This document shows positions 1 through 64,000 of a stretch of DNA of 64,000 bases, one piece after another; position 1 is the first letter of the stretch, and each line of letters begins with the position of its first letter. Source of the stretch: Octopus vulgaris (Eukaryota); assembly GCA_951406725.2 (NCBI GenBank), contig OX597820.1:73966001-74030000 (forward strand), in the 5' to 3' direction. The translations under genes and the position numbers were made by a program. The notes beneath the pieces were generated by a model. That model did not search any database. It was not told where the DNA came from and worked only from the letters and a program-made list of their open reading frames with translations.

Positions 1-442
1 CACCACCACCACCACCACCACCACCACCACCACCACAACCACCACCACCACAACACCACCACCACACCACCACCACCACAAACACCACAAACACCTAAAC
101 CAGCACCAGCAGCCCAACCAGTAGCAGCACCACCATCTACCACCACCGCCACCACCACAAAAAGCAAAACCACCTCAACCACCCACCCCAACACCACCAA
201 CCACTCCACCAATAACACCAAAACCACTTCCCTCTTCATGGCTACCGCATGTACCACCACCACCAGCACCACCGTTACCACAAAACGCAAACCACCACCA
301 TTACCACCACCACCACCACCACCACCACCATTACCACAAAAAGCAAAACCTCCACAACCACCCACCCCGCCACTCCATCACCAACACCAAAACCATTTCC
401 CTCTTCATGGCTCCCGCATACACCACCACCACCATCACCACC
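1..442. repeat. (CAC/CCA)n low-complexity tract with an internal ~180-bp duplication
   Basis: caccaccacc runs; 'accacaaaaagcaaaacc...ttccctcttcatggct' occurs at ~154-243 and again at ~333-412. Confidence 0.85.
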
Positions 443-619
443 TCTTATCTTACAAGCATAAGGCAATTATCTTCTTTTCCTGTGAAAGTATACGAGAATG
501 AGTGTTATGAAGGCCAATGCTTAGAAAGTCATTTACTATCGTTTTAACGACTTCAATTTTACTAATAACTCCTAAGAAAAAACGCAAACCTTTGACAGAA
601 CAGCAAAATAATCTCTACC

Positions 620-712
620 ACTTTGGGCAAGTGTCTTCTACTATAGAGTCGGGCCGACCAAAGCTTTGTGAGTGGATTTGGTAGACGGAAGCTGAAAAAA
701 GCTCGTCGTACA
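620..712 (+). mobile_element. SINE family B internal fragment
   Basis: ttgggcaagtgtcttctactatag...gtggatttggtagacggaa matches the copies at 10488 and 15484. Confidence 0.8.
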
Positions 713-1009
713 TATATATGTATAAGTATGTGTGTGTGTGTGTGTGTGTGAACGAAAAATTAATTCTAAAAATTTGAAAAAATTAATTATAATACAATAT
801 TGATATTAAAAAAAAAATTACAAGTTTTGTGGGGGTGGGGGTGGAATCATTTCAAGACAACACAATATGACACTGAGGGAACGTTTGGGGGAAGATAGTC
901 AGTGAGATAAATTATTACAGGCGAAAGGAATGTACTTATATGAAAAGTTGGACATACGATTTACATGATGTAACCAGGTCTTCGCACTCACACATGCATG
1001 AAGACTTTA

Positions 1010-1037
1010 ATACATATGAAATACATATACGCATGCA

Positions 1038-1073
<36 letters not shown>

Positions 1074-1175
1074 TATATGTATGTATAAATGTAAATACAC
1101 ACACATACATATATATATATATATACATATATGCATACATACATATATATATATAAATATATATATACATATATG

Positions 1176-1226
<51 letters not shown>

Positions 1227-1349
1227 ATGTATACAAATATATGTATATATATGTATACGTATACAAATATATATATATATATGTATGTATATGTATACAA
1301 ATATATATATATATATGTATGTATATGTATACAAATATATATACATACA

Positions 1350-1428
<79 letters not shown>
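1010..1428. repeat. Compound (TACA)n/(TA)n microsatellite
   Basis: Direct reading. Confidence 0.95.
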
Positions 1429-1433
<5 letters not shown>

Positions 1434-1592
1434 TCGCCATACTAATATGGCATTCTTATAAAAATAAGAATAAAGCTGTCCGCTTATTAGCTCCATGAGG
1501 CCATCGCCTTAAGTTAGCTATTTGATACACAAACTGTATCCATATAACCTTCGAACAAGGGAGGTCAGTCGCTCCACACTACTTGACCGGCA

Positions 1593-1634
1593 GCTACAGA
1601 CGCGTTTCGGGGTATTGCCCCTTTTCAATGCAGC
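1593..1634 (-). ncRNA. Minimal type I hammerhead ribozyme, U3-A8 core variant
   Basis: GCUGCA-UUGAAAA-GGGG caaua CCCC-GAAAC gc GUC-UGUAGC; stems I and II pair; ACGCGU palindromic stem III. Confidence 0.7.
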
Positions 1635-1998
1635 GTAGCCAGCCAGTAGGTGTCGCTGCATTGAAACGCGTCTGTAGCTGCCGGTCAAGTAGTGTGGAGC
1701 GACTGACCTCCCTTGTTCGAAGGTTATATGGATACAGTTTGTGTATCAAATAGCTAACTTAAGGCGATGGCCTCATGGAGCTAATAAGCGGACAGCTTTA
1801 TTCTTATTTTTATAAGAATGCCATATTAGTATGGCGATAACTATTATTTTCCGGGAACGCTGCCGCTGTTCTCTTTTAGAGAGACTTAGTAATTTTAATA
1901 TTTCTATTATTGAAAACAAGTGGATGTATTCCACCGAAACTAGGTAAATAAAACCATCGAACAGAGATTGTCGGAAGCGACACCTACTGGCTGGCTAC

Positions 1999-2041
1999 GC
2001 TGCATTGAAAAGGGGCAATACCCCCGAAACGCGTCTGTAGC
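1999..2041 (+). ncRNA. Minimal type I hammerhead ribozyme, U3-A8 core variant
   Basis: gctgca TTGAAAA gggg caatac cccc GAAAC gc GTC tgtagc; predicted cleavage after C2035. Confidence 0.7.
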
Positions 2042-2267
2042 TGCCGGTCAAGTAGTGTGGAGCGACTGACCTCCCTTGTTCGAAGGTTATATGGATACAG
2101 TTTGTGTATCAAATAGCTAACTTAAGGCGATGGCCTCATGGAGCTAATAAGCGGACAGCTTTATTCTTATTTTTATAAGAATGCCATATTAGTATGGCGA
2201 TAACTATTATTTTCCGGGAACGCTGCCGCTGTTCTCTTTTAGAGAGACTTAGTAATTTTAATATTTC

Positions 2268-2322
<55 letters not shown>

Positions 2323-2574
2323 ACCCAGAAACATGCATGTCTTCAGTTTGCTAGTCCTAGCTGGTGTGGGTGCTTGACTCCCCATTTGCAATATAAGGAC
2401 ACAGGAAATGTGTCAAAGCCGACAGGAAGCGTCGATGCTTCCTTGGGCTATATAGCGGTGGTGTAATTCCCTTTATGGGATTGTCACGTTATGTTTACAT
2501 TATACAACCACTCCATATAGGGAGAGTTTACGAAAAAGACAAAAGACGAACAAACAGATGTGTTAGTATAACGC

Positions 2575-2648
<74 letters not shown>

Positions 2649-3334
2649 CGTATGTGTACATGTGTATGTGAGGTTGCGTAAGAAAACCTAATCGTTTAAC
2701 TCGGAACTTACGAATTCAAAAGAATTCTTCGCTAAATACAGAGTATAAGAGTTCTATTTAATCTTCTCTTACAAAATGCATAATATTTCAGCTATTACCA
2801 ACGCTGTCTTAAAGAATGTTAGCTAAGCGCTAATCTTTCTTAATTACACCGCTCAAACATGCTGTATTTATTTCTGTTGTTAAAAATCTTCGTAAGGAAC
2901 AAAACCCACCTTTTCACACAACAGACTAAACTATTTTATGCTTGTTGTGTTTTTATGTCTCAGATAACACCCAAACATAAAGTTAAAATGTCACCTTCTT
3001 TACGAAAGAATCTTCCATTGGGACATTAAGAATTTTTTTATATCGTGAGTTATCTTTTCATGACTGTTTTATTTTTCACTTCGTGAATGTATACTACAAT
3101 GTTCAATCTATCTATTTTGTGTTCTTTTCTTACTATTTTTTCTTACTATTTTCTTACTATTTACACGTACCGCTGAGTAACTTTAATCATAGAGCGGTCA
3201 ATGTAGACAACCAATGAACGAACAAGTGGTAAAATTTTCAATTAAATCCTTAAAATCCTTAAAAATGTTTTAGCCCGAAGGCCGCGGCCATGCTGGGGCA
3301 CCACCGCTGGGGCACCAATTGTGTAGCATACTAT

Positions 3335-3712
3335 TTTACTCTTTTACTTGTTTCAGTCATTTGACTGCGGCTATGCTGGAGCACCGCCTTTAAGTCGAGC
3401 AGATCGACCCCAGGACTTATTCTTTGTAAGCCTAGTATTTATTCCATCACGCCCTTTTACTGAACCGCTAAGTTACGGGGACGTAAACACACCGTTGTCA
3501 AGCGATGTTGGGGGGACAAATACAGACATACAAATATATGCACACACATATATATATACATATATATATACACAAATATACGACAGGATTCTTTCAGTTT
3601 CCGTCTACCAAATCCAATCACAAGGCTATGGTTGACCCGAGGCTATAGTAGGAGATACTTGCCCAAGGTACCACGCAGTGGGACTGAACCCAGAACTATG
3701 TGGTTCGTAAGC
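3335..3712 (-). mobile_element. SINE family B (tRNA-like head, CORE-like ACCTTGGGCAAGT motif, LINE-like tail)
   Basis: Reverse complement of the copies at 10488/15484; tail GGCGGTGCTCCAGCATAGCCGCAGTCAAATGACTGAAAC. Confidence 0.85.
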
Positions 3713-3727
3713 AAAAGGGCGTGATGG

Positions 3728-3838
3728 AATAAGTACTAGGCTTACAAAGAATAAGTCCTGGGGTCGATCTGCTCGACCAAAGGCGGTGCTCCAGCATGGC
3801 CGCAGTCAAATGACTGAAACAAGTAAAAGAGTACAAGA
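3728..3838 (+). mobile_element. SINE family B 3' fragment
   Basis: aataagtactaggcttacaaagaataagtcctggggtcgat...cagtcaaatgactgaaacaag. Confidence 0.8.
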
Positions 3839-4349
3839 GTATACGTGTATATGTATGCCCTTGTATAACATATATAATTATATTTAGTCTTAGTCATGCA
3901 TCTATACATATCTGCATGTATGTGATTATGGGTACCTAGAGCAATGAATAATATTACAAATCCATCTCTGCTACCAGCAGTTATAAACTTCGCCACTGCT
4001 GACAGAATTACAGAACTGGAAATCATAATGTTTTTAATTCGTAAATCATTTTCTCAACATAATATATGATGTAACACATAGCTTTCACTTGTTTTATAAA
4101 ATGCTATAAATTAGTGTTTCTATATTCTCTTCCCTAATCGTCCGAATTTCCTCGTATTTCTGTTTCAGTATTATAAATCTCAAAAGTAATAAATAAAAAT
4201 TTTTTTGAAAATTTATTTTTTCCTTGATTTGTAGGACTCATAATTCCACTTACCCTGTTCCAATGGCGTGTACGTGACCAACATCTCAACATTCTCCTTG
4301 AACGGACACCGGTCCGTTGAAGAGTTCAAGATCAGTAATTTGTGAGGGG

Positions 4350-4530
4350 AGAGGAGAAGTTGATTACATCCACTCCTATACATGACTGGTGCTTGATTTT
4401 ATCAACCTCAAAGAGAGGAAAGGTAAAGTTGATCTCTGATGGATTTGAACTCAGGACGTAAAAACCCGGAAGAAAGGCTCCTAAGCATTTCGTCTAGTGT
4501 GTTAACAATTCTGCCAGCTCGCCGCCTTGC
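4350..4530 (-). mobile_element. SINE family A, diverged
   Basis: Reverse complement of the GGCGGCGAGCTGGCAGAA...GAGTTCAAAT head. Confidence 0.7.
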
Positions 4531-4553
4531 CACGCTTAATATAATATTAATAA

Positions 4554-5135
4554 GAGACGGCGAGCTGGCAGAAACGTTAACACGCCGGGCGAAATGCGTA
4601 GCCGTATTTCGTCTGTCGTTACGTTCTGAGTTCAAATTCCGCCGAGGTTGACTTTGCCTTTCATCCTTCCGGGGTCGATAAATTAAGTACCAGTTACGCA
4701 CTGGGGTCGATATAATCGACTTAATCCACCTGTCGGTCCTTGTTTGTCCTCTCTATGTTTAGCCCCTTGTGGGTAGTAAAGAAATAGGTATATCGTCTGC
4801 CGTTACGTTCTGAGTTCAAATTCCACCGAGGCCGACTTTGCCTTTAATCCTTTCGGGGTCGATAAATTAAGTACCAGTTACGCACTGGGGTCGATATAAT
4901 CGACTTAATCCGTTTGTCTGTCCTTGTTTGTCCCCTCTGTTTAGCCCCTTGTGGGCAATAAAGAAATAAGAAACGTTAGCACGCCGGGCAAAATGCTTAG
5001 AGGTATTTCGTCTGTCTTTAGGTTCTGAGTTTAAATTCCGCCGAGGTCGACTTTGCCTTTTATCCTTTCAGGGTCGATCTAATCGACTGGCCCCCTCCAC
5101 CAAGAATCTCGGGCCTTGTGCCTAGAGTAGGAAAG
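4554..5135 (+). mobile_element. SINE family A (Deu/Nin-like core) with internal tandem repeats
   Basis: Head GGCGAGCTGGCAGAA, B-box-like GAGTTCAAATTCC, core GCCTTTCATCCTTTCGGGGTCGATAAATTAAGTACCAG present 3x; TSD aatataatattaataa. Confidence 0.85.
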
Positions 5136-5644
5136 AATATAATATTAATAACTATATAATATTAATAACTAAATAAATAATATTACGACAATATCAGCAA
5201 ATTATGAGTTTTAAAGCGTAAGAGTTCCACTTGAGTGAAGCTAACGTCTTGATACCATTTCAAGTGGTCTTTTGTTCTTTCTTTTGGCCGATTTACATCC
5301 TTATTTATGACAAGACACTTCCCGTTGTGCTAAAATGAATTCTCTGTAATATGTGTCAGGATGTTAATTCCAAGAAATAGTTGTCGTTGGTGGTGATCAT
5401 GTCTCTACGTGGTCGCCGGAACTGCTAAAAAGAATAGCCAAATTTCCTTCAATATATCGTCTTAAACCCCGCCCCCCTAAAAAAAAAATCAGAAATACAT
5501 AGGCGCATGTATGGCTGTGCAGTTAGCATGTTCGCTTTGTAACTACATGGCTTCGTGTTCGGTTCCACTGGGTGACAACTTTGGTTACAGTAAAACCTGA
5601 TTAATGCTTTGTGATTGAATTTAGGTAGATGGAAACTATGTGGA

Positions 5645-6400
5645 TACTTTGAGTTGCTGGAAACAGTTGTTAAGTCCTGGATGAATGAAGTACGCAAAGG
5701 AAGGCAAAAAAAGTTTCAATAAGACTTACATAACCCAAAAGGCGGCAAGATAACAGAAACGTTTGCACGCTGGGCGAAATGCTTAACGGTATTTCATCTG
5801 CCGCTACGTTCTGAGTTCAAATTTCGGCAAGGTGGACTTTGCCTTTCATCCTTTCGGGGTCGATTAAATAAGTATCAGTTACGCACTGGGGTCAATATAA
5901 TCGACTTAATCCGTTTGTATGTCCTTGTTTGTCGCCTCTGTGTGTAGCCCCTTGTGGGTAGTAAAGAAATAGAAATAGGTATGTTGTCTGTCTTTACGTT
6001 CTCAGTTCAAATTCCACCGAGGTCGATTTTGCCTTTTATCCTTTCGGGATCGATAAATTAAGTACCAGTTGCGTAGTGCAATCGATCTAATCGACTGGTT
6101 CCCTCCCCCAAAATCTCGGGCCCTGTGCCTAGAGTAGAAAAGAATTTACATAACCCAAGAATGGAAGTAAGGCAAACTTTACGATTATGTAACACCAAAC
6201 TTGCGACCTCCAAACTCGCCACATTTAAATCCCATGGACTACTGAGGCTGGAGCGTTGTTGAAAAGGAGACTAAACGACATCCTCTCTATGCCATAGCTT
6301 CACTGAAAGTTCTCATTGACCAGATAATGTCTAAAATGAATAAGGACTATTTAGTGCAGGCATGTCAGCGTTTCCGGTTCCGCATAAAAACTGAAAGCCC
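5645..6400 (+). pseudogene. Tc1/mariner-superfamily (DD37D/maT-like) transposase C-terminal remnant, interrupted by a SINE
   Basis: Translates as LLETVVKSWMNEVRKGR...PPNSPHLNPMDY*GWSVVEKET...LVQACQRFRFRI, matching the WPPNSPDLNPxDY motif. Confidence 0.6.
5739..6145 (+). mobile_element. SINE family A with 13-bp TSD
   Basis: ttacataacccaa at 5726-5738 and 6146-6158. Confidence 0.85.
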
Positions 6401-6509
6401 ATAGAGAACATGTGCAAAATATTTTTTATTAAAATACATATGGTGTTTATCAGATTAGAGTTATTTTATCAATTTATTAAATCCTTAAACACATCTCACT
6501 TCCTATATA

Positions 6510-7768
6510 CACAGACACGAAGGAAGTAAATAGACACGTTTAATTTTCAAAATCTTTTATTTAATACGTGAAGCGAACAATTGAAATGTAATCGATAGGT
6601 AGGACTACATACTTTAGTATTTAGTTGACATTCCCGTTGCAGTTTTTAATTCAGAAACTCTTTTTGGCATTGAACTGATTAGCTTTGTGATTGTCTCTTG
6701 TGAAATTTCTGCCCACTTTTCACGCAACAATCAAAAGAATTCATCTTTAGATTCAGGTTTCTGACGAGTTTTTCGTACAGCTCTATCTAGTGTGCTCCAA
6801 AAATTTTCAATTGGGTTCATGTCAAGAGATTGGATCGGTCAAGGAAGCTTTTTGATCCCATTTTAAGTCAGCCATTGTTGATTCCTTTTTGCTGTGTGGT
6901 ATGGAGCCCAATCTTCCATGAATAAAAACTAATTTTTCGTTATATTATCGTGTGAATACATCGGAAGTAGTCCTTGCTTAAGTATTTCGATGTATATTTC
7001 AGAGTTTATAGTTCCAACACATTCGATCAGCTCAGAACATTCATTGCTGGTGACAGATCCCCATACCATCACAGAGATACCGCCATGTTCTACAGTTGGT
7101 TGGAGTTGTTTCAAATCAAACGACCCAAACACGTCCACTGTCTGAAAATAATGCAAATCTGGATTCTTCTGAGAAAATCACCCTATCCCAAAAGGAACTG
7201 GATTTTTCTGACATCTCCTTAGCCCATTTCTTTCTTTTCATGATATTAATTGGTTTAAGGAGAGGTTTTCTTCTAGCTGCTCATCCATAATACCCAAGCT
7301 TATGCAGATATATAACACACGTTCTTGGACTAACTTATAGCTGTTTTGCAATGTCAGAAGCCTTTGAACGGGGTTCGTGTTTCGCAATTCTCTTCAAACA
7401 GCGAAGCTTCCTTTCCGAGGGCCCAGTTCGGCTAGGACGAGAATCTGTTGATTCTTTTCCTTGGCTTTTGAATTGCACTATAATTCTATTAACAGTAGCA
7501 AGATGAATTTTGAAGATTTTCGGCAATTTTTTCGATGGCTAAGACCAACCTCAGATTCCCCAACATTACGACCTCTTTGAAAATCTGATAGTTCTGCTGA
7601 ATTTTTTGTGTGTGGCATGGTTACTCTTCCCAAATGTTTAATATAATGGCACCTGGAATGAAAAAGAGTAATTACATCGTAAATTCTACACCGCTGAAAA
7701 CATATTAAGACGCTTAGATAAGAAATTTTGAAAATTAAAGGCGTCTATTTACTTGCTGCATGTCTATG
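6510..7768 (-). mobile_element. Tc1-like DNA transposon, full length, transposase frameshifted (~7619-6614)
   Basis: ~50-bp imperfect TIRs (cacagacacgaaggaagtaaatagac / gtctatttacttgctgcatgtctatg), TA flanks; peptides ELSDFQRG, PTVEHGGISVMVWG, EDWAPYH, DMNPIENFW. Confidence 0.85.
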
Positions 7769-8010
7769 TATAAATATATCTTTGAGACACATACACATAT
7801 TTCAGGCAGTTATTTTCAAAGCACACCTTTCCTTATCAGAACAACGCGTTGCTGGTGTGACATCACTTATCTTCTAGTACAATTATTTAGTTATGTGAAG
7901 TAGGGGTGTGTCATCACACAGGACATCAATCATCACTGCCATGAATTATGTCTCGAGGTAGATTAAATATCTGATAAACATACATACACGCATATGCATA
8001 CATACCTGCT

Positions 8011-8041
<31 letters not shown>

Positions 8042-8199
8042 GTATGTAAGTATGGATGTGTATGTATGTAAACATGGATGGATGGATGCGTGCATCTATC
8101 TGTCGGTCTGTCTGTCTGTCACACGTGCAAACGTACGTATATGACCTGTTTCTCTCATATTCTCCTGATTACACGTGATGACAGTTATATATTTTCCGT

Positions 8200-8615
8200 T
8201 ATAATAATAATGAGAATAGGAAGCTGGACATAGTCTTAATTGAGAAAGAAAACAAACCATGCTGGATCATAGATATAGCATGCCCAGCTGACAACAAGGT
8301 ATGCGATAAGGAAGAAAGAAAAGTCGAGAGATATGACAGGTTAGCTTGGGAAGTTAAGCAGTTGTGGTCGATGGAAAAGTTAGCAGTAGTACCAATAATT
8401 GTTGGAGCCTGGGAACAGTGAGCAAAAATTTCGAGAAGTACGTGGAACGAATAGGGGTTGCAATAAGGGTGGGGCACTTGCAGAAACCAGCACTGCTTGG
8501 AACCGCTCGAATACTCCGAAGGTGCTCGAAAAATAAGAGGTGTTACATTAGTTCACGAGTAACGAACAGCTGACACCGTAGTACATCTCCAGCGTTAGAA
8601 GCTATGCAAAGGTAA
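8200..8615 (+). mobile_element. 3' end of a Dong/R4-like non-LTR retrotransposon (restriction-like endonuclease)
   Basis: NRKLDIVLIEKENKPCWIIDIACPAD...KVERYDRLAWEVKQLW...VVPIIVGA and LQKPALLGTARILR; flanked by TAA repeats. Confidence 0.75.
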
Positions 8616-8617
8616 TA

Positions 8618-8706
<89 letters not shown>
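8613..8706. repeat. (TAA)n microsatellite
   Basis: Direct reading. Confidence 0.95.
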
Positions 8707-8708
<2 letters not shown>

Positions 8709-8879
8709 TTTTCTTTTTTAACCACAAAGGTTTACACTAAGAAAAGCATTATGGACAGTACAGGACAAAACAAAAAAATGTGTGTGTGTATGTGTGTGTG
8801 TGTGTGTGTGAGTGTGTATTGTTAGGATATTGCATGTAAACAAGACCAACAAGAAAGTTCTCCGGAAAAGAGTGACTAG

Positions 8880-9655
8880 CTGATCAAGGTTTCCCCAAGG
8901 ACGTCGTCACACTTTTCCTCCACTAACCCTCTATAAAAAGCTAAAAACGGACGTTCCACCAATCGCACTGTCCGCTTGGCTGATGGTTGTGAGTGCTTGT
9001 AGACATTCCACTTTCTAAATGCTCACCCCGGGTGTCTGTTTTAACCAGGACTGCAGCTCCGTTAAAGAAACTAGGTGCGGAAATACGTGTCTGGCGAACA
9101 CACCTGTTCCTCGTCAAGGAAGCACTAAAGATGTAGTCCCAGCGCCTGTCTGCGCATCATCAACCACGGCATGCCCAGGCCATCACGCAGCGGGTGCTTA
9201 TAGCAAATAGACCGTCTGACCATCGGGATGCGTCCCTTCCAGAAGAAGCGGAAGAATATACGCTCCAGCCTAATCAGACGGTGGCCAGGACAAGGCACGA
9301 CGGTCAAGCGATGGTAGATGACGGATGCGATATGCACGTTATCTACCTCCGCCCAACTTTTCAGGGATAGCTTTCTCTCAGCCCATTTCTGGGTGAGAGT
9401 AGTCACCATACTCGTTACCTTGTCCCAGTTTTTGTCCCATCAAGAGGTTCGGACCGAATCAGACCTCAAGTAATTTAACCGGTTCGCCTGTCCAGCGGCC
9501 AACGACGTAGTTAGACGACTTGCTTCTCCAGGTGCCGAGCCGCAAGTCCACTGATTTTTCCTGGTTAACTGTTGCTCCTGAAACCGCCTCGTAGTCCCTG
9601 ATATCGGTGCCGATCATTTCTATATGTTTATGAACCGACACCAATACGGTAATAA
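8880..9655 (-). pseudogene. Tx1/L1-clade LINE ORF2 fragment (post-RT region)
   Basis: YEAVSGATVNQEKS; KWAERKLSLKSWAEV...FFRFFWKG...HPLRDGLGMP resemble Tx1 RT-thumb motifs. Confidence 0.65.
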
Positions 9656-10070
9656 TTCTTTCTACAAAAGGCACAAAGCCTAAAGTTTTAGGAGGAGGGT
9701 ATGGGTCGATTACATCATCTCCAATATTTCACTGGTACTTAATTTATCGACCCCGAAAGGATGATGATGTTCTCTCCCGTCGCAGACGATGTATGGGTGT
9801 TCAGCTTTTGCTGAACGACCAGGGACAATAGATTTTGCATCCATACAAGTCTCTATTTGCTATGGCGCTGAAGGAGTTTAAAGTTTAAATTATCTTAATG
9901 TTATTAAATATGGCAGTTTGTCCGTCCTTTCCCAAATCTAACAGGTACTTACCAATGAACCTGATACTCTTATTTTCAACGATTTTGTTCAAAACAAGGC
10001 TTCAGGTCACCGTTGACTAAAGGACTACTAAGAAGAAAAAGAAGCGGCCTACAAATTCAGATGTTTATTT

Positions 10071-10401
10071 GGTGCGGGAGTGGCTGTGTGGTAAGTAGCT
10101 TGCTTACCCACCTCATGGTTCCAGGTTCAGTCCCACTCCGTAACACTTTGGGCAAGTGTCTTCTACTATAGCCTCGGGCCGACCAAGCTTTCTGAGTGGA
10201 TTTGGTAGAGGGAAACTGAAAGAAGACCGTCGTATATATACAGGGATGACTGTGTGATAAGTAACTTCCTTACCAACTACATGATTCCAGGTTCAGTCCC
10301 ACTGCGTGGCACCTTGGTAAGTGTCTTCTACTATAGCCTTTGGTCAACCAAAGCCTTGTGAGTGGATTTGGTAGGCGGAAACTGAAAGAAGCCCGTCGTA
10401 C

Positions 10402-10445
<44 letters not shown>

Positions 10446-10910
10446 TTATGTATGTATGTATGTATAGATATATGTGTGTTTATATATAGGAGTGGCTGTG
10501 TGGTAAGTAGCTTGCTTACGAACCACATGGTTCCGGATTCAGTTCCACTGCGTGGCACCTTAGGCAAGTGTCTTCTACTATAGCCTCGGGCCGACCAAAG
10601 ACTTGTGAGTGGATTTGGTAGACGGAAACTGAAAGAAGCCCGTCGTCCATATGTATGTGTATGTATGTATGTATGTATGTATGTATGTATGTATGTATGT
10701 ATGTATGTATGTATGTGTGTGTATATGTTTGTGTGTCTGTGTTTGTCCCCACAACATCGCTTGACAATCGATGTTGGTGTGTTTACGTCCCCGTGACTTA
10801 ACGGTTCGGCAAAAGAAGCCGATAGAATAAATACTAGGTTCATAAAGAATAAGTCGTGGGGTCGATTTGCTTGACTAAAGGCGGTGCTCCAGTATGGAAA
10901 CAAATAAAAG
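10071..10910 (+). mobile_element. Cluster of three SINE family B copies (10071, ~10245, 10488)
   Basis: Repeated GTGTGGTAAGTAGCTTGC...GGTTCAGTCCCACTGCGTGGCACCTTGG heads with internal (TATG)n. Confidence 0.85.
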
Positions 10911-11162
10911 AAAAAAATAAATAGAAAATGGACATCGTGACACAGATACTCGATGAAATAAAGGTGTAAAATGATTTTTCTTGTACTTTTTGCTTCTGTC
11001 AGCCAATGAACTGCGGCCATGCTGGAGCATCACCTTAAAGGTTTAGTTAAGTTTGATATGTATTCTCTCGATCTTGCTGAATTGCTGAGCTGCTAAGTTA
11101 TGGCGACACAAACCAGCATCGGACATCAAGCGGCGGAGGAGGAGGCGAACACAAACGCAATA

Positions 11163-11218
<56 letters not shown>

Positions 11219-11509
11219 ATACACTCACACATGCGCACGCACACACACACACACGTATATGATGGGGTTCCACGTACTTTCCATCAACTGAATCCACTCA
11301 CAAGACATTAATCAAGTGTGTGTGTGAGGGTGGTGGTGGTGGGGATATATAGTAAAAGACAATTGCACGTGCACATATGCAAATATATATATATATATAT
11401 ATGCATGTGTGTAAGTGTGTGTGTGCGTGTGCGTGTGTGTGTAAACGTGTGGTGTATATACCGATCTGTGTGCAACATGTCTCTCTTATTCCTTTGTTTC
11501 CCCCTCTCT

Positions 11510-11860
<351 letters not shown>

Positions 11861-11869
11861 ACATGGGAA

Positions 11870-12128
11870 ACACTCCGTCGGTTACGACGATGAGGGTTCC
11901 GGTTGATCCGAATCAACGGAACAGCCTGCTCGTGAAATTAACGTGTAAGTGGCTGAGCACTCCACAGACACGTGCGCCCTTAACGTAGTTCTCGGGGATA
12001 TTCAGCGTGACACAGAGAGTGACAAGGCCGGCCCCTTGAAATACAGGTACAACAGAAACAGGAAGTAAGAGTGAGAGAAAGTTGTGGTGAAAGAGTACAG
12101 CAGGGATTACCACCATCCCCTGCCGGAG
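11870..12128 (-). mobile_element. SINE family C 3' part (tRNA-Arg-like family)
   Basis: Reverse complement of 58060-58312. Confidence 0.8.
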
Positions 12129-12184
12129 CATATATACATACATATATGTACATTCCTACATAAATATGTATATATACATGCATA

Positions 12185-12374
12185 TGTGAGTACGGGACGT
12201 CAAAAATACGTGAACAAAATGAAAAACGAGAACATAAAAAAACAACAAAAACATGGAAAACGAACTTTTTTTCGGACAACGAAAGAAGTAAATAGAGAAA
12301 CGAGACAGGCAACATAAAGAACATTCCCTTCATTAGATGTCCCCTGTTTTATCCATTGCGCGTTTCGAGGTTAG

Positions 12375-12378
<4 letters not shown>
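12185..12378. repeat. Microsatellite-associated dispersed repeat (related copies ~12550, ~17225, ~62870; 31190 shares the distal part of 62870)
   Basis: Shared ggacgtcacaaa...aagaacgacccttcatcag...gtttcgag pattern. Confidence 0.55.
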
Positions 12379-12473
<95 letters not shown>

Positions 12474-12657
12474 TTAAACAATAAATTAATATATGCATAA
12501 ATGCATACATATATGTACATACCTACATATATATGTATATAACATGCATATATGGGTACAGGACATCAAAGAAACGTTGAACACAATGAGGAAGGAAAAC
12601 ATAAAAACAAAAACGTAGAAACGAAGTTTTCTCGAACAACGATATACATGTATATAC

Positions 12658-12711
<54 letters not shown>

Positions 12712-12771
12712 ATATATTGATATATGTATATATACGTTTATCATGAATATGAGTGTGTATATATATATGCA

Positions 12772-12809
<38 letters not shown>

Positions 12810-12810
<1 letters not shown>

Positions 12811-13708
12811 GCGATGAATGAAGCAACAAGAATGGATAGGTTTTTAGTACAATCGTTTCATACAAGGACAGGTTTTATTAAAAGTTGCAAAAATTACAGC
12901 ATATAAACGTGTCCCGTACTCATCAGCTAAAATACATGTGGGTTCTCTAGACATCCTAGTGGTTGAGGCTATACTCATGAAGTAATGTAGATAATTAAGT
13001 AACATAAACAGATTTCAAAAGTTCATTAAAGTTCTTTAAAGATGATGTACAGTCTTATCACAGAATTTTAAAAAAAGTCTTAATAGCATCACAGAGAAGG
13101 TGACCCAATCCATAGTGCACATATGAATTTCCAGAGATATGATGAGGGATTACATACTCACAGAAGGCAAATTTATCCATTGTTAATTACAACGAGGTGG
13201 GTTTCAATTCCTGCTTATTAGAATTACAGAGAGGGTGAATTAATCCTTTGTATAGATGCACAATTTCCAATGGTGTAGGTGTAAATTTCAAGGAATTTTA
13301 TATTCACAGGCGATAAATTTATCAATGGTTGAACACAATGAGGTAGGTATCAATTCTTGCTATATGATTAGGTATTTGCCACATTAATCACATTACTGCT
13401 ATTTACAATTGTAAATAGCAGTAATGTGATTAATGTGGCAAATACCTAATCATATAGCAAGAATTGATACCTACCTCATTGTGTTCAACCATTGATAAAT
13501 TTATCGCCTGTGAATATAAAATTCCTGGAAAATTTACACCTACACCATTGGAAATTGTGCATCTATACAAAGGATTAATTCACCCTCTCTGTAATTCTAA
13601 TAAGCAGGAATTGAAACCCACCTCGTTGTAATTAACAATGGATAAATTTGCCTTCTGTGAGTATGTAATCCCTCATCATATCTCTGGAAATTCATATGTG
13701 CACTATGG

Positions 13709-13711
<3 letters not shown>
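12810..13711. mobile_element. PLE pseudo-LTR-type insertion with HHR and ~302-bp-arm terminal palindrome
   Basis: (TA)n on both sides; 13107-13408 is the reverse complement of 13409-13711 with no spacer. Confidence 0.7.
12842..12932 (-). ncRNA. Type I hammerhead ribozyme with extended stem II
   Basis: uuuuag CUGAUGA guacgggaca...uguccuuguau GAAAC gauu GUA cuaaaa. Confidence 0.75.
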
Positions 13712-13749
<38 letters not shown>

Positions 13750-13864
13750 ATATATTGATATATGTATATATAGTATAGTTTTTTTGGTGCATCTAAGTTA
13801 TCATGAATATGAGTGATATATGTATATATACGTTTATCATTAATATAGTGTATATATATATGCA

Positions 13865-13913
<49 letters not shown>

Positions 13914-14712
13914 TTTTATGAAAGCCAGCCACCTTAGTGGCTTCATCGGTGAACCAAGTCCACTAATGGATTTTTTATTCCTATTTAAGATCATTTCGCC
14001 ATTTCACTACACTTACGCTTCAACAAGACAAAAATAAAAACAAAAACAAAAACAAACCAAAACAAAAACAGGGGACGGCGCGTGGAGAGACGAGAGAATA
14101 CCTTTTCTCATCAGTTTTACAAGACACTATTATTCTCTTTCCCCCCACTCGCCGCTCTGTCACACCATCAGAATACAGCAAACCACATTGCGAGTCAAAT
14201 TGTTTGCAATAAATAAGATAATATTTTTCTTGAAATCTTCCTATATTGGTTCGCTCTGTTATTTACTCCTGTGTGATATTTATCAGCTGGATGGACAACC
14301 TCGTATAATACGGAGTATGATTTCCCTGAGAACAACGTTCGTAACACCGTAGAGAATGTTATTGACGTTTTACCGGGAGGGCATTTTCTCGTATACTTTA
14401 CATTTTTGTATGGGTGTGTATATATACATTCCACATAAATGTCAATTTTGGGGGTTTATTTTTTTCCCGCTAAAGTAGATTGCATAATGTTTTTACAATG
14501 ACATTGTATCTCATAAAGAGGTGATATTTCCCTCAAATATAAACATATTCTGATCGCGTATCCCGAGACTCGTTCTTTTACATCATCTCCACCCCCATAG
14601 CGAAATGCCGTTAACATATCTAGGACATTTATTTAAGGCCCCTAAAACATGAGGTTAGTAAGGCATAATCTATCTTACATAAGAACACTAACATACACAC
14701 ACAACATATATA

Positions 14713-14775
<63 letters not shown>

Positions 14776-15017
14776 ATGTATATATACGTACATATACATA
14801 TATACATACATATATACATATAAATACACACACACACACACACTAACATGCATATATATATATGTATATGTATATGTACGTACATATACATATACATATA
14901 CATACATACATAGATACATATAAATATAGATATACACACACACACACTAACATGCACGCGTATGTGTGTGTGTCTGCGTGTGCGTGTTTGTGCGCTTGCA
15001 TGTGTTTCATGATATAC

Positions 15018-15099
<82 letters not shown>

Positions 15100-15483
15100 G
15101 TTGATAATAAATTTGTAGATATAATATTATTAGTCGTTCATTTACAGTATGCATGTATGTGTGTGTGTTTACACACACACACACACAAATATTTGTAAAC
15201 CCTCCTGTTTACTTCAGCGGGTGAGTCGATATCTCTCGAACAAACCCCATATCGGTGACATACTTAATTTTCAACGAAATTCGAAGGTAATTAGCGCTAT
15301 GCAATCACAGCTCCAATTGTTGTTTTTCATTGTTATTATTTAATTGCAGGTTAGCATTCCAGCCCTTATCATGCCCTTCCCTTTGAATGTCAATGACTAC
15401 TTTGTTCTTTCGATAACAAAAACTGAAGACAACTTACAAATCATTTAATTTTTATTGTATGAAGCTGTAAAAAAATCAAGAAA

Positions 15484-15650
15484 CGTAGGACTGGGTGTGT
15501 GGTAAGTAGCTTGCTTACGAACCACATGGTTCCAGTTTCAGTCCCACTGCGTGGCACCTTGGGCAAGTGTCTTCTACTATAGCCTCGAGCCGACCAAAGC
15601 TTTGTGAGTGGATTTGGCAGACGGAAACTGAAAAGAAACCCGTCGTATAC

Positions 15651-15688
<38 letters not shown>

Positions 15689-15836
15689 GTATGTGTGTGT
15701 GTATGTGTTTGTGTGTCTGTGTTTGTCCCCCCCCCAACATCGCTTGACAACCGATGCTGGTGTGTTTACGTTCCCGTAACTTAGCGGTTCGGCAAAAGAT
15801 ACCCATAGAATAAGTACTAGGCTTACAAAGAATAAG
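15484..15836 (+). mobile_element. SINE family B
   Basis: Head, CORE-like motif, internal (TA)n(TG)n, truncated tail. Confidence 0.85.
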
Positions 15837-17417
15837 GCCTTGTGCCAAAATTTTAACCCACTATTAATTTTCAATTAACTGGGTGAACTGGTGTTACATG
15901 AAACAAAGACGCAATGTGTGTTTGTAACCGAGAATTGAACTCACGCTTATATGATTGAGAGCCCTTTTTGCCTAAAAACTTGGTCACGCATATTATCAGG
16001 AGGGAGATAAGTGCACCATTTTACTTCTTGAGCCCAAGGACTAAAAAGATCAGTTACCCGACTTTCCATGGCATATAAGTTATACGCCATGGAAACCGGG
16101 TACCCTGTGCTCAACATTCCTCTTTATATTGACGACGGTCTGTTGTAGGGTTCCAGACCATCAATTTTGAGGGTGAGAGGTGAAAGACAAATCGATTACA
16201 TCGACACCAGTACTTGAATGGTACTTTATTTTATCGACCCCTGGAGGAATAAAAAGCAAATATGACCATAGCGTGATTTTAATTCAGAGCTTAAGAAGCC
16301 AGAAGAAATGCCGCTAAGAATTTTGTCTGACGTGACCAAGATTCTTCCGACTCATCGCCTTGATATGAATTTCACTGTAAATTCATATTAACGGAAGCAT
16401 TTCTTACCAAAAAAGAAAGATAAACAAGAAAAAGAAATTTAATTTCTTTCGCATATGTTCTTCTTATCAGACATATTCAGGATATAGAAAACAGTCTTTC
16501 ATGTGTCGATATCTAGATTCTGTTATTTTAAAACTATTTGGAAACTATTGACCGAATATAAACGTTCATATATATCTGATTGCTCAAACGAGCTGTCGTA
16601 AAAAAAGAAATCACAGAGAGAGGGGGAGAAAGAGAGAGAGAGAGAGAAATAAAAGTCAACTCAAGTAATCCTTAATTGCAAGTTCGATTCGTGGCTCACA
16701 CCTTTTGCTCGCGCTACCAATGTATTTGAAAAAAATAATGTGTTACAACATCATATTCTGTTGCTTAAAACGTACAGGCTTCTATTGAATAAGAGTAAGA
16801 AAATGTTTCTAGAAATTTCTTCATATGTTTAAAGTATTCTCTGAACAATAGTGTCAAGAAAATTTATTCTTCTTCAAGAATGTACTCACGTACGGAGTAC
16901 GTGAGTGGAAGCAAGTGTTTACGTGTCTAACCAGCATTGAAGAGATGGAATCTCAGGTGGAGGTGATTTAGTGTAGTTTGAATTAACTATTTACTTTCCA
17001 GACCAGACTTGTGTATGCATGTGTAAGTTTGTGAGTACGTGCATGTGTGTGTGTGTGTGTGTGTGTGGATACCCCGCCATATATATATATTTATGTATAT
17101 AAAGCTTACTTGGAAAAGGATGAGTGGCGTTCAATCATGTAATAACATAAAAAAAATATATATGTATGCATATATACATATGTCTACGTACATACATACA
17201 TGTAAACGTATATACATATGCATATGTGGGCACAGGACGTCACAAAACGTAAACAACAAAAAATACGAAGTCCGAGGACATGGAATATGAAGTTTTTTTG
17301 CGAATAATGAAACAAATGGAAAACAAAACAAGCAACACAAAGAACGACCCTTCATCAGCTGTTGGCTGTTTTTCTAATCCGTATTTCGAGCATGTATATA
17401 TGTATACATGTAAGTAT

Positions 17418-17456
<39 letters not shown>

Positions 17457-17567
17457 TATATATATATATAGTGTATATATAAAGTATCGAATTACCACTT
17501 TGTTTACATTACCATCACATGTGTATCAATCATTTTCCCATCCTGACCGATGCATCTATCTATATTC

Positions 17568-17618
17568 GCATTCTGAAGAGATTTACATAAACCAGTAAAT
17601 CGAAACGATCGTAAATGC
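17568..17618 (+). ncRNA. Type I hammerhead ribozyme within a ~250-bp (TA)n-flanked insert (17470-17720)
   Basis: gcatt CTGAAGA gatttac ataaacca gtaaatc GAAAC gatc GTA aatgc; perfect stems I and II; palindromic ACGATCGT. Confidence 0.8.
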
Positions 17619-18554
17619 CACCCTCATCTCTACTTCTTCCTTCTTTGTCATCTATTTAATTAAAGGCATACCAGCGAAAACCACGAGTTTCCCATTGTTA
17701 TTCTATCCATTTTCTTCTCATATATATATATATATATATATATACATGACGGACTGCTAGGAAGAGTAGCTAAATTCTCTCGAATCCAATCCTACCGCCT
17801 TAAAGGCAAAAGCAAGTTGGACAATGTGGTACTGGGTTCTTTGGACATAGAAAAAACACGGGGTGGCCACGGATGGTTTGCCTTTATTGTTGTCTAGTCT
17901 CGATCAGGATTGGCATGGGTTAAATGACAACAACGGCTTCAACAACAACGGCAACAACAACAACAACAACACGTCACTAGTTTGCCTCTGTAGCCTGACA
18001 AATAAAATAACGGATATATAAATCTTGCACGTCTATTTCACCGTACTAAATCTTAAACGCTAATTTGCATTCCAGTTTTGGATGGGAATAAGAGAAGTCT
18101 GCATTAAATGGAATAAAGTTTCTGTTGCTGATTGATGCTTGTCTACCAAACAGTGTTTTCTGTCAGACATTGCTGTAACCCCCATAATGCTTGTTAATAC
18201 TGAAAGAAAAAAAACTACCCCTTAAACAAACTAACGAACAAACAAACAAACAAAAATGAGAAGTACATAATATTTAAACAATTATCGTATTCCTTTCAGA
18301 CAAATAAAGACGAAAAAAAATGGTGTATTATTTCATTTAGATATATTAAATCTTTTCGCTTTACATTCCGATCGTTTTCGCTCAACAAGGAATTGAGAAA
18401 AATAGTGAACTGTTGCAGGTGGATAAACAATGAGAGAACGAGGTTACATGACAAAGAGTATTCAGTTAGGAAGTTAGGAAGTTAAGTGAAAGAGTATGAT
18501 TTTTAAACACCGAAGTAATATTAAGTCAAGAACATAAGCGACAACTTAGGGATA

Positions 18555-18601
<47 letters not shown>

Positions 18602-18624
18602 GGAAAAAGAAAATGGAGAAAAAT

Positions 18625-18888
18625 GTATGTATGAATAATCTATTTGTATTTTTTTTTTTGTACTTGTTTCAGTCATTTGACTGCGGCCATGCTGGATTTA
18701 GTATCGATTTCAGCACCTTTAGAGTGGTGAAAGAGTACAGCAGGGATCACCACCATCCCCTGCCGGAGCCTCGTGGAGCTTTTAGGTGTTTTCGCTCAAT
18801 AAACACACACAACGCCCAGTCTGGGAATCGAAACCGCGATCCTACGACCGCAAGTCCGCTGCCCTAACCACTGGGCCATTGCGCCTAT
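18625..18888 (-). mobile_element. Chimeric SINE: family C (tRNA-Arg-like) head plus family B tail
   Basis: GGCGCAATGGCCCAGTGGTTAGGGC head; CCAGCATGGCCGCAGTCAAATGACTGAAAC tail; direct repeat aaatggagaaaaat on both sides. Confidence 0.7.
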
Positions 18889-19238
18889 AAAATGGAGAAA
18901 AATTCTTTTAAAAAACATAACAGTACAAATAAATTGATTACAAGTTGTAAAGCTTAAGAAGTAGAATAAAGGAATCTACATAAATGTTTCAGTCCTATCA
19001 CCTAGTTGATCAGAAGTTCTAAGCATTTGCTTAAATGCTAAGAAAGGTATCATATATTAACTATACGTGGGTAGGATTTCCACTTATTTCTTATATATGT
19101 ATAAGAAATAAGGGGAAATTTTACCGGTGAGTGTGTTACATTATAAGGCACAAAAAGAAAATGACTCTTCCCTGACACAACAGAATATGTTTCAACACAC
19201 GAACTCATATAAGGAATATTGCAAACCAAATCCAAAAA

Positions 19239-19390
<152 letters not shown>

Positions 19391-19539
19391 TTTCGTTTTT
19401 GTATGTGGTTTATAAGATTATATATGTGAATTCGTGTTTTGAAGCATATTTTATTCTCTGGGGAGAGTCTTTTAGCGCCTTATTGATTTAAGATACTCAC
19501 CGATCTGATTTCCACTCATTTACTTGTTATTTTGGTTGG

Positions 19540-20335
19540 AGATTATGAACAACAGAGTACATGAAACCTATAACTTCTAGATACGTTGTTCACAAGAACT
19601 CAGATTTGTCACACAGCATGAAAATCAACAAACTGATACCAGACCTAGTTAGGATAACGAACAATGTATACCCACCATGTAAACTCTATGAAACAAAGAA
19701 ACATGTACAGAACTTCATGCACCGCGTGCAGTTCTCTGGATATGATAAGAAAGATAGGGTTCGGGTATACAGGGATGCTAGAAAGAAGTTAGGTAGCATT
19801 ATAAGTAATGAAACCAAAGGTACCTGCCCTAGATATAGAAGTAAAAACTGTAATAGGATACAAAGAGTTTGTGACAAAGCAAACAGGGTGAACACGTGGT
19901 ACAAGACCGCCAAATATCAAGGAATGGTGTTTGTAGGGGCCACAGCCCGTTGATAACTAGGCCGTAGGTTTAGGAAAGCTTTGAAGGAAACGAAGATCAA
20001 CATTAAGATTGTTGAAAAGTCAGGGAGCTCTACCAGGTCACAACTATGTAGTATAGCATAAGATGCATAGAGGGTGCTTGTAAAGACAAGAACATGATAT
20101 ACATAGGTGAAATATCTAGGAGCACTGCGGAGAGACTAAATGAATATCTACGACAATATCACGACAAAAAACAATCCTCTATACTTTTCCAACATGCCAA
20201 AGACAAACATGGAGGCACGCTGGATCAACTTGACATCCGCATTTTATCCAAGAACCCGAAGGATCCAACACTCAGACAAGTACAAGAGTACGTCCTCATT
20301 AATGAAACACCCCCAGTACTAAATAGGAAATATAC
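19540..20335 (+). pseudogene. Penelope-like element 3' fragment (RT thumb + GIY-YIG endonuclease), possibly Neptune-type
   Basis: YMKP...HKNS...LVR...FSGY...WYK...VFVGAT; IYIGEISRSTAERLNEY...LFQHAKDKH...RQVQEYVLI...PVLNRK. Confidence 0.75.
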
Positions 20336-20446
20336 ATACCAGTCATACCCGAGTACCCACAGTTATATATACACAGTGTTGTTAGTAGGCCGTTATGTAG
20401 GCAAGCGCGGTGTGTGTGTCTGTGCCTGTGTGTATGTATGTATGAA

Positions 20447-20480
<34 letters not shown>

Positions 20481-20899
20481 GAAAACGGAATGGAGAAGTA
20501 CTGGTGAACAACAAGTGACTTACATTTGTTGTTTTCTTTAAATTTTGATTAGTAATAAACTCATGTTTATCCTTGTCTTTACCTATAACTTATGAGCATA
20601 ATATGTTTGTATATGTTTGCCCATGATTGAACATAGGTAATATACTGGTAGTGTAATGGATAATTTTATCCCTTAGACGGTTATTTTAACCTCTAACCTA
20701 TATATATATATATATATATATATACGACGGGCTTCCACACAGTTTCCGTCAAGTAAATTCATTTACAAGATATTGCAATGCATTGGTCGGCCTGAAAACT
20801 TTTACTCAGGGTGCCCAGAAATGGCCTTGAACCCGAAAACAAATTGTTGCAATACCAGCTTCTGAAGCACACAACCATGCCTGCTGCTCTTATGCATAT

Positions 20900-21305
20900 C
20901 ATTGATTTGCTTCAGTCATTAGGCTGCGGCCATTCTGGGGCACCGCCTTGAAGCATTTAAGTCGAATGAATCGACCCCATACTTTTTTGTAAGCCTGATA
21001 CTTATTCTAACGTTCTCGTTTGCCGAAGCGCTATGTTACGGGGATGTAAACACACCAACACCCGTTGTCGAGCGGTTGTGTGGGACATACACAGACACAA
21101 AGCCACACTATCACACACAAACAGACACACATACACGCACGCACATACATATAATCGACGGGCTTCTTTCAGTTTCCGTCTACCAAAACCACTCACAGCG
21201 GCTTTGGTCGGCTCGAGGCCACAGGAGAAGCGGTTCCACGCAGTGGGACTGAACCCGGAACCATGCGGTTTAGAAGCAAAATTTCTTGCTACACAACCAC
21301 GCCTG
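20900..21305 (-). mobile_element. SINE family B, diverged
   Basis: Reverse complement of family B head, core and tail. Confidence 0.75.
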
Positions 21306-21313
21306 AGCTCGTA

Positions 21314-21406
<93 letters not shown>

Positions 21407-22952
21407 GCACACGCACACACACATGCACACACACACGCACACACACACACACACACACACATGTAATAATTTTCTTTTTTCTCTATATAGTTTCCATTAT
21501 TTATAGAAACGTATTCAGAATTAAACAACAATGGAGAACAACAGAAACCAATGTTTGAGAAACTTCTGGAATATTTCCTTGGTTTAATCTAGTGGCCCGG
21601 AAATTAAGTCTACTTCGAAGACAAGGATTTAATTGGTATTTTTTTTTCTTTGAATCTAATCGTACAGAAATAGAACATGCATATTCCTTCAGTCCGGTTT
21701 TTTTTCTCTTTTGCATCATAAATAATAATAATGGAATTAATTAATTAATTAAACTTTTGGCATTAGACACACAGACAGACATAGAAAATCGTGATTGATA
21801 TTTCATTTGTTGTTCACACTATGAATCGTGCTTAAAGCAAATAAATAAATAAGAACAAAATAATAAATAATTAAATCATTAAAATATGCTCATTTTTCTC
21901 ACCTATTTTTTATTTTAATTTTTGTCTTTCTTGAACTCTTGAACTCATTAGCTAGATGAAACAAAATGCTTTGCCCAAGGATAAAATGTATGTTCCAAAC
22001 CAGGAAATGAACTCATTATCTTTTTATCGAGTGTTTTTTGCCCAACCACTAGGTCATGCACATTGTAGTGAGGTAGATAAGTACACAAGTTTTTGTTGTT
22101 TTTTTCTCGAGTCCTAGGGCTTATAATACCAGTTACCCGAATTCCATAACGTATAAGAAACTGAGATCATGACAGGACGCCGGTTCGTTGCAGAGTTCAA
22201 TGTAAGCAATGTTTGAGGGGAGGGGACCAGTACTTGACTGGTTCTGAAGGCATGAAAAGCAAAGTTTACCTTGGCGGCGTTTGAAGTCAGATCATAAAGA
22301 GCCCTTTCACACCTCATGTGACTGACCAGATTATCAGATGATGTTACATATCGCTGGTCACAATGCGCGTTTTAGCTTTCGATTGATGTCACCCTGCAGG
22401 CTAGATGTGCAGGCCAACATTCTCCACTGATCGAAAGAAGCAACATGAAATGAAGTGTTTTACTTAAGAACACAATGCGCCGCCTGATCAGAGAAAAGAA
22501 TCCACGATCTAGGGATCATGAGCGCGACGCCCTAACCCCTAGGCTACGTGCCTTCACCCTTTCACAACTATACATGTAAAATATTATACATCTAAGTAAT
22601 TCAGGGAAATGCAATAATTTTTTGTTTTGCTGTGAAAATGCAATGAAAATTCTGTAAATGCAGTGAAATTCGCTTTGCTGAGGAAATCCTAAAACTTTGA
22701 AACAGGTCCGCAGACATCTTCCCTAATTGCCAAAAGGATAAAAATAAAATTAATCATTGATCTAACAAGCAGAATGACCGTCCTACGAGCGTTTTCTGTT
22801 TGTTGCTAAATAATATTTACACATTTGATTCCATTCCTAATTCATCTAATTTTTCGGATATATTTCGTCTAATTGTTCCTTTGTATCTGGTATTGGTCAA
22901 ATAGAACTCACGCGTTTAGCAAATATTTTTTTTCCTCATTTTATCGCAATTA

Positions 22953-23178
22953 AAGCGGCAAGCTGGCAGAATCGTTAGCACGCTGGACAAAATGCTTAGC
23001 AGCATTTCAGTCGTCTTTATGTTCGGAGTTAAAATTCCGCCAAGGTCGACTTTACCTTTCAGCCTTTCGGAACTCGATAAAATAAACACCAGTTGCGCAC
23101 TGAAGTCGATGTAATCGACTAGCCTTTACCCCTACCCCCATAATTTCAGGCTCTGTACCTACAGTAGAAGAGATTATT
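22953..23178 (+). mobile_element. SINE family A monomer
   Basis: gcggcaagctggcagaatcgttagcacg...agtagaagagatt. Confidence 0.75.
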
Positions 23179-23600
23179 TTGTCTCAATCTCTCTCTTTTA
23201 AATAAACTCGAAGGTAATCCATCCTCTACTTGGACATTTATTATGCTAGAAATATCAGGGATCACAATGGTTTATTCTAAAGCCTATAGAATGCCAAACA
23301 GCCATACTAATAAATTTAATTCTCATACAACTTTTTCTCTTTTTCGCAAAGCAGGCAAGCAATAGTGCAAAATATCATTTTACTAAAGATTATCAATTTA
23401 ACAAATTCCAGAAGGGCGGTTTTCTGATGCTCACTAAACAATCTTTAGACATTTGATTCCTAATTTGTGTAATTTTTCTTATATGTTAGTCTAATTGTAC
23501 TTTATATCCTTATTCGTTCAATGATTTAGAATAATAGCAAGTACTCATAGACAGAGTCAGAATTTATGAAGAAATCAGGTATTATTTTCATCAGATAATC

Positions 23601-23642
<42 letters not shown>

Positions 23643-23769
23643 ATATATGAGTTAGAGGTTAGACAACCATCTAAGGAATAATAAATATCCAATACTACTG
23701 GAGGGATACCTATTTGTATTGAAAGGCTTACTGTTGCAAGGCAATAAATAGTATAATTGAATAAGTACA

Positions 23770-25015
23770 ATTGTTATTTCTGTTCTTGGTGGCGCTGGTG
23801 GTGGTGTTGTTTGGTTGGGCTGACTTGTTAGTTGCTGATCTTTCATTTGTTTATATAGTTGTTTAATTAGTTGTGCATATGGCGGTGTGGGTAGTAGTGC
23901 TGGTTTTTTGTATGATTTTTGGTTTTCTTGTAGTTGTTGTTGTTTTTCATGATCTTGTTGTCGTTGTTGTTGCTGTTGTTGTTTCTGTGCTAGTGGGCAC
24001 TTATTTTGTAAGTGTGCGTTGCTACCGCAAACGTAGCAATGAGGCTTTTTGCCTTCGACGGCCACATGTAAACTCGAATCCTCCCTCAATTGAATTCTAT
24101 GTGGAATTTTCTCGTGGATCATTGGATTAATCTGAGCGAGGATTTGGATTTCTCAGCCGATCCAGTGTTGATGGTCTACGACAGCGATTTCCAAATTATG
24201 GATTTCGTCTTCGATGTCGTAGCAAATGGCGGACACGAGCCAATTTATTTCGAATTCAGGAAGCACATTCTTTATTTTAATTTTTGTGGACCCTACGGCC
24301 AAGATATATAGGGATCATCAATAAATTTTCAAATTGGAAGGACTTTGTGGAGAGGACTTGGCTCTTTCTTCACTATCGAATCGATTTTCGATCGTGGCAA
24401 ATTTGTTTTCCCTCTTTAAGGGTCCATATAGGCTTCAAACATTTTCAACATTTTCTTGTGGCCTTTTTCATATATCCTTGTTTTCAGGTTGAGTGTCTTG
24501 TAAATAATTGTTTTGTTTTTTTTCCGATTTTTTCTGTGCCTGTAGTTGTATGCTGAGGTCGTCTTTTTTTAACATTGCTTTATAGGCAAGTAGTTCGTCC
24601 TTCGAAAAAAGATACGTAAGATTTCTTTAGCTTTAAAGCTGCGGCAAAATTGTTTTCGGTATTCGCGTTGGTTGTGGTGGTGATAGCGGTAGGGGTAGAG
24701 CCAGTAGCAGACGCGCTTTCTAAGGGTTGTGTGCATTTACGGGGAACGGCTTTGTTTTCAGCTTCCTTCGCCTCTAGCATTGGTAGAGGCGGGAAGTTGG
24801 CTTCGTGGTTTTGCATAGCTATGTTTGTTTAGAAATATGGCAAGGAAATCGAAGAAAATAGATAAGTAAACAAGTTTGAAACTGACCCTAAGGGTCAATT
24901 CCTCCCTTGAAAATACACTCAAACGAAAGCTGGGTGCAAAAATTGGAACAAAATGTGTGCAATAGAAGGTCGAGAAAAAGGATTACCTGTGGAGCCGATG
25001 CGACATCCCGTCAGT
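23770..25015 (-). pseudogene. LINE (L1/Tx1-like) 5' region and ORF1 with CCHC zinc knuckle, frameshifted
   Basis: IPHRIQLREDSSLHVAVEGKKPHCYVCGSNAHLQNKCP (CX2CX4HX4C); N-terminal NFAAALK/SYVS pattern typical of ORF1. Confidence 0.6.
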
Positions 25016-25141
25016 CAGAAACAATATATATATATATATATATATATACACCAAAAAATGAAGAACGAACACAAAAACAACAACGCGAGGACGTGGTACA
25101 TGTAAAGTATTAGCAGAGGCTCAGGGAAGGAAAGAAAGATG

Positions 25142-25176
25142 GTTTTACGTTTCGAGCAAAGGTCATCTTCAGAAAC
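25142..25176 (-). ncRNA. Minimal HHR-like motif (mini family), stem II partly decayed
   Basis: guuu CUGAAGA ugaccuuugcuc GAAAC GUA aaac. Confidence 0.5.
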
Positions 25177-25249
25177 AGAGGAAAGTCGATTAGAAAAGGG
25201 AGACGGAAGGAAAAATATCGGCAACGATTCACATGTGGTTACATTTTGA

Positions 25250-25348
<99 letters not shown>

Positions 25349-25829
25349 CATACATAGTAGTAACAGAAAAGAGGAATTTCGATTATCCCCAGGTGATGAG
25401 TTGCAATATATATAAGAAATTAAAAAGGGAAAATACGTACACTTACATAGTTTAATATAATTTTTAATATATCGACCGGTTTCGCTATCGGTATTCATGA
25501 TATTATGTTTTACTTATTTGAATATGTATTTTTTCTTAAGAAGAAATTTTGTCCATGTTGTGTGTGATGAAATTCACGAGTGAATGACTTCACAAGTAGA
25601 TAAATAAAGGGAGGTAATTGGTTATCGTTATTATTGTTATTGTTGTGGGTAAGGGAGATAACTGTTCAGTTTTCGGTAATGGGAAGTGTGCGAATGTTTG
25701 TATGTGTGATTATTATGCACCTTATTTAGTACCTTATTTATATATAAAATACTACAATTAACCGTCATTATTGGCGGCATAGAGTCAGCTAGTTAATATA
25801 ATATTAAACCTAACAGTAAATGTTAGGTT

Positions 25830-27060
25830 ACCCATGCAAAAGAAAGAAAAAGAAACAAACACCTATATGAGAATCTAGCAGATACGAACAAATGGAACAA
25901 ACAGTGCACCAACACCACCCTTAACAGAAGCTATACCGGTACTATCAACAACACCATTTCCTTTACATCCACTGCCACTGCAACAGACACCACTATTGCA
26001 AGCACAACCTAACTCACGTACACGCAACAACAGTCAGATCACTCACCTCAACATGAACAAAAAAGATATTCACTACACGGCCATAACTATAACCAATAAA
26101 GAACTAATGAACCACAAACACCATACACGATAGCTACATAAAATTAACTAATAGCATTTCATCCCAGATAAAACAAAAAACAGACAAAATATATCCAGAT
26201 AGCATAACATCTTAAAAGAAACATAAATACTCCAAAGGAATTAGAGACTTCAGGGGAGAATATCAATATTTTTTTTTTACAAAGAACTGAAAGTGGAAAT
26301 AGCCTGCAGAAAATATGGGGCATCTGTCACTCCATAGGAATAAAGTTAGTGATCTTATCTTATTTTCCTTTCTCTTGTCAAGCATGGCGTTACTCAGAAC
26401 AGGCAGAGTTAAAATACGTAATCTAGGGGTTTTTTGGAAGCAGGGCCCACCTACTCAGTGACTTCAGATCACTAGATATAGATGGGATAGTCGTTAACGA
26501 GACCAGAGTTTTCGATCCACAAGCTTTAATGCTCATTTTCGGTGGATGCCAGATCTATATACTTATCTCCAAGTTAACCAGGATTGAAAGCTGTAGTTGC
26601 TGTGTTGTTTTGAAAGGTTCTAGATCCCATAGACCATCACCTTGGACTCAAAAAGTAAGTTGATGGTCCTGGATATGAACTATAGCGAAAACAGTGCTTT
26701 TAGATAAGTAGTTGTTTATACTTCGACAGTGGTGTTTGGAAGTTTTCCTAGGAACGTCCCTCTTTTTGGTGCCAGTGGGCGATTCGAACGTGCCAAAGCG
26801 GACGAGTGCAAACCACAACGGTTTTCCAGATCATATCTAGATAGGCCAGTAGATAGGATAGCATAGGCTGTGCATAGTTTAAAATCGTCAGTTTTGTAGA
26901 CACAAATTTATGATCTGTACGGCGGTACTCGATAAGTGTCGTAGACGAAGACCCAGTTATGGGAAACTGAACGCATCATTGAGGTCGGATTAGCGAATTT
27001 GTTAAACAAGGGTTGACGGGGTCAGTCGTCAACGATAATCGGTCATCTGGCTCAGATATT
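25830..27060 (+). pseudogene. Highly decayed Tx1-like LINE (ORF1 part plus APE-like region)
   Basis: Weak APE-like peptides (GIVVNETRV, FRxVVVY); many disruptions. Confidence 0.3.
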
Positions 27061-27188
27061 TTTGAATCAAAGTTAATCCCTGCAAAAGAGGTGAGTTTTA
27101 TGTTTATGTATGTGTGCGTGTATTTATGCACGTGTATGTTGACATGCACCAATTAATGTATCTGTTTACACACACACACACACACACA

Positions 27189-27400
27189 CAGTAATCCCTC
27201 GCTATATCGCGGTTCACCTATCGTGGTTTATTATTTAAGCTTACTTCGTGGTATTGATTTGCATTTATAATAAAATAAATATATACAAATTATAAAAATA
27301 ATAATAATAAAAATATATAGTACTGTTTCTATTTCGCGGATTTTCACCTATCGCGGGGAGTGGTTGGAACGTAACATCCGTGATAATCGAGGGATTACTG
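27189..27400. mobile_element. Tigger/pogo-type MITE
   Basis: 13-bp TIR CAGTAATCCCTCG / CGAGGGATTACTG; internal ttcacctatcg repeats. Confidence 0.75.
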
Positions 27401-28098
27401 CATATGTATGTATGTATGTATATATATATATATATATATATTCGCACGAGGATGCATATGCAGACAAGTATAGTTTACCACGCTTAAACATATTTAAGCA
27501 CATGCACACACACAGACACACATATAAGCACACATATACATACACAGACGTACACGATAGGTAACACAGAGCTGTCTGGTCGTTGACATCGCATGGGAAA
27601 ACACCCAACATGTGATGAAAGAAAGTATTAAAACAGCAAGGACGCAAGCGGTATTTTAAAAACCCTATTAATTATATGCATTTATTAATTATATCCGCGT
27701 TGAACAACAATTAAAATGAAGGGAATATCGGCATTTGGTCTTGTGATCTGATTTCTTTTTTTTCTTTCTATTTTCTCACATTATTGGTAGATTAAACACC
27801 CTCCAGAAGTAAATGCATGTTATTGTGCAAATATGCTTATTGCTACTGTTCTATTTTAGGCTCATAGACTAAAATAGATGATTAACCATCACAATTTAAC
27901 CCGTCCCTGGTTTTGTTCAGACATTGTCTTTCAACATGGGCGTGTGCTTAAGAAGTGCACTTTGCACCTACGTAGTATCGGGTTCAGTCCCAGTATGTGA
28001 CGTTTTGGGCGAGCGTCTTCTAAAATAGCCTCAGAATATCCTTTTTAAGTGAGTTTGGTCGCTGTAAACTGAGTGAAACACTCACACACACACGCATG

Positions 28099-28160
<62 letters not shown>

Positions 28161-28163
<3 letters not shown>

Positions 28164-29560
28164 TAGTTTCAGCTCAGAGCTGCGGCCATGCTGATGCACC
28201 GCCGTTTTGCGCTACACTGTTATTACGACGAACCTCCTCTAATATGTGGCACTTGGTGAAGAATGGAGTTTGATACAGCTACTCTCATTTGCACCTCTTG
28301 CCGTGACGTAGGTTCATCTGGGACTCTTGACAGGAAGATGTCCAGCTTTGATTTAAAAACCGCTACATCTACTTTGTGCAAGTTCATCAGACTCTTTGGG
28401 AGAATATTAAAAAGCTGTGGGCCCTTGAAACCCAGGCTGTTGCAGAAGCTGGTCCTGAAGCGTGATGGCATTGCTGGGATCTTTGGCACTATGCAGTGTC
28501 GTCCCGTTCTAGCATTGGTGTAGCTTACAATGCCAAAATTTGGCACAATTCCTTCCAGGATCTTCCAGACATATATTACTGCATACCTCTCCCGTCTTCT
28601 CTCCAGGGAGTAGAGTCTTAGCTGTTTCAACCTTTCCCAGTAGCTGAGCTGTTACAAAGAGACGATCTTCTTTGTGAATCTTCTCTGGATTGCTTCAAGG
28701 TCCGCTGTTAATTTTACACAGGTGGGTGACCATAGCTGTGAGGAGTAATCCAGGCGACTGAGGACGAATGTCCGCCAGAGGACCATCCTGGTTTCCTTAT
28801 CTCTGGTTCTGAATGTTCTTAGGATCCACCCAGCCAGTCGTCTGCACTTTGTCGCTATCCTGGTAATGTGCACTTGGAAAGAGGTATCATCACTCATGTC
28901 GATACCCAGGTCCCTCACAGACTTAGGCTCTGGGATTAAAATTCCCTGTGGACCGGTGTATCCTGTAAGTTTAATATTCAGTTTTGGATTCTGGTAGCGC
29001 AGGGCCTGGAATTTTTCCGCATTAAACTGCATATTATTATCCTCAGCCCATGTGTAGATTGAGTCCAACTCCTGCTGCAGGTGTGCAACATCGCTGGGGT
29101 TCTGTATTTTCTGCGAGACTTTCGTATCGTCTGCATAGCTGGCCAGAGTGGCTATCCGGGCATTTGAGGGCATATCTGAGAGGGCCACTATAAAAAGCAG
29201 TGGTCCCAAGGCAGTGCCCTGTGGAACACCGCTGACTATTTGTATGTTCATAGAGGTGGCTCCATTAACCACTACTGCCTGACTCCTATCTTTCAGGAAG
29301 TCATGCAACCACACTCCGAGTTTTCCAGCTATGCTGAGGTCACGCAGTTTGTGGCATATCATACCATGATCCACCTTGTCAAAAGCTTTTGCAAAATCAA
29401 GGTAGATTACGTCCACATTTGATTTGTTGAGTAACTGCCTCAACACCCAGTCATAATGCTGTAAGAGCTGGGTCAGGCAGCTCCTACCTGGTCGAAAACC
29501 ATGCTGGGTATCACTCAGCAAGTTATTTTCCTCAAGGAATGCGATTAGTTTCTTTCTGAC
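28161..29560 (-). mobile_element. 5'-truncated CR1-group LINE (RT domain and 3' tail); one in-frame stop at 28652-28654
   Basis: QHGFRPGRSC, YLDFAKAFDKVDH, SGVPQGTALGPLLF, YADD, RLDYSSQLWSP, LYSLERRR; 3' tail abuts (TA)n. Confidence 0.9.
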
Positions 29561-29803
29561 TTCATCCTCATCAGCTTTGCCACAATAGTTTTCAATTATG
29601 TTGTCCAGTGTTTTGATGTGTGGTCTTATAAGCATGTAAGACCGGATAAACTCACTTTTCTTCCGCGCTATCTGGTCAATGGTTCTATGAAATCCATTGT
29701 TTTTTAGCGCGGCAGTGATGATGTTGTTCGGCGGATCGCCACTAACAATTGTCCATGCTCTTAGCAGAAGATCCAACTCTTTCTTTTCCCACTTTGGTGC
29801 CAT
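29561..29803 (-). CDS. Short Myb/SANT-like (trihelix/MADF-type) coding segment in frame with the LINE RT
   Basis: MAPKWEKKELDLLLRAW...IITAALKNNGFHRTIDQIARK resembles the W..E...L...W / GF.RT..Q...K pattern. Confidence 0.45.
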
Positions 29804-29819
29804 CTTCGTTTTGAGTTCC

Positions 29820-30395
29820 AGAGGGGGGGGGTAGAGGCTAGAGAGGTAATGAGGGATAGAGAGAGGTAGAGACGGAGAAACACAGAGGGGGGAAATAGAG
29901 AAAGAGAGAGGGAGATAAGAAGGAAAGAGAGAGGTGCTATGAAAGAAATCGAGAGGGTGATAGGAGAAAAGCAAGGGGGTGTGGTGTGTTAAAAAGATAG
30001 AGGAAGGTAGGGGAGGGGGAGAGGAGGGGAATAAAAGGAGAGACAGAGTGAAGGAGAAGAGAGGAAGAGAAAGAGAGGCAGAGTGAAGGAGAGACAGGAT
30101 GAAGGATGTGAGAGAGAGGGAGAGACGGAGTGAGAAGAATGGGTGAATGAGAAGTATATGAGAGAGAGGGTGAGGTGACGAGAGGAGAGGTAGATGTGAG
30201 ATGGAAAGGAAAGAGAAATGAGAGAAGAGGAGGATATGAAAGTGAGGAAGGGAGATGAGAAAAAGAGTAAGATATGCAAGAGAGAAGGAAAGGGTAAGCG
30301 TAAAGAGAGATAAAGGAAGGAAAAAAGGAGCTGGAAGTGGGGGAATATATGTAAGGGAGGGGAGAGGAGGTAGAAGAAAGTGAGGAAATGAAGGA
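29820..30395. repeat. Polypurine (GA-rich) low-complexity tract
   Basis: Direct reading. Confidence 0.85.
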
Positions 30396-30961
30396 ATTAT
30401 TTAATTCTAAACTAATTACAGGAAAATAAACATATGAAAGCGAAACAGAAATTGAAAGAAAATTATTCTCAGAATGTAAACAAAGATGGCGTCGTAAATC
30501 GTAACTGAGATGTTAGCTTATATTAAAGGAAAATAAAAAAATTAATAAACAAACAATTAAAAGCGATACTTATCGTAAAAGGTACAGTCCAAACCCTCGT
30601 GCTTGTACGAAGAAGTTTTCTTTCACAACAGAAAAGAAAACAATTCTTTTTCCTTCTTACATTTGGCTGGAGATAAATTAAAGACTTGCCACCACGTGCT
30701 TTTTCGGCGAAGATTCTAGCATGCGTAACTAAACTTTACTGTATTATATTTGGCTTCAAGCGAAATATATTAGGTTTTTAATTAATATATTTTTAATTAA
30801 TGTATTTTAGTAGACTTTATGAGTTAACAAGTTCTACGTTTTGTTACTTTTAGTAGATTATTTCGTCGATTTATGCAAACCTTTTTGTTTTTTCACAGAG
30901 CAAAAGCAAACACGTCTTTCCTCTACGAAAACCGGAAGTAATATATATATATAATATATAT

Positions 30962-31175
30962 ATTTTACTTGTTTCAGTCATTTGACTATGACCATGCTGG
31001 GACACCACCTTTTAATCGATATAATCAACCCCAGGACTTATTCTTTGTGAGCCTGGTACTTATTCTATCGATCTCTTTGGCCAAGCCGCTAAGTTACGGG
31101 GACGTAAACATACCAACATCGGTTGCCAAGCGATGGTGGGGGTTGGGGACAAACACCGACACAAACACACACGCA
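30962..31175 (-). mobile_element. SINE family B 3' half
   Basis: Reverse complement of the family B tail. Confidence 0.75.
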
Positions 31176-31513
31176 TAAATATATACATTCAACGACAATA
31201 TGAGCCTTCCAAGACAGTTGCTCTCATGAATTCCAAAATGAAATTTAGGATTTATGGACGGTCAAAGTTGGGAACAAAAACAGGACAGTGAAGACATACA
31301 AGGAGACCGAACGAAAACAAACATAGAGGCTCGTGAAACGAAAGGAATATAGTGAGCGTTCGGAGAAATATTATTTTTGAAAAGAGAAAAGATAGAAGAG
31401 AGAGAAAAAATGCGTCCAGTCCTTTGAACGTCCGTGTAGGAAAGGAAAGATGGACGATGGTCACATGTAAGCAACGATAGAAAGCATTCATTCCCAAGTA
31501 TATATATATATTA

Positions 31514-31722
31514 AGGCGGCGAGCTGGCAGAAACGTTAGCACGCCGAGCGAAATGCGTAGCCGTATTTCGTCTGCCGTTACATTTTGAGTTCAAATTCCG
31601 CCGAAGTCGACTTTGCCTTTCATCCTTTCGGGGTGGATGAATTAAGTACCAGTTACTGGCGTCGATATAATCGACTTAATCCGTTTGTCTGTCCTTGTTT
31701 GTCCCCTCTGTGGGTAGAAAAG

Positions 31723-31725
<3 letters not shown>
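31514..31725 (+). mobile_element. SINE family A
   Basis: ggcggcgagctggcagaaacgttagcacg head plus core. Confidence 0.8.
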
Positions 31726-31780
<55 letters not shown>

Positions 31781-31811
31781 ATCAAAATAAAAACATGATG
31801 CGAAGGATTCA

Positions 31812-31891
31812 GCGGTACATATGTTTCGGGCCTTTATTAGACAGATTTATAACAATGCATAATGTATGTCTGTGGCCTTCTTCAGCGGCGC
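31812..31891 (-). ncRNA. Hammerhead ribozyme with extended stem II and imperfect stem I
   Basis: CUGAAGA a GGCC acaga...ucugu...GGCC c GAAAC auau GUA; palindromic ACAUAUGU. Confidence 0.6.
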
Positions 31892-33826
31892 ACAACAGCT
31901 TCCACAAGGACATGTGTTACATCAAAAATTCTTGGTTGGGGATGCAAATCCTCTCATTCGCGTACGACATAATGCGGCAGCAGCATAGAATTGTAGCGTC
32001 CATCTCTTTCTTCTCTCAATGTAGAATGAGGAAAGTTGGATGTTGAAGTAATGTAAGTAAATAAATACATATATAGACGTGAAGATGGAGGGGCGAGAAT
32101 TTAGGACGAGGGATAAAAAATGTATAAAAAGTGTAAGTATAGAAAAATATAAAAATGTAGAGCATAAAGATATAAAGAGATATAAGGAGATTAAAGGGGG
32201 TGTAAAGAATATAAAGAAATATAAAGAAATATAAATAAATGTAAAGGCATAAGGTTATAAAGTAAAAATAGAAATAGAAATAAAAGTAAAAAAACATGAT
32301 AAAAATGTAAAAAAATATAAAGATAAGGGATGTATAGAGGTTACGGACCAAACATGGTGGTCAGGAGATTGATAAAATTTAGTTGTAGAAGTGTTAATAA
32401 ATCAACAGTTTCGTCTGGGGACCTAATGTGTTGTAAAACAGAGCTGTTGAGCGTTTAATCTGGTTCTTTGAATTAATTGGTCTTCTAGTACATACATACC
32501 ATCATGGGTACATACACCCATATACACGCGTACATATACGCCTCCAAGCCTATAAGCACACACACGCACTCGCGTGTAAACATGTACATAAACACACACA
32601 CACCCACACGCACGCGCGTACACATACATACATACAACATAATATCCGCATGTATACACGGACACTATACGTGTACACACCCATATGTACATACGTGCGC
32701 CCATCCCTACATACACATACGCATATGCCCACGCTTCCAGGTTTAGATATAAGATAGTAAAGGATGTATATAAGAACGTATGTAAAGAATCATGCACTCA
32801 TGTCTACACGTGCACGCACACACGGCTGTGTGTCCGTATGTGCGTGCACATATACACTTACATACACACACAGAGACATACGCGCATATGGGTATAGCTA
32901 TAAGATATTAAAAGATGTATACAAATAGGTGTACACATATGAATGTAAGAAAACATGTAAAAAAAGGAAATACGGGGTATGTACATCCAGACGTAGATGT
33001 TTACTCGTACATATGTACATATATGTATGCGTATACATACGTACACGGACGCTCGTATAATCATAAAGTGGATCCATAGGTAAGTAAATAAACATATATA
33101 GAGATGTAAAGCGATAAGTTAGGGGTAAGAATGAGGGTAAGGGTAAAAATTAGAAATAAAAGTAAGAAATACAGCATAAAATAAGAAATACAATGTAATA
33201 GTTAGAAATGAAATATAAAAATTATAAAAATTATAAGAGTTAAGGTAAGGGATGAAAATAAAAATGAGAATAAATGGAAGTAGAATAAAAGTAAAAATAA
33301 AAATAAAAATAAAATAAAATAAGATAAAAATATAATTTGGTAGAGTTTAACATGAGCTGAAGGTGGTTGAAAGTTAGAGGTGTGTGTTAAAGGTGCCCAC
33401 GTAGGGGCGGGCGGGGGAACTGAAACTTGGAAGGGTGGGAAGTGGAGTTTGGCGGTGTGCGTTCAACATCCGAGTTAGAAATGTGAAAGGGTATAGATAT
33501 AGGGAAATAAAGAGACTATATAGGAAGGATATGGGTGTAGGAGAAGAAATATGTAGGGAAAAGAAGTCATATATGGGAGACAAAATTTGTATATATAGGA
33601 GGAAAATGCAGGGAAACATATATGCACATACACACACCCACACAAACACACACACACACGCACATATATATATATATATATACATATACGTACACATATG
33701 TGCACATACATATATATACACGCACACATATACGCATATACACGCACATATAGGAAAGCGGGATGTGCTGGAGCCGACAGGTTGCACCGGGTGGGAGGAA
33801 ATTGCATGGGGGAGTTGGTATAAAAC

Positions 33827-35782
33827 CTAAGCTTTGTAGTATTTGAAAGTATTAATAAGTTTGTGTATACAGGATGGTTTGAACTCTGACCTTTTGTTAA
33901 TAAGATTGTGTTTGTCTTTGAATTTCAAGATGTTCAGGAGTTCTACACAACATAGTTGGCATCCTGCTCTATTATTTAAATAAGGTGCAGCTGATCCGAT
34001 GATGGACCACCTGAGATTGAAGCCTATGCATTTGTCTTTTAATTCCCAAATTCTTTTAGAAAGGGAGGTGTTGTTAGCCTTATGTCTGTGTTTCAGCGAG
34101 GACCGGTGGTTGTAGTATCTGGATTTCCAGGAGGTTGAGCAACCTATGTAGGTGACTGTGTTAAACTGGGTACTCACCTCACATGAATATATTACGTTTT
34201 TCGCCCTACATGCACCCTGCAGCGGGCACTCTGATGCACATCTGCAGTTGCATTGCATTGCATTATTCGGTCGTGTGCTGCTAATCCCAGGCGGAGGTGT
34301 TGCAATACGAGTGGGGGCGTTGATATCCTCCTGGTTGTTGATGGGTGTAGTATTTCCTCTGTTGTGTTGGCGGGTGTTATTACTAACTGTTTGGGTAGTA
34401 TGGCTGCCAGTCTGGTTATATTGTCTACTATCTAGATGAGGGGGGTTCTGTTGGTCGCTATAGTTTGCTCTTGATCTAGCTGTTCTAATATTAATATAGT
34501 TATGTTTAGCTATGAGGCAGCTCATGTTGGGCAGGGTAGAGTAGGAAATCCTAATGGTTTTGTTGGAGAAGATACTTCTATACTTGTGGGTGGGTGGGAA
34601 GTTGTTGGAAATGATAGAGAATATTCTCTTACATAACTTACCCCTAACTGCTAAGTTGTAAGGTATGTTGAACCATATATATTTGCGTAATCTACTATTA
34701 TCCCTTCTATTTCTCCTAATAGGATCTATATTGCTCTCGTCGGGAGGGTTACTATTGTGTGCTATTCTATTAGTTCGCCTATTTCCTATACGTTGTTTGG
34801 AGTTTAAATTAGAATTATCGCTAGTGTGAGTTGAGTGCTGAGTTCGATTATAATTGGGAGTTTTATGGCCGACGGACGCTCCCGGGTGGTCTACATATGA
34901 TATTCTCTGGTTATACCCGGCACTATAGAGAGCCTGGTTGTAGTGTTGTGCGTGATTATTGAAAATTTCTCTATTAGAGGATAGTTTTGTAAGTCTGTCT
35001 GAGATGGCTTGGACCGTGGTGCTAATTATACAGGGTGGATGGTTGGAAGAGGTATGGATGTATTTGGTAGTTTCTTCGGGTTTCCTATACGGGTGGTGAA
35101 GGTGCTTATTCAAGTCTAACGTAACATCTAAGAAGTTTACTATTTTAGTATTGGTCATAAATTCTAGTTTAAGATTGAAGGATTTGAAAAAAAGCCTGAT
35201 CTTTTTCCTAATTCTTTCTAGTTTACTCCTATTGTTGGTGGGGTATATGAAGAGAGCGTCGTCTCTGTATAGACCCCCCTGAAGATCCGGTACCTCGGAG
35301 AAAAGCTTCTTGAGCAGGTAGGCCCCGACCAAGTCAGTCACCTGAGCTGAATCGCTCGAGCCCATAGCCACATCAAAATTGTCGGGGGTATCGGATCTGG
35401 TCCAGAGTCTACCGTCGAATTCTATTATGGTTTTTCTAGCTAATAGTATTATGTCAATTTTTTCTCTGTCTATGAGTGAAAGGTTGCGGGCAAAAATAAG
35501 GGATTTGTTAAGTAAGATGGGGGATATACTGGCGTAGTAGCTAGCTATGTCGAATTGGATGAATGAGTAGTCGGGCCTATTGGTGATAGTGTTAAACCAT
35601 TCTAGTACATCGTCGGTGTTAATCCATAGTTGGAGTGGGATGTGGGGTTTGATGTGTGGGATCACCTTGTCCAGGATAGTCTTGCTAAGTCTGCCGATAT
35701 CCGATTTAGTCGGACAGATTAATCGTACTCCTACATTATCCGGGAAGTCTTTCTTATGGTCTTTAATAGTAATTTTGGGTAC
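33827..35782 (-). CDS. Penelope-like reverse transcriptase + C-terminal GIY-YIG endonuclease (open frame of 652 codons including the stop, N-terminus missing)
   Basis: Frame extends upstream of the listed ORF (ITIKDHK, RLICPTKSDIG); FDIASYY, AMGSSDS, LYRDD, FLDV, YRKP, SNHP; CNCRCASEC; VIY...YIG...RYYNH; CQLC..E. Confidence 0.9.
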   Translation of the reverse strand, partial: VPKITIKDHKKDFPDNVGVRLICPTKSDIGRLSKTILDKVIPHIKPHIPLQLWINTDDVLEWFNTITNRPDYSFIQFDIASYYASISPILLNKSLIFARNLSLIDREKIDIILLARKTIIEFDGRLWTRSDTPDNFDVAMGSSDSAQVTDLVGAYLLKKLFSEVPDLQGGLYRDDALFIYPTNNRSKLERIRKKIRLFFKSFNLKLEFMTNTKIVNFLDVTLDLNKHLHHPYRKPEETTKYIHTSSNHPPCIISTTVQAISDRLTKLSSNREIFNNHAQHYNQALYSAGYNQRISYVDHPGASVGHKTPNYNRTQHSTHTSDNSNLNSKQRIGNRRTNRIAHNSNPPDESNIDPIRRNRRDNSRLRKYIWFNIPYNLAVRGKLCKRIFSIISNNFPPTHKYRSIFSNKTIRISYSTLPNMSCLIAKHNYINIRTARSRANYSDQQNPPHLDSRQYNQTGSHTTQTVSNNTRQHNRGNTTPINNQEDINAPTRIATPPPGISSTRPNNAMQCNCRCASECPLQGACRAKNVIYSCEVSTQFNTVTYIGCSTSWKSRYYNHRSSLKHRHKANNTSLSKRIWELKDKCIGFNLRWSIIGSAAPYLNNRAGCQLCCVELLNILKFKDKHNLINKRSEFKPSCIHKLINTFKYYKA

Positions 35783-35842
35783 TTATATATATATAATTAG
35801 TAATGTAAATATCGGTACTTCGTTGTGCCATATATTTACTTC

Positions 35843-35903
<61 letters not shown>

Positions 35904-36006
35904 TCAATCCAAACAAGAACAAGCAAAAAAAAAAAAACAACAACGCGAGGACGTGGAATAAGTACAGTGTTATTGGACACTCAGGAAAGGAAAGAAAAGA
36001 AAGAGG

Positions 36007-36041
36007 ATTTCACGTTTCGAGTGGAGCTCTTCATCAGAAAT
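36007..36041 (-). ncRNA. Minimal HHR-like motif (mini family); GUG triplet suggests it is inactive
   Basis: auuu CUGAUGA a gag cucca cuc GAAAC GUG aaau. Confidence 0.5.
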
Positions 36042-36274
36042 ATAGAAAAAGTTCAAAGAAGGGAAGACGGAGAAAGAAAATCGCCAATACACACGCGGTC
36101 ACACACACACACACATTCACACATATGTATGACAGTGAAAGATTGGCAGAGGCAGACAGGCAGGCTGACAGACGGACGTGAAATATGGACGCGTAATGCA
36201 TATACGATAAATAATTAGATATTAGTTTCAATACACACACTTCTGCGTATGCATGTTCTTTAATTCTTTTATTC

Positions 36275-36645
36275 TTTTATCTGTCTCAGTCATTTGACTG
36301 CGGCCATGCTGGAGCACCGCCTTTAGCCGAACTAATCGACCCCCAGAACTTATTCTTTGTAAGCCTAGTACTTATTCTATCGGCCTCTTTTGCCGAACCG
36401 CTAGTTAACCGGCACATAAGCACACCAGCATCGGTTATCAAGCGATGGTGGGGAGACAAACACAGACACACAGACATATACATATATTTATATATATATA
36501 TACGACGGGCTTCTTTCAGTTTCCGTTTACCAAATCCACTCACAAGGCTTTGGTTGGCCCGAGGCTATAGTAGAAGACACTTGCCCAAGGCGCCACGCTG
36601 TGGGACTGAACCCTGAACCATGTGGTTGGTAAGCAAGCTTCTTAC
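36275..36645 (-). mobile_element. SINE family B, near full length
   Basis: Reverse complement of the family B consensus seen in this window. Confidence 0.85.
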
Positions 36646-37034
36646 CATTGCGTCTACATACATATATTCATATATAAATAAACATACACATATATATATA
36701 CATAGCCATATTTGGGTGCTATGTCAGTCGTTAATATTTCAGCTGATAACAGAATGTCCATGTTTTCAGATCGAAGCTAATAAGAGATCATCCGGAGCTT
36801 AAGATATAATACAATTCTGATTTATTCATTGAATAGTAAATTAGTTAACAGTGAGTTGTATGTACTCCCTAGCTTTAATCATATCAAAACTAACAATTCA
36901 GAAACGAAGCGCTACTTACTAATGTAACCCCTCTATTTGTCTACACCAGCCATCCAACACCAGGTGACTGGGTTTCTATATATATATATAAAAGAAGAAA
37001 ACTCCCAGTTTTTTTTATGTTTATTAGTAGCTTG

Positions 37035-37282
37035 CTTTCTTTCTCTTTCTACCTTTCCTTCTTTCTTTTTCTTTCTTTCTTTCTTCTTTCTTTCCTTCTT
37101 TCTTTTTTCTTTCTTTCTCTCTCTACCTTTCTTTCTTCTTTTCTCTACCTTCCTTTCTTTCTTTCTTTCTTTCTTCTTTCTTTCTTTCTTTCTTCTTTCT
37201 TTCTCTCTCTACCTTTCTTTCTTTCTTTCTTTCTCTCTCTCTCTCTACCTTTCTCTCTTTTTTCTCTCTCTCTACCTTTCTC

Positions 37283-37321
<39 letters not shown>

Positions 37322-37490
37322 CTCTCTCTCTCTACCTTTCTTTCTTTCTTTCTTTCTTTATTTATTTATTTCCTTCTTTCCTTCTTTCTTTATTTCTTTC
37401 TTTCTTAGTATATATCTCTTAATAATTCCATTATCTCTTTCTTTCATTTGCTGTTTCTTTCTTTCCTTCTATCTTTATTTTCTTTTTATG
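37035..37490. repeat. (CTTT)n polypyrimidine tract
   Basis: Direct reading. Confidence 0.9.
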
Positions 37491-38155
37491 TGTAATCTCA
37501 GACAACCGCCACCACAACAATAAAACATACAAATACTAAAAAGCGAACAAACAAACAAACAAAAAAAAAATCAACTGCAAAAAACACGTTATCTACAGGA
37601 ACGAAGGAGGTGGAGACGACGAGGGTAGAAGGAGGAGGTAAGAGATAAGGAGACGACATTTATTGTCAGCTTTGCGAAGTCAGGTTGACAGTTCAGGAGA
37701 CACAGTATTTACGCTCTTTGACACGCCGGCTATAAGAAGGGCCTCCAGAATACTTAGAAACGGGGTTCAACACCTGTCTAGCTGGAAGTTTGTCTCCGAC
37801 CTTTGGCAGGGCGTTGTGTGCCGCCCTTGTCGTTACTAGGAAGTACATTGTTGGGCGCTGCGGGGGATACATCCGGTTGGCAAGTCAATCACATCATATT
37901 AAACAGTTGCCACAAAGCTAGAAGACGAATCGCTAGACAATACAGCTTTATTTTTTTATGATTGTTTTTTGAGTTCTTTCATTTATATTTTTTGATATCA
38001 GCCTTTTATCATTTGCCAAGTTATCCACACACGCGTACAGACGCACACATACACACACAGATGCATGCATAGAGAGTCAGACAGAGAGACTGACAGAGAG
38101 AGAGAGAGAGAAAGAGAGAAAGGGGAAAGAGAGAGAGAGAGAGAAAGAGAGAAAG

Positions 38156-38186
<31 letters not shown>

Positions 38187-38668
38187 TTGGTTGTCTTGAG
38201 CCATAGGATTCATCAGACTAGTTATCCGGTTTCAAAGGCATATAGGTGACTAAGATCACAACATATCCCTTGAATGGGACTGAGCAGCAGGAAATGGAAT
38301 GTCTTGCTCAACAAGAAAGCGCACCACTTGGTCCGGGATTTGAAACTGCGATCTAACGATCATGAGTGTAACAGCTTCAAAACTATGCCACACGCATTCA
38401 CACACACACACACACATATACACATACACACACGCACACACACGCACACGCACACACAAATCATAACACATATGATCATGTATGTATGTATACTATGGAA
38501 TGGTTTCTTAATTCCTTAAGGAATGGTCATACGGGCGTCGTGTTGGGTATCTTCGACTTGGTGGAGGCAGTCTCTCTCCAGGTCTGAGCAGCGCAGTCGA
38601 TTTCTCTCAGAAAGAGGGAAAGAAAGAGAGAGGAGAGGAGGGTGTGGAGGGAGAGAGAGCGGGAAAGT

Positions 38669-38699
<31 letters not shown>

Positions 38700-38768
38700 A
38701 GGAGGAAAAATGCGTAAGAGAATGATTACTATTTTTTATCAGTGATGTATTTACAATGATTACTATTT

Positions 38769-38854
38769 TTACCTGTGATGTATTTACATCGGCCAAATTT
38801 GCCTTTCCTCTGTAGGAAAGGCAAATTTGGCCGATGTAAATACATCACAGGTAA
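38769..38854. repeat. Perfect 41-bp inverted repeat with 4-nt loop
   Basis: ttacctgtgatg...gcctttcct ctgt aggaaaggc...cacaggtaa. Confidence 0.9.
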
Positions 38855-39449
38855 GCACATTAAGAGCAGTATTCGTCCGGAGGTAAAACCCATGGACGAG
38901 CTCTGTTTAAAAATGAAAATATATCATTAGAAGATGAAAACCATCCAATCACGTAGTGAGAATGCTAAGTACTGTTTTCTGCTTCCATGGGCTTCGTCAG
39001 TAGTATGTATCCACAGCAGTTAATATCCGGTATATCCGGTTAAAATCCGGTATATGCATACAAACCTAAGAGAAAGAAATCTCTGAAATAAAACCTGAGG
39101 CCTTGGAAGTTCCTGGTTTTGTAAATTTTCATGTTACACCGGCGAAAGTCTTCTTGGGCCAATAGGTGAGGGTAGTGCAGTGCAAGCTACACCCACTGAA
39201 AATTATTCATCTGTACAGGTACTTCTTGTACACCAAATCTTAGTAAAATCATTGAATTGATTGGCAGAAACCTAAAAATGCACTTGTAAATTACTCTAAA
39301 ATGTCTCAAACAGATTCAGTAATTGGCAAAAAAGACTTGGGAATGTCAGAGGAACAGGTCAAGGCTCGGCAGGTGTCCCAGTGTAACACAGGCTCGGCCC
39401 GGTCGTCATCCTGCCACTATGGTCAAATAATATTCAAGAAAAAGTAGAA

Positions 39450-41380
39450 ATTAACATCCTTTGAATGTTGGCTGTTGGAATGTGCGCACACTTCTTGAAG
39501 AAATCAACAAGAAGCCAAAAAGATGTCCTGCACTTATTGCATGTGAGCCTAAGAAATATTCACTTGATATAGTTGCGCTCTCTGAAACCCGTCTCTCTGG
39601 TGAGGGTCAAGTAAATGAACCTATTTATGGATATACTATCTTTTGGAGGGGCCTACCTAAGGGTCAGCGTAGAGAATCTGGTGTTGGGTTTGCTCTCAAG
39701 AATATATTAGTATTCTCCATTGCAGGTAGGTTTCTTGTCCAATTCTGATGAAACTGTAGGACAGTTTTATGATGATCTAACACAATTATTGAGGAAAGTA
39801 CCAATTTCTGACAAGCTGGTCATATTGGGAGACTTCAATGCAAGAGTTGAAAAGGACTACGTTTCATGGCCTGTTTTAGGTCGACATGGTATAGGAAAAT
39901 GTAATAAAAACGGATTAGCTCTTTTGACGTTTTGTAATGAGAATAATCTGGTTTTCACCAACACACTTTTTAAGCAGAAAAATAAATAGACTACCTGGAT
40001 GCACCCAAGATCTAAGCACTAGCATCTCATATATAATATTCTGATAAAAAAAAAACGTGTTATGAAAGACGTGTCTAGCGTTCGGGCTGTGAGAGGAGCA
40101 GAGAGCTGGACTGACCATCGTCTAGTGCGTGAAAAATAGATTCTTCGATAATGCCTAAAAATAGACAGTCTGGTCCTAAGGTATCCAAAAGGTTGCAAAC
40201 TTTAAATTATCAAGCAGCTTGCAAAGATTCCAAGATGCTATAGAAAGTATCAATCTTGACCCAAACAATCTATGGGAAGATTTCAAAACAAAAGTATTTC
40301 AGGCTGCAAGTTCGTCACTTGGATTTAAATCACGTAAGTCCAGTGACTGGTTCTCACATAGATCAGTAGAAATTCATGATCTACTTTCAGAAAAACAAAA
40401 CTTAGGCAATATTTTTCCTTGAACCCCAACACAAACGAAGCTTACAGAAAGCCGAAAAGGAAAGTGCAGACTTCTCTAAGGAAAATTAAACAGGAATGGT
40501 GGAATGATAGAGCAAAAGGGGCACAAGAAGCAGCTGATAGAAATGATATCAAGAGTTTGTACCCTTATGTTAAGGAGGTATATGGCCCCAAATCTTCAAT
40601 GGCTCCAGTGAGAACAGCAAATGGACGTTTGCTTCTGACTGACACCGCTTTTATTCATAAGCGCTGGGCAGAACATTTTTCTGCACTTTTGAATAGACCA
40701 TCGTCTACTGAAATGAGGAGGATAGAAAAAATCGAACACTTTCCAGTTATAGAAGAGATGGCATTTGAACCAACTCTAAATGACATTTATTTAGCTGTGA
40801 ATAAGCTGAATAACAATAAGTTTCCAGGGTCTGATGGAATCTGTGCAGAAGCCTTGAAATATGGGGGAGACAAAATGTTTGAACTCTTAAGTGTATTAAT
40901 TTGTCACTGTTGGAGAACTGAGAAAGTGCCTCAAGAATGGATTTATGCAGTTGTAGTCTCCTTGTATAAATCGGGGCCATAGAATCTGTGTGGTGATTTT
41001 CGTGGGATTTCGCTTTTGCCTGTGGTTGGAAAGGTACTTGCCTGCATTTTGTTAGAACGTTTAAATACCTTCATAATTCCAAATATAGTGTCTGAATCTC
41101 AGTGTGGTTTTCACTCCTCCGGGGGCACAGCTGATTGCATCTTAACTGTCAGACAATTACAAGAAAAGTGCATTGAACAGAATCTTGCTCTATACCTCTG
41201 CTTTGTTAATTTGAGCAAAGCATTTGATACTGTTAATCGAAATGATCTGTGGCTAATTCTAAGGAAAATAGGTTGCCCAGAAAAATTTGTAAACATAATC
41301 CGGGCTTTGCATCAAGATATGAAAGCTAGAGTTAACTTTGGTGGGAGGCTCACTGAATCTTTTGCTGTGGAAAATGGAGT
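39450..41380 (+). pseudogene. RTE-clade LINE (APE endonuclease + RT N-terminal part), multiple stops/frameshifts, cut by gap
   Basis: CWNVRTL, DIVALSETR, ILGDFNARV, TWMHPRSKH, WTDHRLV, PGSDGI, ESQCGF, FVNLSKAFDTV. Confidence 0.9.
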
Positions 41381-41480
41381 NNNNNNNNNNNNNNNNNNNN
41401 NNNNNNNNNNNNNNNNNNNNNNNNNNNNNNNNNNNNNNNNNNNNNNNNNNNNNNNNNNNNNNNNNNNNNNNNNNNNNNNN
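41381..41480. other. Assembly gap (100 N)
   Basis: Run of n. Confidence 1.
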
Positions 41481-41659
41481 AATTACTTCATAGTGTTGGC
41501 AGATGTAGTTCGCAAAAGCTAAGGATATGCGACTAGTTGTGGAAGCATATAAATATTAGGTAGATCCGGCTACCTCACCATCCCACTCTTGTTATATATA
41601 TATATATATCGCCATGTTGAATCGCTAGCTTCTGCACGCAATTTTTTTCTCTCCTTGAT

Positions 41660-41900
41660 ATGAGCATCCAATTCTTTAGTGCACGATAAAGTACCACTCT
41701 TCGGCTCAGTGAACAGCTTCTTAGTAAACCCGTACGGGTCCTTCAGAAACTGCCCCGAGTCCTTTTACTTTCTTTTTCGACGCTCATATCGGCGGATATG
41801 TCGTTGCACATAACGACATTTCCTCTTCAAATCGTTATACAGCAACGCAAGGCCAGGTTTCCTGATGACCCCATACACTTGCTAGCTTCCGATATACGGA
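41660..41900 (-). pseudogene. Fragment of an R2/Hero-like non-LTR element (pre-RT region)
   Basis: GLALLYNDLKRK...RRKRSKRTRGQFLKDPYGFTKKLFTEPKSGTL. Confidence 0.45.
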
Positions 41901-41951
41901 GCTTTTAACTGGTAGCACTTGCATGTGCAAGTTGTTTGCAAGATATATGTA

Positions 41952-41989
41952 TCTTTCCGTTGAAGAGCGTAGGCTCGAAACGTAAAAGA
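41952..41989 (+). ncRNA. Minimal HHR-like motif (mini family), mutated core
   Basis: tcttt CCGTTGA a gagc gtag gctc GAAAC GTA aaaga. Confidence 0.4.
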
Positions 41990-42085
41990 CTTGTTTTATT
42001 TATATTCCTGAGCGCCATACTAATACAATTGTTTGTTTGTACTCCACCTGCCTTCGTCTTTTGTTTATTTTCATAAAGCTTCCCG

Positions 42086-42149
<64 letters not shown>

Positions 42150-42289
42150 TGTATAACTCTCGGTCCAACTATTGTGTGTGTATATATGACTTTTTTTTAA
42201 TAACTGACATAAGCTGTTCAAATTGCACATGTCCTTATTCTAACTCTTCCCAAATAGTAACTTTCTTCCATTTCTTCTTCATTGCAGTC

Positions 42290-42720
42290 AAATGATGTTT
42301 TCCAAACGGAAGCAGGGTACCGTCGTTACATTCTCGACGAAAGGGAGAAGGTTATCCAGCATCCACAAAAGCCAGCATGTTGTTTACGGAGATGACATCG
42401 TTGACAAGAATAATGTACACAGATGGATGAAAATGAAAGAAGGAGAAAACAGCCCTGAAGACAAACCTCGGAGTAGGCGACCATCAACAGCGGCCACAGA
42501 CACAGATCGCCAGTGAGTGGACAAATTGATTATTGCAGACTAACCAAATATCATGAGTTCTCTGCTCAACTAGAATATGGTCATGATCCATTACGGAGGA
42601 TAGTGAAAGACTTTGAGTATTGCAAATGTGTGTGCAAATTAGATATCTCAGCAATTGCCATCCGGTTTTAAAGACAGGATGTTGGATGTTTGCTCTGATT
42701 TGCTGGAAACGTTTGAAGCC
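42290..42720 (+). pseudogene. Mariner-type transposase N-terminal (HTH) remnant
   Basis: IHKSQHVVYGDDIVDKNNVHRW...EDKPRSRRPST matches the mariner HTH/GRP pattern. Confidence 0.7.
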
Positions 42721-43089
42721 AACGAATCACATTGTTTACCCCAATTTTCATTTTTTTTCTCTAAACTATTAGACTTTAAGGATCCGATACTTAAAGCATT
42801 CTTGGAGAACCGCAGCACTTCAATGTTTTTTATGCAAACCTGTTCTAGCATAACCCTTATTTATGTACGTTCGAAAGAATTATAATTCAATGCAACAGCC
42901 TTGTCACATTCTATGTCACACTGAATCTACCCGAGAACTACTTGAAGGGTACTCGTGTTACTGGAGTGATCAGTCACTTGCACAATAATTTCATGAGCAG
43001 GTTGTTTCGTTGATCGGATCACCTATGACACTCGTCGGAATGCCAGTCATGTATCTATGTATCTATTTAAGCGCATACATATGTATATA

Positions 43090-43150
<61 letters not shown>

Positions 43151-43327
43151 GTGTGTATGTATGTATGTATGTATGTATGTATGTATGTATGTATGTATGT
43201 ATGTAGTTGAGGTGTATTCTGTTAAGAGCGTATATATATAGTGAGAATTTGGAAGAAAACAAGACGAAGACGGTATGTGTAAACAGCAAACAGAAGTATT
43301 AGTTTAACGCTCGGGAAGTGAGAAAGT

Positions 43328-43363
43328 CTTTTACGTTTCGAGCCTATGCTCTCCGACAGAAAG
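43328..43363 (-). ncRNA. Minimal HHR-like motif (mini family), mutated core
   Basis: cuuu CUGUCGG a gagc auag gcuc GAAAC GUA aaag. Confidence 0.4.
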
Positions 43364-43451
43364 GAACACAGAAATGAGCAGAGAAAAAATAAAAAAAGAT
43401 TTAGTGGCTAGATATACATACATACATACATACATACATATACATATATAC

Positions 43452-43519
<68 letters not shown>

Positions 43520-43681
43520 CGATTCCCATATATAGCGAAAATACCCTAAAAGCTCCACGAGGCTCCGGCAGTGGGTGGTGATCCCTGCTGTATATCTCCC
43601 ACTCTTTCTTCTGTTGGCCTGCTCGCTTAGCCAGCGGGGTGGCGTCATTCGAAGGCTAAAACAATGCGAACGCATTGTGAC

Positions 43682-43752
<71 letters not shown>

Positions 43753-43755
<3 letters not shown>

Positions 43756-46700
43756 ATCAATATAGGGTGGCAAAAAAAAATTTTGTAGAATTCTTTTGCC
43801 ACCAGCGGCCTAGTGGGAAAAAATTAAATAGTCATAAACCATTTTTAAGTTCAACATCACAATCAAGGAACGGCCATAATAGGCCATTCACCCACTAGAA
43901 ATAACAGCCAAAAGCTTTAACCGCAAAATAACGTCAATTCCGTAAACCAGGAGAAAATTAAAAACATTTACCCTGTAATTTCTTAGACGATGCACCGTTT
44001 CATCTACTGTTTAATGGAAAACTAACCTGATTAAATTAAATCAAGCCAATCTACCATAGGCCCTTAGATTCATCAGTAAGAAATAGCCAAGCCGGAACAG
44101 ATATTTTTCACGAGGCATTCTCGTTGCTACCTCGTCAATATCTGACCTAAAATTTTCAAATCGTCGCACTCGCGCCAAATTTATCGGCAGCAAATAAATA
44201 TAAGCCGCCGATTCCATTACGGAATTAACCAGAAAATTCATAATTAATCAATATAGGGTGGCAAAAAAAATTTTGTAGAATTCTTTTGCCACCAGCGGCC
44301 TAGTGGGAAAAAATTAAATAGTCATAAACCATTTTTAAGTTCAACATCACAATCAAGGAACGGCCATAATAGGCCATTCACCCACTAGAAATAACAGCCA
44401 AAAGCTTTAACCGCAAAATAACGTCAATTCCGTAAACCAGGAGAAAATTAAAAAACATTTACCCTGTAATTTCTTAGACGATGCACCGTTTCATCTTCTG
44501 TTTAATGGAAAACTAACCTGATTAAATTAAATCAAGCCAATCTACCATAGGCCCTTAGATTCATCAGTAAGAAATAGCCAAGCCGGAACAGATATTTTTC
44601 ACGAGGCATTCTCGTTGCTACCTCGTCAATATCTGACCTAAAATTTTCAAATCGTCGCACTCGCGCCAAATTTATCGGCAGCAAATAAATATAAGCCGCC
44701 GATTCCATTACGGAATTAACCAGAAAATTCATAATTAATCAATATAGGGTGGCAAAAAAAATTTTGTAGAATTCTTTTGCCACCAGCGGCCTAGTGGGAA
44801 AAAATTAAATAGTCATAAACCATTTTTAAGTTCAACATCACAATCAAGGAACGGCCATAATAGGCCATTCACCCACTAGAAATAACAGCCAAAAGCTTTA
44901 ACCGCAAAATAACGTCAATTCCGTAAACCAGGAGAAAATTAAAAAACATTTACCCTGTAATTTCTTAGACGATGCACCGTTTCATCTTCTGTTTAATGGA
45001 AAACTAACCTGATTAAATTAAATCAAGCCAATCTACCATAGGCCCTTAGATTCATCAGTAAGAAATAGCCAAGCCGGAACAGATATTTTTCACGAGGCAT
45101 TCTCGTTGCTACCTCGTCAATATCTGACCTAAAATTTTCAAATCGTCGCACTCGCGCCAAATTTATCGGCAGCAAATAAATATAAGCCGCCGATTCCATT
45201 ACGGAATTAACCAGAAAATTCATAATTAATCAATATAGGGTGGCAAAAAAAATTTTGTAGAATTCTTTTGCCACCAGCGGCCTAGTGGGAAAAAATTAAA
45301 TAGTCATAAACCATTTTTAAGTTCAACATCACAATCAAGGAACGGCCATAATAGGCCATTCACCCACTAGAAATAACAGCCAAAAGCTTTAACCGCAAAA
45401 TAACGTCAATTCCGTAAACCAGGAGAAAATTGAAAAAACATTTACCCTGTAATTTCTTAGACGATGCACCGTTTCATCTACTGTTTAATGGAAAACTAAC
45501 CTGATTAAATTAAATCAAGCCAATCTACCATAGGCCCTTAGATTCATCAGTAAGAAATAGCCAAGCCGGAACAGATATTTTTCACGAGGCATTCTCGTTG
45601 CTACCTCGTCAATATCTGACCTAAAATTTTCAAATCGTCGCACTCGCGCCAAATTTATCGGCAGCAAATAAATATAAGCCGCCGATTCCATTACGGAATT
45701 AACCAGAAAATTCATAATTAATCAATATAGGGTGGCAAAAAAAATTTTGTAGAATTCTTTTGCCACCAGCGGCCTAGTGGGAAAAAATTAAATAGTCATA
45801 AACCATTTTTAAGTTCAACATCACAATCAAGGAACGGCCATAATAGGCCATTCACCCACTAGAAATAACAGCCAAAAGCTTTAACCGCAAAATAACGTCA
45901 ATTCCGTAAACCAGGAGAAAATTAAAAAACATTTACCCTGTAATTTCTTAGACGATGCACCGTTTCATCTACTGTTTAATGGAAAACTAACCTGATTAAA
46001 TTAAATCAAGCCAATCTACCATAGGCCCTTAGATTCATCAGTAAGAAATAGCCAAGCCGGAACAGATATTTTTCACGAGGCATTCTCGTTGCTACCTCGT
46101 CAATATCTGACCTAAAATTTTCAAATCGTCGCACTCGCGCCAAATTTATCGGCAGCAAATAAATATAAGCCGCCGATTCCATTACGGAATTAACCAGAAA
46201 ATTCATAATTAATCAATATAGGGTGGCAAAAAAAATTTTGTAGAATTCTTTTGCCACCAGCGGCCTAGTGGGAAAAAATTAAATAGTCATAAACCATTTT
46301 TAAGTTCAACATCACAATCAAGGAACGGCCATAATAGGCCATTCACCCACTAGAAATAACAGCCAAAAGCTTTAACCGCAAAATAACGTCAATTCCGTAA
46401 ACCAGGAGAAAATTAAAAAACATTTACCCTGTAATTTCTTAGACGATGCACCGTTTCATCTACTGTTTAATGGAAAACTAACCTGATTAAATTAAATCAA
46501 GCCAATCTACCATAGGCCCTTAGATTCATCAGTAAGAAATAGCCAAGCCGGAACAGATATTTTTCACGAGGCATTCTCGTTGCTACCTCGTCAATATCTG
46601 ACCTAAAATTTTCAAATCGTCGCACTCGCGCCAAATTTATCGGCAGCAAATAAATATAAGCCGCCGATTCCATTACGGAATTAACCAGAAAATTCATAAT

Positions 46701-48904
46701 TAATCAATATAGGGTGGCAAAAAAATTTTGTAGAATTCTTTTGCCACCAGCGGCCTAGTGGGAAAAAATTAAATAGTCATAAACCATTTTTAAGTTCAAC
46801 ATCACAATCAAGGAACGGCCATAATAGGCCATTCACCCACTAGAAATAACAGCCAAAAGCTTTAACCGCAAAATAACGTCAATTCCGTAAACCAGGAGAA
46901 AATTAAAAACATTTACCCTGTAATTTCTTAGACGATGCACCGTTTCATCTACTGTTTAATGGAAAACTAACCTGATTAAATTAAATCAAGCCAATCTACC
47001 ATAGGCCCTTAGATTCATCAGTAAGAAATAGCCAAGCCGGAACAGATATTTTTCACGAGGCATTCTCGTTGCTACCTCGTCAATATCTGACCTAAAATTT
47101 TCAAATCGTCGCACTCGCGCCAAATTTATCGGCAGCAAATAAATATAAGCCGCCGATTCCATTACGGAATTAACCAGAAAATTCATAATTAATCAATATA
47201 GGGTGGCAAAAAAATTTTGTAGAATTCTTTTGCCACCAGCGGCCTAGTGGGAAAAAATTAAATAGTCATAAACCATTTTTAAGTTCAACATCACAATCAA
47301 GGAACGGCCATAATAGGCCATTCACCCACTAGAAATAACAGCCAAAAGCTTTAACCGCAAAATAACGTCAATTCCGTAAACCAGGAGAAAATTAAAAAAC
47401 ATTTACCCTGTAATTTCTTAGACGATGCACCGTTTCATCTTCTGTTTAATGGAAAACTAACCTGATTAAATTAAATCAAGCCAATCTACCATAGGCCCTT
47501 AGATTCATCAGTAAGAAATAGCCAAGCCGGAACAGATATTTTTCACGAGGCATTCTCGTTGCTACCTCGTCAATATCTGACCTAAAATTTTCAAATCGTC
47601 GCACTCGCGCCAAATTTATCGGCAGCAAATAAATATAAGCCGCCGATTCCATTACGGAATTAACCAGAAAATTCATAATTAATCAATATAGGGTGGCAAA
47701 AAAAATTTTGTAGAATTCTTTTGCCACCAGCGGCCTAGTGGGAAAAAAATTAAATAGTCATAAACCATTTTTAAGTTCAACATCACAATCAAGGAACGGC
47801 CATAATAGGCCATTCACCCACTAGAAATAACAGCCAAAAGCTTTAACCGCAAAATAACGTCAATTCCGTAAACCAGGAGAAAATTAAAAAACATTTACCC
47901 TGTAATTTCTTAGACGATGCACCGTTTCATCTACTGTTTAATGGAAAACTAACCTGATTAAATTAAATCAAGCCAATCTACCATAGGCCCTTAGATTCAT
48001 CAGTAAGAAATAGCCAAGCCGGAACAGATATTTTTCACGGGGCATTCTCGTTGCTACCTCGTCAATATCTGACCTAAAATTTTCAAATCGTCGCACTCGC
48101 GCCAAATTTATCGGCAGCAAATAAATATAAGCCGCCGATTCCATTACGGAATTAACCAGAAAATTCATAATTAATCAATATAGGGTGCCAAAAAAATTTT
48201 TGTAGAATTCTTTTGCCACCAGCGGCCTAGTGGGAAAAAATTAAATAGTCATAAACCATTTTTAAGTTCAACATCACAATCAAGGAACGGCCATAATAGG
48301 CCATTCACCCACTAGAAATAACAGCCAAAAGCTTTAACCGCAAAATAACGTCAATTCCGTAAACCAGGAGAAAATTAAAAAACATTTACCCTGTAATTTC
48401 TTAGACGATGCACCGTTTCATCTACTGTTTAATGGAAAACTAACCTGATTAAATTAAATCAAGCCAATCTACCATAGGCCCTTAGATTCATCAGTAAGAA
48501 ATAGCCAAGCCGGAACAGATATTTATCACGGGGCATTCTCGTTGCTACCTCGTCAATATCTGACCTAAAATTTTCAAATCGTCGCACTCGCGCCAAATTT
48601 ATCGGCAGCAAATAAATATAAGCCGCCGATTCCATTACGGAATTAACCAGAAAATTCATAATTAATCAATATAGGGTGGCAAAAAAAATTTTGTAGAATT
48701 CTTTTGCCACCAGCGGCCTAGTGGGAAAAAATTAAATAGTCATAAACCATTTTTAAGTTCAACATCACAATCAAGGAACGGCCATAATAGGCCATTCACC
48801 CACTAGAAATAACAGCCAAAAGCTTTAACCGCAAAATAACGTCAATTCCGTAAACCAGGAGAAAATTAAAAAACATTTACCCTGTAATTTCTTAGACGAT
48901 GCAC
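43753..48904 (-). repeat. Tandem array of ~10.5 x 491-bp units, each full unit carrying one hammerhead ribozyme (retrozyme-like)
   Basis: Period 489-492 bp from the repeated ORF starts; units nearly identical; preceded by (TA)n. Confidence 0.95.
43978..44084 (-). ncRNA. Type I hammerhead ribozyme of unit 1 (repeated in all 10 full units)
   Basis: auuucuua CUGAUGA aucua...uagau GAAAC ggugcauc GUC uaagaaau; 8-bp stem I, canonical core, GUC triplet. Confidence 0.85.
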
Positions 48905-49131
48905 TATTCTTACTGATGAATCTAAGGGCCTATGGTAGATTGGCTTGATTTAATTTAATCAGGTTAGTTTTCCATTAAACAGTAGATGAAACGGTGCATC
49001 GTCTAAGAAATTACAGGGTAAATGTTTTTTAATTTTCTCCTGGTTTACGGAGATTGACGTTATTTTGCGGTTAAAGCTTTTTGGCTGTTATTTCTAGTGG
49101 GTGAATGGCCTATTATGGCCGTTCCTTGATT

Positions 49132-49136
<5 letters not shown>
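48905..49136 (+). repeat. Inverted partial unit of the 491-bp array, with a complete HHR (48907-49009)
   Basis: Reverse complement of ~43856-44086; ends in (AT)n. Confidence 0.9.
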
Positions 49137-49182
<46 letters not shown>

Positions 49183-49860
49183 AAATATATATATGTATAT
49201 ATATTTATGTATGTATATATATAAATATGTATGTATGGATGGATGGATGTATATGTGCAGATTTGTATGGCTTGTTTTATGATTGTATTCTCATGAATAT
49301 AGTTGCATATCTAGACATGCTCATATATACTTATATATGTATGCATGTATGCGTGTATTTATGCATGTATGTACATATGTACATATGTATGTATATGTGT
49401 ATTTATGCCTGTATCACTGTCAGCATATTCATATCTCTGTACATGTAACCAGGAACTTCTCAGTAATAAAAGACTTTTTTTGTTCATCACCAACTAAAGT
49501 CTAGTCAAAAAATACTTCTGATTACAGGCCGAGATTATAGATTCCGACTCCAGCTCCCCGCTTGGTATCACGTTTAGATCTAAACACAATTTTTATCTCT
49601 CACGCCCTTAATGTAAACTGGTCGTTGTATCCACCGATAACGCCTTTGTTGTTTGGTATTTAGTTTCTTTTATATGCTTCCCAGCCAATTCCTTTCACCC
49701 TGCCACCATTTCTACTGCTGTGTTTTACAACCCGTTCTCTTCCTTCCTCACCCCACGGTATATCTATGGCATTACGATAACATACAAGTCCATAGACTGT
49801 CACTCACTTGGCTTAGTCGTTGCCTGTGGTACTAGCAAGATTCTGTAAAATCCTCTACGT

Positions 49861-50543
49861 CAGTGGTTTCTAACTGGGGTCCATATAACCATTAGGGTCT
49901 ACCATGACCCTTCGGGGTTCATGTAGAATTTTGTTGTTAAAATCTATTTTCAGTAAATTGTTTATACTTCTGCAACACACAAAATATCCCTTTCTACTCT
50001 AGGCACAAAACCCGAAACTTTGGGGAGAGGGAGGCCAGTGGATTAGATCGACTCCAGTACGCAACTGGTACTTAATTTATCGACCTCGACTAGACGCAAA
50101 GGCAAAGTCGACCTCGGCGGAATTTGAACTCAGGACGTAAAGACAGACGAAAAACCGCTAAGCATCGACTTTAATTCTTTTTATACAGTTCTTAATAATA
50201 TTTAATTACAAAAGGCGGTGAGCTGGCAGAACCGTTAGCACGCCGGGCGAAATGCGTAGCCGTATTTCGTCTGCCGTTACGTTGTGAGTTCAAATTCCGC
50301 CGGGGTCGACTTTGCCTTTCATCCTTTCGGGGTCGATAAATTAAGTACCAGTTACACACTGGGGTCGCTGTAATCGACTTAATCCGTTTGTCTGTCCTTG
50401 TTTGTCCCCTCTATGTATAGTCCCTTGTGGGTAATAAAGAAATAAAGAATTACAAAAATACAATTAAAAGTTGTTTTACATACCAGAAGAATAAAATAGG
50501 AATCCAGGGGTTCCGTAGGCAAAAAGATAGTTGAGAAACTCTA
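49861..50543. mobile_element. hAT/Charlie-like MITE carrying two nested family A SINEs
   Basis: Ends cagtggtttctaac / gttgagaaactcta; 8-bp flanks ctctacgt / ctgtacgt; SINE at 50213 has TSD aattacaaaa. Confidence 0.6.
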
Positions 50544-52380
50544 CTGTACGTTGTCATTTGACTTACTAAAAGAACAACAACCAAATCGTCTTCAACTGCA
50601 TCTTTATTTTAAGAAATTCGTATTAAAACATAGGATAAATGTGGACTTCTCTTGGTTTTTTTTTGTTTGTTGGAGGAAATGCAATGGTTATGATCCTTCA
50701 CAGGTTTCCCAAGACTAACAGAAGGAAGTTAGCATTAAACTTGGGCCATGTCTCCAAAACTTGAAACATTGCCCGAGTATAGGTGGTGTAGGCGTGGTTG
50801 TGTGGTAAGAACTTTGCTTCCCAACCACATGGTTCCAGGTTCGCTTCCACCGCGTGCCACCTTCTTCTACTATATCACCGGACAACCAAACATTTTTCAG
50901 TCGATTTGGTAGACGGGAATTGTGTGAAAGCCAATCGTGTGTGTGTGTATGTGTGTGTGTGTGTGTGTGTGCGTGTGAATGTATGTGTTTGTAAAATCCA
51001 GTGAGGTAGTTAACTTATGTGGCTGCTAGACCTGCTAAAAATAGCAACCAAATCTCTTCGGTGAGTGTATGTGTTACTGTGCGTATATATGTGTATGTCT
51101 GTGTATGTGTATTTGTTCCCCTCCACCGCTTGACAACCGGTATTTGTGTATTTACGTCCCCGTAATTTAGCGTTGTATAAATCAATGAATAACACACTTC
51201 CTTTATAAATGAGTGATTGTTATTTTTCATGTTGTTATTTAACCCTTATCCGTGACCGCTCCACATTTTTAAAAAACAAAGTGCAATCCAGGAATACCTT
51301 AATCATTTCGCCCTTTCTTTTCATAAGACAGCATGGGATAATCGGAGGGAAATTAGGCTGTTGTTTCTCGCAGAATGACGTTAATTTTAAAAGGAGGGGG
51401 CATTTAATATGCTTGTGTGATGTCAAAATCATATTTTCATCCTTCTCTAGTCTCCCTTCTCTGTCTGTGTCTCTTTCTAGAATAGTGGAAAAGAGACGTA
51501 CAGAGAATAGGACACACACAGGGAGAATGAGAGAGAGAGAGGGGAGGGGGAGGGAGAGGGAGGGAGAGGGAGAGAGAGGTAGAAAAAGAGAAAGAAAGAG
51601 AGAACGAAAAAGAAAAAGAGAAAGAAAATAGAAAGAAAAGGAGAAAGAAAAAGAGAAAGAAAGAGATAAAGAAAAAGACTAAGAGAAGAGAAAGAAAAAG
51701 AGAAGGAAAGAAAGAATGAAATAAAGGGAAACAAATATGAGGGGAAATGTTGCTTATGATGGCAACGATCTGGAGACTGAATAGCGTTAATTCACAAAAC
51801 ATTTCCTTGAAAAACCCTTCTTGAATGAAGTTTCAACTCAGACAAACTCGAGCAACATCAATAATATCACATACATTAAACAATGTAACGTAGTCCTTGA
51901 TATGAAAAAAAAAGGCGGGGACAGTTATGAACAGAGAGCCTTTTTACCAAGAGTTTGACTGTCTTGGGGTTAAACAATAATAACATCAACAAAATGATGA
52001 ATCTAGTTTAAAGGCACAAAATTAAAACGAAACTAAATACAGATTTGTCAATGACCAGTCTAAGGTTGTTCTGAGGGCGTTAAAAACTGTCGCATTAATG
52101 GATGACATCCGACCCATTTAACAACATGACACTAAGATGCTCTTTGTGTAATCACCGACATTACTAATCAGCCAAATAAATCAAAATATGCTTATTCTTA
52201 GCAAATAACCTACCCTCCAATCCAACCATCCATCCATTTACTCCGCCCATTATTCCTGAAAGAACTGGAGGGCAAAGTTCGCAGGTACTTCTTGTATAGG
52301 GTCCATCCGGACGCAATCTCAATATTTCATGTTGAATACCCAACGTGATCCATTTAGACTGTGGATATTAGACAATTTAA

Positions 52381-52625
52381 GGCGGCGAGCTGGCAGAAAC
52401 GTTAGCATGCCGGGCAAAATGCTTAGCGGTATGTCGTCTGCCGTTAAGTTCTGAGTTCAAATTTCGCCGAGGTCGACTTTGCCTTTCATCCTTTCGGGGT
52501 CGATAAACTAAGTACCAGTTACGCACTGGGGTCGATGTAATCAACTTAATCCGTTTGTCTGTCCTTATTTGTCCCCTCTGCGTTTAGCCCCTTGTGGGTA
52601 GTAAAGAAATAGGTATTTCGTCTGC
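52381..52625 (+). mobile_element. SINE family A
   Basis: Head plus core. Confidence 0.8.
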
Positions 52626-52629
52626 CTAC

Positions 52630-52990
52630 GGAAAAGACCGTGGGAACCTTGGGCAATAGTGCCATGCAAAAAGAAAGCACATTACAGTAAGTGGCTCTCT
52701 TTTTTCTTTTCGTTTCTTTTCCTTTTGGTTCATTGGATTATGCTCAAGCTGGCTCCGTCATTCACATATGCCATCCTTGCTACATTCACCCATCTTTTTT
52801 TGAAGCATTCACTAGACAAAACTTCCCTCTCTACTCTCACCTTCCTCTTCAAGTGATAATTGAAGAAGTTGATGAGAGATTGACCAGAGAGGAAAGTCTT
52901 TGTCTCTAAACCTTTCAGACGCGTCCACTATACACATTCTTTCGCCATAGCCACAAGTACACTGAAAACGGCTCTTCCTTCCCGTTTCAA
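52630..52990 (-). pseudogene. Tx1-like LINE ORF2 C-terminal fragment
   Basis: LKRKVRVEREVLSSECFKKRWVNVARM-type terminal peptide. Confidence 0.4.
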
Positions 52991-53484
52991 GGAAGGTGGC
53001 TGCTAGACTTGTTAGAAATAGCAATCAAATCTCTCTAAAATCACACTCTTGGTCTTATGTGAATTCTCCCTTAAATAATTATTTCAAATTTTTGCCACAA
53101 GGGCAGCTTGGGGGAGGTGGGGAATGAGTCGATTACATCGACCCCAGTGTTTCACTGGTACTATTCATTGGTATTATTGGCGCAATGGCTCTCCCAAGAC
53201 ACAACAATATTTGTTTTAACACACGAATTCATATCAAGAATCTTGCAAAACAAATTCTAAAACGAAGTTTCCATATCTAGCAATATACTTGGCAACAATT
53301 GCGTAATTTAGGAATAATAGACGATGAAAATGTCAGAAGTATTTCTTTATTTCGATGGATTGTGTCGCATTTTGACATTTCGTTTCAAACTATTTTTATA
53401 CTCTTAAATGAGATGATATGTAACCTGACACTTTATATGTATTTCTTTTCTTGTGTTCTCTTTGGTGATGGTGGGTGGATATTA

Positions 53485-54000
53485 AGGCGGCGAACTGGCA
53501 GAAACGTTAGCACGCAACCGGGCGAAATGCATAGCGGTTTTCGTCTGTCCTTACGTTCTGAGTTCAAATTCCGCCGAGGTCGACTTTACCTTTTATCCTT
53601 TGTCTGTCCTTACTTGTCCCCTCTATGTTTAGCCCCTTGTGGGCAATAAAGAAATAAGAAACTTTAGCACGCTGGACGAAATGCTTAGCGGTATTTCGTC
53701 TGCTGCTACGTTCTGAGTTCAAATTCCGCCGAGGTCGACTTTGCCTTTCATCCTTTCGAGGTCGATTAAATAAGTACCAGTTACGCACTGGTTCGATATA
53801 ATCGACTTAATCCGTTAGTCTGTCCCCTCTGTGTGTAGCCTCTTGTGGACAGTAAATAAATAGGTATTTCGTCTGTCGTTACGTTCTGAGTTCAAATTCC
53901 GCCGTAGTCGACTTTGCCTTTCATCCTTTCGGGGTCGATAAATTAAGTACCAGTTGAGTACCTCCCCCAAAACTCAAGCCTTGTGCCTTGAGTAGAAAAG
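53485..54000 (+). mobile_element. SINE family A with internal tandem repeats
   Basis: Three GAGTTCAAATTCCGCCG core copies. Confidence 0.8.
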
Positions 54001-55124
54001 ATGGTGGTTGGATATTGTTGTCGTTGTTATTGTTGCTGGATTCATTGTCTGAATCCATTCCAGTCCTGCTCGAGCAGAACTGCGACTATAGACCTTCTAA
54101 TCACGACCATCCGGCAATTTTAACTCCCTCACTGACTACTACTACTACTACTACTACTACTAGTAGTAGTAGTAGTAGTAGTAATAATAATAATAATAAT
54201 AATGTTGTTGTTGTTTAGAGCCATGTCTGTTAGTCTTGTTAATGCAGCACTACGATCATAGAAATTCCATTCGCGAGGTTGGACAGTGTGCGTTACAAGC
54301 TCACTTTGTAACGAGGAGGTATCGAGATCAGTCCCGCTGCACAGCACCTTCTGCAAATATGTTTTACTATAGCCCCGGGTTGAGCAACGCTTTCTGAGTG
54401 AAGTTAACAGTAAAAAAATCAATATGTATGTATGTATGTATGTATGTATGTCTGTGCTTGTTCCCTATCACGACTTGACAACTAGTGTCGGTCAATTTAT
54501 GTCCCCGTTACTTAGAGGTTGAACAAATGAGGCCGATAGAATAAACATCAGGTTAAAAAAGAAAAAGAAGTACTTAGGTCGATTCATTCGACTAAAATTT
54601 CTTCAAGGCGGTGCTCCAGCATGGCCACAGTCTAATGACTGAAACAAGAAAAAGATGAAAGATAAAAGATAGATATATGATCCGAGGCAGACTTGTCTGC
54701 AATTTCTGTAAGGTGAGCGACCGCATATTGGACCCCTTGCTGGCCCTAGTGTAGGTGGCTTGTGGCTGTGGGTGTGTTAAGCTGATGGAGCCAGCTGGAT
54801 TGATATATTTATTTACGTATATTGTTCAGAAACAAATACTCGTAACCAAATTCACCCTATTTTCCTCCCGTCCCCCCATTTTTCTTTGTTACAAAATAAA
54901 TTCTGTTCATGTAATTTTGTCAAAAATTACTGCATTTCACGGTCAGTATAGCTGCTATTTCAGTGACGTACAATGGAGCCTCCCACCTACGTATGTTTAC
55001 TGACAATTCATAACTTTAATCACATGTGAATTTTAACATTCCACTAACACCACCCACTCACCGAGTTTTCTGCAAGAGAAAAGTAAATAAATGATACCTC
55101 TATCATCATCATCATCATCATCTA

Positions 55125-55156
<32 letters not shown>

Positions 55157-55516
55157 GTGAGGCGGTGAGTTAGCAGAATCGTTAGCACGCCGGGCAAAAA
55201 TGCTTAGCGGCATTTCGTCCGTCTTTACATCTCGAGTTCAAATTCCACCGAGGTCGACTTTGCATTTCATCTTTTTGGAGTTGATGAATTAAGCAATAGC
55301 AGAGCCCCGGGGTCGATGTAATCAACTTATCCTCTCCTCCAAATTTTAGGCTTTCTGCCTCTAATAGACAGGATTATTATTATTATTATTATTCCGAATA
55401 TGATATTTATTCCAATGGCACAATATTGTTTTATTAGCAGTACTGAAGTATATTTTAGGTCACCACACAAGATGTTCACGCATGACCGCTCACACATATA
55501 TGAGTGTATCTGTGTA

Positions 55517-55570
<54 letters not shown>

Positions 55571-55714
55571 TAAGTGCGTTTACGTGTGAGTATAAACCTT
55601 CCTGGATCTCTCCATTCGGCAGACCAGAAACGTGAAGGAGTCGGGCCCGCAAAACTTGAAGTGGCATAGAACCGAATCAAATAATACATGTAACTCCTAC
55701 TAAATATGTTGAGT

Positions 55715-56010
55715 TGGAGGTACATGGCCTAGTGGTTAGAGTAGCGGACTCGCGGTCGAGGGATCGTGGGTTCGAATCTCAGACCGGGTGATGTATGTGT
55801 TTATGAGCGAAACACCTTCGCTCCACGCGGCTCCGGCAGAAGGTAATGGCGAACTTCTACTGACTCTTTCGCCAACAACTTTCTCTCTTTCCTCCTGCAT
55901 CTTGCAGCGCACCTGCGACGGACCGGCGTCTCGTCCAGGTGGGGAACCTATACACCAAGGAAACCGGCCCTTATGAGCCAGGTATGGTTTAAGAAGGAAC
56001 AAACAACAAT
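55715..56010 (+). mobile_element. tRNA-Arg-like SINE (family C variant with a different tail), 13-bp TSD
   Basis: TGGCCTAGTGGTTAG...GACTCGCG...GGTTCGAATC; flanks aaatatgttgagt / aaatatgtcgagt. Confidence 0.8.
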
Positions 56011-57037
56011 AAATATGTCGAGTGCCTTTTTCTTTCGTTTATTCACTCACACGCGTGCGCGCGCACACACATTATAGTAGTATCAACGCCAAGCAGTATT
56101 TAGACATAAACGAACTTTATGCCAGTTAAGATATCTTTCTGACATATTTCAATTTCTAAAGGCAAATTCACTGCAGCTACCGTGGAGTAAAAAGATTCTC
56201 TCTTATGATAAAAAGGTGTAAAAACACCACGTCTGTCCAGTGCTGCCTCCTGTCGGATTCTCAAACATGTTTCTAGCTTTTTAGCCGTTATTAATAGGAA
56301 ATATCGAAGAGAGGGCAATTCTAGACAGACAATGAAAGCCGTAGTTTTAACTAAAACAGTCAACAGCATTGAATGAGTAACGCCATTCGACCGCCAGCTC
56401 AGAAAATATTACAGCAGTATCAGCGCCAAGCAGTGTTTAGATATAAGCGAAGTTTACGTTAGTTAAAATATGTTTCTAAAGGCAGGAAAATTCTATTGTT
56501 TTTCTTATCTACTTCGATAAAACTTTGTTAGAAATCTTCCTTCCAGGAAGATGTCAAATAATTAAAAATAGAAGAGAACAAATATACATATAGACATGCA
56601 TTCATACATACGTACTTACTTGCATGTATGCATACATTTAAATGGTCGATTTTAGCTTCGCTCCTTTCAGGTTTTTACAAAATTGTACATGTGTTACACT
56701 GATCGCCACTCGCACAATTGTAATACGCCCTTCGCCGAAATTGGCCTTGTGCCAATTTACAATCTGCGCACTTCTATAATAAACCAAATCTATATATCTC
56801 TAAGATATACAGATTATTACATCCGGCCAATCTAATTTCTGAGATAATAAGAGATATCTCAATTTACCGGTACCATTTAGACTCAACCACAAACATTTAC
56901 TATTTCTCTCTGTTTCTCTTAGTCAGTCAGTCAGTCTCTGACTGTCTGTCTCTCTCTCTCTAGCAACAGATACAGACACGCGTGCACGTATACACTGTTC
57001 AATTAGTAATAATAATAGTAATAATAATAATAATAAT

Positions 57038-57860
57038 GATCCTTTCTACTATCGGCACAAAGCCCGAAAATTCGGGAGAGGAGAGTCGATTATATCGATC
57101 TCCAGTGCTCAACTGGTACTTATTTTATCGACCCTAAAAATCTACCTCGGGGGAATTTGAACTCAGAACGTAAATACTGACGAAATACCGCTAAGCATTT
57201 TGCCTGTCGTGCTCGCAAAATTCCGCCAGCTTGCCGCCTATAATAATGATAATAATAATTCTCTCTCCTGTAGGCACAAGGCTTGAAATTGGGTGGGAGG
57301 GGCATAGTCGATTACTCAACTGGTACTTAATTTATCGCCCCCGAAAGGATGAAAAGCACAGTCGACCTCGACGAAATTTGAACTCAGAACGTAGCGGCAG
57401 ACGAAATACCAATAAGCATTTCACCCGGCGTACTAACGATTCTGCCAGTTTGCCGTCTATAATACTAGTGCTACTACTACTAATAATAATAGTTTAAAAT
57501 TTTGCCACAAGGGTAGCAATTTTGGGGATGGGGTTAAGTCGATTACGTCGACTCCAGTGTTCAACTGGTACTTATGTTATAGACCTCGAAAAAGAAAAAA
57601 AAAAAAGAAACATGAAAGGCAAAGTCGACTTCAATGCAATTTGAACTGAGAACGCAAGAAGCCAGAAGAAATAGAGTCAATGCAGCGAATTACCATGATC
57701 GTTAGCACGCTGAACAAAATGGTTTGCACGTTCGTCATTACGTTCTGAGTCCAAATCCGACCGTGGTAGACCCTACCCTCTATCCTTTCGAGGTCGATTA
57801 AACAAGCACCCACCTGAACACAGGGGTCGATGTAATCAGCTTACACTCTCCCTTATTGCT
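57038..57860. mobile_element. Cluster of family A SINEs in both orientations among (AAT)n tracts
   Basis: Repeated core and head fragments. Confidence 0.7.
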
Positions 57861-57939
57861 GGCTTAGTGTAAAAAATTAAAACCATAATTATTTATGGGG
57901 TCGATTATTATATGGGTACTACTGTACAAGGGTTTCGTT

Positions 57940-58312
57940 GAGGTGAAATGGCCCAGTGGTTAGGGCAGCGGACTCGCGGTCGTAGGATCGCAGTTTCGAT
58001 TCCCAGACCAGGCGTTGCGAGTGTCTATTGAGCGAAAACACCTAAAGCTCCACGAGTCTCCGGCAGTGGGTGGTAGCGAACCCTGCTATACTCTTTCACC
58101 ACAACTTTCTCTCACTCTTTCTTCCTGTTACTCTTGTACCTGTATTTCAAAGGGCCAACCTTGACACACTGTGTCACGCTGAATCTTCCCGAGAACTACG
58201 TTAAGGGTGCATGTGTCAGTGGAGTACTCAGCCACTTGCACGTTAATTTCGCAAGCAGGCTGTTCCGTTGATCGGATCAGCTGGAACCCTCGACGTCGTA
58301 ACCAACGGATTG
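57940..58312 (+). mobile_element. SINE family C, full length (tRNA-Arg(TCG)-like head)
   Basis: TGGCCCAGTGGTTAGGGCAGCGGACTCGCGGTCGTAGGATCGCAGTTTCGATTCC: A/B boxes and TCG anticodon-like loop; consistent with described octopus tRNA-Arg SINEs (inference). Confidence 0.8.
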
Positions 58313-59467
58313 CCAAAGGTTCAAATTCATGCTGGAATTCATCGTGCCGTATCGGCAGCAAACTTCTAAATGCTATCTAAATTAATAAATACAAAAATAA
58401 ACATTGATTTACAGTAATAATACTGATTTTACGCATTAAAATACACGTCCTACAAAATAACAGCCATAACTAAAACCGCGTAGATTTTATAAATATTTAC
58501 GTTTGCTTTCTTCCTTGTATCCATCACAAAAGGCTTACCTAGTATATTTACAGTTGATAAATATTGCATATTAGCACAAGTATACAGTAACAATATACAC
58601 ATGGCCGATACCTGCTCAGCTTTCGGCGTGTCTATCATCACCTACTCGGTGTGTTTCACATCACAACTCAATAACAACATTATTTTCATAGTCGAGGTTA
58701 AAATCGCACATCACAGGTGCAGTATATCAGCGCTGTATTTTCATTTCTAATTTATTTAATGTACTTTGAGGTGTTTAAATACCAAAATTGATAAAAGACA
58801 GAGAAACATGCATTATCCCTTTCGTTACTATATTTCTGACCAAAGTATACCCCTCATGATTTTCAATTAAATTCTAAAATAATCATGAATTTAGACTAGT
58901 TTCATTAAACAACTCTAACTTTTTTACTTATCAACATATTAATGTGATATTTGGAACATAATTGAAGAAAGGGTTCTTAATCAATTCCATTGCATAATTT
59001 TTGTCTCAAAGTGACTCTAATTACAGGTAAATCCAGGTATACTAAGCAAAAAGGTAAAAATATTAAAATTTTGTTTAAACATTACCATAGAAAATTAGTC
59101 CTCAGCTAATATTTACTTGAGGTATGCAACAAAATTTTGATATAGAAGAATTCTGCACATCACTTGATTATCAGTTGAATTTAATGCACAGAAGAACAGG
59201 TATACCATAAAGGTAAAATAAATTAAAATACTGGAATTTGTTTTTTAAGAAAACTAGAAAATTAAATACAACTGAATGAAATATATTCACAAACATATGA
59301 ATACACAGGAACATATACAATAAAGATTTACAATAGAAATTAAATCAAAACTTGTCACTCACTTTACAGGCAAATTAAAATTACAGGTAAATTAAAATAA
59401 AAAGTTAAAACTAAGTAAATTTGAAAAATATTTATACAATCTAATCGTACATATATACAAACAATAT

Positions 59468-61174
59468 TTACACTATATTTCTATCAGGGAAAGTTGTAAA
59501 ACATCTCACTCTACATACTGCAACCTTGCAGAATGCACATTGGAAGGACGTTTCAACTGGCCGTCCACTGGGAGTTTTTCTTTTTTGATGTAGACATTCA
59601 CGGCACTGCCTTTTGTGATCCCCGATTTTTTTTCTAATTTATGTAGATCGGCTGAACTCAGAGGAATATCTCTCTGGCAGGTTTTGCTTTTCCTTCCTGC
59701 AGTTTTTATTTTTTTGAGGAATATCCTGCCCTCAACTGCGTTGCTACATCTGCCCGGAACTGCAGATGATCGCACCGCTTGCGAACCCCTCCTGATTTGG
59801 TATATAATATATATGCATTTACAATGCTAATATTTACTATATACCAAACCAGGTATCTCCACCATTTATTACCCGGTCTACCAACCGGATAATAACTCAT
59901 CATCTGGTTCAGCCGATCCACACCGCCCATGTACCTGTTATAATCAAGGTTCACAAACGGAGTGCCATTTTTATCTACACATGGTTGTGCACTGGTAGAT
60001 AGAAAATTTATCTGCCTCTTATCTCTATATGTGGTCGCTAGTAGATTTCCTTTCTGCCGTTGGATTATTTCACCTCTTTTTTTTTACTTTTGCTTTTTTT
60101 ATATCCAACGGCAGCCCTTTTCTACTAGCAATTACTGTAGCACACGTATACGTTGTCACAGCTTCTAAATCCTCCGCAAGTTTGACCGAACTAAAAACTC
60201 GGTCAAAACATAATATTCGGCCCTGGTTATGGTATGGAAGAGATAAATTCCAGACCACATCATATCCTAGGCCGTGCTGACTAACATTATTGTCTCTTTT
60301 TCCAGTGTAGAAGCTAAATCCACAGCAGTACCCAGTATTTGCTTCACATATTTTCTAAACTTTGACCCCCCATTTTGTGGGCTTTCCTGGCATATACTGT
60401 CGAAAACGTACTCGGCCTTTATAGCCCACCATACCCTCATCGACGGATAAATACCTTCCAGGGTTGTAAAATGTTTTATATGCATTTTGAACACCGTCAA
60501 TGAGGGGTCTTATTTTAAATAAGGGATCAAAGTTTGGTTCTCCACGTACTGGGGTACTGCTACTGTCTCTCATGTGCAAGTATTGATTTAGTTTTATAAA
60601 TCTTATTCTGGTCATTATACTGGAAACATATTCATCGCCGAAAGGTTCCTGTTTGCTCCAGTAATTTGTAATTCTGGGTAACGTACTCGGCATTTATAGC
60701 CCACCATACCCTCATCGACGGATAAATAATATTTATGGCAAAAAATGTCCGCATTTCGTCTATGGTTGTTGGATACCACAAGCTATCTCTTTTTCGAGCT
60801 TGTTTACTTTCTGCGTGACGATTCGTCTCTGCAGTTATTGCTTCAAACAAGCATGCTGGAAAAAATAAAAATAAAAAGTCTATTGGTTTCGCTTCTTGAG
60901 AAAGACTATGGGTAGACCCTGTCTCAGAAAAAATGTTAATAGACACTTTTTTTAACTTATTACACCATTCTGGTGTAAAATAATCCTTGTTGTCTGTGTC
61001 GCTATTTTCAGTTTCAGAATCGCTTTCGGATGCTGAAATATCCAATTCAAATTCATCCACCACGTGCTTTTCTACTTCATCCATTCTTCTCCTCGAAATC
61101 TCCATATCTTCAGTCGAAAAACCTTCAAATTCGGAATCACTGCTTGATAGCATAAAACTCCTCTCCATTTTCAA
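59468..61174 (-). pseudogene. piggyBac (PGBD-like) transposase, frameshifted; element ~58814-61380
   Basis: Acidic N-terminus; YWS, FDPLFKIRP, LSVDEGMVGYKGR..RQYMPGKPTKWGVK, FDRVFSS, DYNRYMGGVD, KWWR; C-terminal CRECL...QCAFCKVAVC; ttatCCCTTTCG end at ~58814. Confidence 0.85.
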
Positions 61175-61391
61175 AGTTGAAAAAAATTACCGTCGATAAA
61201 AATGTGGAAAAAAATCTCCCAATATTCACTGAGTTCAAATATCACGCCAAACAATGTCGGATACAATAACTAAACTGTTAGCAAAGTGAAATCACGTGTT
61301 TTAACGAATGTACCAACGAGATTTGGGTTCAAATTTACATTTAAATAACAATAGCTTCTCTCGGCCGGGTTGGTAATATGAACCAAAAAAT

Positions 61392-61498
61392 TTATGTGTC
61401 GCATAGCTAGCTAGAGGCGATGGTCTCTTGGAGCTAATCAACGGCAGCATTCGTCCTATTTTTCTGGGCTGCCATGTTAGCTTGGCGATAACTATTAT
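61392..61498 (+). repeat. Diverged fragment of the 363-bp HHR element family
   Basis: tagctagctagaggcgatggtctcttggagctaat...gccatgttagcttggcgataactattat aligns with 1741-1847. Confidence 0.7.
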
Positions 61499-61959
61499 AA
61501 AAAAAAAGCATTATTTTCCACGCAAATAAAAAATCTCTGCTGAAAATGTTATCTTTTTGTTTAAGCTTCTGCTCAGGAATTCCATTTTCTTATATTTCCT
61601 CTTTCCTTGTTTCAGTTATTGGAATATGGTCATGTTGGCCTGAAAGTCTGGTGCTTATTTTCTCTCGATTTTTTTTTTACTGGGCCTCTAAGTTATGCGA
61701 TATAAACAAGCCAATACCGATTGTCAAAACACACACACAGATATAAGTTTTCTCTGGTTCAGCCTACAAAAACTTCACTCGCAAGATATGGGTCGGCCCA
61801 GCGTTATGGTAAAAGACACCTGCTCCGGGTGCCCAGCTGTGGGATTGAACCAAAAACCACGTCGTTGCAAACTAAGCTTCTTAAACACACAGCCATACCT
61901 GCGCTTTTGTTGCATTTATGTTTATTTAAGAAATTTTATTTATTTAAGAAATTCAACTA

Positions 61960-62172
61960 AGGCGGCGAGATGGCAGAAACGTTAGCATGCCAGGCAAAAT
62001 GCTTAGCGCTATTTACTGTCTTTATGTTCTGAGTTCAAATTCCGCCGAGATTGACCTTGACTTTCATCTTCTCGGTGTCGATAAAATAAGTACCAGGTGA
62101 GCCCTGGTGTCGATGTAATCACTTACCTCTACTCTGAAAATTGCTGGCCTTGTGCCAAAATTTGAAACCAGT
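61960..62172 (+). mobile_element. SINE family A monomer
   Basis: Head, core and tail. Confidence 0.75.
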
Positions 62173-62519
62173 AATAAATTCAGGTCATGAAATATAAATC
62201 AGGAACAACGAAATAGAAGCAATAATGATTTATGCATTTGAAAAGTGAAGTAGAAATTTAATTTAGTTTCGAATTAGAGTTCCATGGTATATCTTAATCA
62301 TAAAAGTTCATTAAAATTTTTGTAACCTTGCAGATACTAGATAATAACAAGATTCGGTCACTGGAAACATATTTATATTGTAAAAATAAACACTTAAATA
62401 AATCCTCAGATAACTGTTCATTGATAGCACATGGATTAGTTCAATCACGTTAATGATGAAAAAGTAGCCAAATTAAAAGAGATATTCGGTAATAGGATAG
62501 AAAACACAGAATTGCGGGT

Positions 62520-62577
<58 letters not shown>

Positions 62578-64000
62578 TGTGTGTGTGTATGTACATATAT
62601 GTGTAAGGCGGCGAGCTGGTAGAATCGTTGATGCGTGGGGCAAAACGCTTAGTGATATTTACGATCTGAGTTTAAATTCCGCCGATGTTGCAGTTGCTGT
62701 TCATCCCTTCGGGGTCGAGGAAATAAGTACCAAACTGAGCAATTCAGTCGATGCAATTGACTTCAATCCAGCTAAAACTGCTGGCCCTGTACCAAAATAA
62801 GAAAGGATATATATGCATATAATAATATAAATAATATATATATATATATATATATATATTTACATGCATATACGGGTACAGGACGTCACCAAACAGTAAA
62901 CAACATGAAATACGACGAAAGCAAATAAGTTCAATACGAAAACAACGAGAGAAACAAATGGAAAAGAGGACAAGTAACACAAAGAACGACCCTACGTCAG
63001 CTGTCGGCTGTCTTTCTACTCATCGTTTCGAGCATTGAACGAGAATATGTGTCTTCTCGACAGTCGCTCCCATACGTGCTGAAATAAAATTTGGGATTTA
63101 TGGAGTCAAAGTCGGGAACAAAAACAGCGAACGAAAACAAGCATGGAGGGTCGTTAGACCAGAATGTGGGTAAAAATAGCAAACGCTGGAGAAATATTTT
63201 CTTTGACAAGAGAAAAGATATAAGAGAGAGATAGGATATGTGTTGTCCTTAAAACAGTCGTGAAAGAAAAGAAAGATGATCACGTGAAGAACAGAAAGAT
63301 GGACGATGGTCACGTGTGAGCAACGAGAGAGAGAGAGAGTGAAGCGGAGAAAGAGGGGGAGGGAGGGACAGTGAGAGAAAACTGTGTAAAGTCACATAAC
63401 TAACTGGTACTCCGCTGGTTACGATGGAGAAGGTTCTAGTTGATCTGATCGACAGAACAGACTGCTCGTGAAATTAACGTGTAAGTGGCTGAGTACTCCA
63501 CAGACACGCGTAGCCTTAACGTACTTCTTAGATATATATGTATGCATGTAAATGTGTATGTCTCCCTATTTTTGCGTTTCTCCTCCACCATCATTTGTCT
63601 ATGGTGTTGGCTTTTTTTATAATCCTGCAGGTTAGAAGTTCGGCAGGTGAGACCTATATAATGAATACCACACTTACGAAAAACAAAAAAAGAAAAAGCA
63701 GGTCAGTTCTCGGCTTGTCCAACTAAACCAATCAAGGGGGTGCTCCAGCATGACCGCAGTCCAATAATTGAAACAAGAAAAAAATTAAAGATTAAAGATT
63801 AAATAAAGCGATGAAAAAATAAGAACGTGCGAATGTGTGAATGTATTTTAAGAGAGAGAAAAAGAGGGAAAAAAAAGGTGTGAAGGAAGTAATCCGAGAC
63901 AAAGGGACAATATGCGGTGGGTGGGTTTGTCGGTGGTTGATTTTCTGACTGGGTTATTATTATTATTTGATAAAAAGGGGACAAAAACGTGTTCAACATA

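Follow-up and report, generated by a model that had tools for sequence, protein, structure and literature searches.

Animal retrozymes were considered in a 2020 review to carry no motif that betrays the enzyme mobilising them (PMC7761336), and Penelope-like elements were proposed as their movers on the grounds that the two share ribozymes, occur together and show pLTR homology. Insertions of Penelope-like elements are characterised by a so-called tail (PMC8557442, PMC11167929), which is defined by two internal start sites of reverse transcription (PMC11167929). In vitro, the Penelope enzyme, a predicted dimer, cuts and extends both strands of its target and favours AT-rich DNA, and no strand-dependent difference in start site was detected (PMC11167929).

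Herein, a repeat block is described from the window, a 64,000-nucleotide stretch of the Octopus vulgaris genome (contig OX597820.1, positions 73,966,001 to 74,030,000), and its features are collected in Table 1. The ten full, nearly identical units plus a half unit reported in the preliminary description were recovered by TRF (43749-48904, period 491, 10.5 copies, 99% matches), the unit starts being spaced by 489-492 nt and the units being 99.0-100% identical to unit 2. The reading of the whole block as a pure tandem array holds up to 48904; the last 230 nt (48907-49136) are an overlooked inverted arm, namely the reverse complement of unit positions 100-327 with 98.7% identity. (TA)n tracts border the block at both ends, as had been noted, and the judgement that no credible protein is encoded was borne out. 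The unit has a GC content of 0.36 (36%), and its sole sizeable ORF, of 66 codons, is equalled in length in 7% of shuffled circles, is open in R1a, R1b and R1c and is absent from the sister families R2 and R3. A protein product was rejected on account of this 7% chance and the lack of conservation in R2/R3, and a Pfam search with the window ORF gave no hit.

Table 1. Features of the repeat block, numbered along the window.
Feature	Position	Strand	Remark
Left (TA)n tract, target microsatellite	43685..43752	.	TRF
Long arm, 10.5 head-to-tail 491-nt units	43753..48904	-	minus strand is ribozyme-sense; ends outward at fixed start site A
Tail, ~105 nt separating start sites A and B	43753..43855	-	at only one outer end per insertion
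Type I hammerhead, unit 1	43978..44084	-	predicted cleavage after C at 43986
Same hammerhead motif, further cores (first five)	44477-44567, 44968-45058, 45460-45550, 45951-46041, 46442-46532	-	
Same hammerhead motif, further cores (last four)	46931-47021, 47421-47511, 47913-48003, 48404-48494	-	
Inversion junction	48898..48912	.	long arm ends in stem III loop; inverted arm starts at stem I 5' strand; one T lost
Short inverted arm, 230 nt	48905..49136	+	ends outward at fixed start site B (49136)
Eleventh hammerhead, core 48913-49003	48907..49009	+	stem I only 6 bp; within inverted arm
Right (TA)n tract	49137..49179	.	

An assembly artefact behind the array or the inversion is scarcely credible. 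A 100-N gap is located 2.3 kb left of the block, mixed alleles could stem from polishing and the copy number rests on the assembly, but both block ends follow a rule found at dozens of other loci, and the unit is covered by contigs of four runs from four studies. Three of these contain the head-to-tail joint (a joint that also arises from tandem DNA and, as contig evidence, bears on neither transcription, strand nor circularity), and a contig of run X1, tentatively taken, like X9, as RNA, joins unit position 100, the B end, straight to (TA)n.

All ten full units harbor the canonical minus-strand type I hammerhead of the preliminary description, with the stem I AUUUCUUA/UAAGAAAU and the motifs CUGAUGA, GAAAC and GUC; the general features of the type, a CUGANGA, GAAA and NUH core with stems I-III and an open end at stem I, are present. 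Stem II comprises 5 bp (4 bp in three of the ten units) and a long hairpin, 68 nt altogether, and stem III comprises 4 bp with a palindromic loop. Rfam yielded no match anywhere in the window at the gathering threshold and no hammerhead at E<=10 within 48000-49300, so that the suggested check with hammerhead models went without a matching model, likely because of the 68-nt stem II. When 12 ribozyme variants were aligned, 97% of cells paired and the core was invariant; changes on both sides occurred in 6 of 30 pairs, spread over all three stems, a count that by itself falls within a shuffle control (51/500), the 12 variants being kin of one another. The alignments show selection on the predicted ribozyme fold, with related families covarying in all three stems. 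The monomer folds with z=-6.2. The hammerhead fold is not the lowest-energy one of the isolated ribozyme, an alternative being 5 kcal/mol lower, and at pair 10.1-11.1 A-U replaces the usual G-C. Hammerhead self-cleavage is only predicted here, and just one of nine predicted Xenopus retrozymes cleaved in vitro (bioRxiv 10.64898/2026.07.22.740005).

A genome-wide search with the unit returned 977 candidates, with 96-100% identity among the matches listed, and the exact 23-mer ribozyme core was found in 956 copies versus 0 for a control pattern. Contig C1 alone contains 96 matches in 35 loci, from which ~350 loci are extrapolated genome-wide. An ordinary satellite would occupy one or a few long loci with random array ends, whereas ~350 short loci with fixed ends are seen; the block represents a single insertion from a young, dispersed, non-coding mobile family and not a satellite. 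The dispersed, (TA)n-flanked copies predicted for a retrozyme exist, the block being one of several hundred scattered copies, and the two-arm insertions examined lie mostly in (TA)n; together with the ribozyme covariation these copies uphold the retrozyme-like identity proposed at the outset. Head-to-tail type I hammerhead units, the lack of coding capacity, a GC content under 45% and dispersed copies are likewise those of non-LTR retrozymes. The remark that 491 nt is long for the class is correct with respect to 170-400 nt (PMC7229834) and fails with respect to 51-972 bp (bioRxiv 10.64898/2026.07.22.740005). On sequence grounds, the family is judged to be a new one among the non-LTR retrozymes, with predicted cleavage, transcription and circles; no paper on a cephalopod retrozyme was found in the largely open-access literature searched.

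The ends of the insertions obey a rule. Among 94 insertions examined, 70 possess two inverted arms and 24 one arm only, and in the two-arm copies the RNA 3' ends always face outward. The outer ends lie at two fixed sites, designated A and B and separated by 105 nt: 63 of the 70 two-arm copies are A+B, seven have one off-site end, and none is A+A or B+B. In the sister families R2/R3, A+B was observed in 19 of 22 two-arm copies, and one R3 copy (L192) is an A+A exception. A flank of (TA)4+ is present at one or both ends in 71 of 73 loci and at both in 64. Contrary to the expectation of permutation points that vary among copies, the outer ends are constant, and variation is confined to the inner junction. 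Penelope-type insertion products are marked by an inverted, 5'-truncated arm and by a tail confined to one end; the copies end exactly as Penelope-like insertions do and were therefore likely written by that enzyme. This end structure and the (TA)n flanks lend support to the Penelope-type partner suggested earlier, and the footprint points to the long-suspected mobilising enzyme.

Candidate partners exist in the same genome. Its Hydra-type Penelope elements have intact ORFs of 718-1091 codons in nearly identical copies, hammerheads with a long stem II of 50-62 nt and tails of ~70-120 nt, and family H2 follows the end rule described above, with one long and one short end in 18 of 19 copies. The H1 and H2 translations, read by eye for motifs, contain a C-terminal GIY-YIG-type domain, DKT and a CxCx5C linker, with RWK exact in H2 and RWA in H1; by this motif reading and by their hammerhead and (TA)n target, the candidate elements would belong to the Hydra clade. 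Comparison of the unit with the H1, H2 and H3 loci by blastn gave 13-29-nt chance matches or nothing, pLTR homology was not significant against H1-H3 or the flanks of fetched loci (few families sampled of over 11,000 RT candidates), and no linked ORF was detected in twenty loci chosen by tail motif or for the related short family R6. The link to Hydra is one of footprint, not homology, because no autonomous element sharing the unit sequence was found. That gap would suit insertion by another enzyme, from the Naiad or Neptune Penelope clade or by LINE twin priming, as would the LINE fragments and another GIY-YIG ORF in the fetched loci and the fact that Naiads likewise target (TA)n and have tails (PMC8557442). 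Cephalopod Naiads, however, are reported as long-dead remnants, and the tails quoted for other clades measure 30-40 bp versus the ~70-120 nt of the Hydra-type elements here. LINE twin priming leaves a variable outer end and not two fixed ones, and the involvement of any such enzyme is judged very improbable.

The nature of the template was addressed through divergence, which amounts to 0.38% within arms and 0.48% between the arms of one locus, against 2.4% from locus to locus. The notion that each insertion draws on two different templates was rejected as a rule, since the arms of a locus match each other, and A-to-I editing was rejected as the source of inherited variants (9 A>G versus 7 U>C, 48 locus-fixed variants, p=0.31). 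An outlier, L135, differs by 17% between its arms; it looks damaged or badly assembled and was not counted as a second family. In the 63 A+B copies, both arms cross a cleavage site in 47 and both exceed one unit in 24. Inner ends lie <=15 nt from the cleavage site in 7 of 102 cases (expected 6.4, p=0.84); their only excess is spread over a hairpin (26/102, p=6e-6) with no single sharp stop, and the inner junctions display a mean microhomology of 2.1 nt versus 0.73 at random (n=23). As the arms cross cleavage sites without stopping and both match one template, a circle is favoured, and the template was probably an RNA circle. The proposal that the array is one rolling-circle reverse-transcription product gives way to two cDNAs, the long arm from A and the inverted arm from B.

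Some variants complicate this picture. In units u2, u3 and u8 of the array there is an allele that is otherwise found fixed at 17 other loci, and a private change is common to u9 and u10; one monomer circle cannot explain variants common to array units. These variants would agree with a multimer passed down from a source array, that is, a linear, uncleaved template read by the same Penelope-type enzyme from the same starts, with the ribozyme incidental. In vitro, ribozyme mutants were without effect on insertion, and unprocessed RNA was the main substrate (PMC11167929). Such a template is nevertheless unlikely: the inner ends form only the hairpin-wide excess and no sharp stop of the kind expected at an RNA 5' end, nested inversion from a source junction was seen in 0 of 70 two-arm copies, the ribozyme fold is conserved across families, and arrays would be expected to shrink per generation, yet 10-12-unit arms exist. 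Adjacent units sharing variants could also imply that insertions were short at birth and, in the manner of satellites, lengthened locally through unequal crossover or slippage with no rolling circle, a model proposed in bioRxiv 10.64898/2026.07.22.740005. Locus L033, with variant patterns of period 2 and period 4, suggests local duplication of two- and four-unit blocks. As a general account, growth in place is quite improbable, for both arms exceed one unit in 24 of the 63 very young A+B copies, most multi-unit arms contain single-unit variants only (L057 and L048 none), and a monomer-length arm would be unable to seed unequal crossover before some duplication. The length of the present array may partly derive from later local expansion.

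The reading considered probable is that a Hydra-type Penelope enzyme, using two fixed starts, copied a predicted RNA circle of 491 nt, yielding the block of a young retrozyme-like family. The ribozyme strand of the arrays would be transcribed, the hammerhead would cut after GUC, probably with the aid of dimers paired through the palindromic stem III, and the monomer would be closed into a circle by a host ligase. With a Penelope RT-endonuclease dimer on the circle, both strands of a (TA)n tract would be cut, and one DNA end would prime at A and the other at B. Each cDNA would circle the template by strand displacement over a variable distance, after which microhomology of a few bases would join the cDNA ends, and filling of the gap would give two inverted arms. 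Later on, local growth or homogenisation may have affected some long arms. The lack of a start-site difference between strands in vitro (PMC11167929) and the 24 one-arm insertions speak against this reading.

A number of retrozyme families of the octopus genome have in common the motif GCUGYUAUUUCUA, located upstream of start B. More tentatively, we propose that a Penelope RT dimer may read one ribozyme-made circle from two starts at once, each primed by one cut DNA end, in a double rolling-circle target-primed reverse transcription, and that the families bearing this motif may be circular RNA parasites of that enzyme. If true, this model would account in a single step for three features of Penelope-like elements, namely tandem, inversion and tail. 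The footprint borne by the insertions themselves is that of Penelope, the same as in intact elements of this genome, and the short unit acts as a counter, several hundred insertions recording the distance and start of each cDNA. Two questions thereby become directly testable by means of a small RNA plus a natural enzyme, namely whether Penelope RTs accept circular templates and what gives rise to the inverted, tailed structure.

Metazoan non-LTR retrozymes (PMC7229834, PMC7761336, bioRxiv 10.64898/2026.07.22.740005) share with the octopus family non-coding, low-GC tandem units with one type I hammerhead each, a palindromic stem III, a structured monomer, hundreds of loci and co-occurring Penelope-like elements. 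The 68-nt stem II, the two inverted arms, the fixed A/B ends and the (TA)n targeting distinguish the octopus family, and a word search of the main texts of those three sources found no description of the two-arm, fixed-end, (TA)n structure. Homology to pLTRs occurs in 24 of 57 Xenopus retrozyme families, whereas none is detectable here, and circles have been shown for coral, mussel and axolotl retrozymes, whereas that of the octopus family is predicted. In LINE-1 twin priming, both target strands prime, which leads to inversion with junction microhomology, as in the octopus family; the latter differs in its two fixed outer ends, the lack of poly(A) and two arms that copy the same template region, often several times. 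The Hydra clade (PMC8557442) and Poseidon PAc (PMC11167929) differ from the octopus family, which lacks an RT/endonuclease ORF and has multi-unit arms, a stem III of 4 bp versus 1 bp, and a start B situated 131 nt from the cleavage site versus ~25-45 nt in autonomous families. They agree with it in 5'-truncated arms, tandem as well as inverted, a tail restricted to one end, (TA)n targets, a hammerhead upstream of the starts, two internal RT starts and, in the Hydra-type elements, a long stem II.

As the preliminary description had held, the window contains a tandem array of a 491-nt unit (10.5 copies in the assembly, 99% matches) with (TA)n tracts on both sides, and the minus-strand hammerhead described there was recovered in each of the ten full units. 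The array's long arm (5.15 kb) is among the longest seen and is accompanied by a previously overlooked inverted arm, which carries an eleventh hammerhead.

Features in the window of the Octopus vulgaris contig OX597820.1
Feature	Position	Strand	Remark
Tandem array	43749-48904		hammerheads on minus strand
Inverted arm	48907-49136		eleventh hammerhead
66-codon frame (example)	46015-46215	-	runs across hammerhead
Assembly gap	41381-41480		100 N, 2.3 kb left of array
Penelope-like element, family H1	31770-35845	-	5'-truncated, young, Hydra-type, between (TA)n tracts
H1 open frame	33830-35782		651 codons, reverse transcriptase and endonuclease-like end
H1 hammerhead core	start at 31885
H2 hammerhead	12848-12926	-	ends at H2 short start site in (TA)n
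Minimal hammerhead	17573-17613	+	(TA)n 107 nt downstream
Open frame	28655-30400	-	resembles LINE reverse-transcriptase fragment (by eye)
Open frame	40380-40979	+	resembles LINE reverse-transcriptase fragment (by eye)

The hammerhead is composed of stem I (8 bp), stem II (5 bp, 4 bp in three of ten units) and stem III (4 bp). The motif was not detected by the Rfam search, probably owing to the extension of stem II to 68 nt. Among 12 related variants, the core is unchanged except at N7 and the cleavage base, pairing is kept in 97% of cells, and both sides have changed in 6 of 30 pairs, distributed over stems I, II, the stem II extension and III. None of 500 shuffled alignments reached the pairing score or the covariation score, and 51 of 500 attained the count of both-side-changed pairs. 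The predicted fold of the 491-nt monomer surpasses that of every one of 100 shuffled sequences (z=-6.2), while an alternative fold of the isolated motif is favoured by 5 kcal/mol, which counts against the hammerhead reading. Stem III contains 12 self-complementary nt, with a computed dimer duplex of -17.5 kcal/mol. Ribozyme activity is predicted. The 66-codon frame across the hammerhead is open in the repeat families R1a, R1b and R1c, in the last through compensating indels, and not in R2/R3.

The genome search returned 977 candidate matches to the unit, 40 of which were scored. An exact core 23-mer occurs 956 times genome-wide, and its 96 hits on one contig correspond to 35 loci, extrapolating to approximately 350 loci in the genome. 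A tail motif that the family has in common with its sister families occurs 2,188 times. R1b is about 95% identical to the unit, R1c 90% (one array, L197, has at least 12 units) and R2/R3 about 73%. Since the unit is covered by contigs from four runs of four studies, two of which carry other organisms' labels, the family is present outside this assembly.

The insertion architecture was analyzed in 94 insertions, taken from the best-scoring genome-search loci, from the 23-mer listing and from 20 stretches selected for the tail motif, exclusive of arrays cut by the fetch edge or less than 84% identical. Two inverted arms, invariably with the RNA 3' ends outward, were found in 70 and one arm in 24. 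Two fixed sites, A and B, 105 nt apart, define the outer ends: 63 of the 70 two-arm insertions have one end at each, seven have one off-site end and none has two alike. The R2/R3 families gave 22 two-arm copies among 37 loci (19 A+B, one A+A, two off-site), a tally in which three copies with common flanks may represent one event. At least four TA repeats adjoin one end or both in 71 of the first 73 loci, 64 of which have them at both. Duplications of about 14-15 nt occur at two loci whose flanks are mixed (L122, L151). The inner junctions are variable. Of 57 considered, 23 gave a microhomology value (mean 2.1 nt vs 0.73 at random), eight contained insertions and 26 were unmeasurable.

Divergence is 0.48% between the two arms of a locus, 0.38% between units within an arm and on average 2.4% between loci; the near-identical arms of a locus therefore derive from one template sequence. 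Both arms pass the cleavage site in 47 of the 63 A+B copies and exceed one unit in 24, neither of which a single linear monomer can yield. There is no excess of inner ends at the cleavage site (7/102), and there is one over a strong hairpin (26/102). The simplest reading is an RNA circle as template, as proposed earlier (PMC4209133, PMC7229834). An uncleaved multimer may have served instead, and the in vitro Penelope work (PMC11167929) favours unprocessed RNA. The earlier proposal of one rolling-circle product is too simple for the studied array, the only one of 73 loci to combine an A and a T allele at one position of stem II; in addition, two of its adjacent units carry a common private change. 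Template switching, local duplication or conversion, or polishing errors would each produce such a pattern. Clear block duplications appear at another locus, L033, as period-2 and period-4 variant patterns over 11 units.

Young Penelope-like elements are numerous in the genome (open frames of 718-1091 codons), and by their sequence motifs they match the PMC8557442 definition of the Hydra clade, for which that paper reports (TA)n insertion and hammerheads. Of 19 two-arm insertions in the H2 family, 18 have a short end, about 37 nt beyond the cleavage site, and a long one, about 155 nt beyond it, and the remaining one has one off-site end; eight were picked for having both arms visible, a choice that does not bias the end class. 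According to PMC11167929, a Penelope protein cleaves and extends both strands, and two internal starts define the tail. Accordingly, Penelope-type insertion is the best reading of the retrozyme ends. A comparison with H1-H3 and with the flanks of fetched loci revealed no element family with homology to the unit.

Other copies of H1 have 842-codon frames and 97-100% identity. The H3 copies examined (L139 and others) contain, in a TA-rich 3' untranslated region, a small two-arm piece related to the family with a unit of about 560 nt; the piece looks like a captured insertion that is now carried along by the host element. Hydra-type frames of 981-1091 codons at L093 and L090 have long asparagine-rich inserts resembling those of rotifer Penelope elements (PMC3846280). 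Further non-coding, hammerhead-bearing or related families lie in (TA)n at L167, L208 and L250 (unit about 560 nt), at L050, L126 and L190 (about 586 nt) and at L241-L259. In common with the studied family they have, 40-55 nt upstream of a fixed end, the motif GCUGYUAUUUCUA, a candidate for a signal to a common enzyme. An unrelated common repeat also contains this motif.

The element displays both sequence-level features of retrozymes together with mobility, its cleavage and circles being predicted. No cephalopod retrozyme was found in the literature searched, and supplements or repeat databases may hold one. The retrozyme class and the hypothesis of Penelope mobilisation are already in print (PMC7229834, PMC7761336), and a 2026 bioRxiv preprint (10.64898/2026.07.22.740005) ties Xenopus retrozymes to pLTRs. 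In a word search of these three texts, no passage described retrozymes with inverted arms or tails. For Penelope-like elements, inverted arms with a tail are known (PMC8557442, PMC3846280). The insertion footprint of this new retrozyme family bears directly on the question of the mobilising enzyme.
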